Source of the DNA: a virus
Lineage: Duplodnaviria > Caudoviricetes
Reading direction: 5' to 3' (one strand)
IMG/VR virus record: IMGVR_UViG_3300012667_001007
Coordinates: 1-45,301 of that record
Length of the DNA: 45,301 nucleotides
Under the pieces are notes generated by a model, which saw nothing but the letters and a program-made list of their open reading frames with translations, searched no databases and was not told the DNA's origin. How positions within the stretch are numbered: position 1 is the stretch's first letter; the number at the start of each line of letters is the position of its first letter. Position numbers and translations under genes: made by a program. Shown in pieces: positions 1-45,301 of this stretch.

Positions 1-15
1 GTATTGAAAAATTGC

Positions 16-23
16 TAACTTTG
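16..23 (+). promoter_or_regulatory. Bacteroidetes-type -7 promoter element (TAACTTTG) upstream of the ParB/cupin/Ibr/terminase operon
   Basis: Matches TAnnTTTG, 26 nt upstream of the ATG at 50. Confidence 0.6.
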
Positions 24-49
24 CGAACACAGGAATAAAACGGAACACC

Positions 50-706
50 ATGAATAGCTTAGAAGTCAAATACAGGAGGACGGCTGAACTAGTGCCTTAT
101 GCAGGGAACGCTCGAACGCATCCCGAGCATCAAATCGAACAGCTGTGTGTCAACATCCAGAGGTTCGGTTTCTACAACCCAGTACTCATTGACGAGCACG
201 GAACTATCATTGCTGGACACGGTCGAGTGATGGCAGCGAACCGTCTCGGAATGGTCGAGCTTCCGACAATCACACTCGTTGGTTTGAAGGAAAACGAACG
301 CAGAGCGTTGGTCCTTGCGGACAACAAAATTTCGCTCAATGCGTCGTGGGACTTTGAGAAGGTTCGTGAGGAACTGTCCGCCCTGGCGTTGGATGATTTC
401 TCGCTCGAGCTCACAGGTTTCAACGACAGCGAAATTTCGGCGCTTCTGGAATCGAGCGGAGATCTATTTCCGATAGACGTCAAGTCTCACTACGTCGCGA
501 CGGTACCAGATTCAGAGCAACAGCCAAAACAGGCTCATGCTCCTGGTGTGTCGCACGATGACTATTCCCGTTTTGACTTGGTTATGTTGCACACCAACAA
601 ATCCGAGTTGATTGAAATCCTGAGCAAGCGTCGTGAAGAAATGATGTACGACAAGCTCGAGGACGCCATGATGGACTTGGTTAAATGCTGGAAGGAGAAC
701 TCATGA
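50..706 (+). CDS. ParB/Srx-like N-terminal domain protein
   Basis: LVPYAGNARTH...FGFYNPVLID...IIAGHGRVMAA...LADNK...WD is the ParB-N pattern seen next to phage terminases and DNA methylases; no MTase motifs follow. Confidence 0.85.
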   Translation: MNSLEVKYRRTAELVPYAGNARTHPEHQIEQLCVNIQRFGFYNPVLIDEHGTIIAGHGRVMAANRLGMVELPTITLVGLKENERRALVLADNKISLNASWDFEKVREELSALALDDFSLELTGFNDSEISALLESSGDLFPIDVKSHYVATVPDSEQQPKQAHAPGVSHDDYSRFDLVMLHTNKSELIEILSKRREEMMYDKLEDAMMDLVKCWKENS

Positions 707-1413
707 ATCCGTCATTCATCGGACTGCCATTCACGGACGGAGAAGTCTACACGTCTCCGAACATCAACGTTATTGGTTTGATGGGTTCGGATATGTGGAA
801 CTTCACAGACGGTACGTACTTCGTATTCGTCGCGAAGGGATTGGCTTGGTATAACGGTGACACTCCGTTGAAGGCTGGAATGTACGGCTGCTTCACTACG
901 GGCCGCATCCGAGCTGAGTCATACACTCGAGTTATGATTGTTCAAGTTCTGGACTACGACGGCATGCGTATGTTTGGTGGACCTGTGGAACAGAAGGGGC
1001 GTTTGAAGTACATCGATGGATGCACGGATAGCCTACTCATCCCACCTGTGAAAATGGGTGACCCTTGTTTGAATCACCTTCATTTCCCTGCTGGTATCGA
1101 CCAGACAATGCACACTCACCCGTCTATTCGCATCGGTTACGTTTATCGAGGTTTGGGGCAGTGCATCACTCCGTGGGGAATAGTTCCACTCATTGAAGGA
1201 ATGATGTTCATCATCAATCCTGAGAACGGTGAGACACACGAAGGTTCAGCCGTTGGCAGTCATTGTTTCCGTACAGATTTGCGGACGATGGACATTATCG
1301 CGTTCCATCCAGACAGCGACTTTGGACCAACCGATGAAGTACATCCAATGATCAATCGAACGATTGTCGATGGAGTAAGTGCCAGCAGCATCAAAGAAAT
1401 TAGAACGAAGTAA
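703..1413 (+). CDS. Cupin-fold protein
   Basis: Cupin motif 1 PAGIDQTMHTHPSIRIGYVYRG and motif 2 GMMFII...SHCFRT; start placed at 703 by ATGA overlap with the upstream stop. Confidence 0.75.
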   Translation: MNPSFIGLPFTDGEVYTSPNINVIGLMGSDMWNFTDGTYFVFVAKGLAWYNGDTPLKAGMYGCFTTGRIRAESYTRVMIVQVLDYDGMRMFGGPVEQKGRLKYIDGCTDSLLIPPVKMGDPCLNHLHFPAGIDQTMHTHPSIRIGYVYRGLGQCITPWGIVPLIEGMMFIINPENGETHEGSAVGSHCFRTDLRTMDIIAFHPDSDFGPTDEVHPMINRTIVDGVSASSIKEIRTK

Positions 1414-1414
1414 C

Positions 1415-2743
1415 ATGCCAAAAATCAGGTCAAAGAAATACACGGAAACGAACGTTTATGATGCGGCACTCGAGCGGATTCGCTACTGCTATAAGCGTTT
1501 TGATAACGTTGTTGTCTCTTTCTCTGGCGGTAAAGATTCAACGGCTGTTCTAAATCTTACGATAGAGGTGGCACGTGAACTTAGAAGGCTTCCGGTACAT
1601 ACGATATTTGTTGACGAGGAGGCAATCCACCCTCCGACTGTGGAATATGTTTCGAGGGTACGAGAGCTCCCCGAGGTACGTCTTGATTGGTATTGTTTAC
1701 CTGTCAAGCATCGAAACGCCTGTTCCAACGAGCAACCGTTTTGGTACTGTTGGCATCCCGAGGAACGATCTCTGTGGGTGCGTGAGATGCCGTCGTTTGC
1801 ATTGACGGAGCATCCACAGTTCAAGTTTGGAGACAGCTTCCAAGATTGGATGCCGCGCATCTTTCCAAGTAACAAGGGAAGTGTGTGTGTGCTCACGGGT
1901 ATTCGTACCCAGGAGAGCCTTCGACGTTTCCGAGTTATTGCTGCCAAGAAGAACGATGCGTTCGTTACTTCAAAGGCTGAGGGGGGCAACAGTTACCGAG
2001 GCTTTCCGATTTACGACTGGAGCAGTGAAGACGTTTGGAAGTTGGTCGAGGTGAAAGGTTTCGACTACAACCGAACGTATGACATCTTCAACAAAACGAA
2101 GCTGTACAACAAGCTCCTGACTCAGCGTGTGTGTCCTCCGTATGGCGAAGAGCCGTTGAGGGGATTGTGGGTTTACGCTGAGTGTTTCCCTGAGATGTGG
2201 GAAAAGATGCTTGGTCGTGTGAAGGGTGTGGCTACTGCGTGGCGTTATGCCAACACGGAGCTGTACTCGAATTGGAGTAAACCTGAGAACATGAGTTGGC
2301 AGAACTATTGCAAGATGATTCTGGAGACTTACACGGAACCAGAGTATCGAAACATGGTTGCGGTGAACATCAATACAATGATCTCGGCTCACTACAACAA
2401 AACGAACGATGAAATCAAAGATGAAGAACCTCATCCATTGAGTGGATGCAGTTGGAAATTTCTTGCGAAGCTAGCAGTCAAAGGTGATTTCAAGGGACGA
2501 CAAAAGCAACAGATGATTAGTGAAGGTGAAAAAACGTTAAAGAAACTAGGTATTACGTTGGAGGAAGCCTTTGACTTGTACGGAAAACGTGGTGGAAAGG
2601 CAGCCAATCGATTCCGTTCGTTGGGTGCACCGAAGCGAACTAAAGGCGAACGACTACAACCCGAACAAGGTAGCACCTCCAGAGATGAAGCTGCTACGGA
2701 TTTCGATTCTGGAGGACGGTTGGACACAGCCAATAGTGGCTAA
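1415..2743 (+). CDS. ibrA: IbrA-like PAPS-reductase-family / DUF3440 PP-loop protein
   Basis: SFSGGKDS PP-loop, FVDEE, LTGIRTQESLRR, PIYDW...DVW, QRVCPPYG; ATG at 1415 directly after the cupin stop. The last ~50 aa overlap ibrB in another frame. Confidence 0.85.
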   Translation: MPKIRSKKYTETNVYDAALERIRYCYKRFDNVVVSFSGGKDSTAVLNLTIEVARELRRLPVHTIFVDEEAIHPPTVEYVSRVRELPEVRLDWYCLPVKHRNACSNEQPFWYCWHPEERSLWVREMPSFALTEHPQFKFGDSFQDWMPRIFPSNKGSVCVLTGIRTQESLRRFRVIAAKKNDAFVTSKAEGGNSYRGFPIYDWSSEDVWKLVEVKGFDYNRTYDIFNKTKLYNKLLTQRVCPPYGEEPLRGLWVYAECFPEMWEKMLGRVKGVATAWRYANTELYSNWSKPENMSWQNYCKMILETYTEPEYRNMVAVNINTMISAHYNKTNDEIKDEEPHPLSGCSWKFLAKLAVKGDFKGRQKQQMISEGEKTLKKLGITLEEAFDLYGKRGGKAANRFRSLGAPKRTKGERLQPEQGSTSRDEAATDFDSGGRLDTANSG

Positions 2744-3092
2744 CTCCGACAATGTGATTGTTGACGGCTTCCACCGTTGGACTGTCAGCGCCGACAAGGA
2801 CGTCTACAAGCTAACGGACGGCAAAGTCCCCGTAGTGTTTATCACTCCAGCTGACGAGCCGAGTAGGAAGATGTCAACGATTCGGCACAATCGAGCGAGG
2901 GGAACACATGGCGTTCTTCCGATGGCCGACATCATTGAGAGCATGTTGGCAGAAATGAAAAGTATGGATGAAATCTGCGAGCGATTGCAGATGGAGAGTG
3001 AGGAAGTTATTAGATTAGCAAACAGGAAAGGAATTCCAAAGACGGATATTGTTCGAGACAGTGAATGGTCGAAGTCTTGGGAACCAGAATAA
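2589..3092 (+). CDS. ibrB: IbrB-like ParB/Srx domain protein
   Basis: QPIDSVRWV...ANDYNPNKVAPPEMKLL..SILEDGWTQPIV...IVDGFHR...STIRHNRARGTH; no N-terminal ATG, so start is GTG 2589/2592 or TTG 2571 (uncertain). Confidence 0.85.
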   Translation: MVERQPIDSVRWVHRSELKANDYNPNKVAPPEMKLLRISILEDGWTQPIVANSDNVIVDGFHRWTVSADKDVYKLTDGKVPVVFITPADEPSRKMSTIRHNRARGTHGVLPMADIIESMLAEMKSMDEICERLQMESEEVIRLANRKGIPKTDIVRDSEWSKSWEPE

Positions 3093-3102
3093 AATATGAA
3101 GT

Positions 3103-3702
3103 ATGGCAGAAAAAGTATCGATAAGGGAGTTTGCTCGACGTGTTGGCGTTTCTGACGTTGCCGTTGGGAAAGCTATTGCTGCAGGTAAGATTGTTCAGGC
3201 AATAGACTACACCAACCCCAAGCGTCCGAAGATTGATCCAGATTTAGCGTTGAAGGAGTGGGGCAAGAACTACGACCCTTCGTATCAGCGTACGGAAAAA
3301 GTCAACGAGCTAATGGGTGAAGGAGTAGCACCTCCAAAGCCTATGAAGGCGAAGCCAAAGCCTAAGCTACAGGTTGAAGATTCAGAACCTGAAACACCTC
3401 AGCGACCTGGTGGAAAATCTCTTGCTGAGATCAAACGCCAAGCTGCTGAGGTGAAGTTGCATATTTCTGCAATTGAGTTGAAGGAGAAGAAGGGGCAGCT
3501 GGTTGACAAGGACAAAGTGTACAAGGCGTTGTTTGCTGCAGGGCAGGAGGTAAGGACGGCATTTCAGGCTGTTCCCGACAGAGTCATTGACGACATTCTT
3601 GCGGCAAAGACTAGGAACGAAGCACATTCTGTTTTGTTCAACGCCATTGCTGACACGCTCGAAACGCTGAGTGAAATTGCAAATCGTGATTTAAACGTTT
3701 AA
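3103..3702 (+). CDS. Terminase small subunit (N-terminal HTH)
   Basis: VSIREFARRVGVSDVAVGKAI HTH; C-terminal ELKEKKGQLVDKDKV Nu1-like segment; directly upstream of the large subunit. Confidence 0.8.
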   Translation: MAEKVSIREFARRVGVSDVAVGKAIAAGKIVQAIDYTNPKRPKIDPDLALKEWGKNYDPSYQRTEKVNELMGEGVAPPKPMKAKPKPKLQVEDSEPETPQRPGGKSLAEIKRQAAEVKLHISAIELKEKKGQLVDKDKVYKALFAAGQEVRTAFQAVPDRVIDDILAAKTRNEAHSVLFNAIADTLETLSEIANRDLNV

Positions 3703-3704
3703 TT

Positions 3705-5558
3705 ATGGAACTATTACTTTCAAAAGGATTCTTCGATGGCTTGAAACCCGAGCCACGTTTGACTGTTTCTGAGTGGTCGGACAAGTTCCGATTCCTTGCG
3801 CCAACCTCATCTGCTGAGCCTGGTCCATACAGGACGGAGCGCACGCCGTACCTCAAAGAGATTCAGGACAAGCTCTCAGCGACCGACCCTGTTCAGGAGA
3901 TTGTGTTCATCAAAGGGGCACAGGTAGGGGCAACGGAAGCAGGGTTCAATTGGCTTGGATACATCATTGACGTTGCGCCAGCACCCACGCTGTTGGTGCA
4001 ACCTACGGACACGATGTCCAAGCGAAACTCAAAGATGCGTCTCGAGCCAATGATTGAGGCAACGCCACGGCTTCGGGAAAAAATCAAACCAGCACGCTCG
4101 AGGGATTCGGGCAACACGACTATGCAGAAGGATTTCCCTGGTGGGACGGTTGTGCTGACTGGTGCCAATTCGGCTGTTGGTCTGCGCTCCATGCCGGTTA
4201 GAAATTTGATGCTGGATGAGGTGGACGGCTATCCTGTTGACCTTGACGGTGAGGGTAGTCCTGTTGACTTGGCGCGAGCTCGAACACGGACGTTCGCTCG
4301 TCGTAAGATTTTCATCGTGTCCACTCCAACCATTGAGGGACAGTCGGTTATTGAGTCGGAGTTCATTGACTCGGACCAACGTCGTTTCTTCGTTCCGTGT
4401 CCACACTGTGAGCACCAACAACACTTGAAGTTCGACAACTTGAAGTGGGAGCCTGGAGATCACGCATCAGTCATGTACTACTGTGAGGAATGTGGGGCAG
4501 GAATAGAAGAACGTTTCAAAACATGGATGATGAAGCGTGGCGAATGGAGAGCTACGAATGAAGAGTACACAAATCCGTTGAAGGTTGGATATCATATCAA
4601 TTCTTTGTACTCTCCGTTCGGTTGGTATTCATGGTCGGAAGCTGCGCGAGATTGGGAGACGGCAGACGGAAACGTCACAAAGCAGAAGTCATTCATCAAT
4701 ACGGTTCTTGGCGAGACGTACAAGGATAAAGGCGAAGCTCCACCTTGGGAAAATCTATTCAACCGTCGCGAGACTTACAGGATAAATACTCCTCCATTGG
4801 ACGTTCAGTTCTTGACGGTTGGAGTCGATGTTCAGAAGGATCGTCTGGAGTTAGAGATTGTCGGTTGGTGTCGCAACAAAATAAGCTACTCGATTGATTT
4901 CCGTGTGTTGCCTGGCGACACGTCCGCTCGTGCTGTGTGGGACGACTTGTCAAAGGTCGTTGGCGAGACGTGGATTAGGGAAGACGGCGCAGAACTTGGA
5001 ATGCGCATGATGGCAATCGATACTGGATACAACACTCAGCACGTTTATGACTTCTGCAAAAGGTACGACGTGACAAAAGTTATTCCTGTGAAAGGAAAGG
5101 ACACTCAACAAACGATTGTTGCACCACCACGCCAGGTGGATGTAACTACTGCAGGAAAGAAAATCGGTAGGGTGAAGGTGTGGCACGTTGGTGTTTCCGT
5201 TGTAAAGAGTGAGTTATACGGATTCCTACGACAGGAAAAGGATGAGAACGGTAACGCTCCGTATGGTTATTGTCACTTTCCGCAGTACGACCAACACTAT
5301 TTCCGAGGCTTGACGGCTGAGGAATTGCAGTTGAAGATAAATAACCGAGGATACCGTGTGTATCAGTGGGTTAAGAAGTATGACCGAAACGAACCTATTG
5401 ACTGTCGTGTTTATGCTCGTGTTGCTGCATCCGTCGTTGGTATGGACCGATACGAAAACAATGAGCCATGGTGGAAGAGTGTATCACCACAGGAACGTAC
5501 TGAGCGAGTAGAAGTAAAACAACCGAGAAGAAAAGACAGTTCATTTTGGAGTGATTGA
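3705..5558 (+). CDS. Terminase large subunit, lambda GpA family
   Basis: LTVSEW, KGAQVGATE Walker A variant, LDEVD Walker B, STPT, CPHC/CEEC zinc motif, GVDVQKDR nuclease, NEPIDCRVYA. Confidence 0.97.
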   Translation: MELLLSKGFFDGLKPEPRLTVSEWSDKFRFLAPTSSAEPGPYRTERTPYLKEIQDKLSATDPVQEIVFIKGAQVGATEAGFNWLGYIIDVAPAPTLLVQPTDTMSKRNSKMRLEPMIEATPRLREKIKPARSRDSGNTTMQKDFPGGTVVLTGANSAVGLRSMPVRNLMLDEVDGYPVDLDGEGSPVDLARARTRTFARRKIFIVSTPTIEGQSVIESEFIDSDQRRFFVPCPHCEHQQHLKFDNLKWEPGDHASVMYYCEECGAGIEERFKTWMMKRGEWRATNEEYTNPLKVGYHINSLYSPFGWYSWSEAARDWETADGNVTKQKSFINTVLGETYKDKGEAPPWENLFNRRETYRINTPPLDVQFLTVGVDVQKDRLELEIVGWCRNKISYSIDFRVLPGDTSARAVWDDLSKVVGETWIREDGAELGMRMMAIDTGYNTQHVYDFCKRYDVTKVIPVKGKDTQQTIVAPPRQVDVTTAGKKIGRVKVWHVGVSVVKSELYGFLRQEKDENGNAPYGYCHFPQYDQHYFRGLTAEELQLKINNRGYRVYQWVKKYDRNEPIDCRVYARVAASVVGMDRYENNEPWWKSVSPQERTERVEVKQPRRKDSSFWSD

Positions 5559-5594
5559 AAAATAATATTAACTTAGCGGTCAAACAATATTCTA

Positions 5595-5792
5595 ATGGCT
5601 TGGACAGTTGAACAATACGATGCGCTAAATAATGCCATTGCGCAGGGCGTTACTCAGGTAATGTATGGAAATAAGTTGGTGATCTATCGTTCTATGAACG
5701 AGATGTTGCAGTTACGCAATTTGATGCGCCAAGAACTAGGTTTGAACGAAGCTCCCAAGCGGCTGTTCGCTAAACATTCAAAAGGACTATGA
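5595..5792 (+). CDS. gpW-like head-tail joining protein
   Basis: AIAQGVTQVMYGNKLVIYRSMNEM pattern; lies between terminase and portal. Confidence 0.85.
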   Translation: MAWTVEQYDALNNAIAQGVTQVMYGNKLVIYRSMNEMLQLRNLMRQELGLNEAPKRLFAKHSKGL

Positions 5793-7234
5793 ACACATTA
5801 GACAGAATAATTTCGTGGATCAATCCAGAAGCAGGATTGAAGCGAGCTCGCAACCGAGTTGCTGAGCAAATGTTGCGCTCGTATGAAGCAGCACAAAAGA
5901 CTCGACGTACAGAGAATTGGAAATCTACAGGTGCGGACGCCAACAGGGAGACGCTTCCTGTTTTGGCTACATTGCGTAACCGCTCGAGGGAGCAGGTTAG
6001 GAACAATGTATACGCGCGTCGTACCGTCCAAGGCATCTCTATCAACGTTGTAGGCACAGGAATAGTTCCTACACCATTGGAGTTGAGTAGAGCCGCTGAA
6101 AAGCGAGTTATGAAGGCTTGGAATGATTGGGCAGGAAAACGTACATGTGACTATGACGGATTGTTGAATTTCTACGGCATCCAGCGTTTGGTCATGCGAA
6201 CTATTGTGGAGAGTGGAGAGTGTATCATTGTGCGTCGCAAGGTAGATGACGTGAACATGCCTATCAAAATTCAAGTTCTTGAACCAGACTTCTTGGACGT
6301 TGGAAAGAACGTTCCGAATATGAAGGATGGAGGAATGATTGTTCAGGGTGTTCAGTTCGGAAAAGATGGAAGACGTCAAGGATATTGGTTGTACAAGTCA
6401 CATCCTGGTTCTGGTGACAGTTTCTCGATGACATCGGCGTTTGTTCCAGATGAAGACGTGTGTCATGTTTACTTCATGGAGCGACCAGGACAGTTCAGGG
6501 GTATTCCTTGGATGTCGGCTTCTATGATTAGAATGAAAGATTTTGACGACTACGAAGACGCTGAGTTGGTTCGCCAAAAGATTGCAGCGTGTTTCACGGT
6601 GTTTGTTCAAGACACGAACCCAGACGCCTCATTGGGGAGTCAAGAAGCTGTTGAATTAGCTTCTAGGGTAGAGCCTGGAATCATTGAGATGTTGCCTCCT
6701 GGTAAGTCTGTGCAGTTTGCTCAGCCGCCAATGACCAACGGATACGAAAGTTACTCACGGAAAATCCTTCAAGGAATTGCAGCGGGTACGGGTATAACCT
6801 ACGAGGTAATGACAGGAGACTTGTCGAACGTGAACTTTAGTTCTGGACGCATGGGTTGGATTGAGTTCCAGCGAAACGTCACGGATTGGCAGGAGAACAT
6901 GTTGATTCCGATGTTCTGCGACAAGGTGTGGGATTGGTTCTTGCAGGCTGCGGCTATAGTTGGAAAAGCGAAAGAGGGAACGGCAGTAAGCTGGACGCCT
7001 CCACGTCGCGAAATGATTGACCCTGTGAAGGAGACCAACGCCATGAACCTCATGGTCCGAAATGGATTCCTAAGTTACAGCGAAGCTCTGCGTCAGTTGG
7101 GATATGATCCTGACGACGTTATGGATGAGATTGAGTCGGACAACAAAAAGTTTGATGAGAAAGGACTTGTTTTGGACAGCGACTCACGCCAGGGCAAAAC
7201 GATGCCAAATGGAGTAAATGCAGTTGCGCAATAA
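5789..7234 (+). CDS. Portal protein, lambda family
   Basis: LRNRSREQVRNN, ERPGQFRGIPW, TGDLSNVNFSSGRMG, IDPVKE. Confidence 0.96.
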   Translation: MNTLDRIISWINPEAGLKRARNRVAEQMLRSYEAAQKTRRTENWKSTGADANRETLPVLATLRNRSREQVRNNVYARRTVQGISINVVGTGIVPTPLELSRAAEKRVMKAWNDWAGKRTCDYDGLLNFYGIQRLVMRTIVESGECIIVRRKVDDVNMPIKIQVLEPDFLDVGKNVPNMKDGGMIVQGVQFGKDGRRQGYWLYKSHPGSGDSFSMTSAFVPDEDVCHVYFMERPGQFRGIPWMSASMIRMKDFDDYEDAELVRQKIAACFTVFVQDTNPDASLGSQEAVELASRVEPGIIEMLPPGKSVQFAQPPMTNGYESYSRKILQGIAAGTGITYEVMTGDLSNVNFSSGRMGWIEFQRNVTDWQENMLIPMFCDKVWDWFLQAAAIVGKAKEGTAVSWTPPRREMIDPVKETNAMNLMVRNGFLSYSEALRQLGYDPDDVMDEIESDNKKFDEKGLVLDSDSRQGKTMPNGVNAVAQ

Positions 7235-7302
7235 AAAAAGTTGCGAAATGCTATTGTAGAATGAAAAATATTATTATAATTGCATCGATAAAAGAATAAG
7301 TA

Positions 7303-9366
7303 ATGCCAAAGACAAATAAAGACACAAGGCTGTACACGCGAGCATCGTTTGTTCCTAGCACTTTGAGCGAGGAAAATAAGACGGTTGACGTTGTGTTTGC
7401 TACGCCGACTCCTGTGCTACGTTATTCGTGGTATAGAGAGGAATACTACAATGAAGTGTTGGACATGGATGGCGCTAACTTAGGTCGTTCAGGAGAACGT
7501 GGTTTGCCTGTTTTAGACAACCACAGTTCGTGGGGCAAGGTTGGTGAGACTGTAATTGGAAGAGCTGAGAATATTCGACGTGAGAAAGACACGTGGGTTG
7601 CTACGGTTCGATTCAGTCAAAGAGAAGAAGTTCAACCGTTGTTGAACGACGTTAGGGACGGAATCATCACGGATATTTCTTTCGGTTACTCGGTTGATAA
7701 GATTGAGCGAAGCGAGAAGAAGGAAGGTGACGAGTACCGTACTTACTACATAAGGAATTGGACTCCGAATGAGATTTCATTTGTGAGCATTCCAGCAGAT
7801 CCGAGAGCAGGCGTTCGTTCTGCAGACGGTGACAAGGGGTTTGATTTAGTTTCCGAATACGAGAGACAGAATCCAACTCCAATTGAAAACAAGCATATTA
7901 ACAAACAAGGTGTAATAATGAAAAGAGAACAGATCATCGCCATGCTCGAAAAGCGTGGTATCACCGTAGATGCGAGCATCACGGATGAAGCTCTTAATGC
8001 TGAACTTGAGCGTGCTTTGAATCCACAGGGTGTTGACCCTAAGGCTGTTCAAAACGCAATCGAGTCTGAGCGTAAGAGAACGGCTGATATTATTGAAGCT
8101 GTGCGTTCGGCAAAGTTGCCGACGGAATTCGCTAACACCCTAATCACTGAGGGCAAAGACATCAATGAGGCACGTGCTGCCATCATTACTGAGTTTGCGA
8201 AAGGTGACCAGGGAGCAGGCATGAAGCCGCAGGTTGAGGTTGGAGCAGACAGAAGCGCTGAATTGCGTACTCAAGCTGCAACAGCATCATTGGTAATGCG
8301 TCACCAACCTGAGCTAGTTCGAGGAGACAAGAGCGAGTTCAACGCTGAGGTTATTGCTGAGGCGAACAAAAAGTACCGTAACATGACCCTAGTGGACTTG
8401 GCGAAAGACAGCCTTTTTCGTGGTGGTGTTGAAACAGACGGTATGAACAAGATGGAACTTGTAGGACGTGCGTTCACGTCATCTACTAGTGACTTCCCTG
8501 TTTTGCTTGAAGGAGCTAACAGAACTGTCCTATTGGCTAACTACAACATCCAAGCAGATTCTTGGAGAGAGTTTTGTGCTGTTGGTTCAGTGTCTGACTT
8601 CCGTGAGCACAAACGTTTGAGAATGGGTTCTTTCACTGACTTACAGTCTGTGACTGAGAACGGAGAGTTCAAAAACAAAAAAATCACTGACGCTGACTAC
8701 GAGAAAGTGAAAATCGGAACTAAGGGTAACATCATCAACGTTTCACGTCAGATGATTATCAACGACGATTTGGGAGCTTTCTTACGTTTGGCGGCTATGT
8801 TGGGACGTGCTGCTGCAAGAACTATCGAGAATGATGTTTATGCGTTCTTGACACAAGGTTCTGGACTTGGTCCAATCATGGCAGACGGTAAACGTTTGTT
8901 CCATGCAGACCATGGAAACATTGCTGGTACAGTTGGTGCACCAACGATTGCGATCATTGATGCAATGCGTCAGCAAATGAGAACGTTGAAAGACAAAGAC
9001 GGAAACGATTACATCGATATCAACCCTTCATTGGCGTTGTCTCCTGTGAACATCGGTTCAGTTCTTCGTTTGTTGAACAGCTCTCAGTACGACAATGATG
9101 GTTCTGACTTCCAGAAACCAAACATCGTTGCTGGATTGTTCAACAAAGTTATCGACACTCCTCGTTTGGCTGGAACTGCTTACTACATGTTTGCAGACCC
9201 TAACGTTGAGCCGGTACTTGAAGTAAACTTCTTGAACGGAGAGCAAATGCCATTCATGGAGTCTGAGACAGGATTCTCTGTTGACGGAACTTCTTGGAAA
9301 ATCCGTCATGACTTCGGAATCGGAGCTGTTGGTTACAGAGGTGTTATTAGAAACGCTGGTGCGTAA
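7303..9366 (+). CDS. Prohead protease / scaffold / major capsid fusion protein
   Basis: N-terminal HK97-type protease (VLDNH, EISFVSIPAD); C-terminal capsid (STSDFP, VSRQMIINDDLGAF, LFHADHGN, KIRHDFG). Confidence 0.93.
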   Translation: MPKTNKDTRLYTRASFVPSTLSEENKTVDVVFATPTPVLRYSWYREEYYNEVLDMDGANLGRSGERGLPVLDNHSSWGKVGETVIGRAENIRREKDTWVATVRFSQREEVQPLLNDVRDGIITDISFGYSVDKIERSEKKEGDEYRTYYIRNWTPNEISFVSIPADPRAGVRSADGDKGFDLVSEYERQNPTPIENKHINKQGVIMKREQIIAMLEKRGITVDASITDEALNAELERALNPQGVDPKAVQNAIESERKRTADIIEAVRSAKLPTEFANTLITEGKDINEARAAIITEFAKGDQGAGMKPQVEVGADRSAELRTQAATASLVMRHQPELVRGDKSEFNAEVIAEANKKYRNMTLVDLAKDSLFRGGVETDGMNKMELVGRAFTSSTSDFPVLLEGANRTVLLANYNIQADSWREFCAVGSVSDFREHKRLRMGSFTDLQSVTENGEFKNKKITDADYEKVKIGTKGNIINVSRQMIINDDLGAFLRLAAMLGRAAARTIENDVYAFLTQGSGLGPIMADGKRLFHADHGNIAGTVGAPTIAIIDAMRQQMRTLKDKDGNDYIDINPSLALSPVNIGSVLRLLNSSQYDNDGSDFQKPNIVAGLFNKVIDTPRLAGTAYYMFADPNVEPVLEVNFLNGEQMPFMESETGFSVDGTSWKIRHDFGIGAVGYRGVIRNAGA

Positions 9367-9379
9367 CTAGAATATATTG

Positions 9380-9403
9380 AGGGGGAGCAATCCCCCTTTA
9401 TTT
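9380..9403 (+). terminator. Rho-independent terminator after the capsid gene
   Basis: AGGGGGA-GCAA-TCCCCCT hairpin followed by TTATTT. Confidence 0.75.
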
Positions 9404-9428
9404 AGAAATCAAATTAAAGGCAAATAAA

Positions 9429-9779
9429 ATGGCACAAAATTATATCGAGAGTGGTGACGTTAAGGACGTTACGCTTTCAGGAACTGTAACAAGCGGTTCT
9501 ATCGTAGAAATTGGCGAATTAGTTGGCGTTGCTCTAGGTAGTGGCGTTTCAGGTGATGTTGTCGCTGTTGCGTTGGAAGGAGTTTTCGAACTTACTAAGG
9601 TAACAGGTTCAGGAAAATCTTTCACACTTGGTCAAAAGGTTTATAGCAACGGTGCAGGGAGTGTTACTCCTTCTGCTACTGACGGTGGTTCACCAGCTGT
9701 AGATTACAAGTTGGTAGGTCACGCTTGGACTACTGCAACAACTACTGCGACTACTGTTCAAGTAAGACTATTGTCGTAA
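9429..9779 (+). CDS. DUF2190-like capsid cement/decoration protein
   Basis: MAQNYIESGD...SGSIVEIGELVGVA...LEGVFEL; standard position after the capsid gene. Confidence 0.85.
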   Translation: MAQNYIESGDVKDVTLSGTVTSGSIVEIGELVGVALGSGVSGDVVAVALEGVFELTKVTGSGKSFTLGQKVYSNGAGSVTPSATDGGSPAVDYKLVGHAWTTATTTATTVQVRLLS

Positions 9780-9795
9780 AAGAAAATACCTTGCT

Positions 9796-10143
9796 ATGTC
9801 TACTCCTTTTGACGGACTCATGCAGACTGCCTTTGACGTTACAACTAACGTCATGGGTTACGATGCTACATGGACTCCATCATTAGAAGGATCAACAGAG
9901 CAAGTTGGAAGGGTTCACTATCGTGAGCCGAACCATGAAGAAATGATGAACGGCGTGCAATATTCGCCGTTCATTTTTGTTATGGAGTATAAGATTGGGG
10001 TCTTTGACGGACTTCAAGAATCTGTTCGTAGTGGAACTATTGAACAAGTACTTGTAAATAACTCGCTCCACTACGTTAGGAGTGTGAGAAAAATCTCAGA
10101 CGGTCAAACGTTTGAAGCACAACTAGAAAAAATATCGGCATGA
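9796..10143 (+). CDS. Head-tail joining (head closure) protein
   Basis: Size, position and beta-rich pattern; sequence evidence alone is weak. Confidence 0.6.
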   Translation: MSTPFDGLMQTAFDVTTNVMGYDATWTPSLEGSTEQVGRVHYREPNHEEMMNGVQYSPFIFVMEYKIGVFDGLQESVRSGTIEQVLVNNSLHYVRSVRKISDGQTFEAQLEKISA

Positions 10144-11900
10144 ATGTATTCTATTCTCAGATTGAGCAGGAGATTGTTAACCATCTACAACCGTTAACAA
10201 CTGCGAACACGATTGAGGTTCTATCGCTCCCTGAGTTTCAGGCTGATTTTGAACGACCTTTCCTACATGGAAGGGTGACGGTGGCTTACAAGTCATCGGA
10301 GTTTGGACCGATAAAGGGTTCGGACTATGTCATCCAAGATGAGATGATACAAGTTGAGGTTATCGTACAGGCACGATTGCTGAAAGGTAACACAGGATTG
10401 CACTCTATTACGGAGGCAATCAAACGTCGTTTGTTGGGTTTTCCTCCAACAGACTGCACAAAACTATTCCTAGTAAAGAATGCATTTGGAGAGCTGAACA
10501 ATGAGACGGCGCTATGGACTTACTCCATGGTTTTCCAATGCAGATATACGCTAGTCGAAGATGCAGAATACGGGACTGAACCAGGTCTCTCACAGATAAA
10601 TTTTGAGTACAACGAGGAATTGCCTTCAATTCCTGCGGTGCCGTTCCCTGGCACATTCCCGAGTCCTCCTATCGTTGCATACGAGGGAGACATTGCATAT
10701 TGGGATGGTGAGGTATGGAGAAGGCTATCACCTGGTGAGGCTGGATTCGTACTATCTACCAATGGCCCAGGTGAGATTCCTGAATGGATATCTCCTCAGA
10801 GCGGACCACAAGGTCCACAGGGAGAGCCTGGTCCACAAGGCGCAGACGGTGCTGACGGTGCAGACGGTGCTGACGGTGCAGACGGTGCTGACGGTGCTGA
10901 CGGTGCTGATGGTGCTGATGGTGCTAACGGACTATCTGCATACGAGGTTGCTGTTGCTAATGGCTTTGAAGGCACTGAGCTCGATTGGCTTGCTTCGCTT
11001 GAAGGACCAGAAGGTCCACAGGGAATTCAAGGTGCGACGGGTTCAACGGGTGCAACAGGTGCGCAAGGTGTTGGGTATGACGGGATAACATCAAGTAGTT
11101 CCATAACTATTGGTTCTGGTCTTAAAACTTGGACTGTTGCAGGAGTTGGCGCTTTCACTGCTGGTATGCGTATTAGGGCAATCCATAGTGACACCCCATC
11201 TTATTGGATGGAAGGTACAGCAAATGTCGCATCCGCAACAACGATAATTATCACTGTTGATAAATTTAATGGTTCAGGATCTCACAATGCATGGAAGTTT
11301 GTTGTCGCTGGTGAAATAGGAGCAACAGGAGCACAAGGTGCTACAGGACCAGCAGGTCCTACGGCTGTTTCTGCTAACGCTGGAAATCAAGCAACGCTTG
11401 GAACTGATTCACTTATCTATGTAGGAGGGTTGGTTAAATGCCTGCCTATTGCTCAAGGAGTAAACGTAACAGGAACGACAGCCAAAACGATTAGTGCATC
11501 GGTTCTAGTTCCGGCAAATAAAATAGTTTCGAACTCGGTAATTAAGATTGAAGCCAGAGCAATAAGAATTAGTGGCACGGCTGGTATTATCAATTGCGAC
11601 GTATACAAGAATACTTCCAATAGTTTAGTCGGCGCTACGCTTATTGCGACCTACAACACGATGACTGTGTCTAACTATATTAGTGGCATGATGCGAAATA
11701 TATTTATCGACGTAGCGGCAAATCAATTGACAATTCTTAATGGTGGTGCAACTGTTAGCACGGACTACGTGAACACAGGAGTAAACACTGTTATTGCGTT
11801 CGATGAAACGGTTAATAACTACCTCATATTCGCACTCCAGAACACAAATTCGGGAGACACGTCTAAGGTTCAATTTGTACATACATCCATATACGAATGA
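10140..11900 (+). CDS. Gp37-like tail terminator fused to a collagen-like fibre
   Basis: First ~140 aa resemble Mu Gp37 family (GRVTVAYKSSEF...IKRRLLGF...WTYSMVF); then G-X-Y repeats, GLSAYEVAVANGFEGTELDWLASL, and a beta-rich C-terminus. Confidence 0.7.
   Translation: MNVFYSQIEQEIVNHLQPLTTANTIEVLSLPEFQADFERPFLHGRVTVAYKSSEFGPIKGSDYVIQDEMIQVEVIVQARLLKGNTGLHSITEAIKRRLLGFPPTDCTKLFLVKNAFGELNNETALWTYSMVFQCRYTLVEDAEYGTEPGLSQINFEYNEELPSIPAVPFPGTFPSPPIVAYEGDIAYWDGEVWRRLSPGEAGFVLSTNGPGEIPEWISPQSGPQGPQGEPGPQGADGADGADGADGADGADGADGADGADGANGLSAYEVAVANGFEGTELDWLASLEGPEGPQGIQGATGSTGATGAQGVGYDGITSSSSITIGSGLKTWTVAGVGAFTAGMRIRAIHSDTPSYWMEGTANVASATTIIITVDKFNGSGSHNAWKFVVAGEIGATGAQGATGPAGPTAVSANAGNQATLGTDSLIYVGGLVKCLPIAQGVNVTGTTAKTISASVLVPANKIVSNSVIKIEARAIRISGTAGIINCDVYKNTSNSLVGATLIATYNTMTVSNYISGMMRNIFIDVAANQLTILNGGATVSTDYVNTGVNTVIAFDETVNNYLIFALQNTNSGDTSKVQFVHTSIYE
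10839..10928 (+). repeat. 9-bp tandem repeat x10 encoding (GAD)9-GAN
   Basis: Units of GGY GCW RAY read directly from the sequence. Confidence 0.95.
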
Positions 11901-12100
11901 ATATAACAACTCAACGAAACGGATTCGAGTTCAACAACATTGATTACACGTTCAATGAAGAAACTAAGACAGCGATTGTAAGCAGTTCGCAGCTATTTGC
12001 ATTCACCGATTGCGGCACTGTGCTGCTAGACCTTTCCTGCAGTATTAACGAGTTCTTTTATGATGACATAAGTACGTTCCAATCGAAGTTATCTGAATAA
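11897..12100 (+). CDS. Small hypothetical protein, possibly a fibre-associated chaperone
   Basis: ATGA-coupled to the fibre gene. Confidence 0.55.
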   Translation: MNITTQRNGFEFNNIDYTFNEETKTAIVSSSQLFAFTDCGTVLLDLSCSINEFFYDDISTFQSKLSE

Positions 12101-12135
12101 ACCGAGCATATTTTTCGCAACAAAATACTTGTGAC

Positions 12136-12768
12136 ATGATACCGAAAATACACCTTTCATCTTCCGCTCCTTCTACCAGGTCAATGATCTCACGAAGGGC
12201 ATATCCATTAAACGAGGCGAGCATGCCGAAGGGAGACGGAACTGTTTCGGCAATTCGTAGAATCATTGATTTTCTGGATGTAGCGAAGTCGCTTCGGTAC
12301 ATACGAACGGCAACATCGACATTCTGTAACATCTACGCATACGACTACGCTTATCTGAGTGGTGCGTATCTTCCTCGAGTTTGGTGGACACCAGACGCTT
12401 TGAGCGGCTTGGAGTTTGACAATCCTGTATACGGAAGGTCGCTTGTTGAGATGAGTGCCAACAGTTTGTTTGAGTGGTTCAGGAATTACGGAGCGTCTTT
12501 CGGTTGGAAAGAGGTCAACATTACCGATGGACAGATTGCAGCGAACAACGGGAAATGCGTGATTATGGTGGCTGCAAACCGCAACCGAAACAAGTCTGGT
12601 CACATTGTGGCTATCGTTCCCGAAACCGATTCTGAGAAGTGCGTGGGAGCAAATGGAATCATCATATATCCCGTGATGTCTCAGGCAGGTTCGGTAAATA
12701 AAAAGTACTTTTGTGCGAAGTGGTGGGACGGTTTGGAGAAGCCAGGAGTATATGTGTTTGAAAAATAG
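12136..12768 (+). CDS. Putative papain-like (CHAP/NlpC-P60 type) Cys-His peptidoglycan hydrolase
   Basis: TFCNIYAYD, MSANSL, SGHIVAIVP, SQAG give a Cys...His layout. Confidence 0.6.
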   Translation: MIPKIHLSSSAPSTRSMISRRAYPLNEASMPKGDGTVSAIRRIIDFLDVAKSLRYIRTATSTFCNIYAYDYAYLSGAYLPRVWWTPDALSGLEFDNPVYGRSLVEMSANSLFEWFRNYGASFGWKEVNITDGQIAANNGKCVIMVAANRNRNKSGHIVAIVPETDSEKCVGANGIIIYPVMSQAGSVNKKYFCAKWWDGLEKPGVYVFEK

Positions 12769-12835
12769 TTTTACAGCATAAAAAATATTGCTATATTAGC
12801 AGCCAACGAAATATTAACTTTTAAAAAAGCAAAAA

Positions 12836-14248
12836 ATGCCAGCAAATTATCTTCATGGCGTTGAGACTATCGAGCTAAATATCGGACCACGTCCGATAAC
12901 GGTTGTGAAGTCTGCCGTCATTGGTCTTGTGGGTGTGTCACCTATTGGACCAAAGAACACTTTGACGCTTGTTCAGTCACCTGCTGATGCGTCACAGTTT
13001 GGATCACAGATTCCAAACTTCAACATTCCACAGGCTTTGAGCGCCATTCAGAAACAAGGAGCTGGTACAGTTCTAGTTGTGAATGTGTTTGACAAAGACA
13101 TAAACACTGTGAATGCTACGGACGAGCTAACCATTGCAAATGGGAAAGCAACTCTAACTAGTGCACCTGTAAGTGATGACCCTGTCGTTACAGATGGTGA
13201 CGGAACTACCTACCAAGTAGATGTTGACTACACGTCTAACGAATTTGGTGTTATTACAATTGTTCCTGGTGGAGCAATTTCTGAGGGTGCAAATATCGTT
13301 GTTACCTACAAAGCGTTTGACCCTTCATCTGTAAGTGAGTCACAGTTGATCGGTGAGGTGGACAGTGGTGACTACTTTGGAATGGCTGTTTGGGATTTGG
13401 CGTTCAGTACGTTTGGATTCACTCCACGACTATTGATCTGTCCATCATACAGTGCAACCAAAGCAATTGCTGCTGAGTTGGATGTATACGCTACTAAAAT
13501 GAGAGCTCATGCGATCATTGATAGCGTTGAGGAGGATAATGTTGCTCATGCTATTTCAGATAGGGGTGACGTGACCAAATCGTTTGGTACATCGTCTAAG
13601 CGTGCTATCTTGACATACCCTCGATTGAAGGCTTATGACCCAGCAACTGACGCTGACGCTGTTGTTCCTTACTCACCTTACTTGGCTGGAGTTATTGCGG
13701 CTACTGACAATAAGGATGGATATTGGTTCTCTCCATCAAACAGAGAAATCAAAGGTATTACAGGTGTTGAAAGAATCATCACGGCTTCCGTGAATGATGC
13801 GAATACAGAAGCGAACCTACTCAATGAGTCTGGAATCGTAACTTTGTTCAATGCGTTCGGTACAGGAATTCGAGTGTGGGGTAACCGTTCAGCTGCGTTT
13901 CCAACGTCTACTGCTCCAGGGAATTTCATCGCTGTTCAAAGAACTGCGGACATCCTTCATGAGAGCATTGAACTTGCTATGTTGCAGTTCATTGATTTGC
14001 CTTTGAACAATGCGTTGATTGATGCCATTCGCGACACTGTGAATAGCTTCATGCGTACATTGATTCAGAGAGGTGCAATCATTGACGGAGAGTGCACGTA
14101 TGATCCTGCGAAGAATTCACCAACTGAATTGGCTGCTGGACATGTGACATTCGACATCGTGTTCATGCCACCAACTCCAGCTGAGAGAATCACATTTGAG
14201 TCTTTCATCGACATTAACCTTTTGAAAAACCTTGGTTCAGACCAATAA
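12836..14248 (+). CDS. Contractile tail sheath protein (P2 FI-like)
   Basis: YLHGVETIE, GYWFSPSN, RVWGNRS, PPTPAERITF. Confidence 0.96.
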   Translation: MPANYLHGVETIELNIGPRPITVVKSAVIGLVGVSPIGPKNTLTLVQSPADASQFGSQIPNFNIPQALSAIQKQGAGTVLVVNVFDKDINTVNATDELTIANGKATLTSAPVSDDPVVTDGDGTTYQVDVDYTSNEFGVITIVPGGAISEGANIVVTYKAFDPSSVSESQLIGEVDSGDYFGMAVWDLAFSTFGFTPRLLICPSYSATKAIAAELDVYATKMRAHAIIDSVEEDNVAHAISDRGDVTKSFGTSSKRAILTYPRLKAYDPATDADAVVPYSPYLAGVIAATDNKDGYWFSPSNREIKGITGVERIITASVNDANTEANLLNESGIVTLFNAFGTGIRVWGNRSAAFPTSTAPGNFIAVQRTADILHESIELAMLQFIDLPLNNALIDAIRDTVNSFMRTLIQRGAIIDGECTYDPAKNSPTELAAGHVTFDIVFMPPTPAERITFESFIDINLLKNLGSDQ

Positions 14249-14259
14249 TAAATTGAGCA

Positions 14260-14781
14260 ATGGCACAGATAAATGTAAATAGAGTCACGAACGCTAACGT
14301 CTACTTAGACGGAGGTTCGTGCTTAGGCAAAGCCGAGGAAATCGACTTGCCTAAAATCGTATCAAAAATGACGGAGCACAAGGCTTTGGGAATGATGGGA
14401 GCGTTAGAGCTTCCGTCAGGTTTCGAGAAGTTGGAAGCTCGTATCAAATGGAATGCGGTATACGCCGATGTAATGGCGAAGATGGGAAATCCCTACGACG
14501 TTCACGCTTTTCAGTGTCGTGGGAATATCGAAAACTACACTGCTGGTGGCCGTACAGGACAGGAGTCGTATGTTTGTTTCTTCCGTGGTCAGTTCAAGGA
14601 GTTGCCAATGGGTAACTTCAAGCAACATGACAACGTAGAAATGGAGAGCCGTTTGGCTGTGACATACGCAAAAGTCGAGATCGGTGGAGTAGCTGTTGTA
14701 GAATTCGATGCTTTGGCGAACGTCTACAAAGTAAATGGGGTTGATATCCTATTGACATACCGAAACAACATTGGTGGATAA
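14260..14781 (+). CDS. Major tail tube protein (P2 FII-like)
   Basis: NANVYLDG...GKAEEIDLPK...GFEKLEARIKW...NVYKVNGVD; follows the sheath gene. Confidence 0.93.
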   Translation: MAQINVNRVTNANVYLDGGSCLGKAEEIDLPKIVSKMTEHKALGMMGALELPSGFEKLEARIKWNAVYADVMAKMGNPYDVHAFQCRGNIENYTAGGRTGQESYVCFFRGQFKELPMGNFKQHDNVEMESRLAVTYAKVEIGGVAVVEFDALANVYKVNGVDILLTYRNNIGG

Positions 14782-14785
14782 TACT

Positions 14786-14816
14786 GGAGGGGAGAAAGCC
14801 TCCCCTTCTTTTTTTT
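14786..14816 (+). terminator. Rho-independent terminator after the tube gene
   Basis: GGAGGGGAG / CTCCCCTTC stem plus T8. Confidence 0.8.
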
Positions 14817-14836
14817 AAAACAGGAATAATTGTAAC

Positions 14837-15121
14837 ATGGAAACACAAGAAAACTACGTGGCTAATGTAGCCGGAACAAAAGAAATCAACTTGCCTTCGG
14901 GCAAAATCGCGGTGATTGCACCATTCAAGGGTAAGCACATTCGCGAAGCTCAGCGTATTGCTGATGGCGACATGTCGAACATGATGTTCGCAATGATTGC
15001 ACTAACTACGACCATTGACGGACGGGGCATTGTTGCCGAAGAGCTAGACGACATGGACGGACAGGACGTACTCGCTCTTATGGGGGAGTTCGGGGGGAGC
15101 CTATCGACAGCGAGCAAGTAA
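14837..15121 (+). CDS. Tail assembly chaperone (gpE-like)
   Basis: Between tube and tape measure; EELDDMDGQD motif. Confidence 0.85.
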   Translation: METQENYVANVAGTKEINLPSGKIAVIAPFKGKHIREAQRIADGDMSNMMFAMIALTTTIDGRGIVAEELDDMDGQDVLALMGEFGGSLSTASK

Positions 15122-15243
15122 TGTTCCTCGCTCATTTCAGTAATACGCCTCTTACTGATTTGATGGAATGGGAGCTCCCAGATTTGAATTGGTGGTACAA
15201 CGAGGCAATAAAGATGAATAAGAAACTGAACAAAACAGACTAA
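15094..15243 (+). CDS. Tail chaperone -1 frameshift extension (gpE'-like), absent from the ORF track
   Basis: The -1 frame from the G6 run reads GEPIDSEQVMFLAHFSNTPLTDLMEWELPDLNWWYNEAIKMNKKLNKTD*; its TAA overlaps the tape-measure ATG. Confidence 0.75.
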   Translation, partial: GEPIDSEQVMFLAHFSNTPLTDLMEWELPDLNWWYNEAIKMNKKLNKTD

Positions 15244-17141
15244 TGTTAAATGCTCTAAAAGTAGCCGTAGTACTAACAGCTGTAGACAAGATGTCTAAGG
15301 CTGTTGGTGGTGCTGTTGACGCATCACAGAAGCATCTTACTCGATTCTCAAAGGCTACTAGCAAACTAGGTGACCAGGCGTTCAACCTTGGTCGCCAAGC
15401 TGGTATGCTTGGTCTTGGAATTGGTATTCCATTATTCAAGGCTGCAGAAGCTGCTGAGGAATCGGAGAAGGCTACTCGGAAACTTGAACAGGTGTTCAAG
15501 TCCATGGGTGAGACGTCTGGCAAGTCAGCGAAACAAGCTCAGGAGTTTGCTAGCTCACTCATGATGGAAATTGCCGTTGATGATGAGAACATCATTGCGG
15601 TTCAAACCAAGCTAGCCACGTTCGAAAAGGTCATCAAAAACACAGCTGGCACGTCAGAAATTTTCGAGCGTGCCACTAAGGCTGCGTTTGATCTCGAGGC
15701 GGCTGGATTCGGAGAGGGAACACAGAATGCCGTTCAGTTAGGTAAGGCGTTGCAAGACCCTATCAAGGGCATCAATGCACTTGCTCGTTCGGGTGTGACG
15801 TTCACGAATGCCGAGAAGAACAAAATCAAGGCGTTGGTTGAATCTGGTCAACACTTGAAGGCTCAGAAAATTCTATTGTCTGCGGTTGAGAAACAGGTCG
15901 GTGGTGTTGCTAAGGCAAACGCAACTGCCACAGCAAGAATCAAAATCGCGTTTGGGGAGGTTGTTGAGAAAATCGGAGGTGCATTGCTTCCGATGCTCGA
16001 GCGTTTCTCCAAGTGGGTAGATAAGTTCCTTCCTAAGATAACGAAGTGGATTGACGACAACCAGGAGTTGGTTACGGCAATTGCTTCGGTCGCTGCAATT
16101 GTATCTGTGGCGTCACTGGCAATAAGCGGTCTGTCGTTCGTGGTTGGAGGAATAGCTAAGACGCTCTCCTTCCTTTCCACGACTGTTGGTTACGTGGTCA
16201 AAGCGTTTCAGTTTATGGGCACTGCCATTAGGGTAGTAACAGCGTTCATGATGGCAAATCCAATCATTGCCATAATTACGGGAATAGCTCTCGCTGCGCT
16301 ACTCATCTATACGTATTGGGACAAAATCAAAGCGTTCTTCATTAAGTTGTGGGACAACGTCAAGAAAATATTCTGGAAGGTTGTTGCATGGATGAAGGAG
16401 TGGGGAATTTTATTCCTTGGTCCAATCGGTTTCATCATCAAATTTTGGGATAAGATAAAGGCGTTTTTCGCTGGATTGTGGACCAAAATCAAAGAGCTAT
16501 TTTGGAAGGTCATTGCATGGATTAAGGAATGGGGAATCCTATTCTTGGGTCCTGTTGGCTTCATCATAAAGTATTGGGATAGGATACGGAAGTTCTTCTC
16601 CGAACTTTGGGAGAAAGTGAAACTTAAGTTCTTGGCATTCTTCGATTGGATGATGTCATTCCCGAAGAAATTGTATAAGGTAGGGGAAGCCATCGTCAAC
16701 AATATTTGGAACGGTATGAAAGCCAAATGGAAAGACATGGTCAACTGGTTCAAGTCTGGATTACAGGACTTGCGGAACATGCTTCCGTTCTCTCCTGCTA
16801 AGACTGGACCATTGCGAGACATCCACCGATTGAAATTCGTTGAGACGATTGCAGGAAGCATCAAACCTGGTCCGATGGTTTCCGCTATGAGCAAAGCTCT
16901 AGCCGCTACCAAAGGAGCTGTGAAGGGCGGCGCTAAGGCTATGTCTCCAGGCGCTTCACCTGCTGCGGCTGGTGGTGGTTCTGGTAGTGTTGTCGTGAAC
17001 TTCTCGCCTGTGTTCAACGGTAGCGTTGCAAGTGCAGGAGGGAAACAGGACTTCATATCTCAGTTGAAGGAATACGAACCGCAACTTATGCGTGTTATCA
17101 ACGATGCGTTGGCTCGAAAAGAGCGTAAGAAATTTGCATAA
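15243..17141 (+). CDS. Tail tape measure protein
   Basis: Ala/Lys-rich helical protein; QLGKALQDPIKG; hydrophobic middle; Trp-periodic repeats; LPFSPAKTGPL. Confidence 0.93.
   Translation: MLNALKVAVVLTAVDKMSKAVGGAVDASQKHLTRFSKATSKLGDQAFNLGRQAGMLGLGIGIPLFKAAEAAEESEKATRKLEQVFKSMGETSGKSAKQAQEFASSLMMEIAVDDENIIAVQTKLATFEKVIKNTAGTSEIFERATKAAFDLEAAGFGEGTQNAVQLGKALQDPIKGINALARSGVTFTNAEKNKIKALVESGQHLKAQKILLSAVEKQVGGVAKANATATARIKIAFGEVVEKIGGALLPMLERFSKWVDKFLPKITKWIDDNQELVTAIASVAAIVSVASLAISGLSFVVGGIAKTLSFLSTTVGYVVKAFQFMGTAIRVVTAFMMANPIIAIITGIALAALLIYTYWDKIKAFFIKLWDNVKKIFWKVVAWMKEWGILFLGPIGFIIKFWDKIKAFFAGLWTKIKELFWKVIAWIKEWGILFLGPVGFIIKYWDRIRKFFSELWEKVKLKFLAFFDWMMSFPKKLYKVGEAIVNNIWNGMKAKWKDMVNWFKSGLQDLRNMLPFSPAKTGPLRDIHRLKFVETIAGSIKPGPMVSAMSKALAATKGAVKGGAKAMSPGASPAAAGGGSGSVVVNFSPVFNGSVASAGGKQDFISQLKEYEPQLMRVINDALARKERKKFA
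16314..16620 (+). repeat. 129-bp (43-aa) imperfect tandem repeat in the tape measure, ~2.4 copies
   Basis: (Y/F)WDKIKAFF-type units begin at 16314, 16443 and 16572. Confidence 0.85.
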
Positions 17142-17146
17142 AATAA

Positions 17147-17368
17147 TTGAATATGGAATTAATGGACAGATGGAAAAGTAAGACACCGAAGTTTTGGAAG
17201 AAAGTCCAAAGAGTAGGAATTTTGGCAGGTGCAATTGGTGGCGTTCTAATCGCTGCACCAATCGCATTGCCTGCTGCATTAGTAACGGCTGGAGGCTACA
17301 TGGTCTTGGCTGGAGGTTTAACCGCGACGTTGTCGCAACTAACACGCGAGGATAATGAATCTAAGTAG
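17147..17368 (+). CDS. Putative holin
   Basis: RWKSKTPKFWKKV followed by two hydrophobic segments; overlaps the endolysin start. Confidence 0.7.
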   Translation: MNMELMDRWKSKTPKFWKKVQRVGILAGAIGGVLIAAPIALPAALVTAGGYMVLAGGLTATLSQLTREDNESK

Positions 17369-17795
17369 TCACATGACAGTTGCTGAGTTTGAGAGCTCAC
17401 CAACTGCAACGTCAAGAGGTATTTCGAACAAAATGGATGCTGCTCATATTGAAGCTGCAAAGTTGCTTTGTGAGAAAGTGTTTGAGCCTATTCGAACGTT
17501 CGTAGGAAAGCCTATCAAAATCAATAGTGGATTCAGAAGTGCTGCGTTGAACAGAGCCATTGGTGGAAGTTCTACGTCTCAGCATTGCAAGGGAGAGGCT
17601 ATTGACATACCGGTTGACTCAAAGGTGTTTCACTACATCAAAGACAACCTTGTATTTGACCAACTCATTTGGGAGTTCGGAAACAAAAACGAACCTCAGT
17701 GGGTGCATGTTTCCTACAAGAAGTCGGGCAACCGTAAACAAGTATTGAGAGCTATCAAAGTTGGTGGCAAAACATCTTATGTACCGTTTAGCTAA
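17355..17795 (+). CDS. Endolysin, peptidase M15 family (Zn D,D-peptidase fold)
   Basis: INSGFRS, SQHCKGEAID, FDQLIWE, WVHVSY. Confidence 0.9.
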   Translation: MNLSSHMTVAEFESSPTATSRGISNKMDAAHIEAAKLLCEKVFEPIRTFVGKPIKINSGFRSAALNRAIGGSSTSQHCKGEAIDIPVDSKVFHYIKDNLVFDQLIWEFGNKNEPQWVHVSYKKSGNRKQVLRAIKVGGKTSYVPFS

Positions 17796-17800
17796 ATAGA

Positions 17801-18700
17801 ATGTACGCACAGCTCGGAAATATACAGTTCTCGCCTGTCAAAGGGTTCACAAGTATGTCTTCATCATCGGAGACAAACCTTGCTGAACACGCTCTCATTG
17901 AGGGCAAACCTAAGTTGCAGCGCATTGGAACGAACCTAACCACCATTGATGTTTCAATGATGTTCGATATTTCGTTCTGTGATCCACAGACGGAAATCGA
18001 CGCACTGAATAGCTCGAGGGAATCGGCTGAGGTGATGCCATTGATAATGGGTGACGGTCGCTTCGTTGGGAACTTCGTTATCAAAACGGTTTCGGACACA
18101 CCTACGAACTCTGCAGGGGACGGAAAAGTTCTGCAGTCGGAGGTGACGGTATCATTGTTGGAGCACGCAGGAACAAACAGCGAAGCCGCGTTTGCGTCGA
18201 GCTCGGTTGCTCAGGCGTTTGCCAACGTGAACAACGCCCCCCCGACATTCATTCCTGAATTGAAGGCTGTCACTCTGGAATCGGTTGCGACAAATGGATT
18301 GGTTGGTGCTAGCGCAGCTATCAACACGACTGCTGACGCTCTTTCTATCCTACCTGTATTCGTTGATACCTACCGACCGCAAGCTGAGAAAATAACGCAG
18401 GACATGCTCCTGGCAGGTGACGAGCTCGGCAACGTGTTGGAGGTTATCAATGCAGACAGTGCGTCGGAAATGTACGCACGCACTAGGAATTTGGCTCTGA
18501 AAATAAGTGAAACGATATTGGTGACTGCTGACGTTTCGGTGGAAGCAAACGCACTCATTGCAGATATTGACGCTGGAAACACGGCTAGTATTCCAGGGCG
18601 TATCGTTTCGCTAGTTAACAAGGGCGTGGAGTTGAGTAATAAGTCTCGTCAGTTGTCACAACAGGCGAGTGATTTGATATCTTTAGTAGTAGTACAATGA
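17801..18700 (+). CDS. P2 GpU-like tail tube initiator with C-terminal extension
   Basis: MYAQLGNIQF...AEHALIEGKPKLQRIG...GRFVGNFVI. Confidence 0.85.
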   Translation: MYAQLGNIQFSPVKGFTSMSSSSETNLAEHALIEGKPKLQRIGTNLTTIDVSMMFDISFCDPQTEIDALNSSRESAEVMPLIMGDGRFVGNFVIKTVSDTPTNSAGDGKVLQSEVTVSLLEHAGTNSEAAFASSSVAQAFANVNNAPPTFIPELKAVTLESVATNGLVGASAAINTTADALSILPVFVDTYRPQAEKITQDMLLAGDELGNVLEVINADSASEMYARTRNLALKISETILVTADVSVEANALIADIDAGNTASIPGRIVSLVNKGVELSNKSRQLSQQASDLISLVVVQ

Positions 18701-18909
18701 CATACACCACTTACAAAACAGTTGAGGGAGATCGTTGGGACACCATCGCATTTAAAGCGTATGGAGATGCGACTCAGTACAGTAAGATTATTGAGGCAAA
18801 TCCATTCGTTCCCAAGGGCGTTGTGCTACCTTCTGGATTGACGTTGTACGTTCCTGTTGCAGACAGACCGAGTGTTAACACCTCACTATTGCCACCATGG
18901 AAACGGTAA
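18697..18909 (+). CDS. Tail protein X (LysM-like)
   Basis: GDRWDTIAFKAYG...IIEANP...LPPWKR. Confidence 0.92.
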   Translation: MTYTTYKTVEGDRWDTIAFKAYGDATQYSKIIEANPFVPKGVVLPSGLTLYVPVADRPSVNTSLLPPWKR

Positions 18910-20282
18910 TACAGCCACGCATTAAGATAGTGTACCAGGGCAAGGACATATCGAAGGATATCTCCGAGTTCTTGCTGTCGGTTGATTATTCCGACAACAC
19001 CTCTGACGAGTCGGATGAGGTTAGTTTTACGGTTGAAGATTCCGAGGGACTTTGGCGCACAGACTGGATGCCAAACAAGGGTGACAAGCTCACCATGTCG
19101 ATTGGTTACGACCACGAAATGATGGACTGTGGAACGTTCACCGTTGATGAAATCGAATTTTCGGGTGCTCCAGACGTCATTTCCATTCGTGGCTTGGCGG
19201 CTAGCGTAGCAAGTCCTGTACGAACGAAGACGTCAAAGGCTTACGAGAAACAGACGTTGCGCCAGATAGCGGATGAGATTGCCAAGAAATACGGATACCA
19301 GGTCATAGACAACAACTCCGATAAGTCGGCTTTGGATGAGATTCAAATCGAGCGCATCACGCAGTCTCGTGAATCGGACTTGGCGTTCCTCAAACGAGTT
19401 GCTGAGGACTACGGAATCATGTTTTCTTTGAGGGACACAAACCTAGTTTTCACTTCTGTTTTTGACATTGAAAAGAGTGATTCAGTCGATAAGATTGATA
19501 GAAAGCAATTGCTTTCCTACAACGTGAAGGACACGGCTGTATCAACCTATAAGGAAGCTACCGTCAAACATACCTCTCCAAAACAGAACAAAGTCATTGA
19601 GTCGAATGTACCGACTAAGTTCATGTACGGAGGTGAGGGCGGTGGTCCAGACAGCAAGTCACAGGACACGCTAGAGATTCGAGTGAAGGCAGACAACCCG
19701 AAGCAAGCCGAGAAGAAGGCTAGGGCAAAGCTGCACAAGTCGAATAGCAAGGAGAAAGAGGGTAGTTTCACGATCATTGGAAACACGAAGCTCGTTGCTG
19801 GAAATAACTTTGAGCTAACAGGAATGGGCGGTTTGTCTGGAAAGTGGAACATCACGAAGTCGGCGCATAAGATTGACCGAAGCGGTTACACCACAGACTT
19901 TGAAGCTAAGATGATAAGTGCTGGAACAGGGCAAGGAAAAGTCGCATCGATTGGAGACGTATTGTTTGACATCGACAAAGCTGTTATAAGACCAGAGGGA
20001 ATTGTTGCGATTGATAAGGTAATTACCTACATGAAAGACAATCCTACTACGGTTATGGAGGTTGCTGGACATACGGATTCGAACGGAACGGATGAGTACA
20101 ACATTGACTTGTCTACTCGTAGGTCAAATGCATGTCGTGACTACATGATCTCCAAGGGTATTTTCGCTACTCGATTGATTGCTAAGGGGTATGGCGAAGG
20201 TCAACCTGTTTCATCAAACGCAACGGCAGACGGACGTCAGAAAAACAGACGTACAGAATTCGTAGTTGTCAAGAATAATTAA
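18897..20282 (+). CDS. Baseplate hub (P2 gpD-like) with C-terminal OmpA-like domain
   Basis: YSDN...SDEVSFTVED, QSRESDLAFLKRVAEDYG; last ~110 aa VLFDIDKA...GHTDSNG..EYNIDLSTRRS...GYGE..P...NRRTEF. Confidence 0.9.
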   Translation: METVIQPRIKIVYQGKDISKDISEFLLSVDYSDNTSDESDEVSFTVEDSEGLWRTDWMPNKGDKLTMSIGYDHEMMDCGTFTVDEIEFSGAPDVISIRGLAASVASPVRTKTSKAYEKQTLRQIADEIAKKYGYQVIDNNSDKSALDEIQIERITQSRESDLAFLKRVAEDYGIMFSLRDTNLVFTSVFDIEKSDSVDKIDRKQLLSYNVKDTAVSTYKEATVKHTSPKQNKVIESNVPTKFMYGGEGGGPDSKSQDTLEIRVKADNPKQAEKKARAKLHKSNSKEKEGSFTIIGNTKLVAGNNFELTGMGGLSGKWNITKSAHKIDRSGYTTDFEAKMISAGTGQGKVASIGDVLFDIDKAVIRPEGIVAIDKVITYMKDNPTTVMEVAGHTDSNGTDEYNIDLSTRRSNACRDYMISKGIFATRLIAKGYGEGQPVSSNATADGRQKNRRTEFVVVKNN

Positions 20283-20294
20283 TATATTTGAACC

Positions 20295-20918
20295 ATGCTT
20301 AGATACGGACATATAACAGAGCTTGACGCCACAAAAGGTATGGCGAAGGTTTTGTTCGATGAAGACAATATTGTTTCAGATTGGTTGCAAATAGTAGTGC
20401 GGAACTCTATTTCCAACAAGTCCGAATCATGGTTTGACGTCAACGAATTTGTCTGTGTCATGATGGATAAGCATGACGAGGAAGGAGTAATTCTAGGAGC
20501 TGTATACCATGAAGGAAACACTCCTCCGATTGGAGACAAAGACACGGTTGGTGTGACGTTTCCAGATGGCACAGTAATTAAGTACAACCGTTCAGATAGC
20601 AAGTTCACTATTGAATGCGTTGGAGAGGTGAACGTAACCTGCACGAAGGCAAATGTTACAGCATCGGACAGCGTTAAGATGGACACTCCATCTGCTCAGT
20701 TTACAGGTGACGTGAGTGTTCAAGGTACTTTGAGTGCAAGCGGATTGACCAGCAGTGGAAACATGGAAGCGAGCGGAGACATCAAAGCGGATGGTTCGAT
20801 GAAGGCACTTGGTCAAGTCGAAGCACTTTCGGGAACGCCTTTGGTTGTCCATTTGTCTACTCACAACCATCCTACTGCACCGACAGGACCAATTTCACCT
20901 CCAACACCAGGAACATAA
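20295..20918 (+). CDS. Baseplate spike (gpV-like)
   Basis: OB-fold N-terminus, GVILGAVY, beta-helix repeats, C-terminal HNH metal-binding tip. Confidence 0.92.
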   Translation: MLRYGHITELDATKGMAKVLFDEDNIVSDWLQIVVRNSISNKSESWFDVNEFVCVMMDKHDEEGVILGAVYHEGNTPPIGDKDTVGVTFPDGTVIKYNRSDSKFTIECVGEVNVTCTKANVTASDSVKMDTPSAQFTGDVSVQGTLSASGLTSSGNMEASGDIKADGSMKALGQVEALSGTPLVVHLSTHNHPTAPTGPISPPTPGT

Positions 20919-20927
20919 TCATAGGAA

Positions 20928-21290
20928 ATGGCAACACTACAGGACATAACATCAAACGATTGGTCGCTTAGCCTTGCTGAGCAGGGAACTGTTGTTCAGG
21001 GACTATCGGACATACAGCAATGTATCTACATTATTTTGGTGACGCAGAAGGGAACAGACCCTCTGCGACCAGACTTTGGATGTGGGGTATACGAGTATAT
21101 CGACAAGCCTGTGAACATTGCCGTTCCGAACATGAAGAGAGAAATTCTCGCTGCAATACAAAAGTATGAAACGCGAGTTCAAATAATTCGTATATTGCAC
21201 ATCGTAGAAGAAGCTCATTTGACATTCACAATAGAATGGAAATTTGCGGACACTACACAAACAACGACAGTAAGTTATGGCACAGCCTGA
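20928..21290 (+). CDS. Baseplate wedge gpW/gp25-like protein
   Basis: DIQQCIYIILVTQKGTDPLRPDFGC...YETRV. Confidence 0.92.
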   Translation: MATLQDITSNDWSLSLAEQGTVVQGLSDIQQCIYIILVTQKGTDPLRPDFGCGVYEYIDKPVNIAVPNMKREILAAIQKYETRVQIIRILHIVEEAHLTFTIEWKFADTTQTTTVSYGTA

Positions 21291-22395
21291 ATTCATAGAG
21301 AGAGACGTTAATCAAATCGTTACCGAGATGATCGCTGACATGGAGCAGCGACTCGGACGTACTATACAACCTGCCCAAGTCGAGAGGTTGTTGATAAATT
21401 CATTTGCCTACCGAGAATCATTGGTTCGTGAGAAGATTCAATACGCTGCTGTTCAAAACTTGGTTGAGTTTTCGAACGCTCCTGTTTTGGATTATCTTGG
21501 GGAGCTTGTGGGTGTCACTCGTTTGGCGGCATCTGCAGCATCGGTGGAGCTCGAGTTCACGCTCGTTTCTGGACACGGTGGTGTCACAATTCCTGCAGCA
21601 ACTCGAATTGCTACGGTGGACAGCTTGGCTGTGTTCCGAGTGGCGACAGACACGATAGTTGCGCCAGGCGTCACGACGGCAACGGTAACGGCAAATAGCA
21701 ACGCTACCGGCACGACGGCAAATAACTACGCTGTGGGTACGGTGACTCAGATTCTCGACCCTCTGGCGTTCGTTTCATCGGTGGTGAACACAACCATAAG
21801 TGGTGGTGGTGCAGCACAGGAGAGCGACGAAGCGTTGCGAGAGAGAATCAAACTTGCTCCTGCGTCATTCTCGAATGCAGGGAGTAGGGGAGCGTATCAG
21901 TATTTTGCGTTGTCAGCTTCGCCTTCGATTATCGACGTGGCTGTGTTGGGACCAAACGACACTCCAGCAACGGGACCAGGTGAGGTTGAGGTTTATCCTT
22001 TGATGGAAGACGGAACTGTCACTCCAGGCACAATCATTGATGCCGTTGAGGCGGCTGTGAATGCGGAGAAGGTTCGACCACTCACGGATTTGGTAACGGT
22101 TATTGCACCAGACAGAATCGACTACGACGTAGAAATCGACGTTACTACATACACGGACGCAGACCCTACGGATGTTCAGTCTGCAATCCAAACAAAGTTG
22201 AATGCATTTGTTTTGGCAAAGCGCCAGAAGCTAGGGCAGGACGTGAAGATTTCCCAGATAATTGCGCAGTCAGTTATTGACGGAGTATTTGACGTGTCTG
22301 TGGTGCAACCTTCTGCAGATATTTTGATAGACGTAAACGAGTTCGCTTACTGCAATAGCGTTACAGTGAACATAATCGGTTCTAATAATGGCTAA
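21277..22395 (+). CDS. Baseplate J-like protein
   Basis: LDYLGELVGVTRL, GGAAQESDEALRERI, AGSRGAY, VRPLTDLV. Confidence 0.95.
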   Translation: MAQPEFIERDVNQIVTEMIADMEQRLGRTIQPAQVERLLINSFAYRESLVREKIQYAAVQNLVEFSNAPVLDYLGELVGVTRLAASAASVELEFTLVSGHGGVTIPAATRIATVDSLAVFRVATDTIVAPGVTTATVTANSNATGTTANNYAVGTVTQILDPLAFVSSVVNTTISGGGAAQESDEALRERIKLAPASFSNAGSRGAYQYFALSASPSIIDVAVLGPNDTPATGPGEVEVYPLMEDGTVTPGTIIDAVEAAVNAEKVRPLTDLVTVIAPDRIDYDVEIDVTTYTDADPTDVQSAIQTKLNAFVLAKRQKLGQDVKISQIIAQSVIDGVFDVSVVQPSADILIDVNEFAYCNSVTVNIIGSNNG

Positions 22396-23068
22396 CATTC
22401 TCGCATCTGGCATATCAAACATTGATCATATCACGGCATTCGATGAGATGATTGAATCTCGTTTTGCCAGCATCGATGTGGAAGCGGTTCTAATCTATTT
22501 GATTGACACGGTAGATGTCGATGCGTTGCCTTCATTGGCAGCTCAGTTCGACGTTCTCGGTTATCGTGGGTATGGACTAGCTCAAACGGAACAACAGAAG
22601 CGAGACATCATAAAAAGAGCTATTGAGCTGCATCGGTACAAGGGTACTCCATGGAGCATCAAAGAAGCACTCAAGGCAATCGGTTACTACAATGCGACAC
22701 TTGAAGAGCGTTTGATAAACCAAATATACTACGACGGATCATACAACCACAACGGTTCACAGACATACGGACCTGGTCATTGGGCAGATTTTCGAGTGAA
22801 AATTGATCTCGGGAATGACATGGGTGTTACATCTCAGTCAGCATCCGACGCAGTCAAACTTATTCTTGAGTACAAGAATGTACGTAGTAGACTGCGTGAC
22901 GTGTCGTATATGGGCAACCTGACAGAGTACGTTGTGGGAGTGGAAGAGGAGTTGAACGTAAATATCGAGACAGGTCTTTCAGATGCACTTGGATATTATC
23001 ACGATAACAATTATATTTACGGCGGACAAATCACTCACGGAACAATGAGTGATACGCTAACAACATAA
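22388..23068 (+). CDS. Baseplate/tail protein I (P2 gpI-like)
   Basis: LPSLAAQFDV...AIELHRYKGTPWSIKEAL...KNVRSRL. Confidence 0.9.
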   Translation: MANILASGISNIDHITAFDEMIESRFASIDVEAVLIYLIDTVDVDALPSLAAQFDVLGYRGYGLAQTEQQKRDIIKRAIELHRYKGTPWSIKEALKAIGYYNATLEERLINQIYYDGSYNHNGSQTYGPGHWADFRVKIDLGNDMGVTSQSASDAVKLILEYKNVRSRLRDVSYMGNLTEYVVGVEEELNVNIETGLSDALGYYHDNNYIYGGQITHGTMSDTLTT

Positions 23069-23076
23069 AACAGGCT

Positions 23077-23508
23077 ATGACACAGGAAAATATTACAGCG
23101 AAAGGCGAAGTACACTTGAAGGTGTACGACAAAGGCATTCTTGTTGCTGAGTACACAGAAAACAACATGATTGTCAACGTTGGCAAACAGTCACTTGCAG
23201 CATTGCTAGGTTCTGGAGATGCAAATAAAATCGTATCTCAGATAGGATTTGGAACAAGCGGTGCAATCACAGCAGGAACGAATACCTCAATCGAGAATCC
23301 ATTTGTCAAAGCACTTGACGGAGTAACCTATTCGGGAACATCTGCGATATTTGAGTACGCATTGGAAACCAACGAAAATAATGGCGTGACCATTCGGGAA
23401 TTCGCGTTGTTCAGCGATGACAACACAATGTTTTCTCGCATCGTTCGGAATCCAATCAATAAGACAGAGGACATCCGTCTGTATGGAACATGGAAAATAA
23501 CTTTTTAA
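23077..23508 (+). CDS. Tail fibre attachment / collar-type protein
   Basis: NNMIVNVGK...IGFGTS...NGVTIREFALF...MFSR...WKITF. Confidence 0.7.
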   Translation: MTQENITAKGEVHLKVYDKGILVAEYTENNMIVNVGKQSLAALLGSGDANKIVSQIGFGTSGAITAGTNTSIENPFVKALDGVTYSGTSAIFEYALETNENNGVTIREFALFSDDNTMFSRIVRNPINKTEDIRLYGTWKITF

Positions 23509-23518
23509 AAGATAGAAA

Positions 23519-24865
23519 ATGGCAAATCTTACAGAAACGGCACAGTGGGAAACTGGCATATATAGAATTGAAACCACAGACCCCGTTATCGGTGGCGAAG
23601 ATGGTATCTCAAATGCACAGGCAAAGCTCCTAGGAAACAGGACGCTTTACTTGAAGGGTGTTGCTGACGACCACGAAACACGAGTTGATTCATTGGAGAC
23701 AAGCTCATCCAACTTGCACCGAATGCTAGGTGCTGGCGCATTCGCCAAACACGGTGTTGCCACAGCTGCAGTTACCAACGGTGTATTCAGTTTTGGATCG
23801 GTGGTGAAAAACAATCCACCTTCCGTTGCGAACGAGGTGAACGTCGTAGCTAACTCTACATCTCCTTTGGTGTTGACGTTTTCAAATGGCTACGATGCCA
23901 ATGGTCCTGTGGTGTATTACGGAATCCGTAGTTCAAACTACCAAGCGTTGATTGGAAATAATCTTCCTGGTCTATTGTATGCTGAGTACAACCCCACAAC
24001 AAATGCGGTGAGTTTGGCCGTAGACCAAAATACGACGAGCGTCGTGACGTCTTATTCAGACCCTGGAACAACCGGTTATTGGTATTCCTTGAAGGATGAA
24101 AAGATGTACCTTTGGAACGGTTCTGCTTGGGTGAACGTTATTCGCGTGATCCTTGGTAGCTTCACGTTCAGCGGTTCAGGTTCATTCTCTCATTACGCAA
24201 CATTGGGCAAAGGGATAAAGGATGTCTATGGACGTGGAACTGTTCCTGCTGGAACGGTGAGTGCGTTCGCTGGTGCTACATCCCCTGCAGGGTACTTGTT
24301 GTGTGACGGTGGAGCGATCTCCAGAAACATTTACTCCGACCTATATGCTGCCATTGGCACAGGGTATGGAGCAGGAGACGGCTCGACAACGTTCAACCTT
24401 CCAGACCTTCGCGGTGAGTTCATTCGTGGACTTGACGGTGGACGTGGCATTGACCTCAACAGCGTTGCGAAACTTTCGGGAACTACCAATGGTAGCGCCA
24501 ACGTTACCGTTGCATCTACTGAGGACTTGAAGGCAGGAATGACAGTAACAGGAACAGGTATTCCTGTTGGTGCTACAATCCTTTCGATTACCAACTCAAC
24601 GACGTTGGTATTGAGCGCAAACGCGACAGCTACAAATGCAAGTGTTTCATTGACGTATGCTGGTCGTGTCCTTGGTTCATTCCAGCTGGATATGTTGAAG
24701 TCCCACTTACACATCATGAAGAAGTACAACCGTTCAATTGGTGCTGGTGCTGGATTCTTTGCAATGGATGACCAAGGTACAGACGGTTCTGAGAATACTG
24801 AGTTGACAGGAGGTGTTGAAACTCGTCCTCGAAATATCGCGATGAATTACATTATCAAATTCTAA
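23519..24865 (+). CDS. Tail fibre protein with tail-collar domain
   Basis: N-terminal WETGIYRIETTDPVIGG...LGNRTLYLK; PAGYLLCDG...FNLPDLRGEFIRG; C-terminal ETRPRNIAMNYIIK. Confidence 0.92.
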   Translation: MANLTETAQWETGIYRIETTDPVIGGEDGISNAQAKLLGNRTLYLKGVADDHETRVDSLETSSSNLHRMLGAGAFAKHGVATAAVTNGVFSFGSVVKNNPPSVANEVNVVANSTSPLVLTFSNGYDANGPVVYYGIRSSNYQALIGNNLPGLLYAEYNPTTNAVSLAVDQNTTSVVTSYSDPGTTGYWYSLKDEKMYLWNGSAWVNVIRVILGSFTFSGSGSFSHYATLGKGIKDVYGRGTVPAGTVSAFAGATSPAGYLLCDGGAISRNIYSDLYAAIGTGYGAGDGSTTFNLPDLRGEFIRGLDGGRGIDLNSVAKLSGTTNGSANVTVASTEDLKAGMTVTGTGIPVGATILSITNSTTLVLSANATATNASVSLTYAGRVLGSFQLDMLKSHLHIMKKYNRSIGAGAGFFAMDDQGTDGSENTELTGGVETRPRNIAMNYIIKF

Positions 24866-24868
24866 GAT

Positions 24869-25060
24869 ATGAAAGCCTACGCATACAATAGTATTGGAGA
24901 GTTTATCGGTGAAGTTGACTGCCAACCAAACCCTCTTGAATGGGGTGAGTTTATTGTGCCTGCTCAATCTACTACCGTTAAACCTCCGAAATTCAAGGAC
25001 GGAAAAATCAGAACGTGGAACGGCAAAAAATGGGTGTTCAGAAAAAAGACTGCGGAGTAG
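24869..25060 (+). CDS. Tail fibre assembly-like small protein
   Basis: GEFIGE...PLE.GEFIVPAQSTTVKPP...WNGKKW; follows the fibre gene. Confidence 0.75.
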   Translation: MKAYAYNSIGEFIGEVDCQPNPLEWGEFIVPAQSTTVKPPKFKDGKIRTWNGKKWVFRKKTAE

Positions 25061-25122
25061 AGCAGTGGTAGCTCGCCTGACTCATTATCAGGAGGTCGCA
25101 GGTTCGAGTCCTGTCTCCGCTA
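25051..25122 (+). tRNA. tRNA with CAT anticodon, initiator(fMet)-like body, atypical anticodon arm
   Basis: TGCGGAG/CTCCGCT acceptor, GAGC/GCTC D stem, CCTGA-CTCATTA-TCAGG anticodon arm, GCAGG-TTCGAGT-CCTGT T arm; no encoded CCA. Confidence 0.88.
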
Positions 25123-25160
25123 CGAAGCGTTCCATGTTTCTTGATTGATTCCTGCTAGCG

Positions 25161-25191
25161 AAACCCCTCCATGTGAGGGGTTTTGTTATTT
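25161..25191 (+). terminator. Terminator ending the late operon
   Basis: AAACCCCTC / GAGGGGTTT stem plus T-rich tail. Confidence 0.8.
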
Positions 25192-25194
25192 ATA

Positions 25195-25420
25195 GCGCAA
25201 CCGATAGCAGAACCGAGATCGTTCCAAAAATCCTTTTGTCTACAACGACATACCGAAACGCTTGACTGGTCCGCTACCAAAATCTAACATCATCGGAGTT
25301 CACGACCGTTCCCGAGTAAGGCACTTGAATCATTGGAAAAAGTGCCTTTCCAGAGCGTGAGCGTGACAAGCTGTTGAAGGCTCAACCGAAACGGTTACCG
25401 ACAGCGAAACCGATGGTGAA
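25195..25420. other. Putative attP with integrase arm-type repeats
   Basis: ACCGA cores at 25200, 25212, 25252, 25385, 25397, 25409; TCCGCTACCA at 25270-25279; 9-bp inverted repeat 25318-25348; non-coding and adjacent to the integrase. Confidence 0.65.
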
Positions 25421-25422
25421 AC

Positions 25423-26583
25423 ATGCTCACGGACGTGGGAATTCGCTCAGCTCTCCGTGCTGGCGGTAACAAGGTATTGACAGACGGTGGAAAACGTGGG
25501 TCTGGCAGACTCACCCTCAGCATACGTGAGGGAGTTCGTCCAGAATGGTATGCCGTCAAATGGATTGAAGGCAGACGCCGCACCGTCAAAATCGGAACGT
25601 TTCCAGACATGTCGCTCTCCGATGCCAGGGAGCGATTCAAGGACGGTGTGACGTTCATCAAACCGCAGAAACGCGCCACGCTCGAACAGCTCATTGCGGA
25701 CTATTCCTCTCACCTCGAGTCCAAGGGCAAGCGCAGCACGGACGAGATACGGAGAACGCTCAACCGCATGGCTGAGGTTATCGGAAAATCGAAGCCTGCT
25801 AACGAGGTGACAACGTCCGATATCGTGGAAGCCATCCGTCCGATTTATGCAGGTGGAGCTCCGTCCATGGCCGACCACATGAGGGGCGCGATGCATGCGT
25901 GTTACGGATGGGTGCTCAAGTCACAAAACGATTACCGAACGCACTCTGAGTTGAAGGAGAGGTTCGGACTCACGTCGAATCCTGCTAGTGGAATTCCCAC
26001 AGAGCCAAAAGTGAAAGGGGATAGGTGGCTATCCACAGATGAGCTTGTGGCATTCTGGAAATGGCTACATATTGGATATCGTAACTCGAACAGAAACACC
26101 GACCCCAAGAACCTTGTCGCTCTGCAGGTGTTGATTCTCACAGGTCAGCGTGTGGAAGAGGTGCTGCGAATCGATACGTCCATGGTGGACAGGCAGCTTC
26201 GTGTCATTGACTGGCAGAAGACCAAAACAGGAAACGAGCACATCCTGCCAGCGACAGGTCAAGTGCTCAGACGTTTAACATGGTGCAAGCGCACAGGAGA
26301 GGGAACGTACTTCAACTCGGACGATTCAACGCTGAGAATGATATGCAAGTCGTTTGTCTATGTTTCTGGAATAGAGCCGTTCACAACGCGCGACTTGAGA
26401 AGAACATGGAAAACCCTCGCTGGATTGGCAGGGGTTAGTAAGACAGACCGAGACAGGGTTCAGAACCACAGAAACGGTGACGTGAGCTCCAAGCACTACG
26501 ACCGATACGACTACCTCAATGAGAAACGAGCTGCGTTGGAATCGTGGGAACGCTGGTTTCTGGACAAAATAAAAGCCACCTAG
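25423..26583 (+). CDS. int: Tyrosine integrase with N-terminal arm-binding domain
   Basis: MLTD...KIGTFPDMSLSDARE arm domain; TGQR, KTK, RDLRRT, QNH, HYDRY catalytic motifs. Confidence 0.93.
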   Translation: MLTDVGIRSALRAGGNKVLTDGGKRGSGRLTLSIREGVRPEWYAVKWIEGRRRTVKIGTFPDMSLSDARERFKDGVTFIKPQKRATLEQLIADYSSHLESKGKRSTDEIRRTLNRMAEVIGKSKPANEVTTSDIVEAIRPIYAGGAPSMADHMRGAMHACYGWVLKSQNDYRTHSELKERFGLTSNPASGIPTEPKVKGDRWLSTDELVAFWKWLHIGYRNSNRNTDPKNLVALQVLILTGQRVEEVLRIDTSMVDRQLRVIDWQKTKTGNEHILPATGQVLRRLTWCKRTGEGTYFNSDDSTLRMICKSFVYVSGIEPFTTRDLRRTWKTLAGLAGVSKTDRDRVQNHRNGDVSSKHYDRYDYLNEKRAALESWERWFLDKIKAT

Positions 26584-26597
26584 TTTAGGTGGCTTAG
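26571..26597. terminator. Hairpin between convergent int and xis, probable terminator
   Basis: AAGCCACCTA-GTT-TAGGTGGCTT, with a T run on the minus strand. Confidence 0.7.
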
Positions 26598-26616
26598 TCA
26601 CGGGGGAAATCTCATC

Positions 26617-26829
26617 TCAACGCCTGGTGTAGTCGCTCGTAGAATTTACTGTCCTGTTTCGTTCCCATTGCTCCACATCTTCTAGTCGGTAAAAGATGCG
26701 ACCACCAACCTTAGTGAATGGAGGAGAGATTCCTGCGCTCCTCCAATTTGCCAACGTCCGTGTGGTCACCTTCCCACTGTACCTACTTGCGAGTTCGCAA
26801 GGCGTTAGGAAAATCTTTCCTTCGGTCAA
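26617..26829 (-). CDS. Excisionase-like HTH protein
   Basis: FLTPCELASRY...RTLANWRSAGISPPFTKVGGRIFYRLEDVEQW; TTG start overlaps the upstream TGA. Confidence 0.85.
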   Translation of the reverse strand: MTEGKIFLTPCELASRYSGKVTTRTLANWRSAGISPPFTKVGGRIFYRLEDVEQWERNRTVNSTSDYTRR

Positions 26830-27578
26830 TCTATTGCCTCGTCCATTACCTGTGCACTTGTAGGTTGCACATTCTTCGGTGCCACTCTTTCATTTAGAAT
26901 CTGAACAGGATTTGGCTTGCTGCCTTCGTTGATATCTCCTCCAAAGTCCTTTACTTCGTCTGCAGAGTGCATGCCTTGAAGGACGTCAGGAGCATACAAC
27001 CGACCAAAGAAAGCAGCTGACCTGTAGTTCAACATGAGCTCAGTCATCGTCTGCCATTTCGAATCAGGTTTGGTATACCACCCTTCTTTCACCGCCATTT
27101 CAACGCTGACAGCTGGTCCTTCTATTAATTTTTCGTTGACGTCATGAGCAAAAGCAACACATGAAAAATCCTGAATAGTGATTTGATTTTCCTTGCGTTG
27201 CTTCTGTCCGTTCACCCACGCAGTTTCTTGATATTTGACAACCTTCCCTCCTAAAGGTGTGGTGCGAAACTGCAGGGGCGTGAACCGTCCACAGCTATTG
27301 AGCGAAGCAATGATGAAGCTACTTGACCACGAAGGTTTTCCCTGAATGACGTGCAGGTTCTGCATCACCATCAATGGAGAAACGCCTGTTCTATATGCCA
27401 TCTCCAACGCTACGAGCGTGTTGCTGACGTTGTTCTGGTAATCCTTCGGCACCATGGTCGAAGTGCATAGTTGCTGAGCCATGCGTTGCGCAGCTTCGAA
27501 TGAGTGCACACTCGAATAGATGCTCGGTTGTGTTTGGTTTGGTTGGCTGTTTACAACAACCATTTCATTGTTTTCCAT
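26826..27578 (-). CDS. RecT-like single-strand annealing protein
   Basis: MVPKDYQ...SPLMVMQNLHVIQGKPSW...KWQTM.ELML.YR...APDVLQG; paired with the exonuclease. Confidence 0.75.
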   Translation of the reverse strand: MENNEMVVVNSQPNQTQPSIYSSVHSFEAAQRMAQQLCTSTMVPKDYQNNVSNTLVALEMAYRTGVSPLMVMQNLHVIQGKPSWSSSFIIASLNSCGRFTPLQFRTTPLGGKVVKYQETAWVNGQKQRKENQITIQDFSCVAFAHDVNEKLIEGPAVSVEMAVKEGWYTKPDSKWQTMTELMLNYRSAAFFGRLYAPDVLQGMHSADEVKDFGGDINEGSKPNPVQILNERVAPKNVQPTSAQVMDEAID

Positions 27579-27599
27579 GTTATATATTGGTTTAATCGG

Positions 27600-28388
27600 T
27601 TACATTTTTATCCAACCGGGTAGGTTGAGTGGTTTCGCTTGAACATCATATCCCGGCCATGTGTTGCTTTGCTTACATTCTAGGTATGTTCGGAGATCGT
27701 TCCTGTACAGATGCCGTCCGTACTGAAACATCTCGTCCGATGCGTAGAATACATTTACTAGGTACGGAGGAGACTTCTCAACGGCAACGAATATGAATCC
27801 ATTTGGAGTGATGTTATTTGCTATCGAGCCGTCAAGATACATTGGTGCTTGAACGTGATATCTGTACTTGAAGGACGAACCCTCAAACCCACGCTGTGAG
27901 GCGTCCTCTGTTGACTTCAAATCAACTATGAAATTGAAATCATAATCGTACCAATCTTGACGGCACTTGCACAGTGCACCTGTTTCAACGTCCTGCCATT
28001 TGAGCGTGCGCTCTGCGACACCATTCCTAAGCAACTGTGATGCAATAGGATGCTTCATTACAGCGTCACGCATTCGGCTGACCTTTTCGTACTGCTCCAT
28101 TGTGATGATGGATTTATCGGCGTGCTCGAGGTCGAACGCTTCGCCTTTGGCAACGCTCCCTGTGCCTGTGAATTTAGGCTTCACGATGAAGTGGTGCGCG
28201 AATTTCTGGAACTCCAACGTCAAAACGTGGAATGCGTTTCCCTCCACCAGGGCAGGTGTTTTCTTTTCGGGTGATCGCTCTGGATTCAAATAACGCTCGT
28301 AGTAGAATGCAGGTGCCTTAGCTATAAGGTCCAGTCCTGACTTCGATATTCTCGAGACGTCACTATGATACATGTCATTTACCTTCAT
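27600..28388 (-). CDS. RecE/exonuclease VIII-like PD-(D/E)XK nuclease (DUF3799-like)
   Basis: ISKSGLDLI, GNAFH, CKCRQD, IVDLKST, YHVQAPMY, FIFVAVEK; start moved to ATG 28388, downstream of the promoter. Confidence 0.88.
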   Translation of the reverse strand: MKVNDMYHSDVSRISKSGLDLIAKAPAFYYERYLNPERSPEKKTPALVEGNAFHVLTLEFQKFAHHFIVKPKFTGTGSVAKGEAFDLEHADKSIITMEQYEKVSRMRDAVMKHPIASQLLRNGVAERTLKWQDVETGALCKCRQDWYDYDFNFIVDLKSTEDASQRGFEGSSFKYRYHVQAPMYLDGSIANNITPNGFIFVAVEKSPPYLVNVFYASDEMFQYGRHLYRNDLRTYLECKQSNTWPGYDVQAKPLNLPGWIKM

Positions 28389-28415
28389 ATTGTAGTGTGT
28401 GTAAAAATATTTATG

Positions 28416-28453
28416 CAAATATAACTATATATCAAAAAAAAACAATATATTTG
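28416..28453. promoter_or_regulatory. Back-to-back divergent promoters
   Basis: TATATTTG on the minus strand (28423-28416) and the plus strand (28446-28453). Confidence 0.7.
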
Positions 28454-28474
28454 CAGAAAAAATAATTAGAAGTC

Positions 28475-28735
28475 ATGGAAACAACCGCCAATAAACAAGC
28501 AAATCACGAGAGTTCATCGGACGTCACGGAACGTACCGAAGAGCTACATAACGATACCTATAATTCACTAGTCGTAGGATGCGCTCATGCTGGAATCAGC
28601 ATAGCAAGGTTATGCCGAGAGGCTGACGTTGACCGCTCCGTACTAGTGCGTTGGAAGCGTGAAGAACCAAAGAGTATAAGAACATATCTGAAACTCAAAG
28701 AAACGCTTGAGCGTCTAAAAAGTAGTAACCAATAA
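28475..28735 (+). CDS. Cro/XRE-like HTH regulator
   Basis: GISIARLCREADVDRSVLVRWK; first gene after the divergent promoter. Confidence 0.7.
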   Translation: METTANKQANHESSSDVTERTEELHNDTYNSLVVGCAHAGISIARLCREADVDRSVLVRWKREEPKSIRTYLKLKETLERLKSSNQ

Positions 28736-28748
28736 ACACACACATATC

Positions 28749-29285
28749 ATGAAAAAAACCGTGATCATCGGTAACCTAGGGCAGGATGCTCAGGTTAAAA
28801 CAACACAACAGGGACAACAGTTCCTAGGGTTTACAGTAGCCGTTTCCGAAAAGCGAAACGGACAGGAATCAACAACGTGGTTCAGTTGCTCTGCATGGGG
28901 AGAGCGTTTTGTAACAGGACCAGTAGGGCAGTATCTTAAAAAGGGAACGAAGGTTTACCTTGAAGGCAACTACAACCCTTCACTGTTCAATGCACAGGAC
29001 GGTTCTGTTCAAATCAGTCACAACTTCATGGTGAACCAACTTGAGCTGCTAGGTGGTGCACCGCAGCAAGCAGAACCAATTGCTCAGACCATGGGTCACC
29101 CTATGGCACAACCTATGGCTGCAATTCCGAACCAAGCGGTTCGAACGCCAGAACTTGTCAGTGCGTCTCAGAAAATTGCAGCTGCGAATGTATCCATGAA
29201 TGGTCAGTTTGCCGTACCGGCACAGCAACCTTTGTATAGCGCGCCAGGTTCAGGACATACGGACGACCAAGACTTACCGTTCTAA
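28749..29285 (+). CDS. ssb: Single-stranded DNA-binding protein
   Basis: IIGNLGQDA...TTWF...YLKKGTKVYLEG; acidic DDQDLPF tail. Confidence 0.95.
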   Translation: MKKTVIIGNLGQDAQVKTTQQGQQFLGFTVAVSEKRNGQESTTWFSCSAWGERFVTGPVGQYLKKGTKVYLEGNYNPSLFNAQDGSVQISHNFMVNQLELLGGAPQQAEPIAQTMGHPMAQPMAAIPNQAVRTPELVSASQKIAAANVSMNGQFAVPAQQPLYSAPGSGHTDDQDLPF

Positions 29286-29288
29286 GCA

Positions 29289-29579
29289 ATGAAACGCATC
29301 TACATTTCAGGCGCGATAACGTCGGACATATTTAACGCACCTCGCAAGTTCTGCGAAATGGAGCGTTACTTGAAGCGTGAATTCGGGTGCGAAGTAATCA
29401 ATCCTATGAAGCTCCCTCACAAAGAGGGGGCAACTTGGGAGGAATACATGGTTGTTGACCTCGAGGCACTACGCACGTGCGACACAATCTATATGCTTAA
29501 ATGCTGGAAAGATTCAAGGGGCGCAAGACTTGAACACGCAGAGGCAGAACACCATAAGCTGAATATAATCTATCAATAA
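29289..29579 (+). CDS. DUF4406-like (nucleoside deoxyribosyltransferase fold) protein
   Basis: RIYISGAIT...VINP...WEEYM...CDTIYML..WKDSRGARLE. Confidence 0.85.
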   Translation: MKRIYISGAITSDIFNAPRKFCEMERYLKREFGCEVINPMKLPHKEGATWEEYMVVDLEALRTCDTIYMLKCWKDSRGARLEHAEAEHHKLNIIYQ

Positions 29580-29595
29580 TTAGAACCATACACAC

Positions 29596-30987
29596 ATGTT
29601 CGCATTAAGACCATACCAAGAACTCGGAGTTCAAGGTATCAGAGAATCGTATATCAAAGGGAGCAAAGCACCGCTATTCGTACTACCTACAGGAGGCGGC
29701 AAAACCGTAGTGTTCTGCTACGTCGCAGCAACCTCATCCGCTCGAGGGAAGCGTGTCCTTATTCTGGTGCATCGAGTAGAACTACTTAGACAGACATCCG
29801 CAAAACTACGTGAGGCAGGTGTCCACCATGGACTCATCTCACCGAAGTACACTCCAGACAAAAGTGCACCCGTTCAGGTGGCGAGCGTTCAAACACTCAT
29901 CAAACGCCTGGATAAAATCATACCCCCTGACCTCATCATTATCGATGAAGCACATCACGCCATTGCAGGATCATGGAGAACAATCGTTCAGTCGTTCCCA
30001 AACGCCAAAGTTCTAGGGGTGACGGCTACACCTTGCAGGGGTGACGGAACAGGACTCGGACAGTCCGCAGGTGGTGTGTTTGACGATCTCGTTATGGGAC
30101 CGCAAATCTACGACCTAATCGACATGAACTTTCTGGTGAAGCCTATCATATATGCACCTCGTGAAAAACTTGACCTGTCACAGGTGCGAACGATTCGGGG
30201 AGACTACGACGCCAAGCAGGTGAGCGATATTGTGGACAAGCCGACAATTACAGGGGATGCCGTCAAACACTACATGCGCATCTGCCCTGGTGCTCCTGCC
30301 GTCGTGTTCTGCGTATCGGTGAATCATGCTCAGCACGTTGCTGAGGAGTTCAGACGTGCAGGCTATCGAGCGTACCATGCAGACGGAACATTGGATGACG
30401 ACGTTCGAGCTCGCATCCTAAACGGACTAGGGAACGGAACAGTGGACGTGGTGACGTCGTGTGACCTCATCTCTGAGGGAACGGATATCCCTGCCATTGG
30501 GTGCGCTATCCTGCTCCGTCCGACACAGTCGCTAGGTTTGTATATCCAACAGGTGGGAAGAGCTCTCAGAACGGCTGACGGAAAGCAGAACGCTTACATT
30601 CTGGATCACGTGGGAAATGTCCTAACGCATGGACTACCAGAGGAACACCGTGAGTGGTCGCTGGATGGAGAGGCGCGCAAGAAGAAGAAGAAAAGGGATG
30701 AAGAGCCGACCGTTCGTGTGGACCAATGCGAGAGATGTTACTCGATATACGCACCTAGTCCTGTGTGTCCTGTCTGTGGACACGCCAAGAAGGTGAAGAG
30801 CGACATTCCTACCGCCATTGATGGTGAGTTGGTTCAGTTGACGGCTGAGCAAATGAAACGAAACAAGGTCGTTGAGGTGGCAAAAGCAAGGACATTGGAG
30901 GAATTGGAGCGCATCCAACAGGAGCGTGGATACAAGGCTGGATGGGCGAAACACCTATACAACAGTAGAAAATCGAAAATAAATTGA
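29596..30987 (+). CDS. SF2 DEAD/DEAH helicase with C-terminal zinc finger
   Basis: LRPYQ, PTGGGKT, DEAHH, TATP, QQVGRALR, CERC/CPVC. Confidence 0.95.
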   Translation: MFALRPYQELGVQGIRESYIKGSKAPLFVLPTGGGKTVVFCYVAATSSARGKRVLILVHRVELLRQTSAKLREAGVHHGLISPKYTPDKSAPVQVASVQTLIKRLDKIIPPDLIIIDEAHHAIAGSWRTIVQSFPNAKVLGVTATPCRGDGTGLGQSAGGVFDDLVMGPQIYDLIDMNFLVKPIIYAPREKLDLSQVRTIRGDYDAKQVSDIVDKPTITGDAVKHYMRICPGAPAVVFCVSVNHAQHVAEEFRRAGYRAYHADGTLDDDVRARILNGLGNGTVDVVTSCDLISEGTDIPAIGCAILLRPTQSLGLYIQQVGRALRTADGKQNAYILDHVGNVLTHGLPEEHREWSLDGEARKKKKKRDEEPTVRVDQCERCYSIYAPSPVCPVCGHAKKVKSDIPTAIDGELVQLTAEQMKRNKVVEVAKARTLEELERIQQERGYKAGWAKHLYNSRKSKIN

Positions 30988-31000
30988 AAAAAAATGTGTG

Positions 31001-31037
31001 TATATTTGCATATATGAATTTTTATTCCATATATTTG
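31001..31037 (+). promoter_or_regulatory. Tandem TATATTTG elements upstream of the small-gene/ncRNA unit
   Basis: TATATTTGCA at 31001 and 31030. Confidence 0.65.
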
Positions 31038-31059
31038 CAAACACACAAACGGAGAAATC

Positions 31060-31293
31060 ATGAGAATACTATCTAACGCAGGGCGAATTGTCGCCATCAA
31101 TCATTCAGGAAAGTGGGAGGCACTTGAAGGAGTTTCCAAGGAAGAGCTTGGGGATGCTTTCCATAACGGCACTACTGAAACAGTATTAGGAGAGCGAGAA
31201 ATCAGCAAGTACGACATTATCGACTTCTCAATGACGGTCGGCATCTGCTTGACGGTTCTTATTCTGGCAACCGTTATCCTGAGCGTATGCTAA
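31060..31293 (+). CDS. Small protein with C-terminal transmembrane segment
   Basis: ATG downstream of the promoter; hydrophobic C-terminus. Confidence 0.6.
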   Translation: MRILSNAGRIVAINHSGKWEALEGVSKEELGDAFHNGTTETVLGEREISKYDIIDFSMTVGICLTVLILATVILSVC

Positions 31294-31382
31294 TTACAAA
31301 AAAGAACTGAGGCTCGGCAGCTTACCCCCTTGTTCACTTTCAAAATCTGGGAAATATGAATAATGCACGCAAGGGGGTTTAT

Positions 31383-31450
31383 AGTCAGGTGGCGGAATGG
31401 TGCCTATATGCGGAGCGTGCTATAAACAGGTTCGAATCCTGTCCTGACTA
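31383..31450 (+). ncRNA. tRNA-like RNA 1 (perfect acceptor and T arms, degenerate D/anticodon region)
   Basis: AGTCAGG/CCTGACT, TGGCGGAATGGT, ACAGG-TTCGAAT-CCTGT. Confidence 0.8.
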
Positions 31451-31517
31451 CAAAGGTATAGGCGCAATAACTTCCAGTTTCTAATAGAACGCTGACAGCT
31501 TGGAAAGACAAGCAGCA

Positions 31518-31603
31518 TACGCTGAGAAGGTAACTGGGTTGCCCGAGTGGACGGTACATCCACAGTATTAAAATGAAGGACGTTCGAATCGTCAGCAGCG
31601 TGC
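31518..31603 (+). ncRNA. tRNA-like RNA 2 (degenerate cloverleaf with GTA at the anticodon position)
   Basis: TACGCTG/CAGCGTG; GGTAAC/GTTGCC; GTGGA-CGGTACA-TCCAC; 14-nt variable region; GACG-TTCGAAT-CGTC. Confidence 0.65.
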
Positions 31604-31624
31604 AAATATTTAAAGAAAGCAACT

Positions 31625-31753
31625 ATGAAAAAGTCTACAGCAATTATTATGAACGCAGCAATCAGCGTTATTGGATTCACAACAGGAATCTACATCATGT
31701 TTGGAGGTGCAATTCTATGTCTAGGGTTGATACTACTATCAAAATCCAAGTAG
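31625..31753 (+). CDS. 42-aa membrane protein, below the ORF-track cutoff
   Basis: MKKSTAIIMNAAISVIGFTTGIYIMFGGAILCLGLILLSKSK*; stop lies 1 nt before the next ATG. Confidence 0.65.
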   Translation: MKKSTAIIMNAAISVIGFTTGIYIMFGGAILCLGLILLSKSK

Positions 31754-31754
31754 C

Positions 31755-31994
31755 ATGCAGACATCAACAGTTACAATAGGCAGAGGGTTGTGCCTTACTC
31801 CTGTTACAGTGGTCCACAATCTAGAGGAGTTTGGAGCGGACATTCAAAAGGCGGCATACGCCTGGTATCCACGTAGACATAATACAACCGTTGAGATGTT
31901 TTGCAGGTATATCCGTCAACGCGACGTTAAATTCATCTGCATTCCTTTGACGGAGGCAGTAAAAATCAGTAATCACTTAAAATCAGTTATATGA
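31755..31994 (+). CDS. Hypothetical protein
   Basis: Tightly packed; ATGA overlap with the next gene. Confidence 0.55.
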   Translation: MQTSTVTIGRGLCLTPVTVVHNLEEFGADIQKAAYAWYPRRHNTTVEMFCRYIRQRDVKFICIPLTEAVKISNHLKSVI

Positions 31995-32257
31995 ACACAC
32001 CGTATGTAAAACAGTACAACGAGCTCGGGGAGCTTATCAATCGAATTGAGGGAAACTTACGTCACAGATTTCCGAATAGACGTGCACGCAAAAAGAGACC
32101 AGAGAGAGCATTTAACAACGCCAAGTCATTTCCTTTGGTTGTTATTTCAAATCAAAAGTTCCGAAAACGCTATCAGTTTATTGAGGCAAAATTTGATTGG
32201 GATAAAGAAGAGCTTATACCAGCCAAACGCATCTTACACTACGACGAAAAATACTAA
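31991..32257 (+). CDS. Hypothetical basic protein
   Basis: ATGA coupling; NRRARKKR basic patch. Confidence 0.6.
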   Translation: MNTPYVKQYNELGELINRIEGNLRHRFPNRRARKKRPERAFNNAKSFPLVVISNQKFRKRYQFIEAKFDWDKEELIPAKRILHYDEKY

Positions 32258-32267
32258 TCAAAGCAGT

Positions 32268-32846
32268 ATGTATCTATTTTTTGACACGGAGACAAACGGT
32301 CTACCAAGAAACATGGCAGGGAATGTCAGAGATCTTGACAATTGGCCTAGAGTTATTCAACTTGCATATATTCTACTTGATGAGAATATGCAGGAAGTGG
32401 AGACGTTCTGCGAGCTAATCAAGCCTGACGGATGGATTATCCCAAATGAAAAGTTCTGGATTGACAATGGTTATTCTACTGAGCAGAACGATGAAAAAGG
32501 GGTGTACGCTTCATTTGCGCTGCAACATTTTGCAAATGCAATAGACAGATGCCACACGATGGTTGCTCACAACATATCGTTTGATACTCCTGTGCTAAGT
32601 GCAGAAATGATTCGATATGGCGTTAGAGCAATCAACAAGCCGCCAAACCGAATATGCACAATGAAGGAGACAACTCAATACGTTGGAGCTCGTAATGTAA
32701 GAGGAGGCATAAAATGGCCGAAACTTACAGAGCTTCATGAGAAACTTTTCGGAGTAGGTTTTGAAGGTGCACACGACGCATTAGAAGATGTTCGGGCAAC
32801 CGTCCGATGTTTCATTGAACTTAAAAACCGCGCGGTTATCTACTAA
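32268..32846 (+). CDS. DEDDh 3'-5' exonuclease (DnaQ-like)
   Basis: FFDTETNG, VAHNISFD, ICTM, AHDALEDV; start at ATG 32268. Confidence 0.93.
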   Translation: MYLFFDTETNGLPRNMAGNVRDLDNWPRVIQLAYILLDENMQEVETFCELIKPDGWIIPNEKFWIDNGYSTEQNDEKGVYASFALQHFANAIDRCHTMVAHNISFDTPVLSAEMIRYGVRAINKPPNRICTMKETTQYVGARNVRGGIKWPKLTELHEKLFGVGFEGAHDALEDVRATVRCFIELKNRAVIY

Positions 32847-32886
32847 TCGAAATTATTTTGTACCTTTCCCGTCCATTTTTACGCAC

Positions 32887-33297
32887 ATGTTTGAAACAAA
32901 CCTTCAAAAACTAATCATGCTCGGAGTATCGCAGCTCCGAACAACTACCGTGTTCCGAAATAACGTCGGCATGGGATGGATAGGAAAATCAAAACGAATC
33001 ACAACACCAACCAACGCCAAGCTAATGCCAGGCGACGTGGTGATACAGAACGGCAGACCCCTGCATGCAGGATTGTGTGAGGGGTCGTCTGACGTCATAG
33101 GATGGACAGAAAAAACAATCACGCCTGACATGGTAGGGAAGAAAGTCGCAGTCTTCACTGCCCTAGAAGTGAAAACAGAATCAGGTCGAGCCTCATCCGC
33201 ACAGCTCAATTTTATATCGAGGGTGCGACAGGCTGGAGGAATCGCAGGGATAGCTCGGAGTCCCGAAGAAGCACGGAATCTCATTGAGAATCTGTAA
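32887..33297 (+). CDS. VRR-NUC domain nuclease
   Basis: FRNNVG...GSSDVIG...ALEVK...GR.S..QLNF...GGIAGIARS. Confidence 0.9.
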   Translation: MFETNLQKLIMLGVSQLRTTTVFRNNVGMGWIGKSKRITTPTNAKLMPGDVVIQNGRPLHAGLCEGSSDVIGWTEKTITPDMVGKKVAVFTALEVKTESGRASSAQLNFISRVRQAGGIAGIARSPEEARNLIENL

Positions 33298-33329
33298 GAC
33301 GAGCACAACACACACACTAAAATAAAAAA

Positions 33330-36020
33330 ATGAAAATCGACTCGCAATCAATTTTGAATCAGCACGATATTGTTACAGTAATTTCGAAGCACATTCACCT
33401 CGAGAAACGTGGCTCAGAATACTACGGCAAATGTCCGTTTCATGACGATCATAAATCGTCTCTTCAGGTGAATCCAACCAAACAGATATACAAGTGCTTT
33501 CCATGTGGCGCAGGTGGTGACGCAATAGATTTCTTGACCCGAAGCGGTTTTACATTTCATGAAGCCGTTGACGAGATACAAGGATTAGGACCAACACCTA
33601 GCGCAGAGCTTGAACAGCGCACAGCGCAGCAATCAAAGCAATCAACATGGAAGCAAATCAAACCAACAGGAGGCGTGTCTCACGCGATTTCTCATCCACG
33701 ACACGGAATACCATCCAAGACATGGACGTATCACGACGCAGACGGAACACCTATTGGTTACGTGTGTCGCTTCGATACTCCAGAAGGCAAGGAGGTAATG
33801 CCGTATGTCTACGCTACGGACGGACACCGTTCCGAGTGGCTTTGGCTTGGGTTTGAGAAACCGAGACCACTCTACAATTTGCACCTTCTCGCTCAGCATC
33901 CAAACGCTCTCGTTGTTCTGGTTGAAGGCGAGAAAACAGCCGATGCAGTTCAGCAGCATTTTGACCCTTCTGAGATCATTGCAACCAGCTGGATAGGTGG
34001 AGCGAACGGAATAGGGAACGCAGACTTCACTCCGATTGTAGGCAGAGACGTCAACCTATGGGCCGATAATGACGAGCCTGGTCGCAAGGCAATGCTGGAT
34101 ATTTCTAAGCAGCTGAAAGGGGGCGTTCGTTGGATTGATGTTCCGAAAACGTACCCCGAAAAGTGGGATGCTGCCGACAAGGAATGGACCAAAGCCGAAC
34201 TGTTGGATTTCATTCAGGAAAATACCGACGTACCGAAGGCAAAGCCGAAAGCACAGCCGAAGCCAGCACCAAAGAATCCACCGTTGCCACCAGTTGTCAA
34301 AGAGGTGGAACTGTACACCAACAATCTACATTACCGAATGCTCGGATATGATAAGGATGAGAACAGCAGATTGGTGTACTACTTCTTTTCGTTTGATGCC
34401 AAAGCCGTTATAAAACTATCCCCTTCATCTATCAATAAAGCCAACCTCATGATGCTTGCACCGCTGAACTTTTGGGAACACGAGTTCCCTGGCGGTGGAA
34501 AATCAAAGTTTGACGTGGACGGAGCGACACAGTTTCTCATTGCCAACAGCCACAAGGTAGGAACGTTCAAGGACAAGTTCATTCGTGGTCGTGGCGCATG
34601 GGTAGATGATGCGAAAATTATCGTCCACACAGGCGACATGCTCATCGTGAACAAACAAGCCGTTCCGCTGAGCTCCATGAAGTCACGATACGTCTACGAG
34701 ATAGGGGAACGCCTTGGATATGGCACGGCTCAGCCACTTCGTAGCATCGATTCATCCAAGCTCATCGACAAAGCCAAATGGCTACTATGGGACAGAGAGA
34801 TAAATGCGTACCTCCTTGCAGGTTGGTGCGTGATTGCTCCGTTTTGTGGAGTGCTCCAATGGAGACCGCACATCTGGGTAACCGGTCCTGCAGGTTCTGG
34901 TAAGTCGTGGGTGATGGACAATTTCGTGAAGCGCCTTCTTGGCGATACAGGAATCGTCGTTCAGGGGAAAACCACAGAGGCAGGGGTTCGAGGGTTGCTG
35001 CAGAACGACGCTCGAGCGGTTCTGTTCGATGAGTCCGACGTGGACAGCCACAACGATAAGGAGCGTGTGCAGAACATTCTCTCGTTGGCTCGTTCCGCTT
35101 CCTATCATGACGGTGGAGTCATTGGGAAAGGGACACAGTCGGGAGCGTCACGCACCTATACGATGAGGTCGTGTTTCGCCTTCTCATCCATCGGTGTGCA
35201 CGTCAACCAGCAGTCCGACCGCTCGAGGTTCACCACGCTTGGACTTCAATCCTTTGAAGGCAAACGAGCGAAAGAGGACTTCATGGAGTTTGAGCACGAT
35301 TGGAACATGACCGTAACCGATGAGTTTGTGAGTGCTCTGCAGTCGCGAACGCTGGAGTACCTACCCACGATATTGAAGAACGCTCGCGTGTTCGCTGACG
35401 CCGTTGCAGCCGTGATTGGTCAACGTCGTATCGGTGACCAGGTGGGTGCGATGTTGGCAGGTGCATACTCGCTGACGTCCACAAAGGAAATCAGTTACGA
35501 GGATGCCGTCAAATGGGTACAGGACAGAGATTGGACGGAGGAGAGAGGTCTGGAGCTGACCAAGGATGAGTACCAGCTATTCGGGAAAATCATTGGGTTC
35601 GTGACCAACCTCGAGACGGAGCACGGACGCATCGAGCGTTCCATTGGTGAGATCATTCTCGTAGCCATTGGCAAGCGTGCCGAGTTTGGCGTGTCTCCAG
35701 ACACAGCTCACAGCCGTCTGCGTCGAATGGGTATCATGGTCAAGGACGACCGCATTTTGATTGCCAACCAATCGGACGGCATCGGTGCGATAATCAAAGA
35801 GACGGCATGGTCCAAGAACTACAACCGAATTTTGGAGAGGTTGCCGAGCGCGGAGAGGGTTGAACCTAGGACCTATTTCCCTGGCATGAAGTCGAGGGGT
35901 GTCTCGTTGCCGTTGTCGATGTTGACGGATTCATTAGATGAGTTCAAGGATGACCCTAGAGTAGGAATGACAAACGCATGGAACACTCACGTCCTATCGG
36001 ACGATGAGATGCCATTCTAA
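33330..36020 (+). CDS. Primase-helicase (CHC2 zinc finger, TOPRIM, P-loop ATPase)
   Basis: CPFHDD...CFPC; VEGEKTAD, WADNDEPG, WDAAD; GPAGSGKS and LFDE. Confidence 0.93.
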   Translation: MKIDSQSILNQHDIVTVISKHIHLEKRGSEYYGKCPFHDDHKSSLQVNPTKQIYKCFPCGAGGDAIDFLTRSGFTFHEAVDEIQGLGPTPSAELEQRTAQQSKQSTWKQIKPTGGVSHAISHPRHGIPSKTWTYHDADGTPIGYVCRFDTPEGKEVMPYVYATDGHRSEWLWLGFEKPRPLYNLHLLAQHPNALVVLVEGEKTADAVQQHFDPSEIIATSWIGGANGIGNADFTPIVGRDVNLWADNDEPGRKAMLDISKQLKGGVRWIDVPKTYPEKWDAADKEWTKAELLDFIQENTDVPKAKPKAQPKPAPKNPPLPPVVKEVELYTNNLHYRMLGYDKDENSRLVYYFFSFDAKAVIKLSPSSINKANLMMLAPLNFWEHEFPGGGKSKFDVDGATQFLIANSHKVGTFKDKFIRGRGAWVDDAKIIVHTGDMLIVNKQAVPLSSMKSRYVYEIGERLGYGTAQPLRSIDSSKLIDKAKWLLWDREINAYLLAGWCVIAPFCGVLQWRPHIWVTGPAGSGKSWVMDNFVKRLLGDTGIVVQGKTTEAGVRGLLQNDARAVLFDESDVDSHNDKERVQNILSLARSASYHDGGVIGKGTQSGASRTYTMRSCFAFSSIGVHVNQQSDRSRFTTLGLQSFEGKRAKEDFMEFEHDWNMTVTDEFVSALQSRTLEYLPTILKNARVFADAVAAVIGQRRIGDQVGAMLAGAYSLTSTKEISYEDAVKWVQDRDWTEERGLELTKDEYQLFGKIIGFVTNLETEHGRIERSIGEIILVAIGKRAEFGVSPDTAHSRLRRMGIMVKDDRILIANQSDGIGAIIKETAWSKNYNRILERLPSAERVEPRTYFPGMKSRGVSLPLSMLTDSLDEFKDDPRVGMTNAWNTHVLSDDEMPF

Positions 36021-36101
36021 AATATTCCAGGCTGATGCGACAGTTTGGAAGTCCCGAATATTGAGCGTATATTTACGCTCTAGTTTATTCGGAGTGTGTG
36101 G

Positions 36102-36136
36102 AAAGCCGTCATTTGAAAAAGTGACGGTTTTTTTTT
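36102..36136 (+). terminator. Terminator after the replication operon
   Basis: GCCGTCATTT / AAGTGACGGT stem plus T run. Confidence 0.8.
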
Positions 36137-36167
36137 GCATAGATATTGCAGATATAAAAAATATATG

Positions 36168-36175
36168 TATATTTG
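36168..36175 (+). promoter_or_regulatory. TATATTTG promoter element
   Basis: Follows the terminator and precedes ATG 36197. Confidence 0.7.
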
Positions 36176-36196
36176 CATACACAACACACACACAGA

Positions 36197-36637
36197 ATGA
36201 AAATACCAGAGATAAAAATCAGCTATTCGCACAGAGTACCATTGTCGGAACTACCTAGAATTCAGTCGTCAAATGATGCGTATAAAGTAGCATACGATCT
36301 GTTTGACCAGAATGAAATTGGATACCGAGAAAGTTCGTATATCATCGTACTGAATACGTGGGGTCGTGTTCTAGGTGCAGCACTTATTGGTGTTGGTAGT
36401 TCGACGGCTTGTGTTCTGGATGTAAAACAATGCTTACAGGTGGCACTCAAAGCCAACGCGAATAATGTTATCATAGTGCATAATCACCCGTCTGGAAATA
36501 CAGAGCCTAGCAGCAACGACAAAACAATCATGAAGCAGATGGAGAGAGCGTTCGACTTGCTGAACATAGATGTTCTGGACGGAATAATAGTAACCCCTGA
36601 GCGAGGTAGATACTACTCGTTCAAGGACAATGAATAG
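36197..36637 (+). CDS. radC: RadC-like JAB domain protein
   Basis: E...HNHPSGNTEPSSND...LDGIIV. Confidence 0.9.
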   Translation: MKIPEIKISYSHRVPLSELPRIQSSNDAYKVAYDLFDQNEIGYRESSYIIVLNTWGRVLGAALIGVGSSTACVLDVKQCLQVALKANANNVIIVHNHPSGNTEPSSNDKTIMKQMERAFDLLNIDVLDGIIVTPERGRYYSFKDNE

Positions 36638-36657
36638 TAATCAATTAAATAATAAAT

Positions 36658-37056
36658 ATGGAAACAAAACACACACCCGAGCCTTGGGATTATGAATTAG
36701 GACACGACATGAAATACCAACAGCCAATTGCAAAAATATGTAACAGCCAATACGTCGAGATTGTTACTGTTTGGAGTAGAAGACCTGACGGTTTTGATAT
36801 CAAAGCGGCATCGGCAACAGCCAAACGCATAGTCGAGTGCGTCAATGCATTTGAAGGAATAGAGAATCCTGCCGAATTCATGCAGGTAGTCAGAAATCTG
36901 GAGTTGGATGCGTATAAGCAACTGGAAACGAAACATACCAATGTTTTGCAAGTGCTAGAAACACTTGAACACTTGCTGTCAAACGGCAACTCAATCAATC
37001 CAAACGCAGTAATAAGATCTGCTATTCAGATGGCTATCGGCAAAATCAATCCGTAA
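36658..37056 (+). CDS. Hypothetical phage protein
   Basis: KHTPEPW...AKRIVECVNA pattern typical of phage early genes. Confidence 0.7.
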   Translation: METKHTPEPWDYELGHDMKYQQPIAKICNSQYVEIVTVWSRRPDGFDIKAASATAKRIVECVNAFEGIENPAEFMQVVRNLELDAYKQLETKHTNVLQVLETLEHLLSNGNSINPNAVIRSAIQMAIGKINP

Positions 37057-37075
37057 CACTAAAATCAATATAAAC

Positions 37076-38152
37076 ATGGAACAACACATCCAAGACGCTG
37101 AAATTGTCAGCACAACACCAGAGCAAGAAACGCAAATGCTTATCGAGACTGAGACGAACAAAATGATTGTGAGCGCAATTACAGACCTCAAGAAACACAC
37201 CGTCACCGATGAAGCGATTGCTCACTTGAAGGCTGAATTCGGAGCACTGTCGATTGCAGACATCAACGACCTTCAAGGCTACAACGCAGTCAAAGCAGGT
37301 GCGTCAAAGGTCAAGAAAATTCGCACCACAGTAGAAGCGAAACGCAAGGAGCTCACCGAACCAGCTTTGAGATTCCAACGTGAGGTCAAAGCCGAAGCAG
37401 ACAGGATCGCTGCAGAGCTCAAACCACTCGAGGAAGAGCTCAACAAAAAGAAAAAGGACTACGAGGACGCTGTCGAAGCTGCCAAGCGTGCCGAGTTCCA
37501 GCGACGTGTCTCCCTACTCAATGACAACGGTTTCCAACTCATCAATGGGTTCTTCGTGTGCGGAATTCTGCAGGTGCACAGCGAGGAGCTTGGAAGGGTC
37601 GCTCAGGCACAGCTCGACGTCTACGTGAAGCATGGACAGGACGAGCTCGCCAGACAGGAACAGGAGCGCAAACGCAAGGAGCAGGAAGCGGAACTACAAC
37701 GCCAGGAGCAGCAACGCCTCAATGAAGAGCGTGCAGAAATCGAGCGAATGAAAGCCGAGCTAGAGGCAGAACGCCAACGCCAAGCTCAGAAACAAGCCGA
37801 GATTGACGCACAGACCAAAGCCATAGAAACGACCTACGAGACTGTCGTGCAGCCTATTGAATTCATGATGCCTCCTAACGTTGAACAACCTATCCAGAAT
37901 ATGGAAGCCGTTCCACAGGCAACCGTGATCAATGAGCAAGCAGTAATCGGACACAACTCGGCTGAGGCTGCGACACCAGGTTACACGGAATTACAACCGA
38001 AGAGGAGCGAGCACTCACCATCCGATGAGTTTGAGCGTGGATTCAATTCGTTCCGTGTGGCCCTGACAGGACTTGTGAATGACACATCTATCCCTCTTTC
38101 GAGAAATTCTCTGAGAGAGTGGGCATGGAATCTTCCATTTCCGAAACACTAA
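37076..38152 (+). CDS. Coiled-coil protein (DUF1351-like N-terminus)
   Basis: RTTVEAKRKELTEP...; E/Q/R-rich helical middle. Confidence 0.7.
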   Translation: MEQHIQDAEIVSTTPEQETQMLIETETNKMIVSAITDLKKHTVTDEAIAHLKAEFGALSIADINDLQGYNAVKAGASKVKKIRTTVEAKRKELTEPALRFQREVKAEADRIAAELKPLEEELNKKKKDYEDAVEAAKRAEFQRRVSLLNDNGFQLINGFFVCGILQVHSEELGRVAQAQLDVYVKHGQDELARQEQERKRKEQEAELQRQEQQRLNEERAEIERMKAELEAERQRQAQKQAEIDAQTKAIETTYETVVQPIEFMMPPNVEQPIQNMEAVPQATVINEQAVIGHNSAEAATPGYTELQPKRSEHSPSDEFERGFNSFRVALTGLVNDTSIPLSRNSLREWAWNLPFPKH

Positions 38153-38166
38153 CGTCACGAAATATC

Positions 38167-38200
38167 ACAGAAATCCCGTTTAACAGACGGGATTTTCTGT
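38167..38200. terminator. Terminator
   Basis: AAATCCCGT / ACGGGATTT stem plus T run. Confidence 0.78.
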
Positions 38201-38253
38201 TTATAAGAATTATTCTTTATATTTGAGGCAACGAAATTCTCAAAACTGAATAA

Positions 38254-38643
38254 ATGATCGATAAAATCCTGACCTCTGAATGGTTCATAGCCTCCGCATC
38301 GTTAGCAGGTGGCTTCATAGTTCGAATGATATTCGACCGTCGAAAAGTAAAAGCCGAAAATGCATCTGCAGAATACGAAGCCGAAACCAAAGCCGTTGAA
38401 CTATACGAGAAATACGCTTCCAGAATTGCCGTTGAACTCGATAACCTGAAAACAAAACAGGAAGAACTATCCAAACAAGTACAGGAATTGCGTCTGGAGA
38501 ATACCGAGCTCAAAATCGAGAATCGGAACTTGAAGGCAGATAATTCTAAGCTGCAAACCGAGATCACAGACCTATACAGCAAGCTCAAGGAATTGACAGT
38601 TCAGGTATCAAAACCGAAGACATCAAAACCGTCAAAACCATAA
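38254..38643 (+). CDS. N-terminal TM plus coiled-coil protein (holin/i-spanin-like)
   Basis: WFIASASLAGGFIVRMIF then heptad repeats; own TATATTTG at 38218-38225. Confidence 0.6.
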   Translation: MIDKILTSEWFIASASLAGGFIVRMIFDRRKVKAENASAEYEAETKAVELYEKYASRIAVELDNLKTKQEELSKQVQELRLENTELKIENRNLKADNSKLQTEITDLYSKLKELTVQVSKPKTSKPSKP

Positions 38644-38645
38644 TC

Positions 38646-39239
38646 ATGAAACTCATTCTAATACTCATCCTATCATTCTCAATGGTCGGTTGTGGCACGT
38701 TCAAGAAGGTCAGCAATAAAACCGATCACCAATCGACTAACTCCATTGATTCATCCTTGAAGGCAGACATCACAACAAAAACCGACGCCAAAACCGACAA
38801 GGAAGTCAAAACCGTTATCACTGAGAAAATCGATACGCACATCGTTGTTCCTGGCACCGCTACGGCTGTGACACGTCCACTCAATGAGCTCATCGAAAAA
38901 CACATGATTGAAACATCGGACGGAGATATCACCGTGAAAGTGACCTACGACCCCACTACAGGAAGCATCAAAGCGGAAGGAAAAACCGCTAAGAAAACCG
39001 TTCCGGTACAGTCTACCAAGACTACCGTTGTCCTAGAATATTCAAAGTCCACTCAGGCAGTCGAAAAGACGGAGCAAATCGACAATGCCGTCAAGGTGGA
39101 TTCAAAGGTTACGGATAAGACATCCAGCAAGGAAGTCGACCGAGATTCGGGAACCAATCCATTCACATCGTTTGGAATAATGATTTTCATCATCCTAGTA
39201 ATCGCGGCAATTTTCTACCTGTACAGGCGTTTCGGCTAG
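38646..39239 (+). CDS. Lipoprotein with C-terminal TM (u-spanin architecture)
   Basis: Signal peptide ending MVGC; Thr/Lys/Val-rich middle; FGIMIFIILVIAAIFYLY then RR. Confidence 0.72.
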   Translation: MKLILILILSFSMVGCGTFKKVSNKTDHQSTNSIDSSLKADITTKTDAKTDKEVKTVITEKIDTHIVVPGTATAVTRPLNELIEKHMIETSDGDITVKVTYDPTTGSIKAEGKTAKKTVPVQSTKTTVVLEYSKSTQAVEKTEQIDNAVKVDSKVTDKTSSKEVDRDSGTNPFTSFGIMIFIILVIAAIFYLYRRFG

Positions 39240-39261
39240 CATCGTGGCATCGTTATTTTGG

Positions 39262-39291
39262 AGAGGAAAAGAAATTTTCCTCTTTTTTTTT
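39262..39291 (+). terminator. Terminator
   Basis: AGAGGAAAA-GAAA-TTTTCCTCT plus T run. Confidence 0.85.
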
Positions 39292-39300
39292 CATCAAATG

Positions 39301-39330
39301 TTTGTCAATTAAAAAAAGTATGTATATTTG
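39301..39330 (+). promoter_or_regulatory. Bacteroidetes sigma-A type promoter (-33 TTTG, -7 TATATTTG)
   Basis: TTTG 39301-39304 and TATATTTG 39323-39330. Confidence 0.72.
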
Positions 39331-39354
39331 CATACACACTTTTAAAAAACACAT

Positions 39355-39774
39355 ATGAAAACAGCTAGAATTACCATCGCAGAATTAGTCAGTACGCTAA
39401 TCGCAATGAAAGATGAGAGAGACGTTGTAAACTTCGTGACTCGAACCCTCTCAGGAAACGACAACCGATTCATTCGCCAAAATCTTATTCTGGAGCTTAC
39501 AGGCGAGAAACACCACCTAGTGAGATGCGGAGTGTCCTACGTGACAAAACACGTCATGGCATACACCGCAAACACACCAACGCCCGAGAAATCGAGCAAG
39601 GTATCTGCACACGATATCGAGGTTGGAACGCCAGTGCTCCGTAAGAAATGCAAACGCAGAGGCGTAATCAAAGCGAATTCCAACGGCAAAATGGAAATAC
39701 ATCTGGAAGACGGTTCAATCCGTAAACCTGCCAGCACTCGATTCTATTCATTGTACAACTTTCAAAGCATCTAA
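39355..39774 (+). CDS. Hypothetical protein, possible C-terminal SH3-like barrel
   Basis: IEVGTPV...RGVIK...MEIHLEDG. Confidence 0.6.
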   Translation: MKTARITIAELVSTLIAMKDERDVVNFVTRTLSGNDNRFIRQNLILELTGEKHHLVRCGVSYVTKHVMAYTANTPTPEKSSKVSAHDIEVGTPVLRKKCKRRGVIKANSNGKMEIHLEDGSIRKPASTRFYSLYNFQSI

Positions 39775-39824
39775 ATTTTCAACAGGGGGGAGCGCATCCG
39801 TAACGCTCGCAAATACAATATATC

Positions 39825-40331
39825 ATGTTTAAAATCGTAAGTTCTAAGAACTACAAGAAGCTCCAAGATGAGCTCAACGGATTACACTCAGTGAACTCTG
39901 AGAAATCAGTCGCAATCGAATGGCTTGAAGCTAGCGGCAAGTCGCTTGAAAACACAATCAAACAACGCGGTGAGAAAATCCAAGCCATGCGCGAGCAAAT
40001 CGACGCAATGCGCGCAGTCAGCAAACGACGCGAGAGAAAAATCGAGGAAATCGATACTGAACTAAAACTGTGCAACGCTGCTCTAAGCAAAAAGGCTGAG
40101 GAGGTTTTGAAATTGACCGAAGAGAAATCACGCATGCGTACTCAATTGAAGGATTCAATGGCTGAGATTACTCGATTGTCGGCTTTCACTGCAGCAGCTG
40201 AAACAACGGAGCAGATTCCAAACGCCATGAAATCAGTTGAGATGCCAACCATCGAGGCTAAGTCCGATGCCGTTCAGAAACCAGCAAAACGTAAGTACTT
40301 CCGCTCAGGAAAATTCAAGAAACAAAAATGA
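39825..40331 (+). CDS. Coiled-coil hypothetical protein
   Basis: Heptad-rich with a basic C-terminus. Confidence 0.65.
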   Translation: MFKIVSSKNYKKLQDELNGLHSVNSEKSVAIEWLEASGKSLENTIKQRGEKIQAMREQIDAMRAVSKRRERKIEEIDTELKLCNAALSKKAEEVLKLTEEKSRMRTQLKDSMAEITRLSAFTAAAETTEQIPNAMKSVEMPTIEAKSDAVQKPAKRKYFRSGKFKKQK

Positions 40332-40420
40332 GACTAATCAAACGAATATTCAAGTATGTTGCCTTCATCGAAAGTGAGCTCCTGAAAGCAAGGGAGTTCA
40401 CTATCGGAGGCAGAATGTAA
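40328..40420 (+). CDS. 30-aa small ORF, not in the track
   Basis: ATGA overlap; MRLIKRIFKYVAFIESELLKAREFTIGGRM* fills the gap. Confidence 0.5.
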   Translation: MRLIKRIFKYVAFIESELLKAREFTIGGRM

Positions 40421-40440
40421 AACCAGTAAAAACACACATC

Positions 40441-40998
40441 ATGAAATCAAAAGTTAAAATAGGCGGATTCAGAGCCAAAATCTGGAACGCATGCGGCGCA
40501 GACCATATTAGACCTGTACTAAGCTACGCACATGTCAAAGACGGTTATATCTATGCCACAAACGCGCATATTCTAATCAAACAGAAATTGACTGCAGTCC
40601 ATGGAATCGATGAGGAACAAGCGTCACACTTAGAGGGGAAATTTCTCCACAGAGAATTGTTGAAAGAACTCGACAGATATGACGTAGTTCAGTTTGAGAA
40701 AGACTCCATTTACGCAACGAAGTCTGGAGTCGAAACACGATTCAAATACTCGTTCTTTGACGGAGTATTTCCAAATTGTGACGCCGTTATTCCTTCCACC
40801 GACAAAATCGAAGCAGTTGAGAATATCGGAGTGAATCATGCGATTTTGAAGGAGCTGACAAGCGCAATGTACAAGAACGATATACCAAAACATAGACTAA
40901 CATTTCATGGATCAAACAGAGGAATCATAGTTACAAACGAGGAACTTTCCAGAGACGAAGAACTTGGCATAATCATGCCTGTAATGCTGAACAATTAA
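40441..40998 (+). CDS. Truncated DNA polymerase III beta-clamp-like protein
   Basis: RPVL...ATNAHIL, FPNCDAVIP, IGVN...L, GIIMPV correspond to DnaN domain II/III motifs. Confidence 0.7.
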   Translation: MKSKVKIGGFRAKIWNACGADHIRPVLSYAHVKDGYIYATNAHILIKQKLTAVHGIDEEQASHLEGKFLHRELLKELDRYDVVQFEKDSIYATKSGVETRFKYSFFDGVFPNCDAVIPSTDKIEAVENIGVNHAILKELTSAMYKNDIPKHRLTFHGSNRGIIVTNEELSRDEELGIIMPVMLNN

Positions 40999-41010
40999 TA
41001 CACACACAAC

Positions 41011-41274
41011 ATGAAAACGATAATCACATCACTCGCAGCAATCGCCATATTTGCCAGCTGCAGCAAAACGAACGAGGAAAAACTCAACGAAATGAAGCCG
41101 CCCGTTGTCGTGAAATCCAAAGGCTACGATCCTTTTGATGACGCACAGGTAATACTTATCGATGCCAAAGGAAAAATCCAGTTTTTCAACTCGTCGTTCT
41201 TCGATTCAGCAAAAGTCGGTGACACCATCATTCCTGCTCACGTGCCAAATAAGAACATAGCAATCAACAGATAG
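41011..41274 (+). CDS. Small lipoprotein
   Basis: MKTIITSLAAIAIFASC lipobox. Confidence 0.7.
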   Translation: MKTIITSLAAIAIFASCSKTNEEKLNEMKPPVVVKSKGYDPFDDAQVILIDAKGKIQFFNSSFFDSAKVGDTIIPAHVPNKNIAINR

Positions 41275-41276
41275 AC

Positions 41277-42650
41277 ATGTTCAATTCAGAGTTCTTTCCA
41301 ACACCCGAGCCTGTTATCCAATTGATGCTCGCCACAACAGACCTTGCAGGAAAATACGTTCTTGAGCCTTCCGCAGGAAAAGGAGATATTGTCGACTTCT
41401 GCGCAGGCTCTGGAGCATTTGTCACGTCGTGTGAGAAAAATCCTGACCTCGCGAGAATCGTTGCCTCGAAATCGACATTCCTCAAACATGATTTTCTGGA
41501 CGTCACGGCCGATGAGGTCAGCCATATCGACTACATCGTGATGAACCCTCCATTTTCAAACGCTGACAGGCATATCCTACACGCCTGGAGCATCGCTCCT
41601 GACGGCTGCGAAGTGATAGCGCTGTGCAATTGGCAGACAATCGAAAACCGGTACACATCCACACGCTCACAGCTTGGACGCATCATTTCCGACTATGGAC
41701 AGTCTACCAACATAGGTGACGTGTTCTCGGACGCTGAGCGCACCACAGGAATCAATATCGGGTTGGTGCACCTATTCAAACCTGCCGACATGAACACGTT
41801 TGACGGATATTTTGACGAGACACCAGACGAGGCAGAGCAGCAATACAACGGAATCATTCCGTACAACGCCATCCGTGACGCTGTGCAGCGATACGTTGGA
41901 GCGTGCAAACTTTTTGACCAGGTGGCAGAAAATGCCGTTCAGATGAACAATCTTGTGGGAGAGTTTGGAGCGAATTCCATCACTTTTGCACTCAAACAGG
42001 ATGAGAAAGACGCATCCATTGAATCGTTCAAAAAGGAGCTCCAAAAAAGAGCCTGGTCATGGGTGTTCAACAAAATGAACATGCAGAAGTATCTCACTGA
42101 GTCGCTGAAAAAGGAAATCAACGTATTCGTGGAGCGACAATCCAAAGTGCCTTTCACGATGAAGAACATCTACAAAATGATGGACATCGTTGTGGGTACA
42201 CATGGCAACAGGATGGAGCGAGCACTCGTTGAGATATTCGATAAACTTACCATGCACCACCACGAAAACCGATACAACGTTGAAGGCTGGAAAACCAACA
42301 GCCACTACCTGGTGAATCAAAAATTCATTCTCGAGTGGGTTGCTGAATCCAGTTGGGGGAGCATTCCCCGAATTCGATACACAGGCAACGCCGCGAAAGT
42401 GGATGATCTCGTGAAAGCACTCTGCTATTTGACGGGCCAGAAATACAACGCCAACGACACGCTGTATTCGTTTTTCTATGCCGAAACAAGGGAGTGGGGA
42501 ACTTGGTACGAGTGGCAGTATTTCAAAGTCAAAGTGTTCAAGAAGGGCACCATGCACGCTCAGTTCCTTGACAAGAAAATTTGGGAATTATTCAATAGGG
42601 CAGTAGCGAAGGCAAAAGGCTATCCGCTGCCAGAATCCGTAAAACTATAA
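41277..42650 (+). CDS. Amino-DNA methyltransferase with DUF4942-like C-terminal region
   Basis: FFPTP, VLEPSAGKG (SAM binding), MNPPF (motif IV); WKTN and KVFKKGTMH in the C-terminal part. Confidence 0.88.
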   Translation: MFNSEFFPTPEPVIQLMLATTDLAGKYVLEPSAGKGDIVDFCAGSGAFVTSCEKNPDLARIVASKSTFLKHDFLDVTADEVSHIDYIVMNPPFSNADRHILHAWSIAPDGCEVIALCNWQTIENRYTSTRSQLGRIISDYGQSTNIGDVFSDAERTTGINIGLVHLFKPADMNTFDGYFDETPDEAEQQYNGIIPYNAIRDAVQRYVGACKLFDQVAENAVQMNNLVGEFGANSITFALKQDEKDASIESFKKELQKRAWSWVFNKMNMQKYLTESLKKEINVFVERQSKVPFTMKNIYKMMDIVVGTHGNRMERALVEIFDKLTMHHHENRYNVEGWKTNSHYLVNQKFILEWVAESSWGSIPRIRYTGNAAKVDDLVKALCYLTGQKYNANDTLYSFFYAETREWGTWYEWQYFKVKVFKKGTMHAQFLDKKIWELFNRAVAKAKGYPLPESVKL

Positions 42651-42653
42651 CAC

Positions 42654-43142
42654 ATGAAAAAAGTCAAATCAAAACCTAGAAATTACAACAGTACAGTCAA
42701 GGCAATATCCAAAATACGTAGAAACATCGATTGTGAGCGTTTCTCGATGCGTGACTTCTACGCTGCGTCTCCTATGACACCAGAACAACTCAAATCCAAG
42801 GACCGTCACGTAGAATTCCTCGTGTGGAGACATTTAGGGGTGACGTGGGGCGTTCTTTGTGGCGGCTCACTTGCACATGCAGCTGGAGAGTTTGGCCGCA
42901 AGCACTCCACAGCGATTCACTCAGTGAAGGTCGTGCTGAATGCCGTTGAAGGCTACGGAATGGAAGAGATGCGCATGGCAATTCAGCTTGTGACAAAAAT
43001 CGCCAACCAATCACCCACAATCAAAGTCCCGCTGGAGCAAATTTACAATTTCTGTCGTGATTTCTATGTCGATGAGAGCATCTGCGACCGCATGTCGGCA
43101 CGGATTTCTGAGATCATGAACGAGCGAAACAGAAACGAGTAA
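42654..43142 (+). CDS. DnaA C-terminal (domain IV)-like HTH protein
   Basis: LKSKDR...WRHL...SLAHAAGEFGRKHSTAIHSVKVV. Confidence 0.75.
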   Translation: MKKVKSKPRNYNSTVKAISKIRRNIDCERFSMRDFYAASPMTPEQLKSKDRHVEFLVWRHLGVTWGVLCGGSLAHAAGEFGRKHSTAIHSVKVVLNAVEGYGMEEMRMAIQLVTKIANQSPTIKVPLEQIYNFCRDFYVDESICDRMSARISEIMNERNRNE

Positions 43143-43158
43143 AACGATGCATTTTGGC

Positions 43159-43193
43159 AAAAAAAATACCCCTCCGATTGAGAGGGGTTTTTT
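43159..43193. terminator. Bidirectional terminator
   Basis: A run, ACCCCTC / GAGGGGT stem, T run, between convergent genes. Confidence 0.8.
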
Positions 43194-43216
43194 GTGTTTG
43201 ATTGATACGTGGCTTC

Positions 43217-44026
43217 CTATTCGATTCCCCTGCACATGTCGCAGATTTTTGGATCGTTGGAGTATGCCAGGAGCTCCTCACCGCATTCCGTGCAGTCGTA
43301 TGCCTTCAAGGCTTCGTGTGTGACCTTTTCATGTTCCACTGTGTCGTTTGAAGGCTCTTCCTGCGTCTGTGCAGCGTCTCTATCGAACTGACAGCTCGAG
43401 CACAGGTCAACCGCTCCCATTTCCTCAGGAATCAAAACGCCGCAATCGTCACAGAGGTAAATATCTCCTCTTTTTGGGATGTTCCAATCGTCTTCGGCTT
43501 CGACAGTGTCAAAATCGGCTTCCGTTGTTGGAGCAATTCCGTTGTCGTAGTCTGGTTTTATGTACTCAAAGAAATCATCTGGACGCACCAATGGACGCAT
43601 GGCTTCAAGTTCAGCCAGAAATTGTTTTTTCCTAGCTTCATACTCAGACTGCCGAACATATTCCCTCTCCATTCCGTCCTTGTATATGAACGTATTACCG
43701 TCTTCATGCTTGACACGGAAATTCGTCCCTTTTGCTTTGTTGTACTGAGTCACGACAACTCGGACGTATTGTGACGGATGGTCGATTTTGAACATTCCAC
43801 CAGGATAAACCTGCATGGCGTTTTCAATGTCTTTTTTGGAGCTTGTGGTTTTCTTTGGAGGAACAGTCACGATGAAATGTCCTACATCTCTTTGAGACCA
43901 GCTCAATTTCGGGAACTCGTCACGCAACTTCACGATTACACCTCCATCGCAATAGATTTCTAGTTTTTCTCCTTCGTCGGACGCTAAAAGAGCGTCACGT
44001 ACTTGTAAATGATTCATTTTATACAT
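43217..44026 (-). CDS. Hypothetical protein with two C-terminal Cys4 zinc ribbons
   Basis: CDDC...CSSC and CTEC...CDMC; minus-strand TATATTTG at 44058-44051; start at 44026 or 44017. Confidence 0.7.
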   Translation of the reverse strand: MYKMNHLQVRDALLASDEGEKLEIYCDGGVIVKLRDEFPKLSWSQRDVGHFIVTVPPKKTTSSKKDIENAMQVYPGGMFKIDHPSQYVRVVVTQYNKAKGTNFRVKHEDGNTFIYKDGMEREYVRQSEYEARKKQFLAELEAMRPLVRPDDFFEYIKPDYDNGIAPTTEADFDTVEAEDDWNIPKRGDIYLCDDCGVLIPEEMGAVDLCSSCQFDRDAAQTQEEPSNDTVEHEKVTHEALKAYDCTECGEELLAYSNDPKICDMCRGIE

Positions 44027-44124
44027 ATTCACTAAATATTTAATATTCGGCAAATATAACGTATTTTATCATTCAAAAAACAAAATATTTATGAAATATA
44101 TATAAAAAGATATGTTAAAAACTC

Positions 44125-44445
44125 GTTTTTGTTCCAATTTGCTACGTCAGAAAAACGCAGTTGTTCCAGATAAGTATCTGAAAATCAACGGTTGCTACAA
44201 AACTACAGTTGCTACAGGAAATATACACCCTTATATAATATCATATAAATATTTTCTTAATAAATACATATTTATTTATTAAATATTAAACGTATTCTAT
44301 ATATATATATATATTTATTGTAGTAATTGTAGTAAGTAGTAGTAATAGGGCAAAAATCCCTTATTTTATAAGGGTTTGAGGCTGCTACAAAATTTGGAAC
44401 AAAACGATTTTCTGTTGTAGCAAGTGTAGCAAACTTGTAGCAAAC
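44125..44445. other. Putative replication origin (iterons flanking an AT-rich core)
   Basis: TTGCTAC(A) at 44139, 44192, 44209; TGTAGCAA at 44416, 44425, 44436; TTGTAGTAA at 44318, 44327; AT-rich core 44221-44319 with a (TA)n tract. Confidence 0.7.
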
Positions 44446-44594
44446 CCCATTTTTAGCCGTTTTCAGGCGTTTTCGTGCCGTTCCAAGCTCTCAGATATCC
44501 CAAATACCCCAATACGTCACCAAACATCACCAATGTTCACGAAAAATCACGCTGAATCCAGTTACGAATCCATTTTTTCCATTATCTTAGCTCC

Positions 44595-45224
44595 ATGATT
44601 AAGGTTTCAGTACAAGACGCAGTCAACGACCTAAGACGAGAATTCGTTGATCTCACCAACGGTGAATTCAACAAAGGAGTAGCACGTGCTCTAAACAGAA
44701 CCATTCAACGCTCTAAGACTACCTCATCCAAAGAAATACGCCAAATATACAACATCCTGGCACGTGACGTGAACCAAACACTCTCCCTGAGACGTGCCTC
44801 ACCATCAACACTTACATCAGAGCTTAGAGCAGAAGGAGCACTACTATCCCTTAGAAAGTTCTCACCACGCCAAACAACAGATGGCGTGTCTATCATGATC
44901 AAGAAGGGTAACCGCCAAATAATCAAAGGGGCGTTCATATCACCATCCCCAAAATTAAACGGGGGGGTATTTGCTAGGGGTACATATAGCGGCAAAGATT
45001 TCAACTTCCGACACAAGCGTATTCGTTCAGCAGGGGGATACAAAAAAATAGGGGGGCGTTATCAACCCACCACCAATGACCTATCCATCGATAGCCTCAA
45101 GACCCTCTCCGTTCCCCAAGCAATAGCGCATCGTGCGGTGCTCAACGCTCTCTCTCTACAGATGTCAGAAGATTTTCCGAAGCGTCTAGTGCACGAGCTA
45201 CGATGGGTGCGCCAGAAAGGATAA
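44595..45224 (+). CDS. gpZ-like minor tail / neck protein
   Basis: VARALNRT...KEIRQIYNI...GAFI...GVFAR...SVPQ...RLVHEL. Confidence 0.72.
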   Translation: MIKVSVQDAVNDLRREFVDLTNGEFNKGVARALNRTIQRSKTTSSKEIRQIYNILARDVNQTLSLRRASPSTLTSELRAEGALLSLRKFSPRQTTDGVSIMIKKGNRQIIKGAFISPSPKLNGGVFARGTYSGKDFNFRHKRIRSAGGYKKIGGRYQPTTNDLSIDSLKTLSVPQAIAHRAVLNALSLQMSEDFPKRLVHELRWVRQKG

Positions 45225-45285
45225 ACCAATCATTTCAGCACGTAAGAATTTGCCTTCAAAACCAAGCCACCACAGGGAAGGGCGT

Positions 45286-45292
45286 GGGTCCT
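45286..45292 (+). other. cosQ-like element GGGTCCT
   Basis: Identical to the lambda cosQ heptamer, 9 nt from the window end, in a genome with a GpA-type terminase. Confidence 0.55.
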
Positions 45293-45301
45293 CCCTAGCT
45301 C

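Follow-up and report, generated by a model that had tools for sequence, protein, structure and literature searches.

Organization of the locus

The DNA analysed here, called the window throughout, is the whole of a 45,301-nt stretch from an aquatic phage, in which 46 proteins were scanned. Four ORFs encoding ParB1, a cupin, IbrA and IbrB precede the terminase genes terS and terL, and the features of the region are the following:

16..23, plus strand: promoter-like TAnnTTTG element TAACTTTG, seen in the sequence and recurring upstream of ParB in relatives
50..706, plus strand: ParB1 (phrog_620, 1e-50; phrog_498, 2e-46)
703..1413, plus strand: bicupin (55-sequence alignment; model pLDDT 95; best fold DUF861 1sfn)
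1415..2590, plus strand: conserved body of IbrA (PF01507, PF11922; invariant FSxGKDST; nearest folds FAD synthase and CysD)
2591..2743, plus strand: IbrA tail reading through the ibrB start (54 junctions compared, this overlap the longest)
2571..3092, plus strand: IbrB (phrog_2159, 5e-63; 40-sequence alignment; ParB/Noc chain matches)
3103..3702, plus strand: terS, small terminase, a downstream neighbour outside the enzyme set (phrog_57)
3705..5558, plus strand: terL, large terminase of the lambda gpA type, a downstream neighbour (PF05876, PF20454)

The cupin start is overlapped by the end of the ParB1 gene (ATGA, 703-706), ibrA begins (1415) 1 nt past the cupin end and a gap of 10 nt separates the end of ibrB (3092) from terS. 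Coordinates, overlaps and family matches agree with the sequence-only reading that had preceded this work, which described four coupled genes before the small terminase, flanked by two ParB-fold proteins, here ParB1 (phrog_620/phrog_498) and IbrB (phrog_2159). The element TAACTTTG at 16-23 fits the Bacteroidota TAnnTTTG (-7 type) promoter element and probably marks the start of a late operon. Its description as promoter-like stands as far as recurrence goes, since four of nine relatives checked (L018, L019, L058 and L140) also have a TAnnTTTG, 19-41 nt ahead of the ParB reference position, but window-wide the motif by itself shows only marginal enrichment (38 found vs 27 expected). At the cassette, a scan for sigma-70 promoters returned none. 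Nine nt from the window end, at 45286, lies a cosQ-like GGGTCCT, and the cos end presumed in the earlier reading stays putative.

At the ibrA/ibrB junction, IbrA reads past its usual stop (about residue 393 in relatives) to 2743, adding about 50 codons. The resulting overlap with ibrB is 154 nt, against a largest value of 55 nt among 53 relatives, the others having ≤10 nt. There is no ATG for ibrB, its start being TTG 2571 or GTG 2589/2592. The tail is also present in four other samples, with four runs lacking any indel across it, and an assembly error was rejected, as contigs of four studies span the junction without an indel. Of seven base differences, six leave the IbrB protein unchanged but alter a residue in the frame of the IbrA tail, and the tail (2591-2743) is judged not to be under selection. 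We also weighed a programmed frameshift fusing IbrA to IbrB and did not adopt it, because relatives carry separate genes in varying frames, although no base differences are listed at 2480-2629 across the four runs.

The four proteins and their relatives

ParB1 comprises a ParB N-terminal domain of the phage-DNA-methylase-fused type, a linker and a small C-terminal domain; the phrog_498 match covers the ParB part (residues 3-138), while the C-terminal part matched no Pfam family. Concerning a partition role (ParABS), no parA was found among the 46 window proteins and the parB_part profile scored 17 bits on the window vs a cut-off of 58. The catalytic Cys of sulfiredoxin sits in a GCHR motif; ParB1 reads AGHGR, and IbrB also lacks this Cys, DG[FY]HR being found in 40/40 sequences. 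IbrB combines a ParB/Srx-fold domain (YNPN, DGFHR, NRARG) with a helix-turn-helix-like end, and its residues 4-139 match ParB/Noc chains through the HTH region. Of 4791 long IbrB matches, the best 120 include 17 fused with an Ntn amidotransferase, three with a short PP-loop domain, four with the N-terminal half of IbrA and one with a solute symporter. Phages Gaia and Nebkiss carry an ectoine-synthase cupin fused to IbrB. The fusions to glutamine amidotransferases, symporter and ectoine-synthase cupin favour nitrogen chemistry.

The cupin had no match in Pfam, PHROGs, NCBIfam or PADLOC, nor in 50,697 cultured phage records, and when solved structures were searched with its sequence profile, no match had an E below 0.02. 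Its model (pLDDT 95) consists of two cupin barrels. The best fold match is DUF861 1sfn (Z 19.5, rmsd 2.8, 196 aligned), and UGlyAH (Z 18.4), BacB and salicylate dioxygenase (Z 16.0) are also among the matches listed, from which cysteine/cysteamine dioxygenase (CDO/ADO) is absent. A putative metal site, predicted to bind metal, is formed by H137, H139 and H187 of the C-terminal barrel, all kept in 55/55 sequences, as is R143; Y103, C107, H202 and H214 are likewise invariant in this alignment. HTHP and the distal His (H187) noted earlier are present, with an Arg where a Glu would be expected. A three-His site with no Glu after HxH occurs in thiol dioxygenases, with which the cupin had been compared, but the model does not support that comparison, the bicupin being nearest DUF861/UGlyAH among the listed fold matches. 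The bicupin fold is shared with DUF861/ureidoglycine aminohydrolase bicupins and with gentisate and salicylate dioxygenases, although identity to these is 10-13% and the window cupin differs in its three His plus invariant Arg and in having no Glu after HxH. On the strength of the model, the protein can be regarded as a DUF861/ureidoglycine-aminohydrolase-type bicupin.

IbrA matches PF01507 (PAPS_reduct, 1e-15) and PF11922 (DUF3440, 7e-12), both above cut-off, as well as phrog_2302. SGGKDS, HRNACS and QRVCPP are all present, and the PP-loop FSxGKDST is invariant in 41/41 sequences. The nearest folds are FAD synthase (Z 15.8), CysD (Z 15.1) and APS reductase (range of the three, Z 14.6-15.8), enzymes that adenylate phosphate or sulfate oxygens; TilS, GMP synthetase and NAD synthetase rank behind (Z ≤11.4). 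Its earlier assignment as a PAPS-reductase-family PP-loop enzyme is supported by this invariance and by the grouping with adenylyltransferases. The Cys motifs fared less well: HRNACS and QRVCPP exist in the window protein but are not invariant among relatives.

In CysH PAPS/APS reductases, ECG[LI]H is the C-terminal catalytic motif. It occurs in 0/41 IbrA sequences, a conserved CC...CxxC is likewise absent, the cysH profile TIGR00434 scores 17 bits vs a cut-off of 165, and the ParB partners are obligate. It is thus extremely improbable that IbrA is an auxiliary metabolic cysH boosting sulfate assimilation, although the Pfam PAPS_reduct and PHROG labels point there and the DUF3440 clade has been counted among viral cysH genes in one report (10.1101/2021.01.05.425418).

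Phosphorothioation, in which IbrA would act like DndC, SspD or TdpC and place sulfur in the backbone via a host cysteine desulfurase, appears unlikely. DndC, SspD, BrxP and TdpC belong to the same PP-loop branch and have a ParB-fold companion (DndB, SspE), PADLOC gave weak IbrA matches to DndC (4.5e-14), BrxP and SspD, and the cupin has an invariant Cys. A phage PAPS-reductase-like gene is also reported to promote Dnd escape (PMC13551039, citing Piel 2022). However, DndC is described as having a Cys dyad and a 4Fe-4S centre (PMC10853773), whereas IbrA has no invariant Cys dyad, or indeed any invariant Cys, CxxC occurs in 3/41 sequences and 1/41 lacks all four of the more conserved Cys. The DndC profile TIGR03183 scores 36.5 bits vs a cut-off of 290, and neither DndC, SspD nor TdpC is among the IbrA fold matches listed, a comparison in which the DUF3440 part was barely tested. 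No desulfurase, nickase or DndD/SspC/BrxC-type ATPase partner was seen among the 46 window proteins, but tdpC is reported as sufficient by itself for phosphorothioation (PMC12914056) and needs no partner, and IscS may be the host's. The absence of an invariant IbrA Cys, together with fusions that involve nitrogen-handling domains, speaks against sulfur as the favoured donor, where a sulfur- or adenylation-based mark had been suggested; four Cys are kept in 29/41 IbrA, which counts in favour of sulfur.

Linkage, genomic position and distribution

The 55 viral loci collected fall into 39 groups when clustered at 90% DNA identity. In 37/38 viral cupin loci the cupin is accompanied by ibrAB, and in 15/17 viral IbrA loci IbrA is accompanied by the cupin, a linkage far beyond chance. 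A lack of conserved linkage had been named as grounds for abandoning the proposal; the cupin is conserved with ibrAB, so those grounds do not arise. Ten of the 55 loci contain a second PP-loop gene, and GATase, SET and SDR genes occur as extras. A terminase lies ≤2.5 kb downstream in 49/55 loci; these terminases divide into three mutually unrelated Pfam types and a fourth, unassigned group (34, 6, 4 and 5).

The slot before the terminases was compared in 10 contigs identified through their terL or terS. Four carry a ParB-N6/N4 methylase there (L142 being counted as a near copy of L141 and itself unscanned), one a ParB followed by a second ParB with weak methyltransferase matches, and two the ParB-cupin-ibrAB cassette; a further two have neither methylase nor ParB gene, which counts against a DNA-marking function. 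The earlier placement of the cassette in the usual methylase slot is confirmed by these close terminase relatives, in which phrog_498 ParB-N6/N4 methylase fusions occupy the same slot with the same ParB type, except that in the window three separate genes replace the methylase domain.

IbrAB was found in 224 cultured phage records, and there are cultured phages that have it next to genes for an antirepressor, recombination, a helicase or a primase, away from terminases. SNF2 helicases precede it in two cultured phages, and in phage Hendrix IbrA lies downstream of genes annotated as glucosyltransferase, methyltransferase and N-acyltransferase. IbrA of the present clade is 27-35% identical to the cultured phage matches listed. 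As in E. coli IbrA/IbrB (K-12 paralogues YbdN/YbdM; phrog_2302 and phrog_2159), a PAPS_reduct plus DUF3440 protein is followed by a ParB-fold partner, but compared with cultured-phage IbrAB the window clade has a bicupin and, upstream, a ParB1 in addition, and is located before terminases.

It had been proposed that modification is coupled to packaging. Enzymes bound physically to the terminase, modifying DNA during translocation, would fit the short distances, including the 10 nt before terS, but they are very unlikely because the terminases are unrelated, the closest relative (L018) has lost ibrAB while keeping terS and terL, and cultured-phage IbrAB is sited elsewhere. The terminase link probably reflects shared late timing, not physical contact.

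The loss in L018 bears also on transcription. Published work describes E. coli IbrAB as activating the expression of prophage genes (PMC4541368, PMC4490671), the annotation reads 'co-activator of prophage gene expression', and ybdNM has been tied to citrate regulation (PMC9068703). IbrAB could accordingly be a co-activator or anti-silencer of late or prophage genes, with IbrB (ParB plus HTH) acting VirB-like on DNA; its ParB/Noc match through the HTH region and the cassette's place at the head of a late operon are consistent with this. We consider such a role rather improbable: it leaves the invariant PP-loop, the metal bicupin and the amidotransferase fusions unexplained, L018 keeps its terminase genes without ibrAB, and a change in expression could follow secondarily from a DNA mark.

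Alternatively, the cassette could serve counter-defence by making or consuming a small molecule or nucleotide, or by modifying a protein, DNA not being the substrate. In cells, cupin homologues adjoin asparagine-synthase-like, AMP-binding/ACP and ATP-grasp genes. As raw counts without chance control, a PP-loop or AMP-binding enzyme is nearby in 33 of 72 such loci without IbrAB, which favours the DNA-marking reading given below, and none of the counted ligase groups in 19 of 72, which speaks against it. The cellular neighbours act on small molecules and polysaccharides and not on DNA, which counts against DNA marking; the symporter and ectoine-synthase cupin fusions of IbrB point the same way, as does the presence among the IbrA fold matches of 9nto Cap9-CdnD (Z 8.3), a PP-loop enzyme modifying a partner protein. 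On the other hand, DNA methylases swap with the cassette in one slot while the ParB type is unchanged, progeny DNA suits the late position better than early counter-defence does, and SNF2 helicases stand ahead of IbrAB in two cultured phages. Counter-defence of this kind is a possible, though doubtful, explanation.

A candidate DNA-marking cassette

The four genes form a conserved, dispensable phage enzyme cassette heading a late operon. Since these conserved genes take the position of a methylase, the cassette likely marks phage DNA. Judging by gene linkage and position, by the folds with their invariant catalytic-type residues and by the fusions, we infer a late-expressed, ATP-dependent DNA-marking module of unspecified chemistry, at a probability of roughly 0.55. 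Such a module would mark newly made phage DNA ahead of packaging. The role envisaged for the two ParB-fold proteins is to bind nucleotide and to place the enzyme on DNA or keep it there, like that of the ParB partners of phage thymine dioxygenases; IbrA would then spend ATP adenylating an oxyanion, located either on DNA or on a small donor molecule, and AMP would be displaced by a nitrogen nucleophile (ammonia, a small amine or an amide). The bicupin may make or tailor the small donor, a job that elsewhere could fall to an amidotransferase, a second PP-loop enzyme, an ectoine-synthase cupin or an importer. Any mark on DNA is probably nitrogen-containing. It counts against this scheme that its nitrogen donor is borrowed from other versions, as the four-gene form has neither amidotransferase nor second PP-loop gene.

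ParB-dependent phage T-dioxygenases offer a parallel in arrangement: they are reported to be activated by ParB partners, on contigs that often carry terminases (PMC13229309). As here, a ParB without an obvious DNA-binding domain lies beside the modifying enzyme, often near terminases, but the metal enzyme of the window is a three-His bicupin, not a 2OG/Fe TET/JBP enzyme, and the core is a PP-loop enzyme. The main text of a ParB-fold survey makes no mention of Ybd, Ibr or PAPS (10.1101/2025.10.10.680097). Searching the published literature, we found neither a chemistry for IbrA/IbrB nor an experiment in which an IbrAB homologue acts on DNA.

A more specific version of the DNA-marking reading is a long shot. 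The Tdp pathway is reported to adenylate the DNA backbone phosphate; if IbrA did likewise and a nitrogen nucleophile replaced AMP, a natural phosphoramidate backbone would result. The nucleophile would be either ammonia released by a fused amidotransferase or an amine, which the cupin would produce or the symporter would import. If true, this would be the first backbone mark other than phosphorothioate, occurring in many phages and, as ybdNM, silent in E. coli.

Both phages and E. coli commonly carry IbrA/IbrB genes, which are often tallied as sulfur-metabolism genes (cysH). Mycobacteriophage Gaia, with its cupin-IbrB fusion, and phages of Streptococcus thermophilus (CHPC877) and Bacillus subtilis (035JT001) provide cultured test cases. 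If IbrA/IbrB do mark DNA, they would represent a widespread, undescribed modification route, whose likely benefit to the phage is escape from host restriction.

The cassette, its ibrA/ibrB junction and the phage that carries them

The sequence-only reading had claimed a tight array of four genes, and inspection of the sequence and its ORFs bore this out: the genes are real and closely packed. In family scans IbrA harbors the PAPS_reduct and DUF3440 domains, IbrB belongs to phrog_2159, and the match of ParB1 is to the ParB domain that phage methylases carry. The cupin matched no family in any of the domain and family libraries scanned and nothing among 50,697 cultured phage records; it has 2163 homologues of similar length. 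The sequence-only reading overlooked that IbrA lacks a stop near residue 393 and runs about 50 codons beyond its usual end, across the start of ibrB (window 2571-2743); the two genes overlap by 154 nt, whereas the overlap never exceeds 55 nt among 53 relatives. No ATG start is present for ibrB. Aquatic metagenomes contain DNA near-identical to the window, and four runs from four studies were compared; the listed base differences include none within 2480-2629, and elsewhere the runs differ by about 2-3%. Because the junction has no indel in contigs from the four studies and, of the 7 differences within the overlap, 6 leave the IbrB protein unchanged yet alter residues of the IbrA tail, this read-through tail is real but unselected.

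The window phage looks like a near-complete temperate myovirus, with a lambda-type terminase and portal, a P2-like contractile tail and an integrase identified by family scan. TAnnTTTG, the Bacteroidota promoter motif, precedes several genes and suggests a Bacteroidota host. The baseplate hub (GPD) protein (18897-20282) has a C-terminal OmpA peptidoglycan-binding domain fused on, and a collagen repeat lengthens the Gp37-family tail completion protein (10140-11900) to 586 aa. A DUF4942 protein (41277-42650) has a methyltransferase-like domain at its N-terminus, and the phage may methylate its DNA through it, separately from the cassette. GGGTCCT, which resembles lambda cosQ, lies at 45286-45292, 9 nt from the window end; a cos site is suggested within the short gap joining end and start.

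Linkage and the slot before the terminase

Linkage of the cupin to ibrAB was kept across viruses: ibrA and ibrB were present at 37/38 viral loci recovered with the cupin, and the cupin at 15/17 recovered with IbrA, both misses being truncated by contig ends. Clustered at 90% DNA identity, these 55 loci fall into 39 groups. A ParB gene is first in order wherever the contig extends that far, and the cupin lies upstream or downstream of ibrAB. Ten of the 55 include a second, short PP-loop gene, and amidotransferase, SET or SDR genes occur at some; at L053:4424-4885 ibrA and ibrB are separated by a SET-domain gene together with a short PP-loop gene. The window is the minimal four-gene form of this variant of the IbrA/IbrB module.

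The cassette had also been placed in the usual methylase slot, and searches with terL and terS, which led to 10 distinct contigs, agree: a ParB-N6/N4 methylase immediately precedes terS in four (three by scan, L142 on the assumption that it nearly duplicates L141). One contig has a ParB and a second ParB with sub-cut-off methyltransferase matches, one a cut ParB, two the cassette and two neither. In L018, the closest relative (terL 82% identical to the window), the first ibrA codons are joined to the ibrB end through a short sequence that both share. The deletion takes out ibrA together with most of ibrB, so that a short hybrid remnant (L018:1499-1581) lies between cupin and terS, while ParB1 and the cupin are kept, which suggests from this single contig that ibrAB is dispensable.

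A large terminase lies at most 2.5 kb downstream in 49/55 loci (four are too short and two show none). By one scanned representative per group, these comprise 34 Terminase_3/6, 6 TerL_ATPase, 4 gpA and 5 of a group with no Pfam match, and are of unrelated types. IbrA homologues occur in 224 cultured phage records. Some neighbour antirepressor, recombination, SNF2 helicase or primase genes; others stand between the terminase and portal genes or at a genome end. Since these sites vary and the L018 deletion suggests dispensability, the link to the terminase is best read as late timing. Physical coupling of cassette and terminase is very improbable, and a role in transcription is quite unlikely. 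In Microbacterium phage Hendrix (L152:2020-6143) a gene series made up of GT25-like, "glucosyltransferase", "methyltransferase" and GNAT members ends with an IbrA homologue.

IbrA, the cupin and the proposed donor

The IbrA PP-loop is invariant (41/41). The predicted model (pLDDT 89) has FAD synthase as its closest fold (Z 15.8, rmsd 3.1, 170 aligned), followed by CysD (Z 15.1) and APS reductase (Z 14.6); TilS and the GMP and NAD synthetases rank lower (Z at most 11.4). FAD synthase and CysD move AMP onto a phosphate or sulfate oxygen. No cysteine is invariant; C94, C103, C240 and C257 are all present in 29/41 and all absent in 1/41, CxxC occurs in 3/41 and the CysH tail motif in 0/41. For these reasons a CysH identity is ruled out at sequence level, sulfur metabolism being scarcely credible as the function, and IbrA falls short of the DndC cysteine signature as described in PMC10853773. 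Sulfur transfer is still conceivable because tdpC by itself makes phosphorothioate (PMC12914056), and phosphorothioate is regarded as an unlikely product.

The cupin's three histidines, pointed out earlier, are invariant in 55 sequences (H137, H139, H187), as are R143, Y103, C107, H202 and H214, while the suggested likeness to thiol dioxygenases was not supported among the fold matches listed: the predicted bicupin (pLDDT 95) is nearest to DUF861 (Z 19.5) and ureidoglycine aminohydrolase (Z 18.4) at 10-11% identity, and an Atlas search agrees with a lower score. Among the best 80 of 326 cellular matches, ibrAB accompanies only 8. The other 72, as raw counts with no chance baseline from related, non-independent genomes, show a WSGGIDS PP-loop gene immediately upstream (16), an asparagine-synthase-like gene (8) or an AMP-binding enzyme (9) nearby, an ATP-grasp/NeuB/sulfotransferase cluster on the opposite strand (20, largely one genus), or none of these (19). 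These neighbours suggest that the cupin may be a small-molecule enzyme working with adenylating ligases; that the target is itself a small molecule or a protein is a lesser possibility.

Three cellular settings can be described. A conserved set of three genes occurs at L115:4550-5629, L086:4793-5890 and a further 14 loci, chiefly in Bacteroidota: they encode a membrane-anchored 160-aa protein, a 360-aa WSGGIDS PP-loop protein without Pfam match and the same bicupin. In Pyrinomonadaceae and a planctomycete (L116, L119, L126, L131, L133, L135) the bicupin adjoins asparagine-synthase-like genes and a membrane protein with a Cys-rich N-terminus, and in Maricaulis (L066, L078, L102 and others) it faces a NeuB, cytidylyltransferase, ATP-grasp and sulfotransferase cluster.

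Of 4791 longer IbrB matches, the best 120 include fusions of IbrB to an Ntn amidotransferase (17, grouped), a short PP-loop domain (3), the IbrA N-terminal half (4), a sodium:solute symporter (1) or a C-terminal domain of no known family (78). Mycobacteriophages Gaia and Nebkiss carry a further fusion directly after IbrA:

L153:4820-5719, ectoine-synthase-family cupin-IbrB fusion, Mycobacterium phage Gaia gene 104

Pseudoalteromonas phage XCL1123 has the two pieces separately. As the Gaia/Nebkiss cupin belongs to a different family from the cassette bicupin, cupins were recruited to IbrAB at least twice. Taken together, the IbrB fusions favour a nitrogen donor.

Proposed reaction and standing of the module

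Linkage, slot, folds, conserved residues and fusions are the observed basis for our main reading, to which we give a probability of about 0.55, that the cassette modifies DNA with a non-sulfur donor. The ParB proteins would load the enzyme onto DNA (by analogy with PMC13229309), IbrA would adenylate the target, a nitrogen nucleophile would displace AMP and the cupin would provide the donor.

The literature found, available in part (PMC4541368, PMC4490671, PMC8813620, PMC9068703, PMC11437467, PMC13551039; also 10.1101/2021.01.05.425418 and 10.1101/2025.10.10.680097), defines no reaction for IbrA and IbrB, DUF3440 or ybdN and ybdM, the original E. coli IbrAB work and most subscription literature lying outside its coverage; nor does it describe the cupin cassette, of which a description may exist in print. 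The cassette is a real, widespread and unsolved variant of the IbrA/IbrB module. New here are the natural ibrAB deletion in L018, the cellular context of the cupin and the Gaia cupin-IbrB fusion, which makes a test in a cultured phage possible.

Follow-up and report, generated by a model that had tools for sequence, protein, structure and literature searches.

In the tRNA punctuation of mitochondria, tRNA-shaped sequences serve as RNase P cut marks within a longer transcript, and the attC cassettes of integrons combine constant ends with a variable centre and tightly framed small ORFs. The closest described phage RNAs are RNA1 and RNA2 of T5, which adjoin the stable RNAs I and IV and are annotated in GenBank AY543070 as "tRNA-like stable RNA with unknown functions". 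According to PMC11143913, model substrates that consist of an acceptor and a T arm are cleaved by RNase P, and U at position -1 is the commonest leader base. PMC9976931 places leucine identity in A15-U48, G18G19 and A20a and describes the anticodon arm as dispensable for aminoacylation. Additionally, some allo-tRNAs are thought not to translate (PMC5389517).

The window analysed here is the whole of a 45,301-base virus record (IMG/VR IMGVR_UViG_3300012667_001007). Terminase, tail-sheath and baseplate-like genes can be read off the translations, and a tyrosine integrase, a DUF3799 exonuclease, an SSB, a helicase, an exonuclease and a primase are also encoded. Behind the helicase gene, between two small ORFs, lies a slot of 300 bases that holds the elements described below; close relatives fill it with other sequence or lack its elements, and sequence comparison indicates that it is an exchangeable module. 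On direct reading, the four features originally predicted here (a, b, c and d) lie where they had been placed.

27600-28418: gene of the DUF3799 exonuclease
31001-31037, plus strand: promoter-like pair, two TAnnTTTG copies (at 31001 and 31030) inside an inverted repeat
31309-31319, plus strand: conserved left slot border, common to the relative L265; contigs of runs X1, X3, X5 and X11 cease to match at 31319
31324-31378, plus strand: element a, a long-loop stem (31324-31332 with 31370-31378) and then a short T run
31383-31450, plus strand: element b, an anticodon-less tRNA-shaped frame of 68 nt, supported by the Rfam tRNA model and by family comparison
31455-31491, plus strand: module c1, conserved in sequence, with homologs in L128, L168, L177, L231, L239 and L351, with or without c2
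31492-31514, plus strand: module c2, a widespread covarying hairpin motif with its core hairpin at 31498-31513, ending about 5 nt before d
31519-31602, plus strand: element d, a tRNA-Tyr-like cloverleaf with a non-canonical loop, from its fold and one homolog (L351)
31620-31753, plus strand: right slot border, at which relatives resume matching (31620-31621), with a 42-codon micro-ORF (31625-31753)

The slot and its surroundings

The motif TAnnTTTG is a promoter consensus of the Bacteroidota type, and the pair at 31001-31037 would be a candidate promoter for the slot. The region 30975-31050 is 84% identical in L265, and a scan for sigma-70 promoters gives nothing above chance. One 9-base word that holds this motif has seven copies in the window (28423/28446, 31001, 31030, 36168, 39323 and 44058), of which the pair 28423/28446 points outwards between divergent genes. 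The host is probably a member of the Bacteroidota, because 14 of the 26 stretches matched in GTDB genomes by the 3' half of b, many of them on short contigs, are titled Bacteroidota bins. The sole canonical tRNA of the window, a tRNA-Met(CAT) at 25051-25123, lies 300 bases before the tyrosine integrase gene (25423-26583), has most of its T arm in common with b, and may be, or contain, an attachment site.

The region had been described as free of any credible ORF. A minus-strand ORF of 86 codons (31420-31680) does overlap b to d; it is not regarded as a gene, because the corresponding frame of L351 runs open through d with amino-acid changes, is shifted in c1 and meets a stop farther upstream. 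The fold energy of the whole region of 332 nt is no better than chance (z -0.19), and the values for its parts are -2.2 for a, -1.56 for b, -0.95 for d and -2.8 for 31488-31520 around c, so that only a and c fall below -2. Folding alone gives no support beyond chance, and it is the comparison of sequences that shows the features to be real. In an Rfam search at E values up to 10, the tRNA model against b is the sole match in the slot, five others lying outside it and far below their gathering scores; a, c1, c2 and d match no Rfam family at the gathering score. A blastn search of the slot against annotated phages returns only T-arm matches of 27-28 bases to tRNA-Ile of Streptomyces phages.

The exchange of the slot is seen in public contigs and in L265, the closest helicase relative (71%). 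L265 retains the ORFs on either side, the left border and an a-like stem and has no b, c or d; its record contains no frame match, though it is only 45% complete. In the X3 and X5 contigs, from two studies, 31320-31619 is exchanged for 146 other bases, and in the X2 and X6 contigs, from two other studies, the frame end at 31456 is joined to 31620-31621, with a further 80 bases in between in the case of X6. The shorter sides of these joints comprise just 21-71 bases, so that good anchoring is limited to the X3 joint. No public contig of the relatives spans 31565-31615 in the first comparison or 31536-31619 in the second. Beyond the right border, the contigs show 0-3 differences across 127-638 bases. 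The borders at 31319 and 31620 are not frame arms, and the micro-ORF at 31625-31753 has no Pfam match. Additionally, the X10 contig is without 217 bases at 31746-31964 (most of a 79-codon ORF) and the X6 contig has a similar loose end, which suggests that the next ORF is likewise a removable module.

Elements a, b and d

The 9-bp stem that had been predicted for a is present, and the element is terminator-like in shape. A terminator scan limited to loops of 3-8 nt does not call it. At the same gene position, L265 carries a stem of other sequence whose loop word is similar and whose T run is longer.

Element b was predicted to be a tRNA-like RNA with intact acceptor and T arms and no canonical anticodon loop, and the fold and the Rfam alignment both agree. 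A 7-bp acceptor stem, a 5-bp T stem and a canonical T loop enclose a centre of about 20 nt that forms just a weak hairpin with a 5-nt loop; the 5-bp anticodon stem and 7-nt loop with U33 and purine 37 of a canonical tRNA are absent. The Rfam tRNA model scores 31.5 bits (E 2e-4) against b and leaves the anticodon arm unaligned, and b is absent from the whole-window Rfam scan at the gathering score.

For d, the predicted cloverleaf with a 5-bp stem and a 7-nt loop stands, but its top half is imperfect. The loop (31552-31558) carries GUA at 34-36, as does that of tRNA-Tyr; it has G33 (C33 in L351) and C37, and neither copy has U33 or a purine at 37. Six acceptor pairs and four T-stem pairs are separated by two A.G mismatches at the joint, so that 10 of 12 positions in register are paired, and G73 follows, whereas a canonical tRNA-Tyr has U33, a purine at 37, a fully paired 7/5 top half and A73. 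The D stem is of 6 bp with a 3-nt loop, and the variable region is unpaired in the fold, or at best a barely paired arm. Judged from these features, d looks like a disabled tRNA-Tyr. The tRNA finder yields no call for b or d at default: ARAGORN names d a tRNA-Tyr only at a 90% threshold, which gives 16 calls in the window, and the Rfam tRNA model matches b only with the anticodon arm omitted and does not match d at E values up to 10.

L351, which carries c1-c2-d in other surroundings, is the sole homolog of d. Four viral scans returned 30, 2, 60 and 17 stretches, among which inspection left only L351 as a true homolog, and one metagenome scan returned 2 chance matches only. The two copies of d differ by 9 substitutions in 83 nt (89% alike), and the covariation check that had been proposed comes out in favour of the stem: six of the nine amount to three compensated pairs of the 5-bp stem, and no pair is broken. 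The placement of 6 of 9 substitutions in 10 stem positions has a P value of 4e-5 for clustering and of 0.05 for register. A block swap of the arm could be an alternative source of these changes. The view of b and d as non-decoding tRNA mimics under structural constraint is supported.

The frame family

The comparative evidence also reveals what the original prediction had missed, namely, the exchange of the slot among close relatives, the module c1 and a constant-frame family of thousands of copies to which b belongs. About 1,600 exact 25-base matches are estimated in viral contigs, a figure extrapolated from 136 stretches in 5 of 64 parts of the viral scan. Together with a few earlier loci, these stretches give 170 distinct contexts, 142 with a matching 5' strand and 28 without. 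The family members are 53-190 nt long, apart from one fused case of 278 nt, and the b of the window is the second shortest of the 142. Among the 136 strict copies, U-1 is present in 114, A-2 in 92, U48 in 116 and the GG of the D loop in 124; further upstream, T makes up 1097 of 4075 bases, and U-1 precedes 80 of 99 canonical tRNAs at the same loci. The 47 non-canonical elements that lie off the scan pattern have U-1 in 31, A73 in 36, C74 in 45 and A15-U48 in 35.

A structure-based search of the loci finds 99 canonical and 205 non-canonical tRNA-like elements, a few of which may be true tRNAs that fail the filter, and none in 3 locus shuffles. The 205 comprise 35 acceptor types, and the D stem is paired in 140 of 152. 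A single near-invariant acceptor sequence occurs in 151 of the 205, which is partly forced by the scan pattern. The centres, in contrast, make up 181 families, of which 161 have a single member. In the 70 elements whose centres were delimited, a canonical-looking anticodon arm is present in 2, versus 2.1 in shuffles. Centre folding shows no excess over downstream controls (mean z -0.57, n=68, versus -0.52, n=67), nor do closing helices exceed chance (20 of 66 versus 18.3). These comparisons indicate a family in which constant acceptor, D and T arms surround a centre that differs nearly every time and that has no anticodon arm above chance.

The members of 20 centre families turn up in different flanks, and in L139 one centre stands free. 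Two frames of L005 have a common centre, with three acceptor pairs differing on both sides. As a set, the centres resemble passengers, including some captured RNA modules, and not one conserved cargo. In the frames of L005, L051, L060, L122, L199 and L214, a hairpin is inserted in the D loop, and a second T-loop hairpin is nested in the centre in L025, L113, L201, L239 and T5 RNA2 (L467:6960-7084).

The D arm of the frames is of the tRNA-Leu type, and the acceptor and T arm are also found in the tRNA-Ile(UAU) genes of phages L004 and L220. Phage tRNA-Ile genes with the UAU anticodon occur in L004, L140 and L220; the bodies of the L140 and L220 genes are almost identical and their acceptor stems differ. 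A parent among host tRNA-Ile genes was sought in five incomplete genomes, none of which matches the pattern used. The b of the window has A48 and is without A20a; it is degenerate at these two positions and may therefore be decaying. A blastn search of one family member against annotated phages gives T-arm matches only. ARAGORN takes 40 of the 142 frames for tRNAs, whose anticodons come out scattered or undetermined, and censuses of phage tRNAs would therefore be distorted.

Modules c1 and c2

The predicted hairpin c is real (z -2.8) but is merely the core of a motif that starts at 31492, and the separate module c1 before it had been overlooked. In c1, none of the four predicted pairs has a two-sided change across 6 sequences. 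For c2, about 180 exact matches are estimated in viral contigs. In 20 copies unselected by the pattern, the four stem pairs are kept in 17, 18, 19 and 20 of 20 with several pair types, so the covariation proposed as a check on the hairpin is found.

Among 118 intact copies of c2, 25 are followed by a tRNA or a frame (24 of them at 4-7 nt), versus 8 of 409 control places; 21 others precede an ORF, and 72 precede neither. Conversely, c2 stands in front of only 10 of 146 frames. An unannotated copy lies in the enterobacterial lambdoid phage mEp390 (L465:2501-2542), between the first two genes behind the repressor. A conserved sequence adjoins it there and alone matches many of 159 annotated phage records; HK620 matches only this adjacent sequence, between qut and tQ. 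Directly upstream of c2, the loci L025, L051, L057, L060, L073 and L114 carry a non-tRNA module with a free-standing tRNA-Tyr-like anticodon stem-loop, which would make a more plausible anticodon-nuclease decoy than b.

The b centre (31400-31408) can form 9 pairs with c1 (31457-31465), which opens the acceptor stem; by modelling, this pairing may be chance or a switch. In the predicted ensemble of a b-c1-c2 precursor, the centre pairs with c1 and the acceptor is open (pair probability 0.01), and the tRNA-like fold costs 2.8 kcal/mol more, with tertiary contacts uncounted.

Neighbours of the frames and breaks in homology

The 59 distinct intervals between frames include many single small ORFs that are tightly fitted and many short non-coding modules. 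In 29 of 100 cases, versus 58 of 521 control places, the frame is followed after 10-27 nt by the start of an ATG ORF of at least 30 codons; in 39 of 87, versus 76 of 459, an open reading frame ends 0-20 nt before it. The TAnnTTTG promoter motif stands 3-4 nt upstream of a frame in only 5 of 137. One 62-kb record has 11 pattern matches interspersed with true tRNAs.

Of 133 homology ends between loci, 21 fall inside a frame arm of each partner, with arms making up 4% of the bases, and 96 fall in no arm; this count is biased because the loci are centred on frames. L141 and L172 are 99% alike on either side of one frame and have unrelated centres.

Proposed processing marks and recombination joints

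The preferred reading, to which we give an even chance of being right from the comparison of sequences, is that the tRNA-shaped elements b and d are RNase P-type cut marks and that the arms of b-type frames are also recombination joints. The slot would be an exchangeable string of RNA modules, with its transcription starting at the promoter-like pair upstream. At the 5' ends of b and d, 31383 and 31519, host RNase P would make its cuts, and 3'-trimming enzymes would cut behind them and free the RNAs between, including c1-c2 as an RNA of about 65 nt between b and d; CCA would be added by the host. The constant arms of b-type frames would provide short homology for swapping centres and neighbours, with recombination carried out by the phage's own DUF3799 exonuclease and the product of an adjoining gene that is presumably RecT-like and has no Pfam match.

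The option of processing signals, one of those originally offered, fits the family data in U-1, tight abutment and T5-like layout. The prediction that the parts read by RNase P are kept and the decoding parts broken holds in the family counts, in which the acceptor/T stack, the T loop and U-1 are constant and the anticodon side is free. Both b and d are preceded by A-2 U-1, and the features of an RNase P substrate (a 12-position acceptor/T stack, a T loop and U-1) are present, in d with two mismatches in the stack. From the sequences compared, the family retains the acceptor/T half, the D-loop GG, the 15-48 pair and U-1, and its frames closely abut small RNA motifs and micro-ORFs. The same comparisons show centres, neighbours and the whole slot to vary among phages that are near-identical elsewhere, and the breaks often lie in the arms.

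Several observations count against this reading. The modelled b-c1-c2 ensemble would leave the acceptor of b open. RNase P has no need of a near-invariant acceptor sequence, which homogenisation through recombination would explain equally well, and matched acceptor changes could stem from the movement of a centre into another tRNA frame instead of from selection. Cutting the messages of micro-ORFs on both sides could destabilise them. Additionally, c2 precedes few of the frames (10 of 146), most homology ends (96 of 133) fall in no arm, neither slot border of the window is a frame arm, the b of the window may be decaying, and d has one homolog and an imperfect top half.

An improbable alternative is that the frames are DNA-level repeats only, remnants of tRNA genes that phage recombination has spread and made uniform, as useful or neutral crossover joints without an RNA role. 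Exact identity over 25 bases in an estimated 1,600 viral stretches, centres whose folding and closing helices are at control level, the same tRNA-Ile body in two acceptor frames (L140 and L220) and the homology breaks in arms all agree with this; U-1, the 15-48 pair and the paired D stem nevertheless hold across different acceptors, d and c2 show compensatory changes, and the T5 analogues are annotated as stable RNAs. A role as decoys against tRNA-attacking defences, with b-type frames titrating acceptor-end toxins and d a tRNA-Tyr anticodon nuclease, is unlikely but the least so of the alternatives. The original proposal of anticodon-nuclease decoys does not suit b, because it presupposes an anticodon loop, for which the family shows no excess over chance (2 of 70 centres versus 2.1 shuffled). 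It may hold for d, both copies of which carry GUA within a loop of 7 nt, on a 5-bp stem that covaries, with substitutions clustered at P 4e-5. Frames reach 11 pattern matches in the 62-kb record, and their slot is variable, as is common for counter-defence genes. A defence that degrades tRNA-Tyr exists in retron Eco7 (PMC11555353). However, d may escape recognition with C37 and without U33, and two sequences that are 89% alike over d make the conservation of its loop weak evidence. In the published cases consulted, rescue by phage tRNAs acts by replacement: changes in the anticodon or stems of a phage tRNA-Tyr abolish rescue, from which the authors infer that translation is needed (PMC11555353), and rescue from P2-OLD likewise replaces the cut tRNA (PMC12445682).

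It is similarly improbable that the frames, once processed and CCA-ended, are charged by host LeuRS and sequester EF-Tu or LeuRS or donate leucine outside the ribosome. A14, A15, U48, A73 and GG-n-A occur together in 130 of 158 pattern-matched frames and 24 of 47 other non-canonical elements, although A14 and GG are partly required by the search and A73 by the scan pattern; the five are found in 21 of 21 tRNA-Leu and in 16 of 76 other tRNAs. The b of the window has only three of these five features, which may simply be inherited from a tRNA-Leu D arm, and the tRNA-Ile(UAU) of L004 and L220 have the same acceptor and, on reading, A15/U48. Additionally, CCA is encoded in only 5 of 205 elements, and d has G73. 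A still less probable combination is a cassette system in which the arms are processing marks and crossover sites and the frames, charged with leucine by an anticodon-blind LeuRS, are non-decoding mimics against host tRNA-sensing defences; if it were true, Bacteroidota phages would shuffle centres, small RNAs and micro-genes like integron cassettes. The most doubtful reading makes each frame a natural tRNA scaffold, a stable carrier with an active cargo such as an antisense guide or aptamer in its centre. The 20 recurrent centre families and the free-standing centre of L139 point this way, as does a 37-base 3' stretch (81-84% identity, including the T arm) with a nested T loop that T5 RNA2 has in common with the L025 and L113 frames; against it, 161 of 205 centres are singletons, centres carry no folding signal, and that of the window is only about 20 nt. 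The longest antisense matches of a, b, c and d elsewhere in the window are 10-11 bases, at chance level.

Comparison with known systems

A search of the literature by titles and abstract openings, mainly of open papers, returned no description of the frame family. The searchable files of the candidate-RNA surveys PMC10690425 and PMC8040213 contain no match to c2 or the arms, which could be present in the alignments of these surveys.

The proposed use as RNase P cut marks within a longer transcript resembles mascRNA and menRNA (PMC11693755), which are likewise tRNA-shaped. These RNAs, and those of mitochondrial punctuation, are eukaryotic or organellar, single-copy and not mobile, and the processing of the frames is a prediction. 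Allo-tRNAs, and polycistrons made up of irregular tRNAs, are described in PMC5389517. A drawing of d as an 8/4 tRNA with a long D stem and G73 is feasible; two of its eight acceptor positions are A.G, its D loop is of 3 nt and its anticodon loop lacks U33 and a purine at 37. The element departs from the description of the allo-tRNAs in the D loop (no tetraloop), the variable arm and the stem length (5 bp). Element b is a 7/5 molecule without an anticodon arm, unlike the 8/4 allo-tRNAs.

Theta ribozymes, according to PMC10879173, are RNA modules that abut tRNAs in Bacteroidota phages, as the modules of the slot abut tRNA-like elements; c2 differs in lying 5' of them. A theta ribozyme behind b or d was considered and dropped, with no hit of an HDV-like descriptor there (a loose one, which gave hits from 6 of 30 random starts) and no Rfam HDV match.

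The PeSL cassettes of T4-type phages (PMC2839356) are short repeats among non-essential genes at which recombination shuffles modules, and the frames are likewise repeated where related genomes swap modules, by a count biased through the centring of loci. A PeSL consists of a promoter and a terminator stem-loop, whereas the frames are tRNA-shaped with a variable interior. The likeness to integron attC cassettes lies in constant ends, a variable centre and small ORFs; the ends of a frame are tRNA arms, and the tyrosine integrase of the window lies 6 kb away beside tRNA-Met. If the role as joints is real, a tRNA-shaped repeat would join the few elements known to shuffle accessory phage genes.

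The layout of b, with acceptor and T arm kept and the anticodon arm replaced by unrelated sequence, is that of T5 RNA1 and RNA2, in which an acceptor and a T arm surround a long non-anticodon centre directly before a stable RNA that is not a tRNA. T5 RNA1 has a D loop of the tRNA-Leu type and 6 of 7 acceptor pairs, and RNA2 has 7 of 7 and a T-arm sequence in common with b; a likeness between T5 RNA I and c2 was abandoned, as the 3' strand differs. The T5 RNAs are single copies with acceptor sequences of their own and are annotated as stable, whereas the frames share one sequence in very many phages, with probable Bacteroidota hosts and with centres and neighbours exchanged, and are predicted RNAs. 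The family offers hundreds of natural variants in which the top half, the elbow, U-1 and a leucine-type set are kept and the anticodon side is free, and these features make the function of T5-type RNAs approachable by RNase P, CCA-adding and aminoacylation assays.
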